Source: Minisyncoccia bacterium (lineage in GTDB: Bacteria > Patescibacteriota > Minisyncoccia > Phycocordibacterales > UBA918). Taken from it: DNA of 51,690 nucleotides. The translations under genes and the position numbers were made by a program. The stretch lies in contig CAXRCZ010000005.1 of the NCBI GenBank assembly GCA_964229335.1, positions 1 through 51,690 on the forward strand, in the 5' to 3' direction. Of the stretch, positions 1 through 51,690 are shown in pieces. Below the pieces are notes generated by a model, which did no database searches, had not been told where the DNA came from, and was given only the letters and a program-made list of their open reading frames with translations. How positions within the stretch are numbered: the first letter of the stretch is position 1; every line of letters begins with the position of its first letter.

Positions 1-49
1 TCGGCCCTCGGGCGGATTTTTCGCACTATTGTCTCTATTTAACGAGTGG

Positions 50-2479
50 TTAGTTAAGAACCGGTTTTGACTCGCTTCCCTCACACACAGTGTTGTTTAC
101 CATCCAACGAGTGAATAGGTAGACGTAGCCAGTAGCTGAGAAGTCTTCTTCTGCCAAACCAGCATCAACCCATGGTTGAAGAATTTCGTCGTAATGCTCA
201 GTTTGGTACGCTTTCACTACTTCCTCCAGAGCTTCATTAAAGACTCCGATGGTACCAACATTGAAGTGTCCTTGTCCCATCATGAAGGCTTGTAGCTTGG
301 TTACTTCCCATGAATCATTTTCTAACCACATGGCAAGATAATCTTTTAGGAGAGTAGCACCGTAGCTGTTGACTCCACATTGACCAAAAGTAGAGGCACC
401 AAGTACTTGTGGGGTAGGACCATCATCATTGCTAGAACTACTTCCTCCACCGCCACCACCGCTGGTTCGAGTACCTCCACTATTGCTAGTTGAAACTTCA
501 CTACCAAGGGTGACAAACGTTGTAAAGTGCATTGTCCAGACAACAAGGTCTCCATCAACATCGATTTTACAATCAGCCCCAGCGCCGAGAGTTGGATTAG
601 TTTCACTGTCACAAGTTTCAGTAATTTCTACGAATGAGCCGTCTCGGATAAAGCCGATTCTGTTCCCTGCCTCATCTTCGAACGCAATTTTTACCGGCTG
701 ATTAAAGGTAAGGGTACCGTCTTCATATCCAAGTTCGATTGCGGTGACCACCTCGTACGTTTCGCCATTTTCTAGTTCAATTTCCGCAAGTGTCACTGAG
801 TAATATTTGATTATACCGTCCCAGCCAGCTGGACCAGTTATCTCTGTGCCTGCAGTGATTGTCACTTCGACATTACTTCCATTATCGTCGACGCTGACTA
901 CTGTATCTTCATCAATGGTGCCGGTTTTTGTTCCATCAGGATTTTCAGTGGTAGCAACGTAAATTACTAGCTCATCATCAGAACAACTTTCACTGCCACA
1001 CCAAGGAGCAAAATCAATGTTTTCTCCTACGAGATCGCCCGACCCAGGACCTTCACCAGAAGGACCTGTTTCACTACCCCACCAGTTTTGAGTAGCATCG
1101 ATAGTAACTGAATCTAGAGCGCTGTCTACAGCAAGTCCTAGAACGTTTTGAAAAAAACTATTTTCATTAATCGTGACTCCAGTTAATGCTGTCGTACCTC
1201 GATCCATGATGTAGATAGAATAATCACTTCCATCAGCAATAGTATTGTTTGTGATATTCACATTTTCTACAGTTGATCCTAGATTGATTCCCGCCGACCA
1301 TTCAGGAAAGCCTTCGCTTGTTCCATTTCTTAGAATTTCGTTATTTGTGATTGTAATGTCATGTGTTGCACCAGTATTTCCTGTATTGATTGCCAGACTA
1401 GAGTATCGAATGTCTGTATAGGTATTACCAGTGATAGTTGCATCAGAAAGCGCGTTAAAGAATGAACCATAACTCAATTCGGTGAATGAGTTACCTTCAA
1501 CTAGTACATTTTCTCCGCCGGCTCCAGCGTTTGATTCAATACCAGTTCGACCTGTACCTTCGCCGAGGAAGGCATTGTTACGAATAGTCAATGGTTCGGC
1601 TTCACTACCACTTACATTGCGAATTTTAATTAAGGCGTTTTGACCTGTCGTCACTCCGGTGCCGTGCATCAGAGTAAACCCTTCAATAACAGAGCTATCT
1701 GATCCAGTTGTAAGATTGATTAGTTGTTCGACGGCTGGAGTACCAGTATAGGTCAATGTTGTGGTTTCACTACCAGCTCCAACCAGATTTAGCTGCTTAT
1801 TGATTGTCACAGCTTCATCATAAGACCCTGACCCAACTGAAACTGTGTCCCCATCATCTGTGTCACAGTCATCAATAGCGTCTTGAATCGTATCGAACTG
1901 CTCTCCAGTATCAGTGTTCGTTATAGGACCTGAGTCCACTGAATTATCGTCTCCATCACAAGTATCGAGAGAACTTTCAGGAGTTTCTTCCGGTGTTTCC
2001 TCAGGAGTCTCTTCTCCTTCTTCAGCTTCCACTACTGTGATTTCTATCGTTTCTGCATCTCCAATTTGACTTCCAGTACCATCGAGAAGTGCTACAGATA
2101 CAGTGTATGTGCCTGTACTAGGAGCTGAAAAACAAACTCCTTTTTCTTGGTCTATTGAAAATTGAGCAGTCTTATAGTCAGCGTCGCTATTACACTCACC
2201 ATTTACAGTACCGTTATAGATTGACCCTATACCATCGTTATCGAACACCATAATCTCTGTGTCTGGTGTCGTAGTTCCATTCTCAGTATCAGTAGTCACG
2301 GTCACCACGAAGTTGACTTTGGTATCCACTTCGGTAGTAAGAGTACTGTCATTAAGGGTTATACCAGTACTTTCCGCATGCAGAATGGCTGGCACTACCG
2401 CTACCGCCACCCCTACAAAAAGAATCATGAATTCCCGTAGACTGTAGCTTTTTAGGTAGTTAATAATTGAATTAATCAT
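50..2479 (-). CDS. Large secreted/surface protein: parallel beta-helix repeats, a ZU5-like HFT region, G/S linker, QVLGA motif and C-terminal peptidoglycan-binding-like domain
   Basis: Signal-like N-terminus (ILFVGVAVAVVPAILHA); TIQDAID and repeated ITGNT/ITNNE/ITNNT beta-helix motifs; DATQNWWGS..GP; EVTKLQAFM..G.F...LEEVVKAYQ typical of PG_binding_1; EETP x3 near 1980-2015. Start uncertain (ORF track starts at 2539). Confidence 0.75.
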   Translation of the reverse strand: MINSIINYLKSYSLREFMILFVGVAVAVVPAILHAESTGITLNDSTLTTEVDTKVNFVVTVTTDTENGTTTPDTEIMVFDNDGIGSIYNGTVNGECNSDADYKTAQFSIDQEKGVCFSAPSTGTYTVSVALLDGTGSQIGDAETIEITVVEAEEGEETPEETPEETPESSLDTCDGDDNSVDSGPITNTDTGEQFDTIQDAIDDCDTDDGDTVSVGSGSYDEAVTINKQLNLVGAGSETTTLTYTGTPAVEQLINLTTGSDSSVIEGFTLMHGTGVTTGQNALIKIRNVSGSEAEPLTIRNNAFLGEGTGRTGIESNAGAGGENVLVEGNSFTELSYGSFFNALSDATITGNTYTDIRYSSLAINTGNTGATHDITITNNEILRNGTSEGFPEWSAGINLGSTVENVNITNNTIADGSDYSIYIMDRGTTALTGVTINENSFFQNVLGLAVDSALDSVTIDATQNWWGSETGPSGEGPGSGDLVGENIDFAPWCGSESCSDDELVIYVATTENPDGTKTGTIDEDTVVSVDDNGSNVEVTITAGTEITGPAGWDGIIKYYSVTLAEIELENGETYEVVTAIELGYEDGTLTFNQPVKIAFEDEAGNRIGFIRDGSFVEITETCDSETNPTLGAGADCKIDVDGDLVVWTMHFTTFVTLGSEVSTSNSGGTRTSGGGGGGSSSSNDDGPTPQVLGASTFGQCGVNSYGATLLKDYLAMWLENDSWEVTKLQAFMMGQGHFNVGTIGVFNEALEEVVKAYQTEHYDEILQPWVDAGLAEEDFSATGYVYLFTRWMVNNTVCEGSESKPVLN

Positions 2480-2636
2480 AAATATTTTATTAATACGTTT
2501 GTAAATTACCTCCAGAGAATATCTCTTTGTTCTTACCATACGCCTATTCTAGGGAATGGCAAGTTTGTACAATTTAAAATTTGTTTTGTAATTGAGTATA
2601 AAAATAACGCCAATACTCTGATATACTTATCTCTAT

Positions 2637-3170
2637 ATGAATAAAAAATACTTACTGCTACTAGCAGTTGCTGTTTTCACTACAGTTATTACTAATCCTG
2701 AAAACGTTGAGGCAGCGGCGGCTAAACTTTCTGACAATACTGGCCTCTATACTATTAATTTTGAATTTCAGGCTGGTACCGAACCATACAGAATTCCGGT
2801 AGGAGCTATGAATGGGCTGACATATGGAGACGAAAGTAGTTATATTGGATACCGTATCGGGGATGACAAACGGCTACCTGCTGGAGTAGTTAGTAACGGA
2901 GTGGTGCTAAGTACCCTACCAATAGTAGATGGATATTATGAACTAGCAGCAGGAGAACGTGGTCAGTTCACGCTATTAACTCTTGTTACGGTACCTGAAG
3001 AACCAACCATGTATATTTACCGTACCCACATGACCCATCTTCCCTACTTACGCGGTGAAGAACGTCGGGAAGTAAATAAAAGCACTCTCAAACAGCTGGT
3101 CAGCCAATCACTGATATTAAATCAGGAAATTAAAGGAGACGGATATACGCTAAAAGTAAACGCAAAATAG
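2637..3170 (+). CDS. Hypothetical secreted protein
   Basis: 177-aa ORF with signal peptide (MNKKYLLLLAVAVF...VEA), extended -10 TGaTATACT at 2619-2627 and a terminator after it. Confidence 0.7.
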   Translation: MNKKYLLLLAVAVFTTVITNPENVEAAAAKLSDNTGLYTINFEFQAGTEPYRIPVGAMNGLTYGDESSYIGYRIGDDKRLPAGVVSNGVVLSTLPIVDGYYELAAGERGQFTLLTLVTVPEEPTMYIYRTHMTHLPYLRGEERREVNKSTLKQLVSQSLILNQEIKGDGYTLKVNAK

Positions 3171-3185
3171 CCTCATGTCTCCAAT

Positions 3186-3217
3186 AAAAGCCCTGCCAGC
3201 TCGCTGTCAGGGCTTTT
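3186..3217 (+). terminator. Intrinsic terminator
   Basis: aaaagccctg...cagggctttt hairpin with T-tract after the 3170 stop. Confidence 0.75.
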
Positions 3218-3251
3218 AAAAACCTAAATAATATGTTCTAATCACCGCACA

Positions 3252-3959
3252 ATGAAACCAGTTCGGATTAACAAATACTTAGCTGACCAAGGAATCGCTT
3301 CTCGCCGCGAGGCGGATCAACTTATTGTCAGCAAAAAAGTTAAGGTTAACGGTAAGTTAGCTGAAATTGGCCAACAAATTACTGAATCAGATCGTGTCGA
3401 AGTGATCGGTAATACCAAGAAAAAGACCTATCTTGCATACTACAAAGGCCGCGGAATTATCACTCACTCCCCCTCTGAAGGAGAAACTGATATAGCAGCT
3501 CGCCTAAAACAGGACTACAGTATTACAGACGTGTCCCCCGTCGGACGTTTGGATAAAGACTCTGAAGGATTAATGATTCTTAGTAACGATGGTCGCATTA
3601 CTGCTCCCCTCCTTGATCCAGAAAGCCAGACCGAAAAAGAGTACCAGGTACTAGTCGATAAGCCGTTATCTGGTATGGCGGCACGACTTTTTGAGAATGG
3701 CATCGATATCGAGGGGTATAAAACAAAACCAGCTAAAGCAATAGTCGCAAAGAAGAACCCCAAACGCTTCAATATCATCCTCACCGAAGGTAAAAAACAC
3801 CAAATTCGCCGCATGTGTGCGGCTGCTGGCTACCAAGTCCAGTCGCTTAAGCGAGTCAGAGTTGGCTCTATCAAGCTTGGTTCACTAAAACCCAACCAAT
3901 ACCGCAAAATCAGCGGAGATGAGTTAAAAGCGTTTCTTAAAGAACTAAGTGTTAAATAA
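3252..3959 (+). CDS. rRNA pseudouridine synthase, RsuA/RluB/RluF family
   Basis: N-terminal S4 domain (RINKYLA..GIASRREAD), catalytic GRLDKDSEGL, EGKKHQIRRM. Confidence 0.95.
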   Translation: MKPVRINKYLADQGIASRREADQLIVSKKVKVNGKLAEIGQQITESDRVEVIGNTKKKTYLAYYKGRGIITHSPSEGETDIAARLKQDYSITDVSPVGRLDKDSEGLMILSNDGRITAPLLDPESQTEKEYQVLVDKPLSGMAARLFENGIDIEGYKTKPAKAIVAKKNPKRFNIILTEGKKHQIRRMCAAAGYQVQSLKRVRVGSIKLGSLKPNQYRKISGDELKAFLKELSVK

Positions 3960-3990
3960 AAAAGCCGCGAGCTGTACTCGCGGCTTTTTT
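3958..3990. terminator. Bidirectional intrinsic terminator
   Basis: aaaaaagccgcgag-ctgta-ctcgcggctttttt between convergent genes. Confidence 0.85.
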
Positions 3991-4000
3991 ATTTACAAAT

Positions 4001-5041
4001 TTAGATACTTAGCTCGACAGTACGGTTAATAAGTGCTTTTCGAGTTACCTCATCATATACGCCAGTTTCTGACACATCGACTTCGGCCTGTAGTGCTTCA
4101 ACTGCGCGTGCGGTAATCCCACCGTAGTAACCTGTCGGACCGGCCGCAGCCAACGCATTACGGGCAGCACCAGTATCGGTGTAGATAATATAAATTTGTA
4201 GTAGTGCTACCAATGGACTTTGGTCGCCATTGTCTAGTTCCGAACTAATTACCGCCGGAATTCTGGCCAGCAGTTCCTCCAGCTCTACCTCAGCCTTTTG
4301 TTCATCGAGTACTCCAGATTCTTCAAGAATATCGAGAATTGGGTCAGGTAAATCATATCCTCTACTTAGCGCTGTTCGTATATCAGATCCATACGTATCA
4401 ACCAAAAATTCGGCGTATTCATCCTCGTCTTCATCTACCTTGTCAAAGATGCCGTCAAGGAAAGAAATTTTTTCTTCAAGTGTAAAGCCATCAACTAATC
4501 TTTCATACGGATCGGTAGCATCATTGTCTTCATCGCGCACCTCAAAGTGCAAGTGATATACCCCATCTGGTGCATTACCAGTATCACCCACTGTTCCAAT
4601 AAGGTCACCAACATCTAATTTGTCACCACTCTCAATGTCGGCAATTGAATCGAGGTGCATGTACCGAAAGGTTTCGCCTCCAGGATTGGCTGTATACACG
4701 TATTTTCCAGCACTGGTACCTTCTCCGGTTCGAATAACTATCGCTTCTGTTGGCGACACAACTGGTGTTTTTTGAGCTGCTATAAAGTCTTGCCCTTCGT
4801 GGGAGCGGGTCCCGCCACCTCGCGGATCACCGAAGTCAGGATTCACGAGGTCGTACACTACTCCGAACAAGACAGGGATTGGTAGATTATCTACAATATC
4901 ATCATCAAGTTCATCTCTATCGATTGAACTTCTGCTCCAACCACCCCAATCATTATTGTCGTTGTGGCGGGCTAAACTTACTTGAGGAATTACTAATAAC
5001 GCAACTAAAAATACCGTACTTATTGTTTGAATTTTTTTCAT
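4001..5041 (-). CDS. Secreted M23 family metallopeptidase with C-terminal peptidoglycan-binding domain
   Basis: Signal peptide; HEGQD, YMHL, HLHFE zinc motifs; VALLQ...TGYYGGITARAV..LQ. Confidence 0.9.
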   Translation of the reverse strand: MKKIQTISTVFLVALLVIPQVSLARHNDNNDWGGWSRSSIDRDELDDDIVDNLPIPVLFGVVYDLVNPDFGDPRGGGTRSHEGQDFIAAQKTPVVSPTEAIVIRTGEGTSAGKYVYTANPGGETFRYMHLDSIADIESGDKLDVGDLIGTVGDTGNAPDGVYHLHFEVRDEDNDATDPYERLVDGFTLEEKISFLDGIFDKVDEDEDEYAEFLVDTYGSDIRTALSRGYDLPDPILDILEESGVLDEQKAEVELEELLARIPAVISSELDNGDQSPLVALLQIYIIYTDTGAARNALAAAGPTGYYGGITARAVEALQAEVDVSETGVYDEVTRKALINRTVELSI

Positions 5042-5098
5042 AGCTTAGTGCTCTTGATGACTCACTTCCCTGGGCTTTACTTACGAAAAAACTATCGC

Positions 5099-5170
5099 TT
5101 AGTTAGCAAGTAGTAAAAAACCCATTGTAATTAGCCCAGCAATACCGAGGAATGTTACTGCGTAGCGCAT
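5099..5170 (-). CDS. Candidate 23-aa hydrophobic small membrane peptide (MRYAVTFLGIAGLITMGFLLLAN)
   Basis: ATG at 5170, TAA at 5099-5101; starts 6 nt after the chaB stop; below the ORF-track size cutoff. Confidence 0.4.
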   Translation of the reverse strand: MRYAVTFLGIAGLITMGFLLLAN

Positions 5171-5176
5171 GCAGAC

Positions 5177-5413
5177 TTACTCTTTAGGGTGCCACTTCTC
5201 ATCATCTCCTTTTTCATACTTTTCCTTCACGGCACTCCAGGCTACTTGGTGAGCTACCGCTTCGCGTGAATCATCTCCGTCACGGTCTTCTGGATTTTTA
5301 TATTGCTCGTGCGCGCTATTATAGGCCTCTTTATAGATATCTTGGGCGTGAGGCACATCTTGCAGTGCATTCTGTACACTTTCTGGTAATTCTTCTCTTT
5401 TGTCGTATGGCAT
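5177..5413 (-). CDS. chaB: ChaB family protein
   Basis: MPY....LP.SV....P.HAQDIYKEAYNSA...Y....SREAVAHQVAWSAVK..Y.K....W. Confidence 0.92.
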   Translation of the reverse strand: MPYDKREELPESVQNALQDVPHAQDIYKEAYNSAHEQYKNPEDRDGDDSREAVAHQVAWSAVKEKYEKGDDEKWHPKE

Positions 5414-5494
5414 ATATTCACCGTAACATCGATTACTTATATTGACAAAAGTGATATTGAGGCGTACATACTATATCTGGAGGAGGATTGAGTC

Positions 5495-5716
5495 ATGGCT
5501 GACATATCCTTGAGCACAGTGACCAAAGTCCAAGTTGCTCTGTCCCAAAATGGCAGGCCAATGAATAAGCACATAATAGCCTGCGCTGTGGCAAATAATA
5601 TCTGTGAGCCAGGCACTACAGAACATGAAATCGAATTCTTCCTGACCTTGGGAGAGATTAGACAGTCAGGAACATTGAGTTCGATTCCTGGTATAACTCG
5701 CCATCACATGATATAG
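5495..5716 (+). CDS. Small orphan protein with its own promoter, SD and terminator
   Basis: TTGACA(5442)-17 nt-TACATA; GGAGGAGG SD; terminator at 5731-5756. Confidence 0.6.
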   Translation: MADISLSTVTKVQVALSQNGRPMNKHIIACAVANNICEPGTTEHEIEFFLTLGEIRQSGTLSSIPGITRHHMI

Positions 5717-5730
5717 AGCCAAGCCCTGAA

Positions 5731-5756
5731 GCCCCGGCATTAGCCGGGGCGTTTTT
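5731..5756 (+). terminator. Intrinsic terminator
   Basis: gccccggc-atta-gccggggc followed by gttttt. Confidence 0.75.
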
Positions 5757-6269
5757 CTATCTGGTTGAGTCCTGGATATATTCCCAAACATCGTTAAGAG
5801 CGAGCCATATATCGCTGTTGTCGTCGATGTTAGTTTGGCAAGAATCCAGCAAAAACTCTTCTCCCTCTAGAATAATGCGGTAACGAATATTAATATCGCT
5901 CGTTTGTGAAATACAGTTAGTAGTATCAAGGAGGATTGTCTGCGCTAGCAAATCATCTGACTGAATACCCCGCTGCAGCTGACGTCGGAGTGTAAATGGT
6001 AGCGTTCCTTCATCAATTGTTGATGGACTGGTCAAAGTTTCGTAATACAAATATCGGTAGGAGCCATCAAAGGCTACGCGAAACGACGGACAGGCTCCCT
6101 GACAACTCCCATAGGCTTCGCCAATGATAGTAAATTGCTCTTGCGTCTCAATATCCTCAACTCCTTGATTAGCAAACATCGGTGCGTAACCGTTGATATA
6201 GAGATAGATTCCTCCAATAAAACCAACGGTAAACGTAATCACCACACTAATCATCTCTTGCCCTTTCAT
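5757..6269 (-). CDS. Hypothetical membrane-anchored protein
   Basis: Likely start MKGQEMISVVITF (6269), followed by one TM helix and a Cys-containing external domain; the ORF-track extension overlaps the neighbouring gene. Confidence 0.7.
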   Translation of the reverse strand: MKGQEMISVVITFTVGFIGGIYLYINGYAPMFANQGVEDIETQEQFTIIGEAYGSCQGACPSFRVAFDGSYRYLYYETLTSPSTIDEGTLPFTLRRQLQRGIQSDDLLAQTILLDTTNCISQTSDINIRYRIILEGEEFLLDSCQTNIDDNSDIWLALNDVWEYIQDSTR

Positions 6270-6291
6270 TAAACCTAGTATAGCTGAAATT

Positions 6292-6324
6292 AAAAAAGCT
6301 GTGGGGGATTTCTCCCCCGACAGC
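6292..6324 (-). terminator. Intrinsic terminator of the 6325-6846 gene
   Basis: Minus strand gctgtcggggga-gaaa-tcccccacagc-ttttt. Confidence 0.75.
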
Positions 6325-6846
6325 CTATTGTTGTTCGTCGAGCAGCCTTTTGTGAATATAGTATGCTTCAACTTTTCTCGGATCTTTAGTGTGGTGCAAG
6401 AAATCCTCAATTGAGACCAACTGCGGTGATCTGACAGCTGGATCCGGATCATTATGCACAGCCATTGATCGAGATACACATGTGAACGTATGTCGAGTAC
6501 CTTTGCTACCATCGAGTTGAATCTTGGGTTCGAGGATTCCGACGGCTCCAGGACAAGCTTCACGAACTTTTTTCCAAGAACGAGAATTTTTCACCTCATT
6601 TTCAAAACCATCTACGGTTGTGTGTGTGGCTTCAAGTAGCCCCAAGTTGTGCAGTGCAGCAGTTGTTTCGTAGGCACACGCAAATTCTCCAGCGTAGATA
6701 ACCTCTTCAAAACCACGAGGAGTATCACGCTTAATGAAAAGTCGGCGGTACTCTCGAGAACCGACCCTGTCGTGCGCACGAGCAACAACTGACTGAGTCA
6801 ACGCGAGAGGACCATTCTCTTCAATTTCAAGTGCAATTTTACTCAT
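6325..6846 (-). CDS. Hypothetical protein, possibly NlpC/P60/CHAP-like papain-fold amidase
   Basis: Start MSKIAL with GGAGA SD; ACAYETTAAL...PGAVGI...RHTFTC...AVHN layout fits a Cys-His dyad. Confidence 0.55.
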   Translation of the reverse strand: MSKIALEIEENGPLALTQSVVARAHDRVGSREYRRLFIKRDTPRGFEEVIYAGEFACAYETTAALHNLGLLEATHTTVDGFENEVKNSRSWKKVREACPGAVGILEPKIQLDGSKGTRHTFTCVSRSMAVHNDPDPAVRSPQLVSIEDFLHHTKDPRKVEAYYIHKRLLDEQQ

Positions 6847-6912
6847 AAGAGTTCTCCCAAACCAATCTATATAAGATACTACATAAATTTTTGAATTTGT
6901 AAAAAGTGGTAT

Positions 6913-7479
6913 ATGTTTAATATACAAATGGAAAGCAAGCCACCTAAAAAAATTCTTGACCATATAGTAGAAATCAACGTCGCTCACTATGATTTTCTTA
7001 ATAGAGAAAAAGAAGGTTCGATACTGATTCATGAGCATGTGAAGGATGATGTCAAAGACTTCTTTAAACTGGCACTAGAACTGCGCTTTCCGATTCACTC
7101 AGTTATTCCAGTCCAAAATCCGATGTTTAATGGAAGTGATGAGTTATCATGCGAAGCAAATAACAGCTCTGGTTTTAACTACCGAACCATCATTGCTGGT
7201 TCAACCATCTCAAAACATTCAATCGGCTGTGCATTTGATATCAACCCTCAACAAAATCCTTACATCAGGTATCATAATGGAAAAGAAGTTTACACCATAC
7301 CTAAGCAAACAAACTACAATCCCTACCTACCCGGAACCCTAGTTTCTGACCATCCGCTGGTAATTTTTATGAAAGAAAAGGGTTGGACTTGGGGTGGTAA
7401 TTGGACTCCTGAATCGAACCGTGTTGATTATCAACATTTTGAAATAGTACCTCCAGAATTAAGTAATTTTTTGCAATAG
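6913..7479 (+). CDS. M15 family metallopeptidase (M15C-like; L-Ala-D-Glu or D,D-peptidase)
   Basis: FNYR, SKHSIGCAFDINP (SxHxxGxAxD), WGGNW...DYQHFE; start may be 6928. Confidence 0.9.
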   Translation: MFNIQMESKPPKKILDHIVEINVAHYDFLNREKEGSILIHEHVKDDVKDFFKLALELRFPIHSVIPVQNPMFNGSDELSCEANNSSGFNYRTIIAGSTISKHSIGCAFDINPQQNPYIRYHNGKEVYTIPKQTNYNPYLPGTLVSDHPLVIFMKEKGWTWGGNWTPESNRVDYQHFEIVPPELSNFLQ

Positions 7480-8265
7480 TAGCTGAACTACAAACAGCAG
7501 AATAGCTGTACCGATGATGAGACTACTTGGGGGCAAATCGATATACAGAGCCAAACCAAGGCCAAATACTACCGACAATACCGACACTGCTGTAGAAGCT
7601 ATGACTAGACCCTTGAATGAAGTAACCCATCGTCTAGCAGTCAGAACTGGAACTACAAGCAGCGCCCCAATTAACAGACCGCCAATAGTTTTGATACCAA
7701 CCCACACGACGATAGCTAGCAACCAAAAATAGAACAGTAAAACCAATTGCGGAGCGCGTCGATACGGCAATTGATAGCGCGGACTCTGAGTGACACCAAG
7801 TAATGGGTACCAGAGACCGATAACGACGACGATAGTAACTACGGCTGAAGCCAGAATTGCCCATAAGTCAGTTGTGTTCAAAGTAAGGATGCTACCAAAG
7901 AGGTAGTTTTCAAAAGCGAACGCGCTATCTCTCGCTAGGTGAACCAAGGCTAGAGCCAAAGCTAGTCCTCCGCTTAGGAAAAACATCGCCAACGCATCAG
8001 GGCTATAAATACTAGAATCCAAGAGCCGCCAAATAAGTGTGCTGACTACCATTAGCACTGGTAGCGCTCCCCACCACGGACTAGCGCCGAGAATGAGGGC
8101 GGCGCCAATACCTGCCAGAGCCACGTGCGCAAACATATCCGAGGCTATTGATTGCCTACTTTGCACCACAAAAGGACCTAGTATTCCAGCTAAAACCGCC
8201 ATCAAAATTCCTCCAATGAACGCATATTGTATAAAGCTGTAGCTGAGCAATTCCATACTTAACAA
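7459..8265 (-). CDS. znuB: Zn/Mn ABC transporter permease
   Basis: Multi-TM; HVALAG, YLFGSIL, GGLLIGALLVVP. Confidence 0.9.
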   Translation of the reverse strand: MLSMELLSYSFIQYAFIGGILMAVLAGILGPFVVQSRQSIASDMFAHVALAGIGAALILGASPWWGALPVLMVVSTLIWRLLDSSIYSPDALAMFFLSGGLALALALVHLARDSAFAFENYLFGSILTLNTTDLWAILASAVVTIVVVIGLWYPLLGVTQSPRYQLPYRRAPQLVLLFYFWLLAIVVWVGIKTIGGLLIGALLVVPVLTARRWVTSFKGLVIASTAVSVLSVVFGLGLALYIDLPPSSLIIGTAILLFVVQLLLQKIT

Positions 8266-8954
8266 TGATGATGAACCTGCGCTTTAGTACTGCCATCTTT
8301 GGCCATAAAAACTGACGGATGACAGTCCGTATGCAAGGTTTTGTTAAGACATAGTACCTGGTCGCTGATTGGTAGTACGCTATCTACGTCATGTGATACC
8401 AGTAGCACGGTGATTTTGTGATCTTGCTGGAGATGCCTAATTAATTCGTACAGGTCTTCTCGAGAGTTATAATCTACCGCCGCCACTGGCTCGTCGAGTA
8501 CCAGGATAGTCGGGTCACCGAGAAGCGCTCGAGCGATAGCTACCCGCTGCCGCTCACCGCCAGAGAGGCTGGCGTAGGTCTGGTGTAATTTTTCGGCCGA
8601 CACACCAACGTGCTCTAGGGCTTCTTCTAGGTCTGTCTGGGTTCGTTTTTTGCTATAGAGCGGTGTGGTAGCAATCGAAATATACTCCTTGACCGAAATC
8701 GGTAGCTGATACTGGTCATCGGTAGCAATTTGCGGAATATATTGAATTCTTTGGCCTTCCTTAATGGTAACTGACCCAGAATATTGATTATCTAGACCAA
8801 GAATAATTTTGACCAAAGTAGACTTACCAGCGCCGTTAGGCCCAATAATCGATACTAGCGATTGCTCTGTTATAGCGAAGCTAATATCAGACAAAAGTTG
8901 CCTCCCGGGGACAGCTTTTATAACATTTTGGACTGTAATAACCGAATTATTCAT
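8259..8954 (-). CDS. znuC: Zn/Mn ABC transporter ATPase
   Basis: GPNGAGKST, LSGGERQRV, LVLDEP, VSHD, C-terminal HHHC. Confidence 0.92.
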   Translation of the reverse strand: MNNSVITVQNVIKAVPGRQLLSDISFAITEQSLVSIIGPNGAGKSTLVKIILGLDNQYSGSVTIKEGQRIQYIPQIATDDQYQLPISVKEYISIATTPLYSKKRTQTDLEEALEHVGVSAEKLHQTYASLSGGERQRVAIARALLGDPTILVLDEPVAAVDYNSREDLYELIRHLQQDHKITVLLVSHDVDSVLPISDQVLCLNKTLHTDCHPSVFMAKDGSTKAQVHHHC

Positions 8955-9981
8955 TACATCTGAGTGCGGTGGCGAAGGTATCTAGGTTGGCTTGCATGAG
9001 ACTTAGATAATCTTCTCCGCTCGGTACATTATACGCTATTGGACTAATACTAAGCGTCTGCAGCCCAGTCTCGCGAGCGAGTGTCTCTCCATAAGCGGTT
9101 ACGCTATTTTGCTCAAGTAAGATCGCACCGATGCCTTCTTCGGCTTCGGCTCGTAGCTCAGCTAGAGTAGTGGCTGACGGTGTATCTTGCGTCGAGAGAC
9201 CAGTGATAGTATGGACGGTAAATTCATATCTATCTGCAACATACCCAAAGGCATCGTGTGAAATAATCACTTCATCTAGCTGACAATTAGCTAGTCGATT
9301 GGAATAATCAGTGTTTAGTGACATGAGTTCAGACATGAGTTGTTCGGCGTTACTACGATAAGTAGCCGCATTGTCTGGGTCTAGCTGCACAATTTCTTCA
9401 GTTAGATGCTCGACAGTTTCGCTGAATAAAACCGGGTCTAACCAGGTATGAGGGTCGAGCGCACCATGGTCGTGGTCATCGTGAACGTCTTCATGTTCAT
9501 GCTTTTCTTCCTCGTGCCCATGCTCACGCTTTTCATATTCCTCATGTTCATGCTCGTCATGATTTTCTTCGTGCTGGTGTTCATCACCATGTTCATGCTT
9601 ATGCTCATTTTCACCTAATGAAATGTCAGCTGTGGCAATAATGACCGGCACCCCTTCAGATTCTAGCTGAGCCTTGACGCTATCGCTCCACGGCTCAAAC
9701 TCAGCTCCTTGTAGTACCACCACGTCAGCTGACTGTAGCGCTAGTATGTCTCTGGTGGTTGGCTCAAAGTCATGCGGATCTTTATTAGCACCGATATTAG
9801 TTACTCTACCCAAATCACCAGTAATTCGCTCTAGCGCAAATTCCAATGGATAAAATGAAGTTGCTACCTGTAATCCCTCACTACTGTCAGTGCTGTCAGT
9901 ATTATTCTGCGCCATAGCTAGCGCGATTAAGCCGCCGATTACCATAACTCCGATTATTACTCCAATAATTGTTTTACTCAT
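8947..9981 (-). CDS. znuA: Zn ABC transporter substrate-binding protein with long His/Glu-rich loop
   Basis: DPHDFEP, DPHTWLDP, HDAFGY; start MSKTII at 9981. Confidence 0.92.
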   Translation of the reverse strand: MSKTIIGVIIGVMVIGGLIALAMAQNNTDSTDSSEGLQVATSFYPLEFALERITGDLGRVTNIGANKDPHDFEPTTRDILALQSADVVVLQGAEFEPWSDSVKAQLESEGVPVIIATADISLGENEHKHEHGDEHQHEENHDEHEHEEYEKREHGHEEEKHEHEDVHDDHDHGALDPHTWLDPVLFSETVEHLTEEIVQLDPDNAATYRSNAEQLMSELMSLNTDYSNRLANCQLDEVIISHDAFGYVADRYEFTVHTITGLSTQDTPSATTLAELRAEAEEGIGAILLEQNSVTAYGETLARETGLQTLSISPIAYNVPSGEDYLSLMQANLDTFATALRCNE

Positions 9982-10006
9982 ATTCACTAATTACTATATA
10001 AATTAA

Positions 10007-10021
10007 TGCAACTTGCTTGCA
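10007..10021. promoter_or_regulatory. Candidate Zur operator 1 (TGCAA-N5-TTGCA)
   Basis: Inverted repeat tgcaacttgcttgca between divergent znuA and zur. Confidence 0.6.
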
Positions 10022-10067
10022 ATAATATTTAGATAGTATAAACAGAATGTTGCAAGAGTCAAGTAAA

Positions 10068-10082
10068 CGCAAGTTACTTGCA
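10068..10082. promoter_or_regulatory. Candidate Zur operator 2 (CGCAA-N5-TTGCA)
   Basis: cgcaagttacttgca containing the perfect palindrome GCAAGT-T-ACTTGC; same geometry as operator 1. Confidence 0.55.
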
Positions 10083-10117
10083 GTAGTATTATATACCGTG
10101 TACAATACAATCATCAT

Positions 10118-10561
10118 ATGTCAAAACCTCACTTACATCAGGAAGCTGCTAAGTCCACTCTTCGCGAGGCGGGGTTTCGAGCAACCACCGCGCGAATAGC
10201 GGTTCTCCAGTTACTAGACAGAGCCACTCGACCACTCGGTATAAAAGAAATTGCCAGCAAGCTTGCTAAAGAAGCCCAGATAGGGACCCCTGATCAGGCA
10301 ACTTTGTACCGAATGCTACATGATTTTGTAAACAAAGGATTAGTACACAGCCTAGACCTACGTCATGGATACGCCTGCTACGAAATCGCCGCCAGAGACC
10401 ACCATCACCACATCGTTTGTGAGGAATGTGGGGTTATATCTGATATTGATTGCAAGCTAGCAAAAATTGAAAAAGAGTCATTAAAAAACAGCGGCTTTGC
10501 CACTATCAACCAACATTCCTTGGAATTCTTTGGTGTATGTAACGACTGCGTTCGCTTGTAA
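10118..10561 (+). CDS. zur: Fur-family regulator, probably Zur
   Basis: R.T.AR..VL, ATLYRML, HHHHIVCEECG, FFGVCNDC; divergent from znuABC. Confidence 0.85.
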   Translation: MSKPHLHQEAAKSTLREAGFRATTARIAVLQLLDRATRPLGIKEIASKLAKEAQIGTPDQATLYRMLHDFVNKGLVHSLDLRHGYACYEIAARDHHHHIVCEECGVISDIDCKLAKIEKESLKNSGFATINQHSLEFFGVCNDCVRL

Positions 10562-10568
10562 ATTTACT

Positions 10569-10740
10569 GCGGAGAGTGAGGGATTCGGTCAGGAATAAAT
10601 TTCTCAGAAATTTTTCACGACCCTGACTCGCTGACAAGCCCTCTCTTCGTTCGTCTTGTGTACCAGCTCCGTCTTTCGAATCCCTCACTCTCGCGCTCGC
10701 GCAAGCGAAAAAAGTCCTTTCGGACTTGTTTCGGTGCTCG
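10569..10740 (-). repeat. tRNA-Ser 3'-associated element: direct and inverted copies of the tRNA 3' end enclosing hairpins
   Basis: gcggagagtgagggattcg at 10569-10587 equals 10740-10758; inverted 18-mer at 10675-10692; terminator-like hairpin at 10708-10727. Confidence 0.85.
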
Positions 10741-10827
10741 CGGAGAGTGAGGGATTCGAACCCTCGATACGGTTTCCCGTATACATCCTTTCCAAGGATG
10801 CGCGATCGACCACTCTGCCAACTCTCC
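10741..10827 (-). tRNA. tRNA-Ser(GGA)
   Basis: GGAGAGT acceptor stem, CATCC-TT-GGA-AA-GGATG anticodon arm, long variable arm, GGTTCGAATCC; no encoded CCA. Confidence 0.96.
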
Positions 10828-10878
10828 AACTCTTTCGCTACGGAGTAGATTATACAGAAAAAAGTATCTAGTACTACC

Positions 10879-11397
10879 TTATTCAAATCCTCCAGTTACC
10901 CAACTAAACTCCGCTTGCCAATTTCGAGTTGGACAGCTCCAGCCAGGACTATTGGGATGGGGTGCTGTACCTGCTGTATCGGTAGACCTAATTCCTATGA
11001 CATAGAACGGTCTGTCACAACCATTATAATTCGCTGGATAACGATAGTACGCGTAGTTGCCACACACACCTTCAAGGCTGGAGTCTGGGTCACTGAGACC
11101 AGTCTGCAGCGCTCCATCAGCCACCAGACCGGCCACAAAGCTAGTCGGGTTGGAACCGCTAGTTTCCCAACCACCACACCCAGAATTATTCGAGCTAGGA
11201 TAAGTATTGTTATTGACACGATACAGCTCCAGTGCAGTTATCAGCGTGCGCATTTCAGAAATTCTGGCAGCATCTCTGGCTGCTCCACGTGCGTCAGTCA
11301 AAGATGCAAGAACGACAGATGAGAGGATGCCGATAATGGCAATAACTACTAAAAGTTCGATTAAAGTGAAGCCGTTGTTACGATTTGCAACCAACAT
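10879..11397 (-). CDS. Type IV pilin / GspG-like pseudopilin
   Basis: Prepilin site G|FTLIELLVVIAIIGIL, ARDAARISE, LELY....YP. Confidence 0.9.
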   Translation of the reverse strand: MLVANRNNGFTLIELLVVIAIIGILSSVVLASLTDARGAARDAARISEMRTLITALELYRVNNNTYPSSNNSGCGGWETSGSNPTSFVAGLVADGALQTGLSDPDSSLEGVCGNYAYYRYPANYNGCDRPFYVIGIRSTDTAGTAPHPNSPGWSCPTRNWQAEFSWVTGGFE

Positions 11398-11651
11398 TAT
11401 CGGTCTTGCTGGTTATTGATAATCTGGTTGATTTGTTGGTCAGACAGATTCGTCGCATTGGAGCCGCTGGAATTGAAAAGATAGATGGCAATCGCGATAA
11501 GGGCTGCGCAAAAAAGTAATAGGAAGATACTGGCTTGCTTATCAGTCTGAATTAAACCGCCCGAAAGTTTCTGAACCAAAGTAAATAATCCCGATTTCTT
11601 TGGACGGGCTCGGTAAGAGACTGTTTGCTCATCTTCAAAAGTTACAGACAT
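11397..11651 (-). CDS. Small membrane protein, translationally coupled to the pilin
   Basis: 84 aa with one TM helix; stop overlaps the pilin ATG. Confidence 0.7.
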   Translation of the reverse strand: MSVTFEDEQTVSYRARPKKSGLFTLVQKLSGGLIQTDKQASIFLLLFCAALIAIAIYLFNSSGSNATNLSDQQINQIINNQQDR

Positions 11652-11708
11652 GTTTTAATAATACTCTTATTAAGATGGGTTGGAGAAAAATTTATTCACA
11701 ACTATGCC

Positions 11709-12608
11709 CTAGTTCATGCCGCGCAGAATACGGATTCGGTCTTCTGCTGGAGGGTGAGTTTGGAACATACCAGAAAGCTTTTGTTTAAACGAGCGTTGGC
11801 TACTACCAGCAAACGGGTCTGAAATAAATAAATGTGCGGTGGCAGTATTGGCTTTTTGCATTGGCCGAGCGTGGGCATTGATTTTCTCCAGCGCTGACGC
11901 CAGACCTTCTGGATAGCGAGTCAGTAGCGCGCCACTGGCGTCAGCTAGGTATTCTCGCTTGCGAGAAATGGCTAATTGAATTAATTGTGCAGCAATCGGG
12001 GCCAGAATAATACCAATGATTCCTAATACTAAAAACAATAGGCCTGCGCGGTTGTCTCTGTCTCCCCCTCCAAACATCATCGAGCGTAGGAATATATCCG
12101 CCAAGATAGCCACAAATCCAGCCAGCACTACCGCTACTGTCGAAACCAACATGTCACGATTGCCGATATGTGACAGCTCATGCGCCATTACTCCCTCTAG
12201 CTCAGTTTGATCAAGAATCTGCAGCAGACCGGTGGTAGCCGCCACTGCTGAGTGTTCCGGGTCTCGACCGGTAGCAAAGGCGTTTGGAGCGGGATCATCT
12301 ACAATATAAGTCTTTGGCATCGGTAGACCAGCGGTGATAGACAGGTTTTCGACTGTATTCCAGAGTACAGGATACGACTGTTTAGTGATTGGCTTGGCGC
12401 CAGTCATTTTGATTACTAGCTTGTCAGAAAACCAGTAACTTCCGACATTCATAACAATCGCAAAAAATACTGCAATGTAAAGAATGGTCGGATTACCCAT
12501 GAAGTACGCGGCGGTATACCCTAGAGCTATGACAATCGCCAAGAAAAACGCCATCAAAAACCACGTCTTTCTCACGTTTGCTCCCTGCTGTGTGTAAATA
12601 GATGCCAT
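11709..12608 (-). CDS. htpX: Membrane zinc metalloprotease HtpX (M48)
   Basis: PNAFATG, HELSH, SRKREYLAD, THPP; start MASIY at 12608. Confidence 0.95.
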   Translation of the reverse strand: MASIYTQQGANVRKTWFLMAFFLAIVIALGYTAAYFMGNPTILYIAVFFAIVMNVGSYWFSDKLVIKMTGAKPITKQSYPVLWNTVENLSITAGLPMPKTYIVDDPAPNAFATGRDPEHSAVAATTGLLQILDQTELEGVMAHELSHIGNRDMLVSTVAVVLAGFVAILADIFLRSMMFGGGDRDNRAGLLFLVLGIIGIILAPIAAQLIQLAISRKREYLADASGALLTRYPEGLASALEKINAHARPMQKANTATAHLFISDPFAGSSQRSFKQKLSGMFQTHPPAEDRIRILRGMN

Positions 12609-12644
12609 AATATTAATAATATACAATCTTATATTGAATGAGGA

Positions 12645-12669
12645 AAGTCGGGCGCAGCGCGCCCGACTT
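12645..12669 (-). terminator. Hairpin/terminator after the NUDIX gene
   Basis: aagtcgggcgc-agc-gcgcccgactt, short T-tract on the minus strand. Confidence 0.6.
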
Positions 12670-13172
12670 CACAGAAGTGCATCCGACAAAGGTTCAATTT
12701 CTACCGGCCTCAATAGTACCCGCTGTTTTGGTCCATACCAAGCTTGAACATGGAGGGTTTCTCCGTCCAATACTCGAGGTAACCAAGCTTGATCAGCTGG
12801 CATTAGTCGGTCTACCGGCAGTTCCTTGATATCGAACCAGTTGGGCTCTTTCATTTCAGAAGTAGCGACCGGCTCTCCTTCCCAGGAACTTACCAAGAAG
12901 GTATGCACACGGCAGACAAAGGTTTCTCCTTGTTCTGTCAGGTTATGCATATCAAGAACAGCAACTTTTTTGATGTAGTCAGGGTCAGCCACCACACCAG
13001 ACTCTTCTTCTAGCTCGCGCAGCAAAGCTTGGAGAAGAGTTTCTTCTTCCTTGATACCACCGCCATAGCCATTGAGGCAACCAGCACCTATATGGCGCGT
13101 TTTGTGCGCCAACATAATCTTATCCTGCTTAATTAGGAAGCCGAGGGTGGCTTCTTTTAGAATCTTCTCCAT
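12669..13172 (-). CDS. NUDIX hydrolase (MutT/NUDT1-like 8-oxo-dGTPase)
   Basis: Nudix box GGGIKEEETLLQALLRELEEESG, EM.P.WF, MPAD..WLP; AAGGAGG SD. Confidence 0.88.
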   Translation of the reverse strand: MEKILKEATLGFLIKQDKIMLAHKTRHIGAGCLNGYGGGIKEEETLLQALLRELEEESGVVADPDYIKKVAVLDMHNLTEQGETFVCRVHTFLVSSWEGEPVATSEMKEPNWFDIKELPVDRLMPADQAWLPRVLDGETLHVQAWYGPKQRVLLRPVEIEPLSDALL

Positions 13173-13217
13173 GCCAACCTCCTTTCAAAGTTGTTCTATA
13201 TTCAGTATATCACTGAT

Positions 13218-13796
13218 TTAGAAATTAACCTTGACTGGTTCTCGTTCGACACTTTTTTCTTCTAGCTCGAAGTATGGCTCGCTCTTGAAGTTAAAAGTCT
13301 TTCCTACAATATTAGATGGGAAGGCCTCAAGTGCGATATTAAGGTCACGCACGTTTGTGTTGTAGAAGCGTCGAGCGGCTTGAATCTTATTCTCAGTATC
13401 TGATAGTTCACGCTGTAGCTCAAGGAAGTTAGTGTTTGCCTTGAGATCAGGATAATTTTCAGCAATTGCAATCAGTCGTCCAAGAGCTCCGGTCAAAGCT
13501 GATTCGGCGCCAGCCATGGCTGAAATTTGTTCTGGTGTGACGTTACTCGGGTCTACGTGGGTCTGAGTAGCGGTAGTACGGGCTTCGGTCACACTTTCAA
13601 GTGTTTCGCGTTCGTGCGCAGCGTAGCCTTTGACGGTTTCAATCAAGTTGGGAATTAGGTCATAGCGGCGTTTTAGCTGTACATCAATATCAGCCCAAGC
13701 TTCTTTAGCTCGTTGTACTAAGGCCACAAATTTGTTGTAGAGATAGATAAAATAAAGCACTATCGCTACTACAACTCCAATTAAAATCCATTCCAT
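13218..13796 (-). CDS. lemA: LemA family protein
   Basis: YN.FV, WADIDVQLKRRYDLIPNL, ENYPDLKAN, ARRFYN, FPSN. Confidence 0.96.
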   Translation of the reverse strand: MEWILIGVVVAIVLYFIYLYNKFVALVQRAKEAWADIDVQLKRRYDLIPNLIETVKGYAAHERETLESVTEARTTATQTHVDPSNVTPEQISAMAGAESALTGALGRLIAIAENYPDLKANTNFLELQRELSDTENKIQAARRFYNTNVRDLNIALEAFPSNIVGKTFNFKSEPYFELEEKSVEREPVKVNF

Positions 13797-13920
13797 ATAT
13801 TTATATTATTTCGTTAGCTTGGTGATTATACCACAAAAAACGCTGATAAAGCGTGCTTGTCATTTAAAAATGATTGAAGATTTTCTAACACGCTTGTAAT
13901 TACTACCGAACGATACAAAC

Positions 13921-13954
13921 GAAGACGACATGGTCCTAGGACCATGTCGTCTTC
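13921..13954. repeat. Perfect 34-bp palindrome downstream of groEL (terminator or REP-like)
   Basis: gaagacgacatggtcct|aggaccatgtcgtcttc; no adjacent T-tract. Confidence 0.7.
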
Positions 13955-13997
13955 TGAGTGAGTGAAGGTAGCAAGAAATTAAATTTACTTTAATTTC

Positions 13998-15987
<1,990 letters not shown>

Positions 15988-16190
15988 TTTGTTTTGATTT
16001 ACGTAATAATAAAGATAGAAAATATATATTTAATTATATAATTAAATATATAATTATGTACAAATTCATTTGCAACGCACCTGTATACTTACCTTGTTGC
16101 TCGCGTATTCTATAAAAAATTCTCCAACGGTGCAAAATGACTCATAATTCCCCTTGCTAACTGGTTATTCTTTTGGTATTCTCTTTCGGC

Positions 16191-16430
16191 ATGAATCTTA
16201 TTGACTCAGTGCTACCAGCACTACCCTACATCCAAATAATTCTCGCTATTCTATTGGTAACTGCAATTTTGCTGCAGCAACGTGGATCGAGTTTAGGCGG
16301 AGCCTTTGGTGGCGACAATCACAGCTCTGCGTTTCGACAGCGACGTGGCTCGGAGCTATTCCTATTTAAATTTACTGTCGGAATCAGTATTTTGTTTGTT
16401 ATATCAGCAATCTTGGCAATTGTAGGCTAA
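16191..16430 (+). CDS. secG: Preprotein translocase subunit SecG
   Basis: ILLQQRGSSLGGAFGG...RRG.E between two TM helices; promoter TTGCTA-17-TATTCT just before ATG 16191. Confidence 0.9.
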   Translation: MNLIDSVLPALPYIQIILAILLVTAILLQQRGSSLGGAFGGDNHSSAFRQRRGSELFLFKFTVGISILFVISAILAIVG

Positions 16431-16481
16431 CTTGTCATTACTCGTGCAAAGCAATTTGCACACTAGAACCATAGCAACCCT

Positions 16482-18224
16482 ATGAAACCATCACGAAATT
16501 TCGTTAAACGATACGTCGACGCTTTTTTTACGCGGATGGAAAGTACCCGAACCAGTGACCGTTGGTTACTGCGCGGACTTTTCTTTATAGTGATTTTAAG
16601 CGGAGTTTTTTCTCTCTATCAATTTAATACCAAATACTCTGTCGTGACCCCGGTACAAGGTGGCGAGCTGCGTGAAGGTATTATCGGGACTCCTCGATTT
16701 GTGAATCCCACCTTGGCTATTACTCGGGCTGATCAAGATGCTACTGCTTTGATTTACAGCGGCTTAATGAAAATTGATGAGAATGGTGATCTAGTGCCAG
16801 ATATAGCCGAGTCTATGACTATCTCTGACGATGGTCGCACATATAATATTACCTTGCGTCGAGATGTTACCTTTCACGATGGTATGCCTCTGACGGCTAG
16901 AGACGTGATTTACACTATATCTTTAATTCAAGACCCTGACTTAAAAAGTCCACTGCGAGGCAACTGGAGCGATGTGGCGGTTGAACAAGTGAATGAATAC
17001 GAGCTTAATATCATTCTAGAAGAAGCCTATGCACCATTTGTAGAAAATCTATTAGTAGGTATTCTACCAACCCATTTGTGGAGTGTTTTACCAATTGAGC
17101 AAATACCGTTTAGTCAGCTGAATACTGAACCGATTGGCTCTGGACCATTCATGATTGAGAGAGTGAGTCGTGATGCGTCAGGCATTATTACTGGCTACCA
17201 CCTAGACGCCTTTCGTGACCGAGACAAATCTGCCAATATTGATAGCGTCATCTTACAGTTTTATAGAGAAGAATCGGCTTTGATTGCTGATTTAGAACAA
17301 AACCTAATCGATGCTAGTGCCTACGTTTCTAATGAAGCACTAAATGACCTGTTGGACAGAGGCCAATACAAATTACTAACAGAACCGCTGCCACGGATTT
17401 TTGCCGTATTCTTTAACCAGAACCGGTCTGCAGTGGTGCGTGACGACGCGGTAAGAAACGCCTTGTCAGTAGCCATTGATCGCGAAGCTTTAATAGCTGA
17501 AGCTTTATCTGGTTATGGTGTCCCCACATTTTTACCTACCACCTTCAGTTCAAGTACTGTAGAATTACAGAACGACTTCGACACTAGTCTCGGGGATAGA
17601 CAAACAGCCGCCAGCACAATACTCACCGAAGCAGGATGGGAGCAAAATGAGCTCGGGCTATGGGAAAAAGAGATTGATGGCTCAAATGAAGTACTCAGTA
17701 TCACCATCAAAACCAGCAATGTTCCGCTTTTTGACCAAACTGTCCAATTTGTGGCTGGTGAATGGGAAAAGATTGGCGTCGAAGTAAGTATCGAACAGTA
17801 CGAGCAGTCGGACTTGGTACAATCAGTTATTCGTCCACGTAGTTTTGAAGGTCTATTATTTGGATTAGAGATGAGCCGCGCCACTGACCTATATCCATTT
17901 TGGCACTCTTCTCAGCGAGACGACCCTGGACTTAACATTGCTGAGTACACCAACCTAGCAGTGGACGCCTTCTTAGAGAGCGCGCGCAGTGAGACAAACG
18001 AAGAGGTTCACATGGAAACAGAACTCGAAGCAGGTATAATTATTGCCAACGAGCAACCAGCTGTCTTCTTGTTCCAGCCGCAACTGACGTATCTAATTAG
18101 AGAAGACATCGTCGCCAAACCACTTACCGGTAGTGCACGAGTGTCAGACAGATTTAGCAACAGTGCTGAGTGGTATACCAGAACAGATAGTTTATGGGGA
18201 TTATTTAGACAAGAAACCAATTGA
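16482..18224 (+). CDS. Peptide ABC transporter substrate-binding protein (family 5, OppA/DppA-like)
   Basis: IYSGL...G.LVPDIAES..ISDDG.TY...LR....FHDG.PLTA.DV; PIGSGPF; no adjacent permeases. Confidence 0.9.
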   Translation: MKPSRNFVKRYVDAFFTRMESTRTSDRWLLRGLFFIVILSGVFSLYQFNTKYSVVTPVQGGELREGIIGTPRFVNPTLAITRADQDATALIYSGLMKIDENGDLVPDIAESMTISDDGRTYNITLRRDVTFHDGMPLTARDVIYTISLIQDPDLKSPLRGNWSDVAVEQVNEYELNIILEEAYAPFVENLLVGILPTHLWSVLPIEQIPFSQLNTEPIGSGPFMIERVSRDASGIITGYHLDAFRDRDKSANIDSVILQFYREESALIADLEQNLIDASAYVSNEALNDLLDRGQYKLLTEPLPRIFAVFFNQNRSAVVRDDAVRNALSVAIDREALIAEALSGYGVPTFLPTTFSSSTVELQNDFDTSLGDRQTAASTILTEAGWEQNELGLWEKEIDGSNEVLSITIKTSNVPLFDQTVQFVAGEWEKIGVEVSIEQYEQSDLVQSVIRPRSFEGLLFGLEMSRATDLYPFWHSSQRDDPGLNIAEYTNLAVDAFLESARSETNEEVHMETELEAGIIIANEQPAVFLFQPQLTYLIREDIVAKPLTGSARVSDRFSNSAEWYTRTDSLWGLFRQETN

Positions 18225-18244
18225 TATAACATTATTTACTATTT

Positions 18245-20197
18245 ATGAACGAAAAAACACAATCAAATAATCAAGGTAATCGTCGCTACGGACAACGACC
18301 AAAAGGACCTCGCACCCGAACCGGTAACGCACCAACCAAAAAGACATCTGCGCCGCGAAGAGGTAGAAATAATGGACGAAACGCAAACTCCCGAAACAAT
18401 AGTAAAGGTAAGCGTCCGTCTAGACGTCCGATGATGAAGCGTCGACCAAATAAGGCACCGGCTCTAACTCATCGACTCAACACTACCGACAAAAGAGATC
18501 CCGTTATCCCTGAAATTACTGACGAAGATACAGTTCGTATTATTCCTGTATCTGGAGTTGAAGAAATTGGTCGAAACATGAACATTATTGAAACCAAAGA
18601 CGACATTATTGTGGTCGACGCTGGCTTTCAGTTTGTGTCTGAAGAAGCTAATGCTCCGGGTATCGACTACATCCTACCTAACACACAGTATTTAGAAGAA
18701 CGTAAACACAAGATTCGAGCGCTGGTGGTAACCCACGGTCACCTCGACCACATCGGAGGTATTCCTTTTATTCTTGAGAGAATTGGCAATCCACCAATCT
18801 ATACGCAGTACCTTACTTCCCTAATGATTCTCAAACGACAAGAAGAATTTCCTCAGATGGATAAAGTCTCAATGAATGTAATTAAAGAGGGAGAATCATT
18901 CACCGTCGGAAAAACAACTGTGAAGACTTTCCCAGTTACTCACTCTATTCCAGACGCAATGGGTGTGGCGGTAGAAACTAAACACGGAGACGTGGTAGTA
19001 ACTGGTGACATCAAACTAATAAACGTTGACGGTAAAGTAGTAGTGGAAGAACAAGACCAGTGGCGCAAGGTCGGTGAGGGTAATAACTTGGCTCTCCTTT
19101 GTGATTCAACGAACGCTGATCGCGAGGGTTGGTCTGCGTCTGAAAGCAAAGTGTATGAGACGCTTGAAAACATTATCAAAACCGCCAGCGGCCGATTGAT
19201 AATTGGTACCTTCGCTTCGCAATTTGACCGCCTTACTAACATCATCAAAACCTGTGAAGAAATGGGTAAGAAGGTGGTTCTGGAGGGTCGAAGCATGAAA
19301 ACCAACGTAGAAATCGCTATCCAAGCTGAATTATTTAAAGTTTCTCCTAACACTTTTATTACCCCGGCCAATATGGGTGATTATCCTAATGACAAGATTG
19401 TGGTCTTGAGTACTGGTGCTCAAGGAGAAAAGTTCGCTGCTCTGATGAGAATGGCAACTGATAAACACAAGTTCATCACCTTAACCGAACGAGATACAGT
19501 AGTACTCTCTTCATCAGTTATTCCTGGTAACGAGATTGCGGTACAGATTCTTAAAGACAATATTTACCGTAAAAACGTAAAAGTGGTTAACTACAAAAGT
19601 TCCCACGTCCACTCTTCAGGACACGGTAATGCTGCTGAACTGATTTGGGTGAACCAAACAGTCAAACCAAACTTCTTAATTCCGGTTCACGGACACCATT
19701 TCCAACTCAAGAGCCATATGTATGCTGCTGTCGAAAATGGATTCCCTCGTGAAAATATCGCAGTTCCCGATAATGGAACCATTATCGATATCAAGAATGG
19801 TACAGAGATGACTGTTCAACCTATGAAGATTCCTACAGAATTGGTGATGGTTGACGGTTTCAACGTTGGAGCCAAGCAAGAGGTGGTATTGCGCGATCGC
19901 GAAACCATGGCCAACGACGGAATGTTTGTGATTATCGCAACCGTAAATAGCAAGACTGGTAAGTTACGAAAATCGCCGGACATTATCTCTCGTGGTTTTG
20001 TGTACCTACGTGAAAATCAACAACTTCTTTCAGAAGCTCGCGTACTCATAAAACGCACCGTTGAAAAGCAAACTCAGCACATGAACCCACTTGATTTGGA
20101 AATTGTGAAAGACGAAGTCACTAATGCAGTGAGTGGATTCTTGCTACAAAAAACTCAAAAGACACCGATGGTGATACCTGTTTTGATTGGAGTATAA
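18245..20197 (+). CDS. rnj: Ribonuclease J with Arg/Asn-rich N-terminal extension
   Basis: EIGRNM, THGHLDHIG, HSIPD, DSTNA, HSSGH, PVHG, PDIISRGFVY. Confidence 0.96.
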   Translation: MNEKTQSNNQGNRRYGQRPKGPRTRTGNAPTKKTSAPRRGRNNGRNANSRNNSKGKRPSRRPMMKRRPNKAPALTHRLNTTDKRDPVIPEITDEDTVRIIPVSGVEEIGRNMNIIETKDDIIVVDAGFQFVSEEANAPGIDYILPNTQYLEERKHKIRALVVTHGHLDHIGGIPFILERIGNPPIYTQYLTSLMILKRQEEFPQMDKVSMNVIKEGESFTVGKTTVKTFPVTHSIPDAMGVAVETKHGDVVVTGDIKLINVDGKVVVEEQDQWRKVGEGNNLALLCDSTNADREGWSASESKVYETLENIIKTASGRLIIGTFASQFDRLTNIIKTCEEMGKKVVLEGRSMKTNVEIAIQAELFKVSPNTFITPANMGDYPNDKIVVLSTGAQGEKFAALMRMATDKHKFITLTERDTVVLSSSVIPGNEIAVQILKDNIYRKNVKVVNYKSSHVHSSGHGNAAELIWVNQTVKPNFLIPVHGHHFQLKSHMYAAVENGFPRENIAVPDNGTIIDIKNGTEMTVQPMKIPTELVMVDGFNVGAKQEVVLRDRETMANDGMFVIIATVNSKTGKLRKSPDIISRGFVYLRENQQLLSEARVLIKRTVEKQTQHMNPLDLEIVKDEVTNAVSGFLLQKTQKTPMVIPVLIGV

Positions 20198-20202
20198 ATT
20201 AA

Positions 20203-21021
20203 CTATTGAGGCAGTTGATACAACTGGCCATGCTTAGCCACCAGCCCTTCGTGGACGAGCGACTTAAGTTGAACTTCGAGTCGCTCTTTCGTTGTACCAA
20301 CTAGAGTTATCAGCTGTTTTAGACTACTTTTTTCAGTTTCAGTCAGTACTCGTATTATCGCTCCTCTGATTTGTCTGTCACTATTTTCAAACGGTGTCTG
20401 AGCTCTAAATCCCTTTTGCTTATGATTTAGTTTAATACCTTGACGTTTTAAGTGTGCTCCGTAATCCATCAGTGCCCAATACCATTCTCGCGGATTCACT
20501 GTATCCAAAGTCTGCTGCAGTAAGGGCACAATATCTCTATCATCAATTACCGTTCCATCAGAGAAAAAATGATAGTAATAGACTGTTCTTATGTTAGTTT
20601 CGATTATGATTTCAGATTGATTAAATGCAAAAACACTCACTGCACCAGCAGTGTATGGACCTATACCCGGAAGCTCTTTCAATCTTTCGGCTGATGAGGG
20701 AAATACTCCTTCATATTTATCGATAATTTCATTAGCGGCTTGGTGCAGATACTTGGCACGACGGTTATAGCCCAACCCTTGCCAGTACTGCAACACTTCT
20801 CCTAACTTGGCGGTAGCTAGCTCACTGACCGTTGGCCAGCGTTTTACGAAAGCCTGAAATTTTGGCTCTACTCTCGCTACTTGCGTTTGTTGAAGCATCA
20901 ACTCAGACACTAAAATATGGTAAGGGTCGTTAGTCTGACGCCATGAAAGATTATGTCTACCGGACGACTGGTAGTGCTGCCGTACTATTTGTTTGAATTG
21001 ATGTGTACTAGTAGTACCCAT
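20203..21021 (-). CDS. mutY: A/G-specific adenine glycosylase, short form without Fe-S cysteines
   Basis: PYHILVSELMLQQTQV, WQGLGYNRRA, HhH LPGIGPYTA. Confidence 0.85.
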   Translation of the reverse strand: MGTTSTHQFKQIVRQHYQSSGRHNLSWRQTNDPYHILVSELMLQQTQVARVEPKFQAFVKRWPTVSELATAKLGEVLQYWQGLGYNRRAKYLHQAANEIIDKYEGVFPSSAERLKELPGIGPYTAGAVSVFAFNQSEIIIETNIRTVYYYHFFSDGTVIDDRDIVPLLQQTLDTVNPREWYWALMDYGAHLKRQGIKLNHKQKGFRAQTPFENSDRQIRGAIIRVLTETEKSSLKQLITLVGTTKERLEVQLKSLVHEGLVAKHGQLYQLPQ

Positions 21022-21024
21022 TGA

Positions 21025-21240
21025 CTACTCGGTTGGATGTGGTTCAACCTTGACTTGTTGAGGCATCATGATCCACGCCGCTGCATATATCAATACTCCC
21101 GGGAAGAAACCTGTTAAAATCAAAAACACAACAGCCGCCACTCGGTACAGCACCCGATCGTGACCAAAATACTCTGCAAACCCAGCTAGTACTCCCGCAA
21201 TAGCGGCGTTCTCTTGGTCTCTCGTTAATTTTTTCTGCAT
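21025..21240 (-). CDS. PspC-domain protein
   Basis: LTR......IAGVLAGFAEYFG.D..LYR...Y..AWIMMP. Confidence 0.9.
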   Translation of the reverse strand: MQKKLTRDQENAAIAGVLAGFAEYFGHDRVLYRVAAVVFLILTGFFPGVLIYAAAWIMMPQQVKVEPHPTE

Positions 21241-21263
21241 ATCATGCCAGTATAGCGTACTTG

Positions 21264-21956
21264 CTAGAGATGATAAACAACGTCTTTTCTCTCAACCACA
21301 ACCTGCCAATTATTTAGTTTAGCGTGTCTATATAAGTTTTGATTTGGATTAAAACAAATTGGCTGACTGACCATCTCTAACAACGAGATGTCTCCCTCAG
21401 TGTCTCCCACTGCGATTGAATTATTTTGATCTAGCTCTGGATGTCGATCAAATACTCTACGTACAATAGTGGCTTTATTACGAATAAGAGACTCGTCAGT
21501 TACCACCCCAGTAAAGCGATCTTGCGGACCAATCTCGTATACCCGGCCATACACCTTATCGAATCCATATTGCTCACAAAACTCATCTAGAATGGTTTTA
21601 GGTGATTGTGAAATTGCTACCAACATATACCCTTGGTTTTTCAATTTAGCCACTAAATCACGGGTATAGGTATATACTCGCCTGCTTTGTACTGCCACTA
21701 CGCGGCGTCCAATGTCAGCAAAATCACCGTAATGCACTCCTTTAATGTGTGTAATAAAAGCCTCAACTACTGCGTCAATATAATTTTCGTAACTACCATC
21801 ACGATTCTGCCACGCCCGATATTCGTCATCGTACATAGCAGCTGCTGAACTGGGAAATACTTCTTCTTTTATAAGCTGTTCGACCAGCTCTATCAATAAG
21901 CTAGAGCGAAAGATGGTTCCATCTATATCAAAGAATGCGACGGGTTTAGTACTCAT
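21264..21956 (-). CDS. HAD-IB family phosphatase (SerB-like)
   Basis: AFFDIDGT, ISQS, K, GDTEGD, NP. Confidence 0.9.
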   Translation of the reverse strand: MSTKPVAFFDIDGTIFRSSLLIELVEQLIKEEVFPSSAAAMYDDEYRAWQNRDGSYENYIDAVVEAFITHIKGVHYGDFADIGRRVVAVQSRRVYTYTRDLVAKLKNQGYMLVAISQSPKTILDEFCEQYGFDKVYGRVYEIGPQDRFTGVVTDESLIRNKATIVRRVFDRHPELDQNNSIAVGDTEGDISLLEMVSQPICFNPNQNLYRHAKLNNWQVVVERKDVVYHL

Positions 21957-22480
21957 GATGCTAAATCCTTACAACTAATAAAAACCGGGCGCAGACCTTG
22001 CCATATCTCATGAGAAACTTTTTGTTGCTCGTATACTCCATCAGAAATAGTTTCAACTACCAGTGAGTTGTCGTCATTGACGCCTCTGACAAATACTCGG
22101 TCACAAAGTTCTGTGTTAGCAAAGTATTCCATCACACTACCAGATGTAGGGTTAATGCTGACATGCACTACTGGATGCCCTTTTCCAACTATATGCCATG
22201 GCTCAGTTGGGTGATTTTGGATTTGTTGCAGCAAGTCATTTGAACACTGCAATCGGTACAAAAGTAGCTCATCGTTACTTAGTGCTGGCTGTAATACGGT
22301 ACCTTCTAGAACTGATCGGATTAATAACGTCTGGTAGCTATCAGCAGCATAGGTAGTACCTGAGACTAACTCAACACCACTACTTTTTTCCAGTTGTCTA
22401 TTGTAAGAGAATCCATTGGTGACAAAACTCCACAGATCTTCTAATGCTGCCTGAAGACCATTGAAGTAATGAGTTGTCAT
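21953..22480 (-). CDS. Hypothetical protein
   Basis: 175-aa ORF coupled to neighbours in the operon. Confidence 0.65.
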   Translation of the reverse strand: MTTHYFNGLQAALEDLWSFVTNGFSYNRQLEKSSGVELVSGTTYAADSYQTLLIRSVLEGTVLQPALSNDELLLYRLQCSNDLLQQIQNHPTEPWHIVGKGHPVVHVSINPTSGSVMEYFANTELCDRVFVRGVNDDNSLVVETISDGVYEQQKVSHEIWQGLRPVFISCKDLAS

Positions 22481-22481
22481 T

Positions 22482-23600
22482 TTATTTTATATTTAGCTTG
22501 ATGAGTGACTCAAAGAGAGCACCTACACTGAACACCATCACTACCAACAACACTAACAAGCCAATCACTGGCACCAGAAGGATTAAGACACTGATGAGTA
22601 CACCAATGACTAGTGTGAGTAAAGACAGTGGCTGAACATCCTTTTTGTATGTCTTTTCGGCAAACCGTCCAATTGCTACTGGCGTAACTAGTAAAGCAAG
22701 GAGTAATAACAATAAGTAGCCAAGCAAAATCAATAACGCAATGAAGCTACCTAGTAAACTTACTCCCAAAACAGTTATCACAAACGGTGTCAAAAATAGA
22801 ACAGCTAAACCAATCAAAAATGTTCGGGCCTTCAGGGTAATTGCAGTAGCCGACAAAGTTGATAAGGACTTTCGAGAGAATAAGTACCAGACTGCAGTAC
22901 TAAAGAGAACAATTAGTAGAAACACTACTAACGGCTGGACTGAACCAGACACATCACTAGCCTCTAACACTGGATCATTTCTAATGATTTCGCCGTTGAC
23001 CGTAGCATTTGGTGAGCGAGTAATTTGACTGATACTGGTATAACTAACCGCTTCTTCAACAACAGCCTTATCGCCTAGCGTGAGTTCATCAACAGCTACT
23101 TCCACACCTCCACCAACTGGAGCATCAATGCGTAGAGAACCAATATTACCTAAGACATCACCATTAACCGGTCCATTTACCTCAACCTCGCCACCATACA
23201 CCAACAAATCACCACCAATTGATGCCGTCGATAGCACAACTAGTGTTCCTCCAATCACAAACACGTCACCAGTGACTTCGCCGGCTACAATCACCTTTCC
23301 CCCAATCACTCGCAGGTCGTCACCTATCGGGCCATGAATATCGACGTTGCCTCCAATCACTAACGCGTCCTCCGTAATAATTCCGTTAACCGTCGGACTA
23401 CCACTAAGAGCGATAAAATCGCCATCGACTTCCCCTGAGACATTAACTACGCTAGATAGTGTGTAGAAGTCTCCAGTAATACTTTGATCATTTCCAACAC
23501 TCACACTATCGCCAGTACGAACAACAGTATTTGCCTCTACTGCGGCAAATGGCAGGATTAGTAATGAGAGGGCGATGATGTAATTAGGTAGTTTCTTCAT
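22482..23600 (-). CDS. Bactofilin-like (polymer-forming cytoskeletal) beta-helix protein with C-terminal TM helices
   Basis: Repeated G.V.GD/GG.V.I units and four hydrophobic C-terminal segments. Confidence 0.8.
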   Translation of the reverse strand: MKKLPNYIIALSLLILPFAAVEANTVVRTGDSVSVGNDQSITGDFYTLSSVVNVSGEVDGDFIALSGSPTVNGIITEDALVIGGNVDIHGPIGDDLRVIGGKVIVAGEVTGDVFVIGGTLVVLSTASIGGDLLVYGGEVEVNGPVNGDVLGNIGSLRIDAPVGGGVEVAVDELTLGDKAVVEEAVSYTSISQITRSPNATVNGEIIRNDPVLEASDVSGSVQPLVVFLLIVLFSTAVWYLFSRKSLSTLSATAITLKARTFLIGLAVLFLTPFVITVLGVSLLGSFIALLILLGYLLLLLLALLVTPVAIGRFAEKTYKKDVQPLSLLTLVIGVLISVLILLVPVIGLLVLLVVMVFSVGALFESLIKLNIK

Positions 23601-24378
23601 GGTTTGGTTTAGTTACTACCGTTTCTTTGATAACTACCTTTTCTTCCTCTGCAATCTGTTCGTTCACTTCTGCAATTATTTTCTTCTCGGTTTCGACTTT
23701 CTCATCTTCTTTTTTTATCGTCGAGGTAGCAATATGCTCCTTTTCACTGAGATTCATTAGTAAAAAGACAGTCACAGCAGCTGCAATGATGCCGATTAGG
23801 TTGAGGATAAGAATAGTAACAGCTCCCTTTATAACCAATGGGTTTAGTGATGCGATACCAACTCCGACAGCTGCGAGTGGTGGGATTAAGGCTACTGCAA
23901 TAGCAACACCTGGCAAGGTATCGCTCCATTCAGGCCTCGCTAGCACATACGCAACGGCTGTACCAGCTGCCACCGCTACCAACAAGTGAAGATGCGAGGC
24001 ATAGGCTCTGTCAAGAATTTCTGCAGTCAGGTACGAGTCTCCATCTCCGAAGATAAAGGCTACAACAATAGCAACTCCGAGTCCAAGTCCAAGGGAGGTG
24101 ACCAGAGTCGAAAAGGCTCTTTTTAGAACAGAGATTTTATTACTCATCATTACTAAACCAAGCCCAACACTTAAGATTGGATACATCAAAGGTGCAATTA
24201 GCATGCTTCCAATCACAATTGCTGGACTATCAAGTAATAGCCCAAGCGTGGCCATCATGGTAGATAGCCCAATCAGGAAGAAATAATCAAAATCAGGAGT
24301 GCTATTTTCTACTAATTTGCGGACGAGAGAGGCTTTGTCATCATCTGGTAAAGCTCGAAATCTGGCTAATATGGGCAT
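23584..24378 (-). CDS. DUF389/TIGR00341 membrane protein
   Basis: GLLLDSPAIVIGSMLIAPLM, LPGVAIAVALIPPL. Confidence 0.9.
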   Translation of the reverse strand: MPILARFRALPDDDKASLVRKLVENSTPDFDYFFLIGLSTMMATLGLLLDSPAIVIGSMLIAPLMYPILSVGLGLVMMSNKISVLKRAFSTLVTSLGLGLGVAIVVAFIFGDGDSYLTAEILDRAYASHLHLLVAVAAGTAVAYVLARPEWSDTLPGVAIAVALIPPLAAVGVGIASLNPLVIKGAVTILILNLIGIIAAAVTVFLLMNLSEKEHIATSTIKKEDEKVETEKKIIAEVNEQIAEEEKVVIKETVVTKPNHEETT

Positions 24379-24472
24379 AGAAATAAGTTGATTTATGAGT
24401 TCAGTATACGGTTATTATACCGCATTGCAACGTTTTTTCACCTTATTTATCAATAAAATATCGCGCAATATA

Positions 24473-25489
24473 TCAATTCTCAAATAGTCTTTGCCCTCGC
24501 TCCCACATCTCTTCTCTTCCCTGCAGCTTGAGCCAGTACCACCATTCGGCTCCCCAAAGATACTGTTTTTGGTAATGAGTTTTTTTTGCATACGTAAGTA
24601 TGTTTTCAAAGAACAGAAGGTTCATACGCGTTAGCTGGATATCGACTGGTACATCAACAATCGGCTCGAGCAGCCACGGTTCAGCTGATAGCTCTACCAG
24701 TATGGTTGGCTTTTCTCCGTACAGTAAAGCCATTACATTATCTTTAACTCGATAAAACCACGGCGGTAATAATGTCTCGAATTGTCCCAATTCCGGATTC
24801 CAGAAATGAACATACACACTGGTACCAAACATGTCCCCGCGAGAGTATGCTTCCGTCCATGTACCTAGGTTTCCGCTATCAGTAAGAAGAATTGGTCGAC
24901 TCCCATCGATTGAACGTACCAGTTCAATCTCTCTCTCCAATAAATCAACGTTGAGCTCACCGCAATGCTCAAACGCGAACACTTCCAAAAATGGTTCATT
25001 CTCCACTTGCCAGACTGTAATAGCAGGACTGTCTTTATACCGATTAACAGTAGTTTCTATGTAATCGAGTAGCTCTCGCTCCCTATCTTCTGTACTGAGA
25101 GTGGTCGCCCATTGCGGTATATGACACTCAGGCCAACGCGGCAATCGTCTACCTACCGCAAAGACTATTTCAGCTCCCACTGCTTCTGCTTGTGATACCT
25201 GATAATCCAGCGGCGTAAAGTTATATTCTCCCGGTTCAGGTTCAACCATGTTCCAATGAGCCGCCAAACGCAAGTGACGAACATCAAGATCTTCTAGAAT
25301 AGCGTCGTATGTCTCTCTCCAGTCAAGCCCTAGTTCATTGGCGTACATGGTATTAAACGACATACCGTAGGTAATATTTGTTGGTTTTGGCTTTATCGAC
25401 AATATTGCTAAGACAATGGTGACCAGCAGTAGAAGTACTAATAAAAATAGTAAAGTATGCTGCCACCACTTAGTTGGACGCCAATTCAT
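24473..25489 (-). CDS. Membrane-anchored clan-A glycoside hydrolase (GH42/GH5-like TIM barrel)
   Basis: W..VEPEPGEYNF..LD, WQVENEP acid/base motif, ELSAEPW. Confidence 0.75.
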   Translation of the reverse strand: MNWRPTKWWQHTLLFLLVLLLLVTIVLAILSIKPKPTNITYGMSFNTMYANELGLDWRETYDAILEDLDVRHLRLAAHWNMVEPEPGEYNFTPLDYQVSQAEAVGAEIVFAVGRRLPRWPECHIPQWATTLSTEDRERELLDYIETTVNRYKDSPAITVWQVENEPFLEVFAFEHCGELNVDLLEREIELVRSIDGSRPILLTDSGNLGTWTEAYSRGDMFGTSVYVHFWNPELGQFETLLPPWFYRVKDNVMALLYGEKPTILVELSAEPWLLEPIVDVPVDIQLTRMNLLFFENILTYAKKTHYQKQYLWGAEWWYWLKLQGREEMWERGQRLFEN

Positions 25490-25501
25490 GCTCGCATTTT
25501 A

Positions 25502-26434
25502 TCACGTGTATAAAATTGCATAGCCAATCAAAATCAGAGTTACGTAGAGAATTTTTCTGATTACAGTACGTGAACTTGTGTCCTTATCAACTGCTGCTGG
25601 AGGGAGGAATGGTGCAAAGATGGTAACTAGAATCAAGATGAAGACAAACTTCAGACCATCCAGAGCTTGTACCACTGACACATCTCCGACATCGGTAGCC
25701 TTTAGGAGGATGAAGGCGGCCACTCCAGCTAATGTTTTATTCAAAACCACTAGCCAACCAGTTTTTTTAGAAGCATTCTTGGTTTGGGTATTAATTTTTT
25801 TTAGGTAAGAAGGTACTAACAACAAAGAGAGTGCAAACAATACGAATCCAATTCGTGACCAAAAGAAACCATCGGCAAAATTGGTTTCGATGAACAATCC
25901 TTTCATGGTGATGTAGTGAAGCGCAAAGAACAAACCGCTATGAAAAGTATGTAGAGCTACTGATTTAGCCGGTAGTGTCTGGGCTACTAGCAAGGTACCA
26001 ATTACTAGTAAAAGTACTCCGAGTACATGAGAATCGGTCAGTCGTGCGTCGAGAAATAAATAACTCATGCCAAACGTAGCAATCGCAGAAATAGCACCAA
26101 TGACAGGAATTATGTTTGAGGCATCGGCTTTTTTAAGAGCATCATAGAGTGACACTAAAGCCATAAAAAAAGTGTACGCACTCAAAAATGACAGCCCTAC
26201 CACTTGAATGCTGGGTGAAGTAACTTGAAGCAAGGACGGTACACCTAAGTCACCAAGGAACGGAATGAGTCCTAGAACATACATCACCGCCCAAAAACCA
26301 GTCAACAAACAGCTATAGAAGGCATACACAAAAGGTCTCGGCAGCACTTTCTCGTCAGAAACAATATACTTGTCGAGGATGGCAACAATAGCGTTCAAAA
26401 ACTGCCCGACGGTAGCGAGTAGTATCCAATTCAT
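25502..26434 (-). CDS. EamA/DMT family transporter
   Basis: About 10 TM helices; DK.I, AL...DAS...P, G.VSVVQAL. Confidence 0.75.
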   Translation of the reverse strand: MNWILLATVGQFLNAIVAILDKYIVSDEKVLPRPFVYAFYSCLLTGFWAVMYVLGLIPFLGDLGVPSLLQVTSPSIQVVGLSFLSAYTFFMALVSLYDALKKADASNIIPVIGAISAIATFGMSYLFLDARLTDSHVLGVLLLVIGTLLVAQTLPAKSVALHTFHSGLFFALHYITMKGLFIETNFADGFFWSRIGFVLFALSLLLVPSYLKKINTQTKNASKKTGWLVVLNKTLAGVAAFILLKATDVGDVSVVQALDGLKFVFILILVTIFAPFLPPAAVDKDTSSRTVIRKILYVTLILIGYAILYT

Positions 26435-26440
26435 TATTGT

Positions 26441-27664
26441 TTATTCTAGCACTGCATTTTGTTCAATAATTTCTTTATACACGTACGCAGAAGGTCGAAT
26501 CGTACGTTCTAGAGTGTCGTAATTAATTTCCACTAATCCAAATCTTTTTTCAAAGCCGAGCGCCCACTCGTAGTTGTCTAAGAGCGACCAGTACATGTGA
26601 CTTCTGACATCTATTCCTTCATCTATTGCTTTCCAGGTAGCAGCTACTTGCTTGCGAATATATTCAGCCCGATCAGAATCGTCTTCATCGGCAATACCAG
26701 ATTCCGAAACAAACAAAGGTTTTTTGTATCGAGATAGCATTTTTAGTGCATTATAAATGTGTTGTGGTGCAAAGTTCCAATCCATATCGGTCTTTTTCCA
26801 AGCTCTTCTATCACCAAACTGCGTATAAAAGTAGTAATTTAATCCTATAGAGTCGCAATATTTGGCTGTGCGGCGCATAAATTTGTGCGTCCAAACATAA
26901 TTAGCAAACAAGGCTGCTAGCTTGTTTAGAGGATTCCAGTTCGCGTCAAATACGATAACGTGTTTGACTACACTGACTTCAAGCTGTGAATTAGCTTTTT
27001 TAATATATCGGTAGGCTTCATTATGAGCTAAAGCCAAATTCTTCATGACTCGTAAATAAGTAAATAAAGGACCTAGGCCTTTTTGTGGTTTTGCCTCATA
27101 CGACCGACCAGAGTTAGTGATTGAAACCATGTCTGTTAGAGAGAAACGTTTAAATGGTGGCCAGGTTCCTCGCAGCCAGCCGTTGCTACCAACCACATTA
27201 GGTTCATTCATGGTAGAAAAATGACTACACAAATCTCCAAGTTCAGACGCTACAAACGCACAGTAGCGGGCAAAAATTTGCGGTGCATCTTTGCGTTCAA
27301 ATCCACCACTCTCCGAAAACCACAACGGCAAGGTAAAGTGCCACAACGTAATGAATGGTGTGATGTCTCTTTCTTGTAATGCTTGGAGTACTTCGCGATA
27401 ATGCTCTATTGCCTCGCTATCAAATTTCCCTTCTTCTGGTTCAATACGAGCCCATTCCACCGAGAATCGATGGGCGTTGTGTCCAAGTTTTTTCGCAATA
27501 TCAAAGTCCTCTTTGTATCGATTATAGTGGTCGCAGGCTCTACCGCATGCAGGCACTCGCCCCTCTCTAGCTGCTTCAGCCCAGTCACAATTCTCAATAC
27601 CACCTTCTACTTGGTAGCTGGCTGTAGCTGCGCCCCATAGAAAACCCTTTGGAAATTCTTTCAT
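26441..27664 (-). CDS. Glycoside hydrolase family 1 (beta-glucosidase)
   Basis: FLWGAATASYQVEG, RFSVEWARIEP, TMNEP, VSESG, YWSLLDNYEW; start MKEF at 27664. Confidence 0.95.
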   Translation of the reverse strand: MKEFPKGFLWGAATASYQVEGGIENCDWAEAAREGRVPACGRACDHYNRYKEDFDIAKKLGHNAHRFSVEWARIEPEEGKFDSEAIEHYREVLQALQERDITPFITLWHFTLPLWFSESGGFERKDAPQIFARYCAFVASELGDLCSHFSTMNEPNVVGSNGWLRGTWPPFKRFSLTDMVSITNSGRSYEAKPQKGLGPLFTYLRVMKNLALAHNEAYRYIKKANSQLEVSVVKHVIVFDANWNPLNKLAALFANYVWTHKFMRRTAKYCDSIGLNYYFYTQFGDRRAWKKTDMDWNFAPQHIYNALKMLSRYKKPLFVSESGIADEDDSDRAEYIRKQVAATWKAIDEGIDVRSHMYWSLLDNYEWALGFEKRFGLVEINYDTLERTIRPSAYVYKEIIEQNAVLE

Positions 27665-27672
27665 ATGCAAAT

Positions 27673-27810
27673 TCACTGTATCTTACAGATACTGTACACC
27701 TTGTCGCTACTTTGCTCCAAGTATTCGCAAAGTTGCTGGCAAGGCCTTGCGAAAGCGTCCCACGCTTTCTCACCCCACAGGAAACCGTTTGGAAATTTTT
27801 TGTCAGTCAT
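27673..27810 (-). pseudogene. Duplicate GH1 5' end (MTDKKFPNGFLWG) running into a hairpin insertion
   Basis: 27773-27801 matches 27633-27661 at 25/29 nt; ATG 27810 lies 6 nt after TGcTATACT; ORF ends at TGA 27673. Confidence 0.75.
27677..27772 (-). mobile_element. Miniature hairpin element, TCTGTAAG family, copy 1
   Basis: CCTTG..GCAACTTTGC-GAATACTTGGA-GCAAAGTAGC..CAAGG-TGTACAGTATCTGTAAGATAC; shares loop and tail with 50850-50913. Confidence 0.6.
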
Positions 27811-27832
27811 GAGAGCAGTATAGCAGGCAGGT

Positions 27833-28597
27833 CTATAGTTTTACTGGAGTTCCACTAAAGCAATTTATAATAGTGGCTCGTTCAGCGTCGATGAAATATC
27901 GATACTGATCGCCGGCAATTCTGCCGCCACAACGGTCAGTTGATTCGCTAGAGACTCCTTGAATTGGAAACCCATCAAGAGCGTAGCCAATGGTGGTATT
28001 GGCACCAAATACGCCATAGGCACCGACTTCATTATTTCGAATCAGTGACCCGTCGAGCGCAATCCCAATTACATCGCTAGGAATACAAGTGGCTGTACCA
28101 GGCGTACTACGGATGGAGAGTTGTGCGAGTATTTCTGTATTGGAGGACGGTAAGGTCCCTTCGGTTGTCTCACCTCCTACCTGTGCAGAACTACGGTACA
28201 CAATACGCGCCCCTTCCACTTCTTCTATGGTGACACCAGCGGCAGACCAGTTGCCTGTATAAGATTGATAGTTACCACATTGAAGCAATACCTCTTCGTC
28301 TGTTTGTATTTCAGAATCTTCTAGAGTGGTGTCTTCTTCCGGAACTGAAGCGGTGAGTATTAATTGCTGGCTGTTGCTGATTTTTTCTCGCATTGCGACC
28401 AAACGATCTTGTCGAAGTTGATCATCCATATCTTCTGGACCAACCGACAGCTTTGGTGTGGTCTCAGTCGAAAATGTTGGCGCATTACCGCTAGCAGAAA
28501 ACAGCGGTAATTGGTTATTAAACTGAAGCTCAATTAGGACTAATGCACCAAACCCGGCGATTACAAGCAATAAAAAATAATTTCTAGTCCGTGGCAT
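27833..28597 (-). CDS. Membrane-anchored protein with degenerate YHYH-like C-terminal domain
   Basis: N-terminal TM; IGIALDG...IGYALDGFPI....D.CGG.....YRY. Confidence 0.6.
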   Translation of the reverse strand: MPRTRNYFLLLVIAGFGALVLIELQFNNQLPLFSASGNAPTFSTETTPKLSVGPEDMDDQLRQDRLVAMREKISNSQQLILTASVPEEDTTLEDSEIQTDEEVLLQCGNYQSYTGNWSAAGVTIEEVEGARIVYRSSAQVGGETTEGTLPSSNTEILAQLSIRSTPGTATCIPSDVIGIALDGSLIRNNEVGAYGVFGANTTIGYALDGFPIQGVSSESTDRCGGRIAGDQYRYFIDAERATIINCFSGTPVKL

Positions 28598-28612
28598 GCC
28601 TCTATGATAGCA

Positions 28613-28641
28613 AAGCAGAGCAGGCTTCGCCTGCTCTGCTT
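28613..28641 (-). terminator. Hairpin/terminator after dsbA-like gene
   Basis: aagcagagcaggc-ttc-gcctgctctgctt. Confidence 0.65.
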
Positions 28642-28658
28642 CCCCACTTCTTACGCAG

Positions 28659-29297
28659 CTATTCCGCTACTGCTACTGTGGTTGAAGCTCCAACAGCCGC
28701 CGCCACTTGCATGATGAAATCTTCGTAGGTCTCGATATTCATTTTTTCTCCATTGAGGAAGAAAGTTGGTGTGGCATTGACTCCCAACTCTCTTCCCTCA
28801 TTAGTATCTGATCGAACTTTGTCTTTTAAGATACTTGAGTCTTGGTGACGCTTAAATTCATCAATATCTAGATTTAATTCTTCAGCATATGACTCAAAGA
28901 AGCCTTGTGGATTACTGGAGTTTGACCATTGACTTTGATTGCTAAACAAGAGATTCGCGTACGCAAAGAACTCGCCTTGCTGAGCTGCGGCTTCAGCGGC
29001 TAGCGCTGCATCATTGGCGTACGGATGAATAGGTAACGGGAAGTGTCGATATTCAAAACGAATACGGTCACCATACACCTCCACCACTTCATCTACTACC
29101 GGTTGAAACGAGGCGCAAGCCGGACATTGTAAATCACTGTATTCAACCAACGTGACTTCTGCATCCGGATTACCTAGCACGTGAGAAACTTCTTCTACAC
29201 CAACATTATTTTGACTATTAACATAATTTGAGTACCAAATTGCTCCGCCAAATAAAACGACTGCGAGCAAACCGGTGATGATCCATGGATTTTTCAT
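28659..29297 (-). CDS. DsbA/thioredoxin-fold oxidoreductase
   Basis: EYSDLQCPAC, RHFPL..H, GVNATPTF. Confidence 0.93.
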   Translation of the reverse strand: MKNPWIITGLLAVVLFGGAIWYSNYVNSQNNVGVEEVSHVLGNPDAEVTLVEYSDLQCPACASFQPVVDEVVEVYGDRIRFEYRHFPLPIHPYANDAALAAEAAAQQGEFFAYANLLFSNQSQWSNSSNPQGFFESYAEELNLDIDEFKRHQDSSILKDKVRSDTNEGRELGVNATPTFFLNGEKMNIETYEDFIMQVAAAVGASTTVAVAE

Positions 29298-29377
29298 ATT
29301 GCTAAGTGTAGCACGAGCAAGCTGGCATTAAACTATAGACAATTGGGATAAAATGCCGTAGCCTCAATTTATTCATT

Positions 29378-30118
29378 ATGGCGTACAAACCAAACTTTAC
29401 ACGTAAGAAAAAGCGCAATGTTCATGGCGCTACATTTTGGGATAAGGAATACACCAATCCAACTCACTTAAAGCTATCAGCTGCTGAGAGTGGTGATTTA
29501 CGTCAGTTTACACGCTGGTTTGCGAGGCAAAAGGGTTTGCAGCCAATATTTAAACCAGGCAGTAGCATCATTGATGTTGGTTGTGGTAATGGACGCAATC
29601 TCATTTATTTAGCCAAAGAGTTCGGCACAAAAGGGGTTGGAATAGATATCTCATCGGCAGCCATAGCCCAAGCTAAACGTATTACTCAAGAAGAAAAATT
29701 ACGGATTCAATACCATGTTGGAAGTGCCGGTGAAAAACTCCCTGCTGATGATGAAACTCAGTCTCTAGCGCTTGATATGATGACTTCTCACTTTTTGAAT
29801 GCTAAAGAACGAACAGCACTACGTGATGAAATTCACCGCGTCCTGATTCCAGGTGGCTATTTTTTCATGAAGACTTTTCTTAAAGACGAAGACCGCCACA
29901 CTGAGCGCTTACTTCGTGAGCATCCAGGAGAAGAAGCTGGCACTTACATACACCCAGTGATGGGCGTTCCAGAGTATGTGTATAGCGAAGCTGAATTAGT
30001 AGAATTCTTACGTGAAAAGTTTCTCATTAGAAAAGTCACTCGGTCTCATCGTCACACCCGCAAGGGTGGTGCTGGCAAGCGTCGAACAATATCTATCTAC
30101 GCCGAAAAAGATTATTGA
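29378..30118 (+). CDS. Class I SAM-dependent methyltransferase
   Basis: IIDVGCGNGRN, GIDIS, RVLIPGG. Confidence 0.9.
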   Translation: MAYKPNFTRKKKRNVHGATFWDKEYTNPTHLKLSAAESGDLRQFTRWFARQKGLQPIFKPGSSIIDVGCGNGRNLIYLAKEFGTKGVGIDISSAAIAQAKRITQEEKLRIQYHVGSAGEKLPADDETQSLALDMMTSHFLNAKERTALRDEIHRVLIPGGYFFMKTFLKDEDRHTERLLREHPGEEAGTYIHPVMGVPEYVYSEAELVEFLREKFLIRKVTRSHRHTRKGGAGKRRTISIYAEKDY

Positions 30119-30706
30119 TTACCTGACTTGTAAATCTTCAGATTCATAGACAGTCCCATATTCTGCTTGAATCGAAGCCGCATCACTAAACAAAATATCT
30201 GACGGAGGTTCATATACTGTTTGGTCTACTTGCCAGTCTCTACATTGAGCAGTAATCGCAGTTGATTCAGTTATTGGTTGTTGATTTTGGAGTAGTTCTT
30301 TGTTTTCATCAGTCACTTTTACACCATAAAACTCTCCTCCAATCTCTGACCATAAATACAGAGTGGTCAGATCGTCAATTACATAATAAGTGATTTCTCC
30401 ACCGAGTGATACTTCGTTGGCAGCAACTTCACCGTAATATCGATTATTAGAAAAGTAGTAGGTACCATTTACTGCAGCACCCGATACTTCATCACGATAA
30501 GTTACCGTACATTCTTGCGGACTACTGTTGGTGCGCAATTGAGCGAGCGTCGTGGTGGACCCAGACTCAGAAGTGTCTGCTTCATCTTGAGGTACCTCTT
30601 CTGGAGTATTTTGAGTATCGGTAGAAGTCAAAAAAAGCGGGCTTAAGTACACATAGCCAACGATCGCTGCCCCGAGTAGAATGATGATGTAAAAAATAGT
30701 TTTCAT
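30119..30706 (-). CDS. Hypothetical membrane-anchored protein
   Basis: N-terminal TM; C...G..Y....R...C..W.VD..VYEPPSDI.F. Confidence 0.7.
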   Translation of the reverse strand: MKTIFYIIILLGAAIVGYVYLSPLFLTSTDTQNTPEEVPQDEADTSESGSTTTLAQLRTNSSPQECTVTYRDEVSGAAVNGTYYFSNNRYYGEVAANEVSLGGEITYYVIDDLTTLYLWSEIGGEFYGVKVTDENKELLQNQQPITESTAITAQCRDWQVDQTVYEPPSDILFSDAASIQAEYGTVYESEDLQVR

Positions 30707-30776
30707 AGGTTTAATATTTTTGTTTGTTTTAACTATTTTACACTAACTACGACCGCTACCATGTCATAATATAGAC

Positions 30777-31769
30777 ATGATAAATCACAAGACAGTGATT
30801 CACATGATTTATGGCACTGCCCTGCTACTTTTTGTATTGCTCGCCGTCGGACTTAGTGTACTTCTAGAGTCAAAAGCCTATATCTTTAAGAACAACGAAT
30901 CCGTTATCGAAGCCCCTGCTGAACCTTTCCCTGTCGGAGTGGATCCAAAAAACAAACAAATTAGTGAGCGGTTAATGACTCCTGATTATCAGGACAGTTC
31001 TCTTGCTACAAGTATCGGCGACTGGTGGAAAAAAGTTACCAGAGAATTAGTCGGCAGAGACTGGTACCAAAACTTGGCATCACCAATTAGCCGGGTGTTT
31101 GTAATATGGCCAGGAGAACGTAAAGAAGAGGTTGCAGAACACATTGGAGGAATTCTTCGCTGGAGTAGTGAGGAACGTCAGTATTTTCTAGAGTTAGTAT
31201 CAAATGCTGATCCTACACTAAGTGAAGGAAAGTTCTATCCAGGAGAATACGTTGTCCATCGCTACGCCACCCCAGAAGATGTTGCCAGTTTACTAGCAGA
31301 AGAATTTAATACTAATATCCTTGAGCGATATACTCCGGCAGTAGAAGAACGAGTCCCTCTAGAACAAGCTCTAATAATTGCCTCACTGCTTGAAAGAGAG
31401 GCAAGCGATTTTGAAAACATGCGTGAGGTATCCGGAGTTATCTGGAATCGGCTATTTATTGATATGCCATTACAACTTGACGCTACCCTGCAGTACGCTC
31501 GTGGTAGCCAGGCGAGCGAGCGTGAGTGGTGGCCGGTACCGATGCCAAGAGATAAATACATTGATTCGCCTTACAATACATACGCTGAAATCGGCTTACC
31601 CCCGACTGCAATTGCCAACCCTTCTCAAGAAGCGGTGATAGCTGCTCTTAATCCGGTACCGACCGAATGTTTATTCTATTTTCATGATGCTCGTGGTAAC
31701 TATTTCTGTAGCGAAACATACCAAGAACATATTCAAGGATTACGTGCCTCGTATGGGCGAGGCAAATAG
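30777..31769 (+). CDS. mltG: Endolytic transglycosylase MltG (YceG)
   Basis: EG.FYPG.Y, IASLLEREA, NRL...MPLQLDATLQY, SPYNTY...GLPP..IANP. Confidence 0.92.
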   Translation: MINHKTVIHMIYGTALLLFVLLAVGLSVLLESKAYIFKNNESVIEAPAEPFPVGVDPKNKQISERLMTPDYQDSSLATSIGDWWKKVTRELVGRDWYQNLASPISRVFVIWPGERKEEVAEHIGGILRWSSEERQYFLELVSNADPTLSEGKFYPGEYVVHRYATPEDVASLLAEEFNTNILERYTPAVEERVPLEQALIIASLLEREASDFENMREVSGVIWNRLFIDMPLQLDATLQYARGSQASEREWWPVPMPRDKYIDSPYNTYAEIGLPPTAIANPSQEAVIAALNPVPTECLFYFHDARGNYFCSETYQEHIQGLRASYGRGK

Positions 31770-31774
31770 TTACG

Positions 31775-32521
31775 TTAAGCTTCGCTTTTTGCCTGTTCGA
31801 TTAGTTGTCTAACCTGTTCTAGTGGCACCGCACCGTTGATTGGATATTTCTTTCCACTTGGTCCGATTAGGATTGACCACGGTGTTCCGCGACCGCCAGT
31901 CTCTACTGCATTGGCCACATCAGTCTGCACTTCATCCATCAAATCTCCAGCCTCATAACACTCTTGAAATGTCGCTATATCGACTCCAGTCTCTCGGACC
32001 AAACTTGGAAGCAACGTTTCGTACGGAGTTGAATCTCCAGCTTCACGAACCGCAAAGTATCCATCAGCAAATGTCCAAAAGGCGTCATCGCCACCGAGTG
32101 AAGCTACACATTCGGATGCTAACGCTACTTCAGGGGCTTGGGGGTGCAATTGTGGTAGCGGGAATTGACGGTACACCCATGCTACTTCACCATCATATTC
32201 AGATACAACACTTTTCATTGAGGTATGAAAACGACTACAGAAAGGACAGTCAAAGTCAGAGTATTCAACAATAGTTATCGGCGCATCTACATTGCCACGA
32301 ATATGATCGTCTTCAGATACTGGAGCGACGTTTTCTAGAGCAGCTTCTGCTTCAGCACTATTTATATCGTTTCCTGGTTGCATAGCCGGTTGGCCGGTTG
32401 GCGATGATTGACTAAAGTAGAAGCCAGCTCCAATACATATACCCGCGATTACAATCGCGACTGGAGTGTAAAGGTCTTTAATAGCAAAAGTGTTTTTTGG
32501 TGAAGTTGATGATTCAGTCAT
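31775..32521 (-). CDS. DsbA/thioredoxin-fold oxidoreductase
   Basis: EYSDFDCPFC, YRQFPL..LH, GGRGTP. Confidence 0.93.
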   Translation of the reverse strand: MTESSTSPKNTFAIKDLYTPVAIVIAGICIGAGFYFSQSSPTGQPAMQPGNDINSAEAEAALENVAPVSEDDHIRGNVDAPITIVEYSDFDCPFCSRFHTSMKSVVSEYDGEVAWVYRQFPLPQLHPQAPEVALASECVASLGGDDAFWTFADGYFAVREAGDSTPYETLLPSLVRETGVDIATFQECYEAGDLMDEVQTDVANAVETGGRGTPWSILIGPSGKKYPINGAVPLEQVRQLIEQAKSEA

Positions 32522-32568
32522 GGTTTTTTATATTACTTCGTAAGCATACCATGATTTATTGAGGCGAA

Positions 32569-33597
32569 TCATTCAGCCTGACCAGACAAATCTGGCTGTA
32601 ATTCAGTTCGCACCCCATTTAGATACAGTTCTACACCGCTAACGGTATCGAATTGTAAAGCAGTCTCTTCTATCTGAATTTTCGCTCGCGGATTGTCACA
32701 CACACCAGTTAGGCCAGTTAGTTCTCCTTCAAGATAAATGGAGGCTATACCCTGATCATTCAAGGTCGCTCGATCAAAGCTAAGCGTATCATTTGTCTCT
32801 GCAATGAAGTTATACCAACCCATTACATCTGTGGACTCATACGTGAACAAGGTTCGAATGGCGGCATTTAACGGTTGAGTGGTAGCAGGTATGATTTCTT
32901 CAACCATAATCACTCTGTCACAACCACGGATTTCTCCGCCAGAATCTGATTCTTGACCATCAAGATTAAGTACAGCAATTTCAATTGTCTTAGTAGCAAT
33001 AGTCTCTTCATCCCGTTCAAAGGAAAGAGTATTCAAAACAGCCATCAATTCATTTTCGTACTGCTCACTGTTCGCGCCGTACGTAGAATAGGCTACATCT
33101 ACTGTTAGATTGCTATCTGGGAAAGGTTGATAGGTTATGTGGGTAATATCATCTCCACCAAGCTCTGAACTAGTAGTGTACGTTACTGCCTCGTGACCAT
33201 TGAACTGGAGCGATTGCACTCTTGATGTAGGACCTTGCTCATCAGCATATGTTTCAAGATTGGCTGATTGGTTTATGGTAAAGGAAGCATAGTACCCATC
33301 TGTAATCTCTGTTGCTTCTTCACTATTCGGACCAATATATTTTATTTCATAAATATCATCCTGCACCTCAGTCACAGAAACTTCAGTCGGATAGCGCAAT
33401 CGCATAGTGGTGTCATTTGTAGTTTCAGCCTGATACGATTGCCAGTTGGACGTCACGCCTCTTTGGTTGTTTGTTTGCTCTTTTTGCTCATCATCAGTTG
33501 AAGTATTGTTTTGATCTCCATCAGCAAAACCAAACAATAGGAAGGCTATTCCCCCGATAACAAGTACGAGAATAATAGTAGTAAGTACTGTTTTCAT
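32569..33597 (-). CDS. Membrane-anchored protein with C-terminal GerMN-like domain
   Basis: CD.V..V..IP....LNAAI..L, G.C..PR..QIEETALQF.TV..V..YLNG. Confidence 0.75.
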   Translation of the reverse strand: MKTVLTTIILVLVIGGIAFLLFGFADGDQNNTSTDDEQKEQTNNQRGVTSNWQSYQAETTNDTTMRLRYPTEVSVTEVQDDIYEIKYIGPNSEEATEITDGYYASFTINQSANLETYADEQGPTSRVQSLQFNGHEAVTYTTSSELGGDDITHITYQPFPDSNLTVDVAYSTYGANSEQYENELMAVLNTLSFERDEETIATKTIEIAVLNLDGQESDSGGEIRGCDRVIMVEEIIPATTQPLNAAIRTLFTYESTDVMGWYNFIAETNDTLSFDRATLNDQGIASIYLEGELTGLTGVCDNPRAKIQIEETALQFDTVSGVELYLNGVRTELQPDLSGQAE

Positions 33598-33716
33598 AGC
33601 TAAGTAGTGTTACTAGCTGGTAAAGTCGTATGTACGATATAGTATACAATTATACATAATTGTACATTATCCTATTTATAATACAAGTGAAGTAAGACCT
33701 TCTCTTTTGCCAAAAT

Positions 33717-33741
33717 AAAACACCCGCCTAGCGGGTGTTTT
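33717..33741. terminator. Intrinsic terminator
   Basis: aaaacacccgc-cta-gcgggtgtttt. Confidence 0.8.
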
Positions 33742-33762
33742 GAAAGAGAGTAATAAGAGGTT

Positions 33763-34443
33763 TTAGTTAACCTCAACTTCTACTGTCGTAGTGGCTTCGC
33801 CTTCTGCATCAGAATCATCTGAAGATTCATCATCTTCTGAATCATTCATTTCTTCATCGCTGCTAGTAGCAGTTGAAGTAGCGTTCATGTCTACTTCGAT
33901 GTCATCAAGATTGTCTGGAGCTTCGTCAGCAATATCGTCGATTAAATCATCAACGTTATCATTTGGCTCGTAGTCTTCGTCAGACACCTCAATTACCGCT
34001 TCTTGTGAAGCTTCGATAGTGCTTACAAAGGCTGCCGTTAGGGTTCGTCCGCCACTTGAGCGTCGGACAGACTCGCTAGAAGCTGCCGTTTCGTCAACCG
34101 CAGTTAGAGTTGCTTGGAAGGTGAGCAAAGTGTTCTTTAGTCGATCGAGTCCTTGTTGGAGCTGCATCTTCTGACTAGTGCTCAATTCTGCATCAGCTGC
34201 TGCTGTCATGCTAGTTTCTACCGCATCAAGACGAGTGAAGATTCTGGCCCGAGCATCAGCTGCTTGTTCTGGTGTCATGGTGCCAGCAGCTACTTCAGCT
34301 TCAATGCTGGCGAGTTCTGCTTCAAGCGCGTCCAATTCAGTATCGACAGTAAGTTCGTAGTCATTTGACTGATTAGCTAGGTATAGACCACCGATAGCCA
34401 CTAGTCCTAGTACTACAATAAGTGAAATAATTAGTTTTCCCAT
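33763..34443 (-). CDS. Hypothetical acidic membrane-anchored coiled-coil protein
   Basis: N-terminal TM, helical middle, D/E/S-rich tail. Confidence 0.7.
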   Translation of the reverse strand: MGKLIISLIVVLGLVAIGGLYLANQSNDYELTVDTELDALEAELASIEAEVAAGTMTPEQAADARARIFTRLDAVETSMTAAADAELSTSQKMQLQQGLDRLKNTLLTFQATLTAVDETAASSESVRRSSGGRTLTAAFVSTIEASQEAVIEVSDEDYEPNDNVDDLIDDIADEAPDNLDDIEVDMNATSTATSSDEEMNDSEDDESSDDSDAEGEATTTVEVEVN

Positions 34444-34630
34444 AAAAGTAAAATAATTGTAAGTAATGATACGGATGTACCAGTAATTAGAGTAGCTCCA
34501 ATTATATGAGCTGTCTAGCTATGGTACAGTGCTGCCATGAACAAAAAACTGACAGCCGGCGCATTTATCGCCATTCTTATAGCCATATTTGCCGCTATTG
34601 GCATATTTTAGATATGCGATATAGTACTAA

Positions 34631-34815
34631 TGAGCGCTTGAGCGACCATTGCGGCTAGTAGTGTCGGATCAGCATGCCGATGCGAATACCGCGAGTGAGA
34701 TCTCCTCTTGCTTTGCCTGGTGCCAATAGTCCCGGTAAGAGACGCGACCACTTGAACCGGACATTCTGGTACACGGCGGCCGTAACTACAACGGTCCAGT
34801 CGGCCCAAGCGCTCA
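34631..34815 (+). ncRNA. ssrS: Probable 6S RNA
   Basis: 185 nt; closing stem TGAGCGCTTG/CAAGCGCTCA; central bubble GCCG-ATGCGAATACCG-CGAGTG opposite CACTTG-AACCGGACATTCTGGTACA-CGGC, resembling the GCCGAU..AUACC and CUUGAACC elements of enterobacterial 6S; TATAGT upstream and terminator downstream. Confidence 0.7.
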
Positions 34816-34822
34816 CCCCCAC

Positions 34823-34846
34823 CCGCCACCATAGTGGCGGTTTTTT
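34823..34846 (+). terminator. Terminator of the 6S-like RNA
   Basis: ccgccac-cata-gtggcgg-tttttt. Confidence 0.85.
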
Positions 34847-34850
34847 ATAT

Positions 34851-34874
34851 AAAAAGCCACCGCAAGCGGCAGCT
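34851..34874 (-). terminator. Terminator of the minus-strand structured RNA
   Basis: Minus strand agctgccgc-tt-gcggtggct-tttt. Confidence 0.8.
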
Positions 34875-34875
34875 G

Positions 34876-35092
34876 GTGAGAATAAGTGGGTTTAGGCTTG
34901 GAAGCTGTTGCTCCCATGTTCAGATGGACTCTCAAGCCACCCTACTCAAGGCTCTGTCGGTCACCCGGTATACAGTCTCACTCATCACCTAGGGGTGAGT
35001 TCTTGTTTGACTCTCAAGCGCTGGCCTATTCAAAAGAATCGCCGCGGCGGCCGCTAACGACCACCTTTTGGTCTCTTCCCACTCATTCCCAC
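34876..35092 (-). ncRNA. Unidentified structured RNA of about 215 nt
   Basis: 15-bp closing stem GTGGGAATGAGTGGG/CCCACTTATTCTCAC whose mismatches are G-U only on the minus strand; several internal hairpins; own promoter and terminator. Confidence 0.7.
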
Positions 35093-35097
35093 AATTG

Positions 35098-35125
35098 AGT
35101 TTACTCTTTTAAACTTTTACGTCAA
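35098..35125 (-). promoter_or_regulatory. Sigma70 promoter for the 215-nt RNA
   Basis: TTGACG (35125-35120)-16 nt-TAAACT (35103-35098), 5 nt before the closing stem. Confidence 0.6.
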
Positions 35126-35157
35126 TTAGTTTGCCGTCTGAGACAATGCTGGAACTT

Positions 35158-35784
35158 TTATACATCAGGAAACCTATCCAAAAACCGTTCAGCGTGCGTA
35201 TAAGTCTTATGGCCCCATTCAGGAAACAGATTCCCAAACACAATTCGCTCTCCATCTTTTCCTGCGATAAACATAACTCTTTCGAATGGATACTGCGGTA
35301 TAGCTTTTAAAGCTGAATTTATCTGCTCAAATTCATCTTTGGAGATAGATATTTCTCCTCTCATTAATAAAGCTAGGACTCCGCTACCACCTGGAGTATA
35401 TTTTTTTGGAATCTTAGAGGTTAAATACTCTAAAAGATTCGCTACCCCCTTCTTTTTTGTTAAGAAAAACTTTTTTAACTGAAATGCTGAAGCTTTATGC
35501 TTTCCTCTACTCGATAAATCTAAATCTTCCGGAATCAGATAGACATCTATATCATGATCTTCTTCAATTTTGTTCCTGAGGACTTCTACAATGTTTTCAT
35601 CTTTAGTTAAGGACTCTTTAGCAGGAAGTGCTACTTTTAATTTTTCTCCAGTCTCCTTGGTGTGGAACTTAATCAAAATTAGTGCCAAGCCAAGTTCGTA
35701 ATCCTTACTCTTATCAATATTTTTGCTACCAGCAAGATACTTTTCTATCTCAGCAGTTGTTAAAATTAGGTAGTCTCGTCTCAT
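35158..35784 (-). CDS. AT-rich orphan protein, possible PD-(D/E)xK-type nuclease
   Basis: 208 aa, visibly AT-richer than neighbours; E..., DIDVYL..., FQLKK; lies just 3' of the tRNA-Gln remnant. Confidence 0.6.
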   Translation of the reverse strand: MRRDYLILTTAEIEKYLAGSKNIDKSKDYELGLALILIKFHTKETGEKLKVALPAKESLTKDENIVEVLRNKIEEDHDIDVYLIPEDLDLSSRGKHKASAFQLKKFFLTKKKGVANLLEYLTSKIPKKYTPGGSGVLALLMRGEISISKDEFEQINSALKAIPQYPFERVMFIAGKDGERIVFGNLFPEWGHKTYTHAERFLDRFPDV

Positions 35785-35814
35785 ATAAAATATCTGACTG
35801 AAAGACAGGGATTC

Positions 35815-35910
35815 AATTCTTACAGAATCTGTGCCGCGTTTGGATATTTTATATCGTACCTCATAAAATATCTCAAACCGCTTCTAAAATGATTTCCCAA
35901 ATCATTTTAG
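35815..35910 (-). mobile_element. Miniature hairpin element, TCTGTAAG family, copy 2, in the T-loop of a degenerate tRNA-Gln copy
   Basis: GTTTG-A-GATATTTTAT-loop-ATAAAATATC-CAAAC..GGCACAGATTCTGTAAGAAT, plus hairpin CTAAAATGATTT-GGG-AAATCATTTTAG. Confidence 0.6.
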
Positions 35911-35996
35911 CCCCAATGTTAAGTGCCAGAAACTTGCATTCCTACTTTCGAGTGAGCGAGCGAAGTAAAAGAAGTATTTAGAATTCACATTCACTG

Positions 35997-36067
35997 CTGC
36001 CGGGCAGGGATTCGAACCCCGGTGACAAGTGCCAGAAACTTGCATCCTACCACTAGATGACCCGGCA
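35997..36067 (-). tRNA. tRNA-Gln(CTG)
   Basis: TGCCGGG/CCCGGCA acceptor stem, CAAGT-TT-CTG-GC-ACTTG anticodon arm, GGTTCGAATCC. Confidence 0.95.
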
Positions 36068-36190
36068 GCACTAAATACGAATAGATTTTAAAATACTTTT
36101 TTTAGTTCAGAGCGAACACTGAAAGCAAGCTTTGCTTACCACTAAACGATCGGGCAAGGTGTCACTATACTGCCAGATTTGGGTAATGTT

Positions 36191-36799
36191 TCAAGTCGTT
36201 ACTTCCCTCCACTTACAGCCTTCACTCGCAGGGTCATAGTCGAGCTTTATCATATGTGTGTTAGGCATTTTTGTAATTTTAATAAACAGCCAAATCATCC
36301 GTGATAGTGAAAGCGCTTTGTCATTACATATATGCGCAATTAGCAAACTCATAAATACTGAGTGCGTTACCACTACTACCCGAGCATCTTTTGGGTACGT
36401 TGCTAAGTATTCTTTAGTGCGTATGATTCGCTGGCGCACTTGTTTGTATGACTCCCCGGCTAAGGCGGTGTTTTCAAGTCCTAGGAACCAAAGCAAGTAA
36501 TAAAAGATTGATTGGGGCGAATAATGCGCCCAGCCATAGAGGTACTTGGGTCGCTCTAATTCTACCAAACTGTGCTCTAATTCCAGTGTTAATCCTAGCT
36601 CTTCGTTGATGATTCTAGCAGTTTCAATGGTGCGAATCAGCGGGCTGGCGACCAAGTGGGTTGGTTGCAGCTCTACTAGCGCGCTGGTTATCTTTTTAGC
36701 TTGTTCTATCCCCTGTTCTGTCAAAGGCGTACTTTCAGCTTGGTGACGGTGCGCTACATTACCACGCGTTTGACCGTGTCGAACTAAATACAATTTCAT
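36191..36799 (-). CDS. Histidine phosphatase (phosphoglycerate mutase family)
   Basis: LYLVRHGQT, SPL.R..ETA, GES, VVVTH. Confidence 0.92.
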   Translation of the reverse strand: MKLYLVRHGQTRGNVAHRHQAESTPLTEQGIEQAKKITSALVELQPTHLVASPLIRTIETARIINEELGLTLELEHSLVELERPKYLYGWAHYSPQSIFYYLLWFLGLENTALAGESYKQVRQRIIRTKEYLATYPKDARVVVVTHSVFMSLLIAHICNDKALSLSRMIWLFIKITKMPNTHMIKLDYDPASEGCKWREVTT

Positions 36800-37825
36800 C
36801 TATTTTGTCACTTCAATTAGACCGATTTCTAGAGGTAGCTGTGGGATGGGAGACCGAGCTGTGTCATTCACTGCTTCGAGTAGACGCAAGAGCATGTGTG
36901 AATTGATAGCTGAGTCCTCTTCAGCGCATTGTTTTAAGAGAGTGGTCGCACTCTCACCGAAAGCACGAAGAATGTCATCACTTTGTGCTGGTAGGTTGCG
37001 CAGCAGAATAATGGCTCGCAAGTGCTCAAGTAGTAATCGACCCAGCAAGCGGATGTCGACAGTGTGGACATCTATAGCTGATAGCGAAGTGAGTGCAGAG
37101 GTCGTATCCTTCTGATGCAAGGCAGCAACAATATCTAATAGGATTTGGGATTTTGGAGCGCCAATAATAGTCGCTACTTCGTCAACATCGCCAATGCTAT
37201 CGCCAGAGGCAAGGATGACCTTTTGGATAATCCCCAACGCATCACGGAACGAACCGTCAGCGGCGAGAGCGATTAAATCAGCAGCTTCTGGTGAAAGACT
37301 AAACCCTTCTTTCTTGGCGACATCAATCGCCAGCTTTTGGAGCACTTCTCGGGAGGGTGAATTAAAGCGAAATACTTGGCAGCGGGAAAGAATAGTGTCG
37401 AGTAGTTTTTCTTCTTCGGTCGTCGCCAGAATAAATAGTACGTGAGCTGGTGGTTCTTCAAGAGTTTTCAAAAGCGCGTTGAAGGCTTCTTTGGTGAGCA
37501 TGTGTACTTCGTCGATGATATAGACCTTGTACTTGGATTCGTACGGCAGTGTATGTACAGCTTCTTTTAGTTCACGAATATCATCAATACCACGATTGGA
37601 AGCAGCATCGATTTCATACAGGTCATGTTCGGCGGTACCAAGAGCGCTAGCAAATAATCGTGCCAAGGTGGTCTTGCCGGTACCCCGAGTACCAGAAAAC
37701 AATAAGGCGTGTGGAATAGTATCTTTCGCTATCGCTCCTTCTAGGACAGAGACGATGTGATCTTGGTCTCGCACTTCTTTAAAGCTCTGTGGGCGGTATT
37801 TTCGGTAGAGGGCTCCAACTGACAT
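36800..37825 (-). CDS. dnaX: DNA polymerase III subunit gamma/tau, short form
   Basis: LYRKYRPQ, GTRGTGKTT, EIDAASNRG, IIDEVHML, SRCQ; start MSVGAL at 37825. Confidence 0.96.
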   Translation of the reverse strand: MSVGALYRKYRPQSFKEVRDQDHIVSVLEGAIAKDTIPHALLFSGTRGTGKTTLARLFASALGTAEHDLYEIDAASNRGIDDIRELKEAVHTLPYESKYKVYIIDEVHMLTKEAFNALLKTLEEPPAHVLFILATTEEEKLLDTILSRCQVFRFNSPSREVLQKLAIDVAKKEGFSLSPEAADLIALAADGSFRDALGIIQKVILASGDSIGDVDEVATIIGAPKSQILLDIVAALHQKDTTSALTSLSAIDVHTVDIRLLGRLLLEHLRAIILLRNLPAQSDDILRAFGESATTLLKQCAEEDSAINSHMLLRLLEAVNDTARSPIPQLPLEIGLIEVTK

Positions 37826-37846
37826 GTTGAGTAGTATAGCAGATTG

Positions 37847-37888
37847 AAATAAAAAGCGGCGGGACAATTGTCCCGCCGCTTTTTATTT
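37847..37888. terminator. Perfect palindromic intrinsic terminator
   Basis: aaataaaaagcggcgggacaa|ttgtcccgccgctttttattt. Confidence 0.85.
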
Positions 37889-38360
37889 ACTTAGTCTTTT
37901 TCTTGGCTGCTTTTTTGGTAGTCTTTTTAGTGGCTTTCTTTGCGGCCTTTTTGGCTGTCTTGGTAGTTTTTTTGGCCTGCTTAGTAGTCTTCTTAGCTTG
38001 GCGTTTTACTGGTGCAGCTGCTTTTTCGATTTGTTTCCAATGGAGACGCATCTCTTCTGCAAATTCCTTGATGTCTTTTTTACTCGCCTTCTTGGCTGTA
38101 GCATAGGCTCCAACCACAGTAGCTACCAGTTCCTCGTATTCGTCTTGTGTCATCTCCTTGGCTTCTTCAAGTTGTTCTAACACATCTGCCTTTGCTTTGA
38201 GTGCCCAACTTTTTACCGTTTTTCGGTTCTTGCTGGCGTTGTCGCTCCCATAGAGGAAGTATGCGCCGGCTGCAGCTACTGCTGCGGTGGTGAGCCCGAC
38301 GCCAATGCCAACATTTTTCATCATTTCGTCGTGTTCTTTGTTTGATTTCTTTTTTGCCAT
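37887..38360 (-). CDS. YtxH-like membrane-anchored protein with histone H1-like K/A/T-rich tail
   Basis: Hydrophobic GIGVGL..AAVAAAGAYFL segment, helical middle, AKKTTK/AAKK repeats. Confidence 0.7.
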   Translation of the reverse strand: MAKKKSNKEHDEMMKNVGIGVGLTTAAVAAAGAYFLYGSDNASKNRKTVKSWALKAKADVLEQLEEAKEMTQDEYEELVATVVGAYATAKKASKKDIKEFAEEMRLHWKQIEKAAAPVKRQAKKTTKQAKKTTKTAKKAAKKATKKTTKKAAKKKTK

Positions 38361-38393
38361 ATGTATTTAATTATATAATTAATTATATATTTC

Positions 38394-38675
38394 TTACACC
38401 TCTTTCGAAGTCTTCTTGGTTTTCTTCTTATTAGCTTTAAGAACAAAGCCGATAATACTCGCGACCAGTCCCTGACTAGCAATCAATCTTCGTACTGCTG
38501 CCACATCATCAGAAACTATTTCGCTCGCTGATTCAATACGCTCTAAAATAGAACGTATAAGTTTGATTATTTTATATATTTGGAAAAGAACTAGTGCGAC
38601 GATGAGGGTAAATATCACCACTGCCACACTAGCGATGTAAAAGAATATATTAGCTTGTAGTACTTCATCCATCAT
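38394..38675 (-). CDS. Small membrane protein (DUF948/YtxG-like)
   Basis: N-terminal TM followed by coiled coil; precedes the YtxH-like gene. Confidence 0.6.
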   Translation of the reverse strand: MMDEVLQANIFFYIASVAVVIFTLIVALVLFQIYKIIKLIRSILERIESASEIVSDDVAAVRRLIASQGLVASIIGFVLKANKKKTKKTSKEV

Positions 38676-38695
38676 TATAAGTGTAACAGCAAAAC

Positions 38696-39700
38696 TTATT
38701 GTTTGCTGGAATTAGTCAAAAAATCGTGGACAACCTGCTCGATTTCTTCAGCAGTGTTTTGCTCCATGAGAGATGCACGTAGTTCTGCTGCACCCGCAAA
38801 TCCATTCACATAGGCTTTGTAGTGCTTTTTCATAATGGCAAAATTCTTGTGCGGTAGTTCCTCTTCGAACAACCTGGTGTGCTCTACCATAATTCGTAAT
38901 CTCTCAGAGAGTGGCTCAGTACTAATATCTTTATCTGGATGAAATAAAAACGGATTACCAAAAATTGCCCGGCCTAACATCACGCCATCAGCACCAGTTT
39001 GTCTCACTTTGTCTTCTGCGTCGCTCAATGAAGTAGCGTCACCATTACCAATAACTAGAGTTTCTGAGTCTAATGAATCACGCAGCGCTACTATTCGCTC
39101 TATCCTACTCCAATCAGCGGGTACCTTACTCATTTCTTTTCTAGTCCGGGCGTGGACAGTAAGAACCGCAGGCGTTTCTTCTAGGAGATACGGAATCCAC
39201 TCATCTATTTGTTCATGATTGTAGCCAACACGCGTCTTTACCGACACAGGCAACTCACCCGCGCCTCGCTTGGCAGCTCTGATAATAGCCTTGGCCACTG
39301 TCGGATTTTTTATCATAGCGGACCCGCAGCCTTGCTTCTCAATCGAGCGGTCAGGACAGCCCATGTTGATATCTACCCCATCAAATCCAAGCTCTCTACA
39401 TAGTGCCGCGGCAGCTTCCATATGTGCTTCATTGCTTGAGAATAGTTGCGCCACTATCGGTCGTTCAGGCTCTGTGTAGGCAAGATCTGCAAGTAGCTTT
39501 TTGCGACCTTCTTCTGGTGCCAACGTTAATCCATCAGCCGACACAAACTCAGTCCACGTCACATCTGGACCGCCAATTGTTTCGTCTTTTCTTTCGTGAG
39601 CGCTGTACTTGGCAATCATCTGACGAAAAGCGACGTCGGTGACGTCGGCCATAGGTGCAAGAACAAATATGGGTTTCGGAAGATTTTGCCAAAAATTCAT
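38696..39700 (-). CDS. tRNA-dihydrouridine synthase (Dus family)
   Basis: LAPMADVTD, DINMGCP, SVKTR, VHART, GNGD, GVMLGR..FGNP. Confidence 0.95.
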   Translation of the reverse strand: MNFWQNLPKPIFVLAPMADVTDVAFRQMIAKYSAHERKDETIGGPDVTWTEFVSADGLTLAPEEGRKKLLADLAYTEPERPIVAQLFSSNEAHMEAAAALCRELGFDGVDINMGCPDRSIEKQGCGSAMIKNPTVAKAIIRAAKRGAGELPVSVKTRVGYNHEQIDEWIPYLLEETPAVLTVHARTRKEMSKVPADWSRIERIVALRDSLDSETLVIGNGDATSLSDAEDKVRQTGADGVMLGRAIFGNPFLFHPDKDISTEPLSERLRIMVEHTRLFEEELPHKNFAIMKKHYKAYVNGFAGAAELRASLMEQNTAEEIEQVVHDFLTNSSKQ

Positions 39701-39754
39701 AGTTTATAAGCTGGTGTACTGTACCAAACTATCTGGCTTTTTCTAGTGCAAGAC

Positions 39755-40735
39755 TTATTCAGAATCAGTTGAAGTAGCGGTGGTTTCTGTAATGACCTCC
39801 TCTGTTTCTTGGTCAGTTGTGACCTCTTCACTAGTGGTGGCACTCATGATAGCTGTGGCAGTACTGTCTCCATTGTCCAAATCTTCTACTGCAATAGCGT
39901 CGATAACATCAATAAGGTCTTCTTCTATTGTAGTGGTGGTTTCGTTTACAAATATTTTTTTGCCAAAGCGTAAATCAACATACTTAAACTCCTGTTTTTC
40001 TAAATGAGCAAATTCAGCAGAGCCAAGTAACGTCAAGAAATTTTCAACGGTTTCTTCTGGAGACTGCAGCAAAGAGATTTTTAATTCACCGCCTTCTCTC
40101 AAAGTAAGGTATGCGTCATCTCCCTGATCAATCTCAACCGCCGACACAGCCCAGTCAGCGGTGTCAAAGAGTTTCAACAGTGATTGGAGTTTCGTAAATT
40201 GCTCCGCTTCAATCAGGTGATTGTTCATAGTCGGATCAGAACCGATTTTGAAATAGCGAGTAAAAACGTTTCCTTGTAATTGGGGAGCGGTAGCAAAGGC
40301 ATATCCAGCATTATCAACAAACAAACAATTGGTATCTTCTCGACCACACCACAGTCCATAAGGTTCATACTCCTCTACTGTCACCATGAGAGACTGGTTA
40401 GACAGTTGATCGATGTGCACATCTTTCACACGCGGCACTGAACGTACGGCCGCTTCGATGTCATCTTCAGGATAGGTGTAGCTAAAGGTGCGAGGCACTA
40501 GATGAAAATATTCTCCTTCCAAAGAGTCCAGAACAGCAGCTTCAACATCATCCATCGGAATAGTATTACCTCCCTCAGCATCAACCTCAGAAATAGTAAC
40601 TCTTTCATGATTGGTTATATACCAAACACCCCACAGCAACCCAATGGTAAGCAAGATTATCAACAAACCCACCAAAAGACGTTTGACCAGGTGTGCAGTG
40701 GACGGGTTGCGACGTTTTTTGCGACGGCGTTTCAT
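39755..40735 (-). CDS. ftsQ: Cell division protein FtsQ/DivIB
   Basis: Basic N-terminus, single TM, POTRA domain, YVDLRFG. Confidence 0.8.
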   Translation of the reverse strand: MKRRRKKRRNPSTAHLVKRLLVGLLIILLTIGLLWGVWYITNHERVTISEVDAEGGNTIPMDDVEAAVLDSLEGEYFHLVPRTFSYTYPEDDIEAAVRSVPRVKDVHIDQLSNQSLMVTVEEYEPYGLWCGREDTNCLFVDNAGYAFATAPQLQGNVFTRYFKIGSDPTMNNHLIEAEQFTKLQSLLKLFDTADWAVSAVEIDQGDDAYLTLREGGELKISLLQSPEETVENFLTLLGSAEFAHLEKQEFKYVDLRFGKKIFVNETTTTIEEDLIDVIDAIAVEDLDNGDSTATAIMSATTSEEVTTDQETEEVITETTATSTDSE

Positions 40736-40801
40736 TTTGGAAATAGTAGCACAGGCAAGCGTTGATACAGCATAGTATCGTCTTGAAAGTTGAAGGCTAC
40801 T

Positions 40802-42061
40802 CTATCCAATTTGATCTTTTCCGAAATAGTTTTGTAAGACAGGTGGAATAGCAATAGAACCGTCAGCTTGTTGAAAATTCTCCACCATAGATACGAGAAT
40901 TCGCGGTGTCGGAATAGCGGTACAGTTAAGCGAGTGGGCGTAGCGAAGCTGCCCCTCATCATCACGGTACCGAATGTTAAACCGGCGGGTTTGAAAATCA
41001 TGGAAATATGAGGCGGAACTGATTTCGCGATAGGTTTTTTCGCCAGGTACCCAGAGTTCGATGTCGTATTTTTTTACTTGTCCTTGTCCTAAGTCAGCGC
41101 CGCAATTTAATACAGTTCGATATGGAATATTGAGCGATTCGATAAATTCTTCCGTATTACGGTTGAGTTCTTCGTGATAGCGAACGCTTTCTTCATGAGA
41201 AGCTGGACACAGTACAACCTGCTCTAATTTATAAAATTCATGGACTCGAATTAATCCTTTGGTATCTTTGCCGTGACTACCAGCTTCACGCCGATAACAC
41301 GGAGAAAAACCGAGCCATTTCTTCGGGAGTCCTGATTTTTCAATTACTTCATCTGCGTAATAACCCATCAAAGGTACTTCGCTGGTGCCGGCTAGATAAT
41401 CGCCGTCTTGCGTCTGGTAGACATCTTCTGCTTCATTGGGAAGATGTCCGGTTCCATACAAATTACTTTTGCGGACGATGCTCGGTGGCAGAACTGGAGT
41501 GAAGCCTTTTTGTTGAAAAAAGTCATTAGCATAATTCCAAATTGCCCATGACAAACGAGCGCCATCACCTATTAAAAAATAACCGCGGAAGCCGTGAACC
41601 TTTGAGCCACGTTCAAGGTCGAGCATGCCGTGCTTTTCCATTAGTTCGATATGACTCTTTGATTCAAATGAAAACTCTCTATTATCACCCCAGGTACGCA
41701 ATTCTTCATTGTCAGCGTCACTCTCCCCGTCGGGGACAGTCATGTCGGGGATATTCGGCACTTGCAGCATCAGTGCTTGCCACTCTTCCATGACTGGTTT
41801 GAGTTTTTCCTCGAGAGACTGAATGTCTGTTTTGATTGATTGCATATCAGCAATCAATGCTTGTTTTTCTTCAGATGGAGCGGTGGCGATGGTGTCTGAA
41901 GCTTGATTTTGCTCAGCCCGCTTCCCTTCTAGCTCGGTCATGATTTCACGCCGACTATCATCGACTTTAACAAGCTGATCTAGATCAATGTCTATTCGCT
42001 TTTTTTTGGCTGCCTCTTTAACTAAATCGAGGTTTTCTCTAATAAATTTTATATCAAGCAC
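40802..42061 (-). CDS. serS: Serine--tRNA ligase
   Basis: MLDIKFIREN, GTSEVPL, CYRREAG..G.DT.GLIRVHEF.K.E, YREISSAS; GTG start; TATAAT at 42099-42094. Confidence 0.98.
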   Translation of the reverse strand: MLDIKFIRENLDLVKEAAKKKRIDIDLDQLVKVDDSRREIMTELEGKRAEQNQASDTIATAPSEEKQALIADMQSIKTDIQSLEEKLKPVMEEWQALMLQVPNIPDMTVPDGESDADNEELRTWGDNREFSFESKSHIELMEKHGMLDLERGSKVHGFRGYFLIGDGARLSWAIWNYANDFFQQKGFTPVLPPSIVRKSNLYGTGHLPNEAEDVYQTQDGDYLAGTSEVPLMGYYADEVIEKSGLPKKWLGFSPCYRREAGSHGKDTKGLIRVHEFYKLEQVVLCPASHEESVRYHEELNRNTEEFIESLNIPYRTVLNCGADLGQGQVKKYDIELWVPGEKTYREISSASYFHDFQTRRFNIRYRDDEGQLRYAHSLNCTAIPTPRILVSMVENFQQADGSIAIPPVLQNYFGKDQIG

Positions 42062-42122
42062 AGTGGTTCGACTGGTTAGTTATAGTAGGTCGTATTATAC
42101 ACCATTTGTATGGTGTAAATAT

Positions 42123-42161
42123 AAAAAGAAAGGCCCGTCGCGAATTGGTACGAAGGGCCTT
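42123..42161 (-). terminator. Terminator-like hairpin ending the large RNA candidate
   Basis: Minus strand AAGGCCC...GGGCCTT-TCTTTTTAT. Confidence 0.65.
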
Positions 42162-42599
42162 GGGGTTTCAGATCTGATGGTAAACATCCACGAACGGTGC
42201 GATTCTGCACCAGATTTTGCTAATCAAGCTAATCAATTTTGACTCTTTGGACGAGCCATAACGATAGCGATCGGCGATGATCGTGAATGATGTTCCAGAG
42301 GAAGGTATTTAGCTGTCGCAAGCGACGAGCGGATTATGTTTCCTTTGGAACGAAACTTCTTAGATGGGTAAACGAGCGGATGATAACTTCAATCCTATAA
42401 AAAAGTGGGTCAAAATTTGAGGTTTACACCCCAAGACTAACGATTTCAAGACTGACGTCACCAACATTATGCAATGCAACTGAATAGACGAGCTGAACAG
42501 CGCAAAGCAGTCGTTTGTATTTCCATCTCAAATCATCTGGAAAGAACTCAATCAACCGAAGTTGATTACCCGGACGAGTTCTCAACTTCTGATTCACCT
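42123..42599 (-). ncRNA. Unidentified large structured RNA candidate of about 475 nt
   Basis: Promoter TTGACA-17-TAAATT; terminator; cUUCGg hairpin; long-range nested helices; ten TCGT motifs; no credible ORF. Confidence 0.65.
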
Positions 42600-42605
42600 A
42601 CGCAT

Positions 42606-42634
42606 AATTTAGCAGATAGGCTATTCATTGTCAA
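42606..42634 (-). promoter_or_regulatory. Near-consensus sigma70 promoter
   Basis: TTGACA (42634-42629)-17 nt-TAAATT (42611-42606), back to back with the dprA promoter. Confidence 0.75.
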
Positions 42635-42650
42635 TGGTACACTGCAAGTA

Positions 42651-43514
42651 ATGGAATTCCCTATCAAAACTCTTCGTAGTAGTGTGTTTCCGGCTCTTCT
42701 TAAGGAAATACCCCAACCACCTGAGACGATGTATTATCGTGGCCAACTACCACCTCCCGAGATGACTCTACTCACGGTAGTTGGCTCTCGCAAGTACACA
42801 ACCTATGGTAAACAGGCAGTTAATGAACTGATTGGTGGACTAAGTGGATATAACATCGGAATAGTCTCAGGCTTAGCGTTAGGGATTGATTCATTAGCCC
42901 ACGAAGCAGCGCTAAAAAACAATCTATACACATTAGGTATTCCAGGTGGCGGCCTGAATGATAATGTACTCTATCCCAGCCAGCATAAACGGCTGGCCTA
43001 TCGCATACTTGAAGCTGGTGGATGTCTATTATCTGAGTTTGCCCCAGACTTTAAAGCTACTACTTGGTCGTTCCCTAAGCGCAATCGGTTGCAAGCTGGT
43101 ATTAGTCACGCCACGCTCCTTATTGAAGCGGCGGAAAAATCTGGCACCTTAATCACCGCTCGCCTAGCCACTGACTTCAATCGTGAGTTGCTAGTGGTGC
43201 CCGGAAATATATTCTCTAAAAATTCAGCTGGAGTGCACCAATTTCTAAAGCTCGGTGCAACGCCAGTAACAACAGCGGATGATATTTTGGATGCTTTGAG
43301 GATTGAAAAATCCGAATCAGTGAAAGAAATTGAGACCAGTAATCTATCAAGTACCGAAGAAAAGGTTCTCGCTGTACTACAATCACCCTGCCATCGAGAC
43401 GAATTGTTACGTTCTTTAGATTTACCAGTTTCTGAAGGCAATCGCTTATTAATGGAGATGGAATTGAAAAATTACATCGCTTCTGAACAGAATATATATC
43501 GATCTTTATTATAG
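42651..43514 (+). CDS. dprA: DNA-processing protein DprA
   Basis: VVGSRK.T.YG, IVSGLALGID..AH, FPKRNR, EAAEKSGTLITA, VPG; start MEFP at 42651 after TGgTACACT. Confidence 0.96.
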   Translation: MEFPIKTLRSSVFPALLKEIPQPPETMYYRGQLPPPEMTLLTVVGSRKYTTYGKQAVNELIGGLSGYNIGIVSGLALGIDSLAHEAALKNNLYTLGIPGGGLNDNVLYPSQHKRLAYRILEAGGCLLSEFAPDFKATTWSFPKRNRLQAGISHATLLIEAAEKSGTLITARLATDFNRELLVVPGNIFSKNSAGVHQFLKLGATPVTTADDILDALRIEKSESVKEIETSNLSSTEEKVLAVLQSPCHRDELLRSLDLPVSEGNRLLMEMELKNYIASEQNIYRSLL

Positions 43515-43517
43515 AAA

Positions 43518-43541
43518 GCACCCGACAATTAAGTCGGGTGC
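43518..43541. terminator. Hairpin between convergent genes
   Basis: gcacccgac-aattaa-gtcgggtgc. Confidence 0.6.
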
Positions 43542-43566
43542 AAATTCATCAGTTCGGGCGGCTGTG

Positions 43567-43767
43567 CTACTGGTCGGACATCAGATGCATTACATCCATT
43601 GCACCGTGAAGGTAGTTCTTCCCGCGATCCCCGAAGAGTTTCGAGGCTGTGGAAGCAAGTTTCCGAGCAATCTCAGGACTCTGATCATAGAGTGCAGAAA
43701 TCCATTCTTTCACTTCACTGTCGGCACGCTGGTAACATAGCCTTGTCTCAAGATGTTGGAGCTCCAT
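43567..43767 (-). CDS. Small orphan protein between dprA and topA
   Basis: 66 aa from MELQHL with AGGAGA SD. Confidence 0.55.
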   Translation of the reverse strand: MELQHLETRLCYQRADSEVKEWISALYDQSPEIARKLASTASKLFGDRGKNYLHGAMDVMHLMSDQ

Positions 43768-43882
43768 GACAATCTCTCCTACTTTATCCAAAAAGAACAA
43801 ACTTATTATATATTAAATATTATTATTGTCAAATAAATTTGACTTTTTCTATTCATGCTAGTATTTGTTACTGCAACTATAT

Positions 43883-46231
43883 ATGAATACTTTAGTAATT
43901 GTTGAGTCACCAGCCAAAGCCAAGACCTTGGAAAAATATCTCGGTAAGGACTACACCGTTCTCTCATCCGTGGGACACGTTCGAGACTTACCAAAAAGCA
44001 ATAAGGATGCAGTAGATGTTGAGGCTGGATTTGTCCCCAAATACACCGTTTCTCCTGGTAAACAAGTGGTGATAGATAAATTGAAGCGAGCGGCAAAAAA
44101 AGCCGACACTGTGCTACTGGCGTCTGATCCCGACCGTGAAGGTGAAGCGATTGCTTGGCATGTAGCCGAACTCTTGAAAGACACGAACTCTAACCTTAAG
44201 CGAGTGGCTTTTAATGAGATTACCAAAGATGCGGTAGTCGAAGCTATCAAGCAACCGCGTGAAATAGATATTGATTTAAAAGAAGCGCAAGAAGCCAGGC
44301 GTGTACTTGACCGATTAGTTGGATATGACCTCTCAGGTCTCATCTGGAAGAAAGTACGCTACGGACTATCCGCTGGCCGTGTGCAGTCCCCTGCTCTGCG
44401 CATCGTGATGGAAAGAGAGCGAGAAATTCGCGCCTTTGTACCGACAGACTTTTTTGTCCTGACGGCTGATTTGAAGAAATCTTCACTAGTAATGCCATTC
44501 ACCTGTAGCGAAGAACCAACTGAAGAGAAAGAAGCTGAGCGGATTAAGACCATCGGCGAAAAACATGACTGGAAGGTGACCCAAGTCAAAGAGAGTGAAG
44601 TAAAACGCGCACCAAAACCACCCTTTACCACCTCTACCCTGCAGCAAGTAGCCTCAACTCGACTAGGCTTCACTCCGTCCCGCACCATGGGAGCAGCGCA
44701 GAAGCTATACGAAGCTGGACATATAACTTATATGCGTACCGACAGCACCACCTTAAGCACCCAAGCAAGTAAACAGATTTTGTCACTAATAAAAAAAGAG
44801 TATGGTGAGCAATATGCTGAAAGTAGAAGTTACAAAACTAAAAGCAAGTCAGCCCAAGAAGCTCATGAAGCGATTCGACCCACATCAGTTGATAAAAAAT
44901 CTGCTGGCAGCACCGCTGATCAAAAAGCTCTGTATGAGCTAATATGGCAACGAACTATGGCTTCCCAGATGGCTGACGCTACCATGAAGCGTACCAAGAT
45001 AAGTGCCAACGTAGTCGATAGTAAAGAAACTATTCCAGATTTCACAGTAAATGGTTCTCGACTGATGTTTGACGGATGGTTGAAAGCTGATCCCAAAGCA
45101 CGCGGAGAGGATACTGAGGTACCAAAAATTGCTGATGGAGACAATCTTTCATGTAAATCTGTCTCCATTGAAGCCAAGCAAACCCAACCGCCAAACCGCT
45201 ACACCGAAGCTGGTTTGATTAAGGAATTAGAAAAACGCGGCATTGGACGCCCTTCTACCTACGCTTCTATCATGAAAACCATCATCGACCGTGGTTACGT
45301 CGAAAAAGAAGGTCGGACATTATTGCCGACAGATACTGGCGATGTGGTTTCAAGTTTCTTGGAAGAACATTTCATGGACTACATCAGTGATGACTTCACA
45401 AGTGAGATGGAAGATGAACTCGATGATATTGCAACTGGTGAGCGAGAGTACGAAAAAACGCTTCGCGAATTCTACACCCCATTCCAGAAAGCAGTCGCCG
45501 CAAAGGAGGATATTGAGAAACTAACCAACCTCGGACCTGGTCCAAAAGAATTTCCTTGCCCAGACTGTAAGGCACCGATGGTGCGTAAACTTGGAAAGAA
45601 TGGCACTTTTCTATCCTGTTCACGCTATCCTGATTGTGAAGGAGCTCGCTTGATTGACGGGTCATTGATTAAAGATGATGAACCTATCGGACTACATCCA
45701 GATACAAAAGAAGAGATTTTTGTCTTGAATGGAAAATACGGACCGTACGTACAACTTGGCGCTACTCCAGAAAAAGGCAGCAAAGCACCGAAGCCACAAC
45801 GAGCCGCCCTACCAGAAGGCGTATCCCCAGAAGATGTGACTGTTGAAGCAGCAGCTAAATGGTTGACTCTACCAAGAGAACTGGGAGAACATCCAAAAAC
45901 TGGCGAACCAGTGGTTGCCAACACTGGAAAATTTGGACCATACATAGCTCATGCCGGAGATTATCGCTCACTAAAAGATCCTGATGACCCCTACACCATT
46001 ACCTTTGAGCGTGCGATGGAAATCTATAGTGAACCAAAACAGCTGCGCAAAGGAGAATCCTTATGTAAAGAACTAGGTATTCACCCAAAGACTCGAAAGC
46101 TAGTAAATGTATATGAATCAAAATCTGGCCGTTATCTAAAGAAAGGTTTCAAACGAATCTCTATTCCAGATGATATAAAGACTGACGATATTACCCTTGA
46201 GCTCGCAGTTGAGATGCTAAAACAAAAATAG
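43883..46231 (+). CDS. topA: DNA topoisomerase I
   Basis: LVIVESPAKAKT, DPDREGE, SAGRVQS, ITYMRTD, QEAHEAIRPT; one C4 zinc ribbon followed by Topo_C repeats (GKYGPY, GKFGPY). Confidence 0.98.
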   Translation: MNTLVIVESPAKAKTLEKYLGKDYTVLSSVGHVRDLPKSNKDAVDVEAGFVPKYTVSPGKQVVIDKLKRAAKKADTVLLASDPDREGEAIAWHVAELLKDTNSNLKRVAFNEITKDAVVEAIKQPREIDIDLKEAQEARRVLDRLVGYDLSGLIWKKVRYGLSAGRVQSPALRIVMEREREIRAFVPTDFFVLTADLKKSSLVMPFTCSEEPTEEKEAERIKTIGEKHDWKVTQVKESEVKRAPKPPFTTSTLQQVASTRLGFTPSRTMGAAQKLYEAGHITYMRTDSTTLSTQASKQILSLIKKEYGEQYAESRSYKTKSKSAQEAHEAIRPTSVDKKSAGSTADQKALYELIWQRTMASQMADATMKRTKISANVVDSKETIPDFTVNGSRLMFDGWLKADPKARGEDTEVPKIADGDNLSCKSVSIEAKQTQPPNRYTEAGLIKELEKRGIGRPSTYASIMKTIIDRGYVEKEGRTLLPTDTGDVVSSFLEEHFMDYISDDFTSEMEDELDDIATGEREYEKTLREFYTPFQKAVAAKEDIEKLTNLGPGPKEFPCPDCKAPMVRKLGKNGTFLSCSRYPDCEGARLIDGSLIKDDEPIGLHPDTKEEIFVLNGKYGPYVQLGATPEKGSKAPKPQRAALPEGVSPEDVTVEAAAKWLTLPRELGEHPKTGEPVVANTGKFGPYIAHAGDYRSLKDPDDPYTITFERAMEIYSEPKQLRKGESLCKELGIHPKTRKLVNVYESKSGRYLKKGFKRISIPDDIKTDDITLELAVEMLKQK

Positions 46232-46232
46232 G

Positions 46233-46264
46233 AAAAGCCGTCGCGCTAGCGCGACGACTTTTTT
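46233..46264. terminator. Bidirectional intrinsic terminator
   Basis: aaaagccgtcgcgc-ta-gcgcgacgactttttt. Confidence 0.8.
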
Positions 46265-46278
46265 GATGAGGTAACCTG

Positions 46279-46578
46279 CTAGGCTGCCAGAATGGCGATT
46301 GCGGGAGGTTCGTGTCGACTCAAGCCGACAGCATCCTTCAGCCGGCCAGCAATTTGGAGTTGGCCTGGCTCGGCTTCGATCTGAACCCTCACGTTCTGAC
46401 CGTACTGCTCGACATGTCCGAACCTCGGACCAGCAATGAATTCAATCGCCGGCTCGGGGTTTGCCTGTGAGCTCGTGACTTCCCAGCCACAACGCCTGGC
46501 GGCATTTTCAAGCTTGGTCAAGACAGCGAAACGATCAGTGTCTGGGCCGCAGGTTATTGATGCCTTTGCTTGGCACAT
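46279..46578 (-). CDS. Small orphan protein
   Basis: 99 aa from MCQAKA with GGAGG SD; ends ...AIAILAA. Confidence 0.55.
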   Translation of the reverse strand: MCQAKASITCGPDTDRFAVLTKLENAARRCGWEVTSSQANPEPAIEFIAGPRFGHVEQYGQNVRVQIEAEPGQLQIAGRLKDAVGLSRHEPPAIAILAA

Positions 46579-46698
46579 TTGTATTCCTCCTCGAGAACAA
46601 AAAAATGATCCGAATGGACCGCTTTGTGTTATACCGTGCAAGACCTATTAACGCAAGAACAACTTGTCAGTTCTTGATTATCTCTCTACAATAAAACT

Positions 46699-48240
46699 AT
46701 GTACACCGTCACCGAAATTATCGGTCAAATTAAGAGCGCCAATCCAGAAGATAAAGAGCTGATTAAATCAGCGTATACTTTTGCAGAGATTGCTCACAAA
46801 GACCACACTCGCTATTCAGGCGAACCATACATGATTCACCTCGCGAGCGTGGGTTACAAGTTGGCGGCTATGGGTATGGCGCCCCAAACCATTGCAGCTG
46901 GTTTACTCCACGATACTATTGAAGATACGCCGGTTACCACTGAGGATATTAAAAAAACCTTTGGGGATGAAATTCTATTCTTAGTAGACGGGGTCACCAA
47001 ATTGAGCTCCGTCCGCTACCACGGTACCGACAGACATAACGAAAGTTTGAGAAAATTGTTCGTTGCTACTAGCCAAGATATTCGGGTGCTGATTATCAAA
47101 TTGGTTGACCGTCTTCACAACATGGAGACCTTGGAGCATGTACCAACTGAAAAGCAATTGCGTATTGCTCGTGAGACATTAGAAATATACGTCCCTGTAG
47201 CACACCGACTGGGTATGGGTCGCTTGCGAAAAGAGCTCGAGGACTTAGCTTTCCCATACGTTTATCCAGAGGAATACCAGAAAGTCCAAAAGGCATTGGC
47301 TAGTCGAATCGGCAAGAATCAAGAGTTCATAGAACGAGAACGAAAGGTGCTACAAAAACGCTTAGCTGAAAGTCTTACCTCATTTCATACTCACTATCGC
47401 GTCAAAGGATTTTATAGCTTATATCACAAGCTGCGACGCAAAGATTGGGATATCAATTCAGTCTATGACTTGTTAGCGATGCGAGTGGTGGTGGATACAG
47501 TCGAGGATTGTTACCGAGTGCTGGGTATTGTACATGAACTATGGCGACCACTACCTAAACGAATGAAAGATTATATTGCCTTTCCTAAACCAAACGGCTA
47601 CCAATCAATCCACACTACTGTTACCACTCAAAACGGCGTGATTTTGGAGATTCAAATCCGGACCGCTAAAATGCACCGTGAAGCCGAGTATGGTGTCGCT
47701 TCGCATATTTTTTATAAACAACCAGTAGTAAGCGATACTCCAGAAAAAGCATCAAAGTTTTCTTCTTTGGTACCGTTGTTGTTCCGACCCTTTAGAAACC
47801 GCACTGCAGACACTACCGATGAAGCTTTGGAACAGACTGCTACTGAACCGCATCATAGTAAAATTCCTCGCTGGGTCGCCAATATTGGACACGTCTATAC
47901 GCACGCTACCACTTCAACTCAAGAATTCGTTGAGGATATGCGTAGTGATTTTTTTACCAATCGAATCTTTGTATTTACACCAATTGGTGACGTAGTTGAT
48001 TTGCCAGTCGGAGCAACTCCAATCGACTTTGCGTATGCCATTCACTCAGAAATTGGCGATCACACCTCCGGGGCAATAGTGAATCAAAAGCTAGTACAAC
48101 TTGATACCGAACTGCGAAATGGAGACATTGTAAAAATTGTCACCCGCAAATCAGCCAAACCCACTAGAAAATGGCTGGATTCAACCAAAACGTCTTTGGC
48201 AAGACGAAGAATAAAAAACGCACTCGAAGCTACACCGTAA
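46699..48240 (+). CDS. RelA/SpoT homologue (HD hydrolase, synthetase and TGS domains; no ACT)
   Basis: RYSGEPY..H, LLHDTIED, DRLHNM, KDYIAFPKPNGYQSIHT, EIQIRT, FVFTP.GD...LP.GATPIDFAY. Confidence 0.95.
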   Translation: MYTVTEIIGQIKSANPEDKELIKSAYTFAEIAHKDHTRYSGEPYMIHLASVGYKLAAMGMAPQTIAAGLLHDTIEDTPVTTEDIKKTFGDEILFLVDGVTKLSSVRYHGTDRHNESLRKLFVATSQDIRVLIIKLVDRLHNMETLEHVPTEKQLRIARETLEIYVPVAHRLGMGRLRKELEDLAFPYVYPEEYQKVQKALASRIGKNQEFIERERKVLQKRLAESLTSFHTHYRVKGFYSLYHKLRRKDWDINSVYDLLAMRVVVDTVEDCYRVLGIVHELWRPLPKRMKDYIAFPKPNGYQSIHTTVTTQNGVILEIQIRTAKMHREAEYGVASHIFYKQPVVSDTPEKASKFSSLVPLLFRPFRNRTADTTDEALEQTATEPHHSKIPRWVANIGHVYTHATTSTQEFVEDMRSDFFTNRIFVFTPIGDVVDLPVGATPIDFAYAIHSEIGDHTSGAIVNQKLVQLDTELRNGDIVKIVTRKSAKPTRKWLDSTKTSLARRRIKNALEATP

Positions 48241-49498
48241 AGTTGGAGATTGAGTATAGACCACTATCCTCGTCTTCCTTCTTTTTATCTTCTTCTTTAG
48301 ACTCTTGCAGGTCAGTCTGCGCTGGTGCTTGAATCGGTGTTTCTTCTTGATTGTGAGAGGCGTCAGCTTCTGATTGACTCTCAGACTCTTCTGTAACTGA
48401 CTCAGTCCAGTTGGTAGTCACCATAACCGCCTCGCTCGGTTGGGTTGGGTTAGCAGAATCAGTTTGATTATTAGTGGACGGATTATCTGTTCCTGGCTCG
48501 GTGTTATCTGTTTCGCGGTTGTCCGGATTAGAACCTTGCAGATCGACTGCAGGCAGTTGAGCAGTATCTTCTGTGGTCGCAGGTACTGTTGACTCTAGTG
48601 GCGTACTAGCGGTTAGACTTGCGATTTGTTCATTCTCATTGTCAGTAGGAGTGGCTTCGGCCAGCTGCTTTTCCTTGTCTCGCATACGCGACAACATTCC
48701 TTCTAAATCATCGACTGAGAAGTAATCAATGGTCAGACGTCCGCCAAAATCTGTCTTGAGAATCTGTACTCGAGTTCCCAAGGTTTCAGTGAACTGTTTT
48801 TCAATCTCCATCAGTTCTGCATCGGCTTCGGTTGGGGTTTTTTTGCGAACTTTGTCAGTTGCTATGCGACGAGCAATCGTTTCAACTTCTCGTACCGAAA
48901 GCTTCTTAAGAAGTAATTCTTCAAACACTGTTTTCATTTCCTCTGGACGATCGTTAAGCATCAGCAATGTCCTAGCGTGACCTTCGGTCAACTCACCTTT
49001 CTTTAAAGCTTCAAGAATGTACTCAGGCAAAGCTAGTAAGCGGACTGAGTTTGAAACATATTCTCGACTGCGACCAACTTTTTTTGCTACCTCAGTATGA
49101 GAAAGTCCAAATTGTTCTGCTAGTTGCTTAAAAGCGAGCGCACGATCGACGGCATTGAGATCTTCTCGCTGGAGGTTCTCGATAATAGCTAGTTCTAGTT
49201 TTTCCTGCTCACTCTCCTCCCCTTCACGAATAATTACCGGTACTTGTGCAATACCCATCAGCCGGCTAGCTCGCAATCGTCGTTCTCCAGCAATTAATTC
49301 GTATTCAGTATAAAACGTTCCGTCATCTCGTTGAACCTCATGACGGGTGACAGTGAGGGGTTGTAGAACGCCATACATGCGAATTGATTCACCTAGTTCT
49401 TTGAGTTTTGATTCATCAAATTCCCGCCTTGGTTGAAACGGGTTGGGAACGATTTTTTCTACTTCTACCCAATAAATTGAATCTCTCTGAAACGCCAT
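48230..49498 (-). CDS. parB: ParB/Spo0J partition protein with long acidic tail
   Basis: PNPFQPRR.F, LIAGERRLRA, IIENLQREDLN, HTH, EGHAR.LL. Confidence 0.93.
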   Translation of the reverse strand: MAFQRDSIYWVEVEKIVPNPFQPRREFDESKLKELGESIRMYGVLQPLTVTRHEVQRDDGTFYTEYELIAGERRLRASRLMGIAQVPVIIREGEESEQEKLELAIIENLQREDLNAVDRALAFKQLAEQFGLSHTEVAKKVGRSREYVSNSVRLLALPEYILEALKKGELTEGHARTLLMLNDRPEEMKTVFEELLLKKLSVREVETIARRIATDKVRKKTPTEADAELMEIEKQFTETLGTRVQILKTDFGGRLTIDYFSVDDLEGMLSRMRDKEKQLAEATPTDNENEQIASLTASTPLESTVPATTEDTAQLPAVDLQGSNPDNRETDNTEPGTDNPSTNNQTDSANPTQPSEAVMVTTNWTESVTEESESQSEADASHNQEETPIQAPAQTDLQESKEEDKKKEDEDSGLYSISNFTV

Positions 49499-49648
49499 AC
49501 AATTAACACGTCAATACTGGCCAAGTAATTAACCGACCGAGCACCTCCGTTATGTTGCTAGTTTACCATAGTACTCTCTCCCTCCCTGTTTATAACTTCT
49601 CAATTTTCTGCTACACTCCTTCACACAAAATCTGTTTGTAGATTTTAT

Positions 49649-49729
49649 GCCGGAGTGGCGGAATGGTAGACGCGCACGACTCAAAATCGTGTCTCGCAAG
49701 GGGTGAGGGTTCAAGTCCCTCCTCCGGCA
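49649..49729 (+). tRNA. tRNA-Leu(CAA)
   Basis: GCCGGAG/CTCCGGC acceptor stem, CACGA-CT-CAA-AA-TCGTG, variable arm, GGTTCAAGTCC. Confidence 0.96.
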
Positions 49730-49773
49730 CAAATAATTTGTTTTTGTAGTTGCCTACTGCTATATTCGCAGTA

Positions 49774-50676
49774 ATGAACAAAACAAAAGTCATTGCTGTG
49801 GTGGGACCGACAGCGTCGGGAAAGACATCACTAGCTATAGACATAGCGCTCGCCCATTCTGGCGAGGTGATTTCAGTGGACTCACGCCAAGTGTACAAAG
49901 GTCTCGATATCGGTACAAGTAAAGTCACAGAACCTGAAATGTCTGGCGTACCGCATCACCTAATTGATATCGCTGCAGTAACTGACACGTATACCGTCAC
50001 TAATTTTGTAGCTGATGCTAAAAGAGTCACACAAGAAATAATAGAACGAGAAAATCTACCGATTTTTGCCGGCGGCACTTTCTTTTATTTAGATCAATTA
50101 CGTGGTCTCGCAGGTACAGCTGCGGTGTCACCTAATCCGGTTTTACGGAAAAATTTAGAAACCCTTTCTACTGAAGAACTGACTCAACAAGTAAAGGTAA
50201 AAGATCCCAATCGCTTCGCATCAATAGACACTTCTAATCGAAGACGATTGGTACGAGCATTAGAGATTATTGAAGAGCTTGGTGAGGTGCCACCTGTTTC
50301 TAATATGAATTCTCCGTATGACTGGCTAGTACTAGGCATAGAGTCAGATACTACAAGTTTGGAGGAAAAATATATCACCCGAGCTAACAAGTGGTTGAAG
50401 CAAGGTTTATTAGACGAAGCCGCGTGGTTGGAGCAGTTGGTTGATACTGAGCGATTCCAAGAGTTTGGGTTCGAATATATCTTGGCTCAAAAATTGCTTC
50501 ACACAGAAATAAATAAGAGCGAATTCATACAGCAATTTATTGAGAAAAATAGACAATATGCCAAGCGTCAAATGACTTGGTTAAAAAAAGACAAAGAGAT
50601 TAAATGGTTTAAAAATTCTCAAAAGCAAGAAATCTTGGCTGCTGTAGAGAATTTTTTGCACGGCAGAGATGATTGA
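49774..50676 (+). CDS. miaA: tRNA dimethylallyltransferase
   Basis: GPTASGKT, DSRQVYKGLDIGT.K, PHHLID, GGT.FY, RQYAKRQMTW; start at 49774. Confidence 0.96.
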   Translation: MNKTKVIAVVGPTASGKTSLAIDIALAHSGEVISVDSRQVYKGLDIGTSKVTEPEMSGVPHHLIDIAAVTDTYTVTNFVADAKRVTQEIIERENLPIFAGGTFFYLDQLRGLAGTAAVSPNPVLRKNLETLSTEELTQQVKVKDPNRFASIDTSNRRRLVRALEIIEELGEVPPVSNMNSPYDWLVLGIESDTTSLEEKYITRANKWLKQGLLDEAAWLEQLVDTERFQEFGFEYILAQKLLHTEINKSEFIQQFIEKNRQYAKRQMTWLKKDKEIKWFKNSQKQEILAAVENFLHGRDD

Positions 50677-50714
50677 TTTATCTAGCAGTTTCGCCTAGTA
50701 TAGTACGGCATTAC

Positions 50715-50786
50715 GGGTCTATAGTTTAATTGGCAAAACAGCGGTCTCCAAAACCGCCGTTCGAGGTTCAAGTCCTCGTGGACCCG
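50715..50786 (+). tRNA. tRNA-Trp(CCA)
   Basis: GGGTCTA/TGGACCC acceptor stem, GCGGT-CT-CCA-AA-ACCGC, GGTTCAAGTCC. Confidence 0.96.
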
Positions 50787-50788
50787 CA

Positions 50789-50936
50789 TCTTTTGAAAGA
50801 GCCGACCCTTGCGGTTGGTTTTTTCTAAAGACTGCCCGAGGCTTGAAAAGGTTAATCAGATATTTTAAAAATACTTGGACTAAAATATCGATAACCTGTA
50901 CTGAATCTGTAAGCTTCAAGTCCTCGTGGACCCGCA
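50789..50936 (+). mobile_element. tRNA-Trp 3'-associated element containing TCTGTAAG family copy 3
   Basis: 22-bp direct repeat ttcaagtcctcgtggacccgca at 50767-50788 and 50915-50936; inverted T-arm fragment cgaggcttgaa at 50837-50847; hairpin and tail at 50850-50913. Confidence 0.7.
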
Positions 50937-50994
50937 AGAAGTGAGGCTAGTTTTTAAATCATTTTTATATAAATCAGACTGATTTAATTTGTAT

Positions 50995-51690
50995 TTAACG
51001 ACCTGTTGATGACCAATGAGGTTTGTCGTTAGAGAGATTGTTATAGAACCCATATTTTGACCCATTTTGTTTCAACCAATTGTATGCACCGGTTGTTAAC
51101 CTAATATCAATTGCTGTACCTAAAGTATGATTTGAACCACCTCCTCCCATTGAACAAGGAACTGCTGCTGTACGCTGAGCACATGAAGCTCTACCATTAA
51201 CTAATTTACAACCGTTTTGTTTCCATGCAATGTCCTGTTCCTCTGGCGGTCTGTATCCATCCACAATTTTTAAATCAATTCCATCTGCAAGAGCAGCTTT
51301 TCTCATTTCTAAAAACCTATCCACTGTATCTACTAAAGCACTTTCAAGACCGCCGATTGTTACTGATGCGGGAAATTCCTTCAACCTTGATTCAGCAATA
51401 GGTGTGCAGCGGTTTCCAGAACCACCCGTGGCAACAGCAGCTTCGGGTGAATCCGGATTAACAAAGACATGTTCATCAACATCAATATCATACTTCACTC
51501 TCGAGAACTCCGTCTGCTCCGCACACTGAATCTCATTCCACGGGAGGTTGCCATTCACTTTTCCATCGTCACCCAGTAGCGTACGCATGAGAGTGTCGAC
51601 TGCTACCCAGGCAGCCAGAACGATGATAAAGCCGATGATGGCATTAGTGAAGCTTTTTTTAGCCGCTTCTTTAGCACTTGGATTGCCGCC
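50995..51690 (-). CDS. VirB2/TrbC-like pilin segment fused to an M15B D,D-carboxypeptidase domain (5' end outside the window)
   Basis: Frame is open to the window edge: GNPSAKEAAKKSFTNAIIGFIIVLAAW...; then DGYR...Q, SNHTLGTAIDI, WL..N..KYGF, PHWS. Confidence 0.8.
   Translation of the reverse strand, partial: GGNPSAKEAAKKSFTNAIIGFIIVLAAWVAVDTLMRTLLGDDGKVNGNLPWNEIQCAEQTEFSRVKYDIDVDEHVFVNPDSPEAAVATGGSGNRCTPIAESRLKEFPASVTIGGLESALVDTVDRFLEMRKAALADGIDLKIVDGYRPPEEQDIAWKQNGCKLVNGRASCAQRTAAVPCSMGGGGSNHTLGTAIDIRLTTGAYNWLKQNGSKYGFYNNLSNDKPHWSSTGR

Follow-up and report, generated by a model that had tools for sequence, protein, structure and literature searches.

A 217-nt RNA gene on the minus strand (34876..35092) of a 51,690-nt stretch of Minisyncoccia DNA, here called the window, is by sequence comparison a miniature of the domain I junction of 23S rRNA: helices H12, H14, H16, H21 and H22 and a stub of H13, held in a new closing stem. 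The evidence comprises descent from 23S domain I, helices that covary among relatives, an intact resident 23S rRNA, a patchy spread, and the cassette position of some copies. The gene stands free, and its RNA may be a decoy that binds proteins recognising this ribosome junction, a reading that falls just short of probable. The gene belongs to no described family. An earlier note on this DNA missed the domain I miniature and also that the neighbouring RNA is another rRNA mimic. Below, G numbers denote genomes and L numbers the loci compared, G000 being the window's genome; helix numbers are those that we take to belong to the E. coli 23S positions.

Gene layout and signals

The limits of the gene follow from its fold, its homology and an rRNA-based helix model. 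A closing stem, P1, joins the two ends (5' arm 35078..35092, 3' arm 34876..34890) and stands in for the rest of 23S; the earlier note had described a 15-bp stem with G-U pairs, and all 15 positions do pair, two of them as G-U. The promoter proposed there, a predicted sigma-70-like TTGACG-16-TAAACT (35098..35125, -), is present with its -10 box 5 nt ahead of the stem, but promoter-like sites near the locus occur at chance level (7 versus 5.7 +/- 2.8 in shuffles). A predicted intrinsic terminator, a hairpin with a U-run (34850..34874, -), follows the gene. It lies tail to tail with the terminator of a convergent RNA on the plus strand (34874-34855 against 34823-34840), as had been noted, although that neighbour is not 6S RNA. 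With these signals the RNA would be transcribed on its own. Its fold has a z score of -4.38, and equal stability was reached in 0 of 200 shuffles. Most of the RNA recurs, letter for letter, in DNA contigs from further samples of the study (record 12, sample X2, 34882-35553; record 30, sample X4, 34865-35083).

No open reading frame follows the RNA on the minus strand, in agreement with the earlier statement that it is not a 5' leader. Some relatives do have a gene behind them that could favour a cis-acting leader or attenuator, or a piece of a split 23S rRNA: G175 and L200 have an HI0933-family gene next on that strand, G166 has one a gene further along, and in G048 umuC follows. These downstream genes vary among members, however, the window has none on that strand, the terminator does not overlap the closing stem and the resident 23S domain I is complete, so that such a reading is hardly credible. 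A ribosomal protein leader (r-leader) was rejected in the same way: the RNA imitates an rRNA site, but a comparison with Pfam of 50 out of 99 listed flanking ORFs gave no ribosomal protein gene downstream. In G048 (L329) the mimic gene separates a umuD-like from a umuC-like gene, a pair that is normally contiguous.

A miniature of 23S domain I

Aligned to E. coli rrlB, the mimic family corresponds to positions 214-430. Its blocks agree with that stretch in order and spacing: the junction with H12, the word GAUUC, the H13 stub, H14, H16, a variable arm, a tetraloop hairpin, GAGUA (370-374), H21, GAA (400-402), H22, the second strand of H14 and AAA (428-430). The new stem links the two ends, where the remaining 23S would sit. 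The mimic thus shares with domain I the same blocks, their order, the junction letters and the H14, H21 and H22 pairings. Unlike domain I, it has nothing 5' of 214 (no H11) or 3' of 430, closes on a new stem, carries unrelated arms in place of the H13 tip, H17-19, distal H21 and the H22 loop, has its own promoter-like site and terminator, and is located away from the rRNA operon.

In the window copy, with all positions on the minus strand, the equivalent of E. coli 214-236 (35036..35079) contains the junction, H12 and the conserved GAUUC. H12 retains its closing pairs (35071-35070/35043-35042) around an inserted 8-bp hairpin (35065-35046). The rRNA-based model places the H13 stub, with 3 of 4 pairs, at 35029..35038. 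The adjoining stretch (35017..35027) holds the 5' strands of H14 (AGGC, 35027-35024) and H16 (35021-35017). An unconserved variable arm (34968..35016) replaces H17-H19, and a conserved 3-bp tetraloop hairpin (34958..34967) stands at about the position of H20. The 3' strand of H16, GAGUA (34947-34943) and H21 (34942-34922) occupy 34922..34955. The equivalent of E. coli 400-430 (34891..34921) consists of GAACA, H22 (34916-34899), the 3' strand of H14 (34897-34894) and AAA.

Homology to 23S was found by several routes. Covariance model R1 was trained on 10 mimic members only, with no rRNA; it spans the 3' 83 positions and would overlook members of the L355 type. Of its 68 matches, 62 loci were read (six low-scoring ones without a locus were left out), and 23S H21-H22 was found in 60 of these 62 classified non-training loci. 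In a second family, 9 of 12 matches were 23S and the remaining 3 were new mimic members. Because a model trained without rRNA nevertheless retrieves 23S genes, this search is an independent test of 23S descent. Similarly, a scan of 185,579 genomes with the 3' motif gave, among the matches listed, 82 of 120 loci in 23S context. The window RNA itself is identical to E. coli 397-430 at 27 of 34 positions (E 0.007), and L201 and L203 keep H12 in nearly unaltered 23S wording.

The rRNA-based helices form almost completely in the window copy (P1 15/15, H14 4/4, H16 4/5, H21 6/6, H22 7/7), and this fold, at -75.3 kcal/mol, lies 8 kcal/mol above the minimum of -83.5. The phage copy L355 folds unconstrained into H12, H13, H14 and H22. 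These four helices are the core set by the smallest members, as L203 lacks H16-H20 and L355 additionally lacks H21. The RNA would have the same three-dimensional fold as in the 50S subunit.

The interior proposed in the earlier note agrees with the comparative model in part. CGG-GUGA-CCG and GAGC-AACA-GCUU (the latter being H22) belong to both, and the variable arm can accommodate AGUC/GACU together with ACUCA/UGAGU; the remaining four, GACCA/UGGUC, AGCG..GGCC/GGCC..CGCU, AGCC/GGCU and CCAU/AUGG, are incompatible with the model. The 11-mer that the note had pointed out does occur twice, at 35019-35009, starting within the 5' strand of H16, and at 34937-34927, and has no third copy anywhere in the genome. 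It is absent, however, from the 12 relatives checked and from G673, G635 and G726. Its copies lie in different helices (the H16 arm and the H21 tip) and are private to the window copy, and the two similar domains that they were thought to mark are not borne out.

Known RNA families were compared as well. No Rfam 15 covariance model matches the window copy or its relatives, which upholds the earlier exclusion of RNase P, tmRNA, SRP and raiA; only four tRNAs in the window reach the gathering score, with noise at E<=10 around the locus. RNase P RNA lies on contig C7 and tmRNA on contig C6, away from the locus. The RNA is conserved, uncatalogued, free-standing and structured, and to that extent the description as a novel noncoding RNA stands; that it acts in trans, we infer. 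A group I intron was considered for GAGACU/GAGUC words resembling what we take to be the P7 consensus, and rejected as these words are private to the window copy and no Rfam intron model matches. An RNA antitoxin of a type III toxin-antitoxin system was rejected for want of a repeat array and a conserved linked protein.

Members and distribution

The search for relatives suggested in the earlier note brought 16 distinct members to light, the window copy included, with lengths of about 105-270 nt. A DNA search of 101 relatives gave two homologs, and a 16-letter motif run over all 165 genomes of the source family gave 10 matches, 7 of them true members. R1 contributed G144, which brings the total to at least 8 of the 165 genomes, all of a single genus. 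In the second family the gene occurs in 4 of 121 genomes (L083/G611, G673, G635, G726). A metagenome scan yielded five loci: L200, L203 and the identical pair L201 and L202, all of them new, and a copy the same as that of G202. Records with members are titled Parcubacteria, Paceibacterota or Minisyncoccia, and one Saccharibacteria. Among the loci read, R1 found no member in draws of 150 order and 150 phylum genomes.

One IMG/VR phage contig carries a member of about 105 nt (L355, genome label G463), the single member among the 6 loci of that viral scan. Other viral scans gave members in 0 of 51 loci and in 0 of 18 that were inspected, and none that was convincing among 21 (best 17.6 bits); the one viral match to H69 was an rRNA operon. 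A neighbour of L203 matches PHROG, and L203 itself had no match in 50,697 phage records. A plasmid search returned 2 weak Sphingobium matches (E 4e-3). In the viral contig (L359/L379) the 105-nt member is directly upstream of a 447-aa protein that matches PHROG transposase families and looks TnpB-like by eye, with a strong hairpin between the protein gene and the mimic.

No single gene flanks all copies. The suggestion that the RNA might co-occur with the 208-aa ORF of the window (35158-35784, -; without a Pfam family) did not hold, as this ORF lies beside no other copy and was not found with this query in 8 other carriers.

Conservation and covariation

In an unfitted alignment of 10 sequences, two-sided changes occur in 6 of 14 pairs. 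A model-fitted alignment of 15 sequences (A5) has them in 8 of 14, with none of 500 shuffles as high and slid controls far lower, these controls ignoring kinship among members and the alignment being fitted to the model. The changes are distributed over H21 (4/5 pairs), H22 (2/6) and the tetraloop hairpin (2/3), the last being missing in L203 and L355. H14 is compensatory in G053 (AGUU/GACU), and H22 covaries in G144, G726 and G635. The closing-stem arms vary in sequence and still pair at 10-14 of 14 positions in 11 of 12 members, L200 having been mis-parsed in this comparison. The H13 base followed by H14 was parsed in 9 of 13 members, the window copy being outside those 9.

Signals at the new ends recur in the family. 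A script places a TAnnnT box 2-7 nt ahead of the stem in 7 of 13 members; by eye one is also present in G175 and L200, and before a fused H43-44 module in G040 and L083. A hairpin with a U-run follows 11 of 13 members.

The insertions at H12, H13, H16-H19 and H21 differ strongly in length and sequence among members. Such arms would be expected had the junction been co-opted to hold and protect them, with the arms carrying the real function, much as the tRNA-like cores of Y RNAs act as a comparable scaffold; the invariant letters are also the junction-building ones. No arm sequence is common across members, though, and L203 and L355 are nearly armless. In addition, the sister RNAs described below copy functional hot spots (H69, H43-44) rather than merely stable folds. 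A scaffold role is thus quite unlikely.

Resident 23S rRNA and the foreign type of the mimic

Domain I is complete in the resident 23S of G000, G040 and G053, and G048, G166 and G175 have no assembled 23S for this comparison. An intact resident domain I means that the mimic is not a patch for a missing 23S piece, and a piece of a split 23S, which homology had suggested, was rejected on the same ground.

The mimic is also not of the resident type. The window RNA matches alphaproteobacterial 23S at 56 of 72 positions (E 5e-11), and same-genus 23S in the same alignment panel gave no match. The 3' strand of H14 reads GCC in 14 of 16 members (all except G053 and G673), against 0 of 58 parsed 23S loci of the Patescibacteria set. 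Among the matches listed, the 23S genes with GCC comprise 20 titled loci: 16 Alphaproteobacteria, 2 Magnetococcales, 1 unclassified Pseudomonadota and 1 Eubacteriales, where the class is the one to which we take the genera in the titles to belong. The 82 23S loci behind this comparison were preselected through the family's H22 motif and are hence a biased sample, H14 and the following CAGUG being outside the pattern. Exceptions are a Rickettsiales locus without GCC (L111) and the titled Eubacteriales locus with it (L080). L256, a 23S contig in a same-genus bin, has GCC and is probably misbinned. These signatures make an alphaproteobacterial origin of the mimic likely.

Several features of the resident rRNA and of the bins were observed in passing. 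The resident 23S of the genus has a long insertion in H12 (G000 C10:14483-15192; L195, L197), and in the source family's own 23S the H69 stem has covaried with the loop kept (19 of 22 parsed loci). Short contigs with 23S of a non-Patescibacteria type, probably misbinned, occur in G153 (L256, L212), G035 (L006) and G721 (L426-L434), the last having eight.

The foreign type bears on whether the RNA titrates the cell's own ribosomal proteins in trans, for example bL28 at H21, as a free-standing r-leader. The genome encodes bL28, and the G053 copy lies just behind rplM-rpsI. Against this, the copy is closer to foreign than to resident 23S, L355 lacks H21, and H11, presumably part of the bL28 site, is missing in all members. 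The sister RNAs carry H69, and we know of no resident ribosomal protein on that helix. Such buffering is improbable, even though imitation of rRNA is the known logic of r-leaders (PMC7247131).

Other rRNA-mimic modules

The neighbour on the plus strand (34631..34815) is itself a mimic RNA, with a 13-bp closing stem, a predicted multibranched fold (z -4.0), a promoter-like site (34598-34625) and a terminator (34823-34846). It had been taken for 6S RNA; it has no 6S match, and its conserved parts are a 16S h43 module (34654-34689; 16S 1343-1378) and a 23S H68-H69 module (34714-34797; 23S 1834-1925). The former is identical to several 16S genes at 30 of 36 positions and the latter to E. coli 1896-1925 at 28 of 30. 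RF00013 gave no match in the window or the genome, a test of limited sensitivity, with the control positive in only 5 of 14 genomes. Thirteen bases of the H69 module in this neighbour could pair, across one bulge, with the hairpin that interrupts H12 of the window mimic (35044-35065); this complementarity is missing in relatives and probably due to chance.

Free-standing H69 RNAs recur. An H69 pattern matched 13 of the 165 genomes of the source family: 5 rRNA genes, 1 chance match, 6 free-standing RNAs (window, G102, G018, G046, G151 and G203, four with the h43 module) and 1 copy in a tRNA-like gene. The match in G053 is within a coding region. The tRNA-like gene (L328:2283-2454, G004) lies directly behind a 23S gene, and its 94-nt anticodon-loop insertion is a copy of H68-H69, best matched by alphaproteobacterial 23S (65/84). 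In G018 and G046 (loci L210 and L213) the H69 RNAs lie between tig and clpP, with unexplained 5' hairpins and a 16S h42-like piece visible by eye, a likeness that was below significance in the rRNA alignment.

Across the order, the pattern matched 117 of 301 genomes. Forty-two loci were read, of which 30 came from the search itself and 12 were chosen as second or variant matches; among these, L383, L409, L411, L412, L413, L416 and L417 look like free-standing H69 RNAs and L414 is doubtful. H69 lies inside an insertion of a 23S gene in L401 and just ahead of a 5S gene in L419, and L411 additionally holds pieces of the 16S h11 region. A further module, H43-H44 of the GTPase-associated centre, is directly upstream of the domain I mimic in G040, L083 and G726 (loci L317:4170-4270 in G040, L083:2690-2770 and L425), apparently as one transcript; the G040 copy matches 23S at 36 of 39 positions. 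Judged from these matches, the window gene is one of a set of modular rRNA-mimic RNAs.

The two RNAs of the window are not obligate partners, as the H69 pattern gave no free H69 RNA in the other 7 family carriers. Compensation by H69 RNAs for a resident H69 that has drifted was considered and given up, since G480 has a canonical 23S H69 and a free H69 RNA.

Cassette position

An att-like repeat ending in sequence like the 3' end of tRNA-Gln (35129..35162, -) divides the 208-aa ORF cassette from the RNA genes, and tRNA-Gln(CTG) (35996..36067, -) is the likely anchor of the cassette array. The genome has 10 sites of this repeat and the reversed control none, and its copy on C7 ends in tRNA-Gln 3' sequence. 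It flanks the G040 RNA on both sides, lies ahead of the G726 RNA and is found around the G102 H69 RNA, and the G203 H69 RNA is enclosed by the repeat and tRNA-Gln. It was not seen near most other mimic copies. No recombinase gene occurs among the flanking proteins scanned. Other cargo of the arrays is mostly house-cleaning enzymes (NUDIX, Ham1, isochorismatase). In the atlas the 208-aa ORF has unnamed clusters as neighbours, and leads scoring below 0.9 point to the nuclease folds of DUF1780 and MunI.

Elsewhere, att-like repeats bound one-gene cassettes behind tRNA-Gln (G000 C7 64276, 64555 and 65172; L317, L320, L322, L323, L327), and G102 has up to 7 in 8 kb. The tRNA genes, RNase P and att sites of G000 C7 (126.7 kb) are mirrored around about 63,360; the contig looks like an inverted duplication, likely an assembly artefact. 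ARAGORN finds a tRNA-Ile with anticodon TAT, uncommon in bacteria, at G000 C6:9547-9620.

The patchy distribution, the att-bounded cassettes and the alphaproteobacterial signature would all suit a functionless relic, decaying rDNA captured from Alphaproteobacteria and spread by the cassette system. Decay is a poor match for whole helices that are cleanly removed, covariation in a closing stem that is not taken from rRNA, compensation in H14, H21 and H22, and a promoter-like site and terminator at the new ends of most members. A relic is accordingly very improbable.

Proposed function

In the favoured reading, the RNA reproduces the junction of helices 12, 13, 14, 21 and 22 inside its new closing stem, and this copy would bind proteins that recognise that part of the ribosome. 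Under selection the junction-building letters have been kept and the outer arms have drifted (H13 tip, H17-19, distal H21, H22 loop); given this pattern, the partner likely reads the junction itself. As the copy is of the alphaproteobacterial type and not of the cell's own, a foreign partner is more probable than a resident ribosomal protein; it might be an enzyme or toxin adapted to the usual bacterial rRNA, from a host, a competitor or a phage. For an accessory copy of a bound surface that has been trimmed and selected, a decoy is the simplest reading. The sister RNAs (H69, H43-44, 16S h43, h11) would be decoys in their turn, for different factors that target the ribosome, and through the cassette arrays at tRNA-Gln, lineages could exchange mimic RNAs.

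We are aware of no toxin or other factor directed at the H12/H14/H22 junction, and no attacker of it was found in the literature searched. One copied site does have a precedent: the interbacterial toxin Tre23 modifies H44 (PMC8661411). Three points weigh against a decoy. No protein gene travels with the mimic RNA in the flanks or carrier genomes compared; the conserved letters are equally needed just to fold the junction, so that a scaffold role fits them as well; and the other cassette cargo is house-cleaning enzymes, not defence genes.

A different partner would be the ribosome itself. The RNA might contact ribosomal particles through RNA-RNA interactions, its H12/H22 surface, which we take to pack against domain V in the 50S subunit, delaying, storing or poisoning 50S assembly in the same cell or a host cell. 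The smallest members (L355, L203) keep exactly H12, the H13 base, H14 and H22, and sister RNAs carry H69, an intersubunit-bridge helix. However, the H22 loop and distal H21, the makers of the C385-G411 contact and presumably of the contact with H88, vary in every member compared (4 of 16 were left out as unparsed), and presence in just 8 of 165 family genomes is odd for an assembly factor. Such docking is unlikely, although H21 and H22 gain their mature contacts, C385-G411 included, late in assembly (PMC9935924), and Paceibacteria are without Der and uL1 (bioRxiv 10.1101/2024.11.29.625318).

The decoy reading can be extended from one gene to the whole set. Paceibacteria and some phages may keep a swappable kit of small RNAs made from pieces of foreign rRNA, traded as tRNA-Gln cassettes and used as ribosome look-alikes against host cells, competitors or phages. 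The kit members would either soak up rRNA-targeting toxins and antisense RNAs as baits or, as effectors, titrate host ribosome factors. This broader proposal is tentative.

Relation to known RNAs and significance

Short RNAs homologous to part of 23S are familiar as fragmented rRNAs and rRNA pseudogenes. The mimic differs from these in being redundant to an intact resident domain, of another type, internally deleted, and under structural selection with new ends. Decoy and mimic RNAs are also well known: 6S RNA mimics a promoter, CsrB and RsmZ are protein sponges, bacterial Y RNAs mimic tRNA, and phages use crRNA mimics as anti-CRISPRs. The mode proposed here would be analogous, a stand-alone RNA that copies a natural substrate and titrates its binder. 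Unlike all of these, the present RNA has no sequence or model match to them and copies rRNA in swappable modules.

Another parallel is the r-leaders that imitate rRNA, such as the L20, S15, S4 and eL15 candidates (PMC7247131). They share with the mimic the imitation of an rRNA site and a narrow distribution, but they act in cis in the 5' UTRs of ribosomal protein operons and usually copy few nucleotides. The mimic is instead free-standing, a true descendant of a multi-helix junction, of foreign type and without a fixed downstream gene. Two papers on the ribosomes of the candidate phyla radiation (CPR) report lost proteins, helices and assembly factors, and the parts of them consulted do not mention rRNA-mimic RNAs (PMC9297842; bioRxiv 10.1101/2024.11.29.625318). 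The full-text literature searched, with most subscription journals outside it, gave no account of stand-alone genes in which an rRNA junction has been copied, trimmed and kept by selection.

Mimicry of rRNA was thus known inside mRNA leaders, and here it takes the form of independent genes. Such genes are easily missed, as they fall below Rfam cut-offs and transcriptome studies would discard them as rRNA. Members of 105-135 nt are ribosomal junctions in a naturally minimal form and show which parts of domain I stand alone. If the RNAs are decoys, they would be ready-made baits for ribosome-targeting proteins and a clue to the hosts of these episymbionts. If the kit reading is true, each module would point to a ribosome-targeting factor, and the alphaproteobacterial signature would point to the host.

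Follow-up and report, generated by a model that had tools for sequence, protein, structure and literature searches.

The window, a stretch of 51,690 nucleotides, comes from a Kaiserbacteria-like (Patescibacteria) genome of 741 kb in 13 contigs, rated 98% complete. Between the start of serS (42061) and the ATG of dprA (42651) lies a gap of 589 bp, filled by a unit that has a promoter-like site at its dprA end and a terminator-like hairpin at its serS end (Table 1). The G+C content of the unit is 43.6%, compared with 43.7% for the contig. An origin of replication at the locus was rejected, since there is no skew switch here and the sequence is absent in relatives. On the dprA side, a TG-G-TACACT element is found 7 nt upstream of the ATG (window 42635-42653); both here and in the relatives inspected, such an extended -10-like element precedes the dprA ATG by 6-7 nt, and dprA itself is likely leaderless, to judge from its sequence. 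Lengthening dprA upstream by 60 codons, to an ATG at 42474, was ruled out, as relatives start at the equivalent of 42651.

Table 1. Features in and around the dprA-serS gap (window positions; hairpins and domains are predictions from the single sequence)
Feature	Position	Strand	Remarks
serS	40802..42061	-	flanking core gene; TIGR00414 above cut-off
serS's own TG-TATAAT	42094..42101	-	from sequence; downstream of terminator; similar elements in relatives
Intrinsic-terminator-like hairpin and U-rich tail	42121..42161	-	stem-loop 42161-42130, -17.3 kcal/mol, z -4.5
Putative transcript, ~475 nt	42123..42599	-	ends placed from promoter and terminator
Branched domain, predicted	42185..42289	-	0.89-0.99; local z -4.05, window chosen post hoc
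Extended hairpin, predicted	42292..42351	-	0.95-0.99; bulged C inside one UCGU copy; local z -5.3, window chosen post hoc
13-nt direct repeat pair	42325..42384 (42325-42337 and 42372-42384)	-	holds two of ten UCGU copies
Long irregular hairpin, predicted	42381..42463	-	helix probabilities 0.78-0.99
57-codon ORF	42424..42597	-	GTG 42597, ~+3, 8 nt past -10; 53 codons from TTG 42585 after AGGTGA; no homologue
5' hairpin, predicted	42558..42589	-	pair probability 0.96; covers TTG of short ORF
Sigma70-type promoter-like site	42606..42634	-	TTGACA (42634-42629), 17 nt, TAAATT (42611-42606); divergent from dprA promoter
dprA	42651..43514	+	flanking core gene; TIGR00732 above cut-off; relatives begin at equivalent codon

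The sequence-only reading of this DNA had proposed a minus-strand TTGACA-17-TAAATT promoter, a closing GC hairpin with a T-rich tail and a separate TATAAT for serS, and all three are present. The promoter-like site matches the consensus at 10 of 12 positions; the chance expectation for the promoter scan alone is 2.1 sites of this quality, but relatives have a TTGAC-type site at this position too (27 of 51 filled slots, our own included). Among 58 such promoter sites in the genome, nine have no nearby ORF of 70 or more codons, and by inspection the serS-dprA site alone among these nine opens 400 nt or more of unassigned sequence. A simple terminator scanner made no call at the hairpin; of the 51 filled slots, 43 have a hairpin followed by a U-run close to serS (a raw count, without shuffle control). 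The TG-TATAAT of serS lies 3' of the terminator. Recurrence of promoter and terminator in the relatives' slot, together with the -10 element of serS, supports the claim of a transcription unit standing apart from serS, and on this sequence evidence the unit is likely transcribed on its own.

The sequence of the unit matches nothing catalogued. Comparison with Rfam 15 at E values up to 10 gave no match at gathering score and three junk matches (E 4-7), in agreement with the earlier statement that hallmarks of T-box, RNase P, tmRNA and SRP RNAs are missing; none of the CsrB/Rsm, OLE/ROOL/GOLLD, tmRNA, RNase P, T-box/riboswitch or group I/II intron models in Rfam matches the unit. It is also intergenic and interrupts no gene, unlike a group I or II intron, and a group I P7-like pairing spotted by eye was dropped for want of support from a model. 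Elsewhere in the window Rfam finds only four tRNAs, and in the wider genome the tmRNA sits on contig C6 and an RNase P-like RNA on contig C7 (73 bits, below gathering score). Models of 6S and small SRP RNA match neither the locus nor any other part of the genome at E values up to 1; with no second copy to make it redundant, a very divergent form of either is conceivable here. Contig C7 is mirrored about its middle: the RNase P-like RNA and ten tRNAs each appear twice, in inverted order. The mirroring probably arose during assembly and makes the contamination estimate too high.

Searches at the DNA level found a homologue of the unit in none of 127 genus genomes. The same search with the genome's RNase P RNA, a positive control, succeeds in 122 of the 127, so a conserved housekeeping-type RNA would very likely have shown, and a fast-evolving one would not. 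No homologue was detected in 60 relatives (18 gave short matches only, E 0.01-0.1), in 400 genomes of the order (one chance-level match of 48 nt, inside a protein gene), in 400 of the class (one chance-level match of 31 nt), in phages (one match at E 0.5) or in plasmids. Two single-sequence covariance models, a weak model type, covered parts of 171 and 146 nt and left about 150 nt of the unit outside; neither scored in the 127 genus genomes under strict filters or in 59 loci, and with filters off they gave only hairpin-level scores (at most 21 bits) in 23 slot loci. Among metagenome loci reached through the serS N-terminus, the element is in none of the best 80 of 557 (best identity 73%). Motif-pair scans returned 112 viral and at least 119 genome stretches, none homologous by nhmmer, while a hairpin-pattern scan of viral sequences gave no match and a scan of viral contigs for dprA found nothing. 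No paralogue was found in the unit's own genome, so by these searches it is not a multi-copy repeat, and four DNA sequencing runs of one study, one of which may be its source, list no variant inside it. The closest serS relatives are 79% identical in protein. As no homologue was found, there is no covariation to assess.

What defines classes of the OLE, ROOL and GOLLD type is a structure that many species have conserved. The unit resembles these RNAs (PMC12286853) in standing alone, in its length of several hundred nucleotides, in a multi-domain predicted fold and in lacking an ORF of note; it differs in having no Rfam match, homologues or covariation, and its folding strength is moderate. The proposal of an ornate conserved RNA class finds no support in the genus-wide DNA and covariance-model searches, given the recovery of RNase P RNA by the control. 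No description of such an RNA or of its slot was found in the literature covered, a coverage that takes in few subscription papers and preprint supplements. The main text of bioRxiv 10.64898/2026.10.21.760802 does not mention Patescibacteria or CPR, and its supplements or database could hold a matching cluster.

Of the 119 genus genomes matched by the serS N-terminus, four were truncated and excluded; DNA upstream of serS in the remaining 115, together with that of our own genome, gives 116 loci. In 36 of these the start of dprA was not located within the flank (nine of them through an unaligned serS start in a short piece), and the census is of the other 80: 29 have less than 200 bp between the genes and are empty, 33 carry an ORF of 100 or more codons, and 18 have neither. 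TTGAC-type promoters are found in the first 130 nt of 15 of the 18 ORF-poor loci, our own included, and of 12 of the 33 ORF-bearing ones. Gathering serS-dprA intergenic regions from relatives had been suggested for a covariation test, but none of the 115 relatives' loci holds the unit; they carry unrelated cargo or nothing. The ORF-poor cargoes share little past terminator-region matches, and none matches the unit. Several consist of a small ORF behind a Shine-Dalgarno sequence (48-89 codons in the six examined); others, about 110-370 nt long, are folded and lack such an ORF. Two of the other ORF-poor cargoes were searched for among 128 genomes, and each was found only in its own; Rfam gave nothing at gathering score on 20 relatives' slot loci. 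We conclude that the dprA-serS gap is a variable slot with contents that differ among relatives. Because promoter and terminator recur while the cargo changes, we infer that these two elements belong to the slot and that the cargo is species-specific.

Similar arrangements have been described elsewhere. Oliveira et al. 2017 (PMC5635113) report hotspots of gene turnover without mobile elements, where exchange proceeds via recombination at flanking core genes. The slot is like these hotspots in its variable content between two core genes and in a lineage that bears competence genes; the counts made there are of protein genes within species, whereas the slot varies across a genus and about one-fifth of its occurrences lack an ORF of 100 codons. 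It also recalls phage-type 'morons' and accessory cassettes, which are likewise placed between conserved genes with their own promoter and terminator (here at the sequence level), but there is no prophage seen, no composition shift and no clear protein cargo in our unit. We consider the slot a more useful result than the unit, since one and the same syntenic position may be empty or be occupied by protein genes, by small ORFs or by folded units that are unrelated and lack long ORFs. Such varied contents make it a natural place to ask whether the species-specific ncRNAs of ultra-small bacteria behave as accessory genes or are decaying cassettes.

Several of the relatives' cargoes deserve a record of their own. 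Five tightly folded ones (L051:2190-2510 on the minus strand, the second unit of L391, L042, L396 and L392) have no long ORF, body z scores of -3.0 to -6.7 and no Rfam match at gathering score, and that of L051 is a singleton in the genus. In the slots of L036, L037 and L039, small ORFs behind Shine-Dalgarno sequences encode an aromatic, hydrophobic N-terminus and have RGPP, RDPP or RSPP close to where their shared part ends, a pattern that seems to resemble ribosome-arrest motifs. Directly after the slot promoter, L029 and L031 have a similar short leader motif (CAAGTGGG ... CCCCCAATT) and then differing cargoes. The cargo genes of L402, L412, L414, L428 and L434, each about 230 codons long, are homologous, and 200 nt or more can be aligned before the shared coding part; this upstream stretch is possibly a conserved leader RNA.

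All folding figures are single-sequence predictions, with z scores taken against shuffles. The whole unit scores -3.64 in the sense direction (minus strand) and -2.11 in antisense (plus strand). Its body without the terminator gives -3.4 to -3.7 in three sense runs compared with -1.8 in antisense, and body plus terminator -5.6 in one run of 30 shuffles; the controls, the genome's tmRNA and RNase P RNA, give -3.3 and -9.7. Scores of -3.6 or lower are reached by 6 of 51 random genome windows; of 62 coding windows, just 3 reach -3.5. Random genome windows beat their shuffles on average (mean z -1.5). The signal lies in the 3' half of the unit, the first four 120-nt windows of the 5' half scoring between -1.3 and +0.4. 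The inverted repeats that had been read as hairpins all exist, but the cUUCGg hairpin among them has a predicted pair probability of 0.02 because the alternative 5' hairpin of Table 1 wins. Two nested long-range helices that had been proposed (42159-66 with 42428-35, and 42235-43 with 42409-17) have a mean pair probability of 0.0000, and forcing them costs 20 kcal/mol.

The unit thus folds better than shuffled controls, but so do cargoes of another kind. Among the 33 protein-coding slot cargoes, 20 were scored, on 300-nt pieces; their mean z is -2.0, with six at or below -3 and five at or below -3.6, the level of the unit (three of these five strongest are homologues of each other). Nine ORF-poor cargo bodies, our own included, average -3.1 in sense and -1.6 in antisense, a set from which one further body is missing because it was unparsed and in which L029 may hold a 113-codon ORF. 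As protein-coding cargoes fold well too, folding favours selected structure only mildly, and in these genomes a promoter, a terminator and a folding z near -3.5 are together not enough to tell an ncRNA cargo from a protein-coding one. On these models, a folded non-coding product is plausible.

Our preferred reading, held tentatively, is that the unit is this species' slot cargo, a folded RNA of about 475 nt that is transcribed alone and most likely acts as a protein-binding decoy or scaffold. Placed in the variable slot between its promoter-like and terminator-like sites, it would be copied by RNA polymerase into an RNA that ends ahead of the promoter of serS, which the terminator would insulate. 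The RNA is predicted to fold into four local domains, and its role as an accessory decoy or scaffold would depend on folded shape rather than on a loop motif or on mRNA pairing, a guess made by elimination. Outside the locus, the genome matches the unit exactly over 14 nt at most, compared with 13-18 nt for shuffles, and Hfq was not found; with mRNA pairing thus unsupported, and a sponge acting through loops little supported, binding of protein by folded domains is the likeliest mode, should the RNA function at all. Cargo may be swapped by homologous recombination in the dprA and serS flanks after DNA uptake. Both comEC and dprA are present in the genome, and competence genes are conserved across the CPR, with natural competence demonstrated in Saccharibacteria (PMC10633639). 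Taken as a single sequence, the unit makes a modest case as a singleton RNA candidate. A folded RNA specific to this species is credible but unproven, and we do not present it as a new class of conserved RNA. A bolder form of this reading makes the Kaiserbacteria dprA-serS slot an RNA-cassette locus at which species exchange unrelated, tightly folded ncRNAs just as they exchange accessory proteins. The UCGU-repeat 475-nt RNA would then be a functional decoy or scaffold that evolves as fast as a conflict gene at a host or phage interface; we regard this reading as a long shot.

The unit could instead be neutral cargo or a relic, in which an orphan accessory gene has decayed together with its leader and what is left is still transcribed but has no function, with folding a general tendency of slot cargoes; we consider this rather unlikely, though worth serious weight. 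The unit is a singleton, like the two other ORF-poor cargoes tested, its folding is equalled by one-quarter of the protein cargoes scored (5 of 20), its motif excess is marginal (see below), and the frame that begins at the presumed 5' end has four stops in 158 codons, all of which would suit a decayed gene. However, a resemblance to protein is missing from every frame: with stops read as X, the six frames gave no match to a family of Pfam or PHROGs or to any of 243 slot ORFs, and one frame compared with 1.84 billion representatives gave no match. Codon scores of the four-stop frame (-0.09 to -0.16, compared with +0.13 for genes and -0.24 for off-frames), the perfect consensus of the -35 element and the intact terminator also argue against a relic.

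The gap had been described as non-coding, and it indeed has no recognisable protein gene, but a 57-codon ORF had been missed. We reasoned that the unit might then be the mRNA of a small protein of 53-57 residues, started from a leaderless GTG near +3 or from the AGGTGA-led TTG and followed by a folded 3' tail of 260 nt. Sibling slots do hold Shine-Dalgarno-led ORFs of 48-89 codons, the adjoining dprA looks leaderless, and the ORF begins at the presumed 5' end of the transcript. Yet an ORF of this size arises in 10% of shuffles, its codon score is at the 2.4th percentile of real genes and in the top 16% of off-frames, and its TTG is predicted to be buried in the 5' hairpin. Nor was a homologue of the ORF found; the one viral tblastn match to it was discarded as off-frame in an unrelated 287-aa gene. 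We judge a small-protein mRNA unlikely.

The UCGU repeats had suggested a sponge analogous to CsrB, in which ten UCGU sites would titrate a sequence-specific RNA-binding protein. Plus-strand ACGA does occur at exactly the ten positions reported, against two copies of TCGT, but the enrichment is marginal. Ten UCGU copies compare with a mean of 3.4 in 40,000 dinucleotide shuffles (single-word P 0.0005), and when the best of all 256 4-mers is the yardstick the look-elsewhere P is 0.053. The genome-wide rate predicts 1.8 copies, and as the excess is larger by this measure than against shuffles, the enrichment may be real but small. GCUCGU occurs four times (P 0.06 for any 6-mer to do so). The claim of an exact repeat stands, ATCCGCTCGT being present twice in the genome with both copies in the unit; shuffles contain some repeated 10-mer with P 0.12. 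Top 4-mers in nine other slot units have z scores of 3.3-4.3, compared with 4.1 here.

CsrB, CsrC, RsmY and RsmZ (PMC7652899) are likewise stand-alone RNAs of a few hundred nucleotides with a repeated short word, and the CsrB motifs sit in loops or single-stranded regions. The word differs here, GGA-containing words are absent from the five most enriched 4-mers of the unit, and the UCGU copies are mostly predicted to be paired: the ensemble leaves a single copy fully unpaired and five partly so, with the other four mostly in helices. In addition, CsrA/RsmA (PF02599) was not found in this genome, rated nearly complete. Despite the copy number, the 10:2 strand bias and the four GCUCGU copies, a CsrB-like multi-site sponge is thus highly improbable. 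Least credible of all is a regulatory leader of serS (an attenuator or T-box-like element with readthrough from the upstream promoter), for although the unit is on the strand of serS with a terminator just before that gene, and the 42159-66 helix shares positions with the foot of the terminator stem, this helix has a probability of about 0 and none of the T-box and riboswitch models matches. Moreover, serS is provided with a -10 element of its own, and all 115 relatives examined lack the sequence ahead of serS.

A second unit of like build lies at 35123-34850 on the minus strand of the window, where TTGACG-17-TAAACT is followed by about 225 nt and then by a hairpin and T-run; its sequence is richer in G+C and has no sense ORF of 30 codons.

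Follow-up and report, generated by a model that had tools for sequence, protein, structure and literature searches.

The three hairpin motifs of this window, the whole 51,690-nucleotide stretch of a Minisyncoccia contig that was analysed, are confirmed as copies of one gene-less insertion element of about 90 bases with folded DNA. The element is almost certainly mobile, since empty and filled alleles, empty paralogous sites and nested copies all exist. It is undescribed in the searched literature, which did not extend to supplements (their repeat tables could hold it) or to most subscription journals, and its insertion signature is unusual. An earlier note had described roughly 60-nt motifs at tRNA-Trp (50850-50913, plus strand), at the GH1 5' end (27744-27682, minus strand) and at tRNA-Gln (35880-35819, minus strand). 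All three were recovered at these positions, and their fold energies were far better than those of shuffled sequences (DNA z -4.7, -5.6 and -6.4). The motifs are thus real, but they cover only the right-hand two thirds of an approximately 90-nt unit, to which a further hairpin (hairpin 1, TGAG...CGCA) and a linker also belong. The features concerned are the following.

27679-27772, minus strand: complete class A copy at the GH1 start, by fold and covariance model (hairpin 1, 27772-27748; AG linker; hairpin 2, 27745-27698; GTACAG, 27697-27692; tail hairpin TAT-CT-GTA-AG-ATA, 27691-27679)
27773-27810, minus strand: first copy of the GH1 5' end, with its own ATG, ending in TGGGG at the insertion point
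26441-27664, minus strand: intact GH1 gene (PF00232) with the second start
35816-35910, minus strand: element inserted in the T-loop of a degenerate second tRNA-Gln, by fold and covariance model
35804-35945, minus strand: the degenerate second tRNA-Gln, split by the element (35945-35911 and 35815-35804)
35996-36067, minus strand: intact tRNA-Gln(CTG)
50715-50787, plus strand: intact tRNA-Trp(CCA), whose T-loop and 3' end, from 50767, are the left arm of a class B unit
50813-50847, plus strand: inverted duplicate of the tRNA-Trp 3' end plus trailer, now decayed
50848-50916, plus strand: class B core at tRNA-Trp (hairpin 2, GTACTG, tail hairpin with one mismatch)
50917-50936, plus strand: tRNA-Trp 3' end repeated in direct orientation (displaced target)

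The full unit, called class A, has a three-hairpin anatomy and reads G / TGAG-hairpin 1-CGCA, AG, hairpin 2, GTAC, two bases, three free bases, CT-GTA-AG and three complementary bases. Measured to the end of CTGTAAG, it is 68-122 nt long (median 87). Its tail thus consists of a tetranucleotide, a 2-base spacer and a perfect 5-bp stem with a fixed C-G pair and loop. The tetranucleotide was GTAC in 345 of 383 copies, other forms seen being GGAC, ATAC, GAAC and GCAC, a count in which the final AC was demanded by the search pattern itself. Of the window copies, the one at tRNA-Gln is class A-like and starts with the left dinucleotide CT, paired with AG, instead of TG; the one at tRNA-Trp has lost hairpin 1 and carries one mismatch in the tail stem.

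Pairing in the element is strict. The proposal that stem sequences change while pairing is kept was borne out: 96.3% of cells were paired, 14 of 17 pairs had changed on both sides, and none of 500 shuffles reached this level. The tail stem covaries as proposed, its three variable pairs all being Watson-Crick in 339 of 383 distinct copies; 38 different triplets occupied the three free positions, and pairing ended after three. The triplets paired in none of 123 chance matches from viral contigs. Rare tail-loop variants altered both partners (A-T for C-G in four copies, C-G for T-A in one), and one variant disrupted the inner pair. The supposedly conserved AATACTTGGA loop is not part of the core; it is a swappable apical loop, found at the top of hairpin 1 in 15 copies out of 134 and at the top of hairpin 2 in 3 of the 134. 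The bulged A, a single bulge in hairpin 2, is one of two alternatives, tandem G.A pairs taking its place in about 35 of 134 copies. The third pair of hairpin 1 is A.G in 133 of 134 copies, G-T pairs are rare (23 of 1340 stem pairs), and 3-nt loops are found in 37 of 134 copies. The conserved A.G and G.A pairs are possible on the top strand only, which is therefore the folded strand, and we infer that the element folds as DNA rather than RNA.

A covariance model was built from 40 copies, the GH1 copy of the window being one of them. It gave exactly three matches in the window, the three motifs (E = 3.5e-20, 3.8e-10 and 1.5e-7), and 13 matches in the source genome (741 kb, 13 contigs), which correspond to 12 distinct copies because contig C7 mirrors itself. 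A search with the tail pattern gave 798 matches in 82 of the 101 genomes of the source order, with a maximum of 46 per genome, compared with 23 matches for the reversed pattern in the same set. A slightly stricter form of the pattern had no match in 150 genomes drawn from across the phylum; the element is restricted to one order of ultra-small bacteria (Patescibacteria). Named records that contain it are mostly labelled Patescibacteria of Parcubacteria type, and some are Saccharibacteria according to their submitters. The scan of own and related genomes that had been proposed thus yielded both further copies and significant covariation. No Rfam family reached its gathering score for the element in the window and 12 further loci. 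Plasmids contained no match, and the pattern matches in viral contigs (1, 3 and 120) were all judged to be chance. Neither 217 cores nor 129 metagenome cores included a long or gene-bearing form, although a rare one could escape. Among 635 ORFs from 132 loci, the only proteins recurring beside copies were products of host genes. Inverted pairs of copies were considered as composite transposons and rejected: in the pairs inspected, each copy belonged to its own tRNA or gene, the two being divergent. Contigs from four DNA runs of one study contained no circle junction or excision joint, which at the contig level is uninformative.

The idea of a non-autonomous element family is upheld as far as mobility goes; the HUH enzyme and the ssDNA fold that went with it are still the most likely explanation. 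Filled and empty alleles, which were to be sought in relatives, were found at both GH1 and tRNA-Trp. Of 30 orthologous GH1 loci, 29 were readable. An insert followed the same TGGGG in 11 of them, ten times this element and once a sister core; the other 18 were empty, with a single start. The ten inserts of this element differ in hairpins and triplets. On the GH1 gene tree, insert presence needs six changes, at least four of which are forced by well-supported branches. The element has therefore been gained or lost at the same GH1 nucleotide at least four times among the 29 orthologues. Insert presence was somewhat clustered on the tree (10 of 500 shuffles were as low), which means that some cases share descent. 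Elsewhere, identical hairpin 2 sequences were seen with differing triplets and flanks, and copies were also inserted into other copies and into other repeats, at the same kind of site.

At the GH1 locus of the window, the first and second start copies differ at 4 of 26 compared bases. Across GH1 loci the two copies were 0-9 of 26 bases apart, orthologues differing by 5.1 on average, and 29 of 49 differences fell at third codon positions. Divergence close to the orthologue level, together with the third-position excess, suggests that the copies often come from different lineages or that both stayed coding. The frame of the first GH1 copy of the window is open through the element and stops 8 nt ahead of the second ATG. 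An old start open through the element and stopping near the new start was observed in 8 of 13 rebuilt genes, one case being doubtful. The start-rebuilding pattern was repeated at the genes for RNase HII and MsrA and at a P-loop kinase-like gene. The element is also present at the 3' end of a gene that we take, from its sequence, to be rplK.

The ends of the element could be mapped against empty sites. Among 176 class A copies, the gap relative to an empty paralogue was two bases in 12 of 14 mappable cases; a separate listing of empty paralogues gave a 2-base gap in 10 of 16, with 4 of the 16 not being true empty sites. Insertion with target duplication in the classical sense, as first supposed, is therefore incorrect: there is no flanking repeat, and two target bases are replaced. 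The base preceding the element was G in 133 of 134 copies, position -2 was G in 96 of 134 and position -3 a purine in 124 of 134, so that target preference is limited to RGG, without a fixed tetra- or pentanucleotide. In empty sites, the base after the target G was A or T in 9 of 12, and the target dinucleotide was retained in only 3 of 12. Right ends showed a G^A or G^T step in 303 of 337 copies, compared with 44 of the 64 possible triplets, an excess inflated by shared descent. By local GC skew, 55 of 90 class A copies lay on the same replication strand, with no clear bias.

The survival of the host gene is explained by the confinement of the element to one copy of a short tandem duplication, in the layout A-B-element-C'-A-B-C. 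When flanking duplications were tabulated, as had been suggested, the 5' flank recurred downstream in 24 of 137 copies and the 3' flank upstream in 11 of 137, compared with 12 of 677 and 14 of 677, respectively, in shuffled pairings used as control. The sense orientation noted for the three motifs prevails beside tRNAs (70 sense and 10 antisense, the 80 such copies among 199) and does not extend to protein genes: among 90 class A copies in long loci, both neighbours were sense in 26 cases and both antisense in 24.

A second form, class B, dominates behind tRNAs; in it the 3' end of the tRNA is also present as an inverted copy matched to the target. Such inverted copies are present behind 16 tRNA isotypes (38 behind-tRNA copies). 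Directly before the core, 27 of these 38 have at least 8 of 11 bases antisense to the local T-loop. In the intact class B copies displayed, 11-12 nt separate hairpin 1 from the core, and the inverted copy extends past this hairpin. One core lineage can occupy several different tRNAs of one genome, each time with its own matched arms, and the copy at tRNA-Trp in the window is a decayed class B unit. Genome G019 has the same tRNA-Trp frame as the window, with a core like that of the window's tRNA-Gln copy. Across 25 tRNA-Trp loci, 7 had this core, 8 a sister core and 10 were empty (5 flagged, the rest read by eye). At several class B loci the fold is intact while the direct copy decays (antisense match 11 of 11, direct copy 3-6 of 12). 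The unit at tRNAs is about 130 nt long and has no integrase, and the same core also enters D-stems and protein genes.

Several related arrangements were noted at tRNA genes and repeats. Behind tRNA-Ser(GGA), window positions 10569-10739 (minus strand) hold a sister element with the same frame, an inverted and a direct copy of the tRNA 3' end, and another core; related cores are present on contigs C6, C7, C8 and C13. Loci L039, L056, L114, L115, L204 and L293 have a different core after hairpin 1 and the linker, which points to a left module common to sister families. At G000:C1 17630-17740, a partial second tRNA-Lys copy has hairpin 1 alone, without a core. A group I intron (RF00028, 67.6 bits) lies inside a tRNA gene at L004:945-1213 (G000:C6), with an antisense element copy some 250 nt away. 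At L008, L014 and L006, element copies sit within a different repeat, which is about 100 nt long and has terminal inverted repeats; two such composites flank a 535-aa ORF at L008. Locus L221 (G099:C11) has a reverse transcriptase gene about 50 nt downstream of a copy, and a GIY-YIG gene is 1.1 kb from that copy; the proximity to the reverse transcriptase was taken as chance.

Other observations concern the surroundings of the tRNA-Gln copy. Window positions 34620-35100, about 480 nt without a long ORF, had no match in Rfam, in their own genome or in phages; parts of the region resemble what we take to be 23S rRNA, on opposite strands, and positions 34768-34797 are matched by very abundant 31-base contigs (depth up to 6000). 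An unannotated 208-aa ORF (35158-35784, minus strand) lies behind the tRNA-Gln copy and ends in a 27-50-base signal (35110-35159), also present at two C7 sites near tRNA-Gln(TTG); this recurrence suggests that the ORF may be a gene cassette. Contig C7 of the same genome (G000:C7) is a mirror image of itself, with 20 tRNAs in symmetric pairs, and is probably an assembly artefact.

Islands and remnants integrated at tRNAs resemble the element in T-loop entry, a restored tRNA and a displaced 3' end downstream; the element differs from them in having no integrase, in its size of about 130 nt and in carrying an inverted target copy. Known REPs cluster at their RAYT gene. A REPIN is two inverted REPs around a spacer, and REPINs and BIMEs form tandem and nested arrays, as the element does. 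Classical MITEs of the DDE type have terminal inverted repeats and a target-site duplication, in contrast to the asymmetric ends and 2-base replacement seen here. The closest likeness is to the group-3 REP/TnpA-REP system, as described for REP-Mb of Marinomonas (PMC8266576): a tetranucleotide, a 2-base spacer, a perfect 5-bp stem with free lower positions and a fixed loop, a strand-specific ssDNA fold, many extragenic copies and a cut site predictable from the tetranucleotide. The element departs from group-3 REPs in its guide, which is GTAC and not GTAG (GTAC occurs nowhere in the main text of the REP catalogue, PMC3733652), in two extra hairpins with conserved G.A pairs and in not clustering around a RAYT gene. 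It further has defined ends, rebuilt host genes, a 2-base replacement and inverted copies that match the target. Like the element, REPINs and BIMEs (compare PMC3116915) are miniature non-autonomous DNA, but the element consists of a single asymmetric unit that has one tail. Target duplication is likewise absent in IS200/IS605 elements and in the gene-less forms derived from them, which choose their ends through base pairing to a guide at the hairpin foot (PMC6006769); the element, unlike them, has no fixed target tetranucleotide and replaces two bases, and no form bearing tnpA or tnpB was found. Ssn nucleases of naturally competent bacteria act with NTS/SRM repeats, which are also ssDNA hairpin repeats, and cut strand-specifically beside the hairpin (PMC11893778). 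SRM repeats keep their stem sequence and lie on either side of ssn (PMC11893778), whereas the stem sequences of the element vary freely and the element showed no connection with a GIY-YIG gene. In conclusion, the element appears to work like a REP or IS200/IS605-type ssDNA element, yet it differs from REPs and REPINs (guide, linkage, doublet), from IS200/IS605 (fixed target), from MITEs and from Ssn repeats.

We give about even chances to a reading in which the element, replacing two bases after a G, is cut and joined as folded ssDNA by a RAYT-like (Y1 HUH) transposase encoded elsewhere, host synthesis probably building the host copies; that the partner is RAYT-like at all is an equally balanced proposition. 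The substrate would be the top strand, since the conserved G.A pairs occur there alone, and the tail would serve as a REP-like recognition module in which GTAC guides cleavage at G^T or G^A. Such cuts would produce G^TGAG at the left end and GG^TTC in the T-loop; the element does begin at G^T, and the T-loop site is G^T. A target 3' end in G would be joined to the T of the element. At the right end, two target bases would have to pair with the internal triplet, a mismatch being corrected from either arm, which would account for both the 2-base replacement and the 38 triplets. With A or T after the target G in 9 of 12 empty sites and the dinucleotide kept in 3 of 12, this pairing step needs frequent correction, of which none was observed. 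The inverted copy of class B would be made by fold-back synthesis at the target, and host DNA synthesis probably builds inverted and direct host copies alike; inverted copies need templated synthesis whatever the nuclease. Insertions in single-copy tRNAs or gene starts would survive only where the gene is restored by a short tandem duplication, and the old start would often be translated through the element up to the new one.

The REP-Mb experiments (PMC8266576) provide a reference for this scheme. REP-Mb has GTAG, two bases and a perfect 5-bp stem, in which positions 2-3 can vary; activity depends on position 4 and on the loop, and is lowered by mismatches (PMC8266576). Mutation of GTAG to GTAC moved cleavage to GA and GT (PMC8266576), which is consistent with the guide rule of TnpA-REP (PMC3479197). 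The source genome has one RAYT-like gene (L028:1291-1959, contig C10 of G000), whose protein scored 36 bits against NF047646 (cut-off 80). Within the genus, a Y1 gene was found in 15 of 17 genomes with at least 12 copies and in 3 of 16 with at most 3, related genomes not being independent, so that p-values overstate this link. Y1-positive genomes had a mean of 13.4 copies compared with 4.6 in the others, with the same dependence among kin, and the link was unchanged when the RAYT-like protein of the source genome was used as query. Reverse transcriptase and GIY-YIG genes had no such link in the genus. In the other families of the order, 8 of 26 Y1-positive genomes were copy-free and 4 of 18 genomes with at least 4 copies had no Y1 match (p 0.08). 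None of 59 Y1 loci contained a copy of the element; those loci have their own perfect palindromes, and no RAYT clade tracked the element (11 changes on the tree, 13.6 in shuffles). The 9-base linker motif of the element, the only feature shared, occurred 18 times in palindromes beside RAYT-like genes, at 8 of 54 loci, and 3 times in 30 and once in 29 control loci. The proposed survey of neighbouring HUH, GIY-YIG, reverse transcriptase and recombinase genes therefore had a mixed outcome: across the genus, RAYT-like genes go with copy number, yet no copy has one next to it, and the others show no link. The RAYT-like genes (L028, L155-L168, L222-L260) are flanked by long perfect palindromes, often with AGG-(5 nt)-CCT at the apex, which look like an undescribed REP class.

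Four other explanations were weighed. A small GIY-YIG (Ssn-like) nuclease might nick beside the folded element or the target, repair synthesis with template switching then copying the element in and building the host copies. Small GIY-YIG genes are present in 100 of 101 genomes, Ssn nucleases cut ssDNA beside a hairpin (PMC11893778), and the inverted copies require templated synthesis under any model. Gene number, however, barely tracks copy number (rho 0.22, p 0.09), the motif was found in 1 of 160 element loci, a tRNA gene intervenes between gene and copy in the two close cases, and none of 30 GIY-YIG loci was flanked in the way Ssn genes are by their own repeats; we consider this route improbable. 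Spread without a dedicated enzyme, by replication slips, gene conversion and natural transformation, with the fold kept for a role in cis (tRNA 3' processing, termination or translation coupling), is no more and no less improbable. It would fit the intact fold beside decaying direct copies, the uninterrupted frame from the old start across the element (8 of 13 rebuilt genes) and the same tRNA-Trp frame with different cores in the source genome and G019. Against it, precise repeated ends at unrelated targets (G in 133 of 134, 2-base replacement) and nested copies favour a catalysed junction, and 18 empty GH1 and 10 empty tRNA-Trp alleles speak against a needed host function.

The two remaining explanations appear less probable still. 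Serine recombinases exchange at a 2-base core, and the dinucleotide replaced at tRNAs is the TT of the T-loop; the element might thus parasitise a site-specific recombinase, most likely of the large serine type, at tRNA T-loops, the replaced bases being the crossover core. Resolvase-domain matches numbered 2-7 per genome in all five genomes tested, with three clear ones in 160 element loci. Core exchange should nevertheless preserve the target dinucleotide on one side (preserved in 3 of 12) and makes no inverted copies. Such genes are most numerous (7) in G026, which lacks copies and has the same single tyrosine recombinase, and IS110 had no match in five genomes, all of which leaves this explanation little weight. 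Comparably little is given to a small catalytic RNA, a three-way junction that would self-cleave or reverse-splice into tRNAs and mRNA 5' ends and be fixed by reverse transcriptase. The sense bias at tRNAs (70 of 80), the resemblance of classes A and B to permutations of one junction and the terminal G of the element would suit it; the lack of an Rfam match, the few G-T pairs and the absence of sense bias at protein genes would not. Reverse transcriptase was found in 31 of 101 genomes, was not found in the source genome and is present in the copy-free G026, G027 and G040; moreover, a spliced intron would have no need for the rebuilding of host genes that is seen in the DNA. Likenesses to hammerhead, twister-sister, group I/II intron and integron attC structures were considered and dropped, there being no Rfam match and their core motifs being absent.

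Returning to the RAYT-like scheme, we raise as a tentative and somewhat less probable extension that the element may represent a new mode of transposition. It would be a REP-derived, GTAC-guided ssDNA element that writes its own target-matching arms by fold-back synthesis, so that a core of 90 bases could retarget itself to the end of any tRNA or gene, rebuilding the gene at which it arrives, sister cores being swapped on the same left module. The mechanism by which REPs spread is described as still to be elucidated (PMC8266576). The element has mappable ends and empty alleles, and the cut rule of its natural GTAC guide is known in vitro by mutation, so that it allows a direct test of guide-directed ssDNA insertion. 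In streamlined Patescibacteria genomes this parasite, which remodels tRNA genes and exchanges gene starts, reaches 46 copies, and it therefore bears on the evolution of these genomes and on the annotation of their starts and tRNA fragments.
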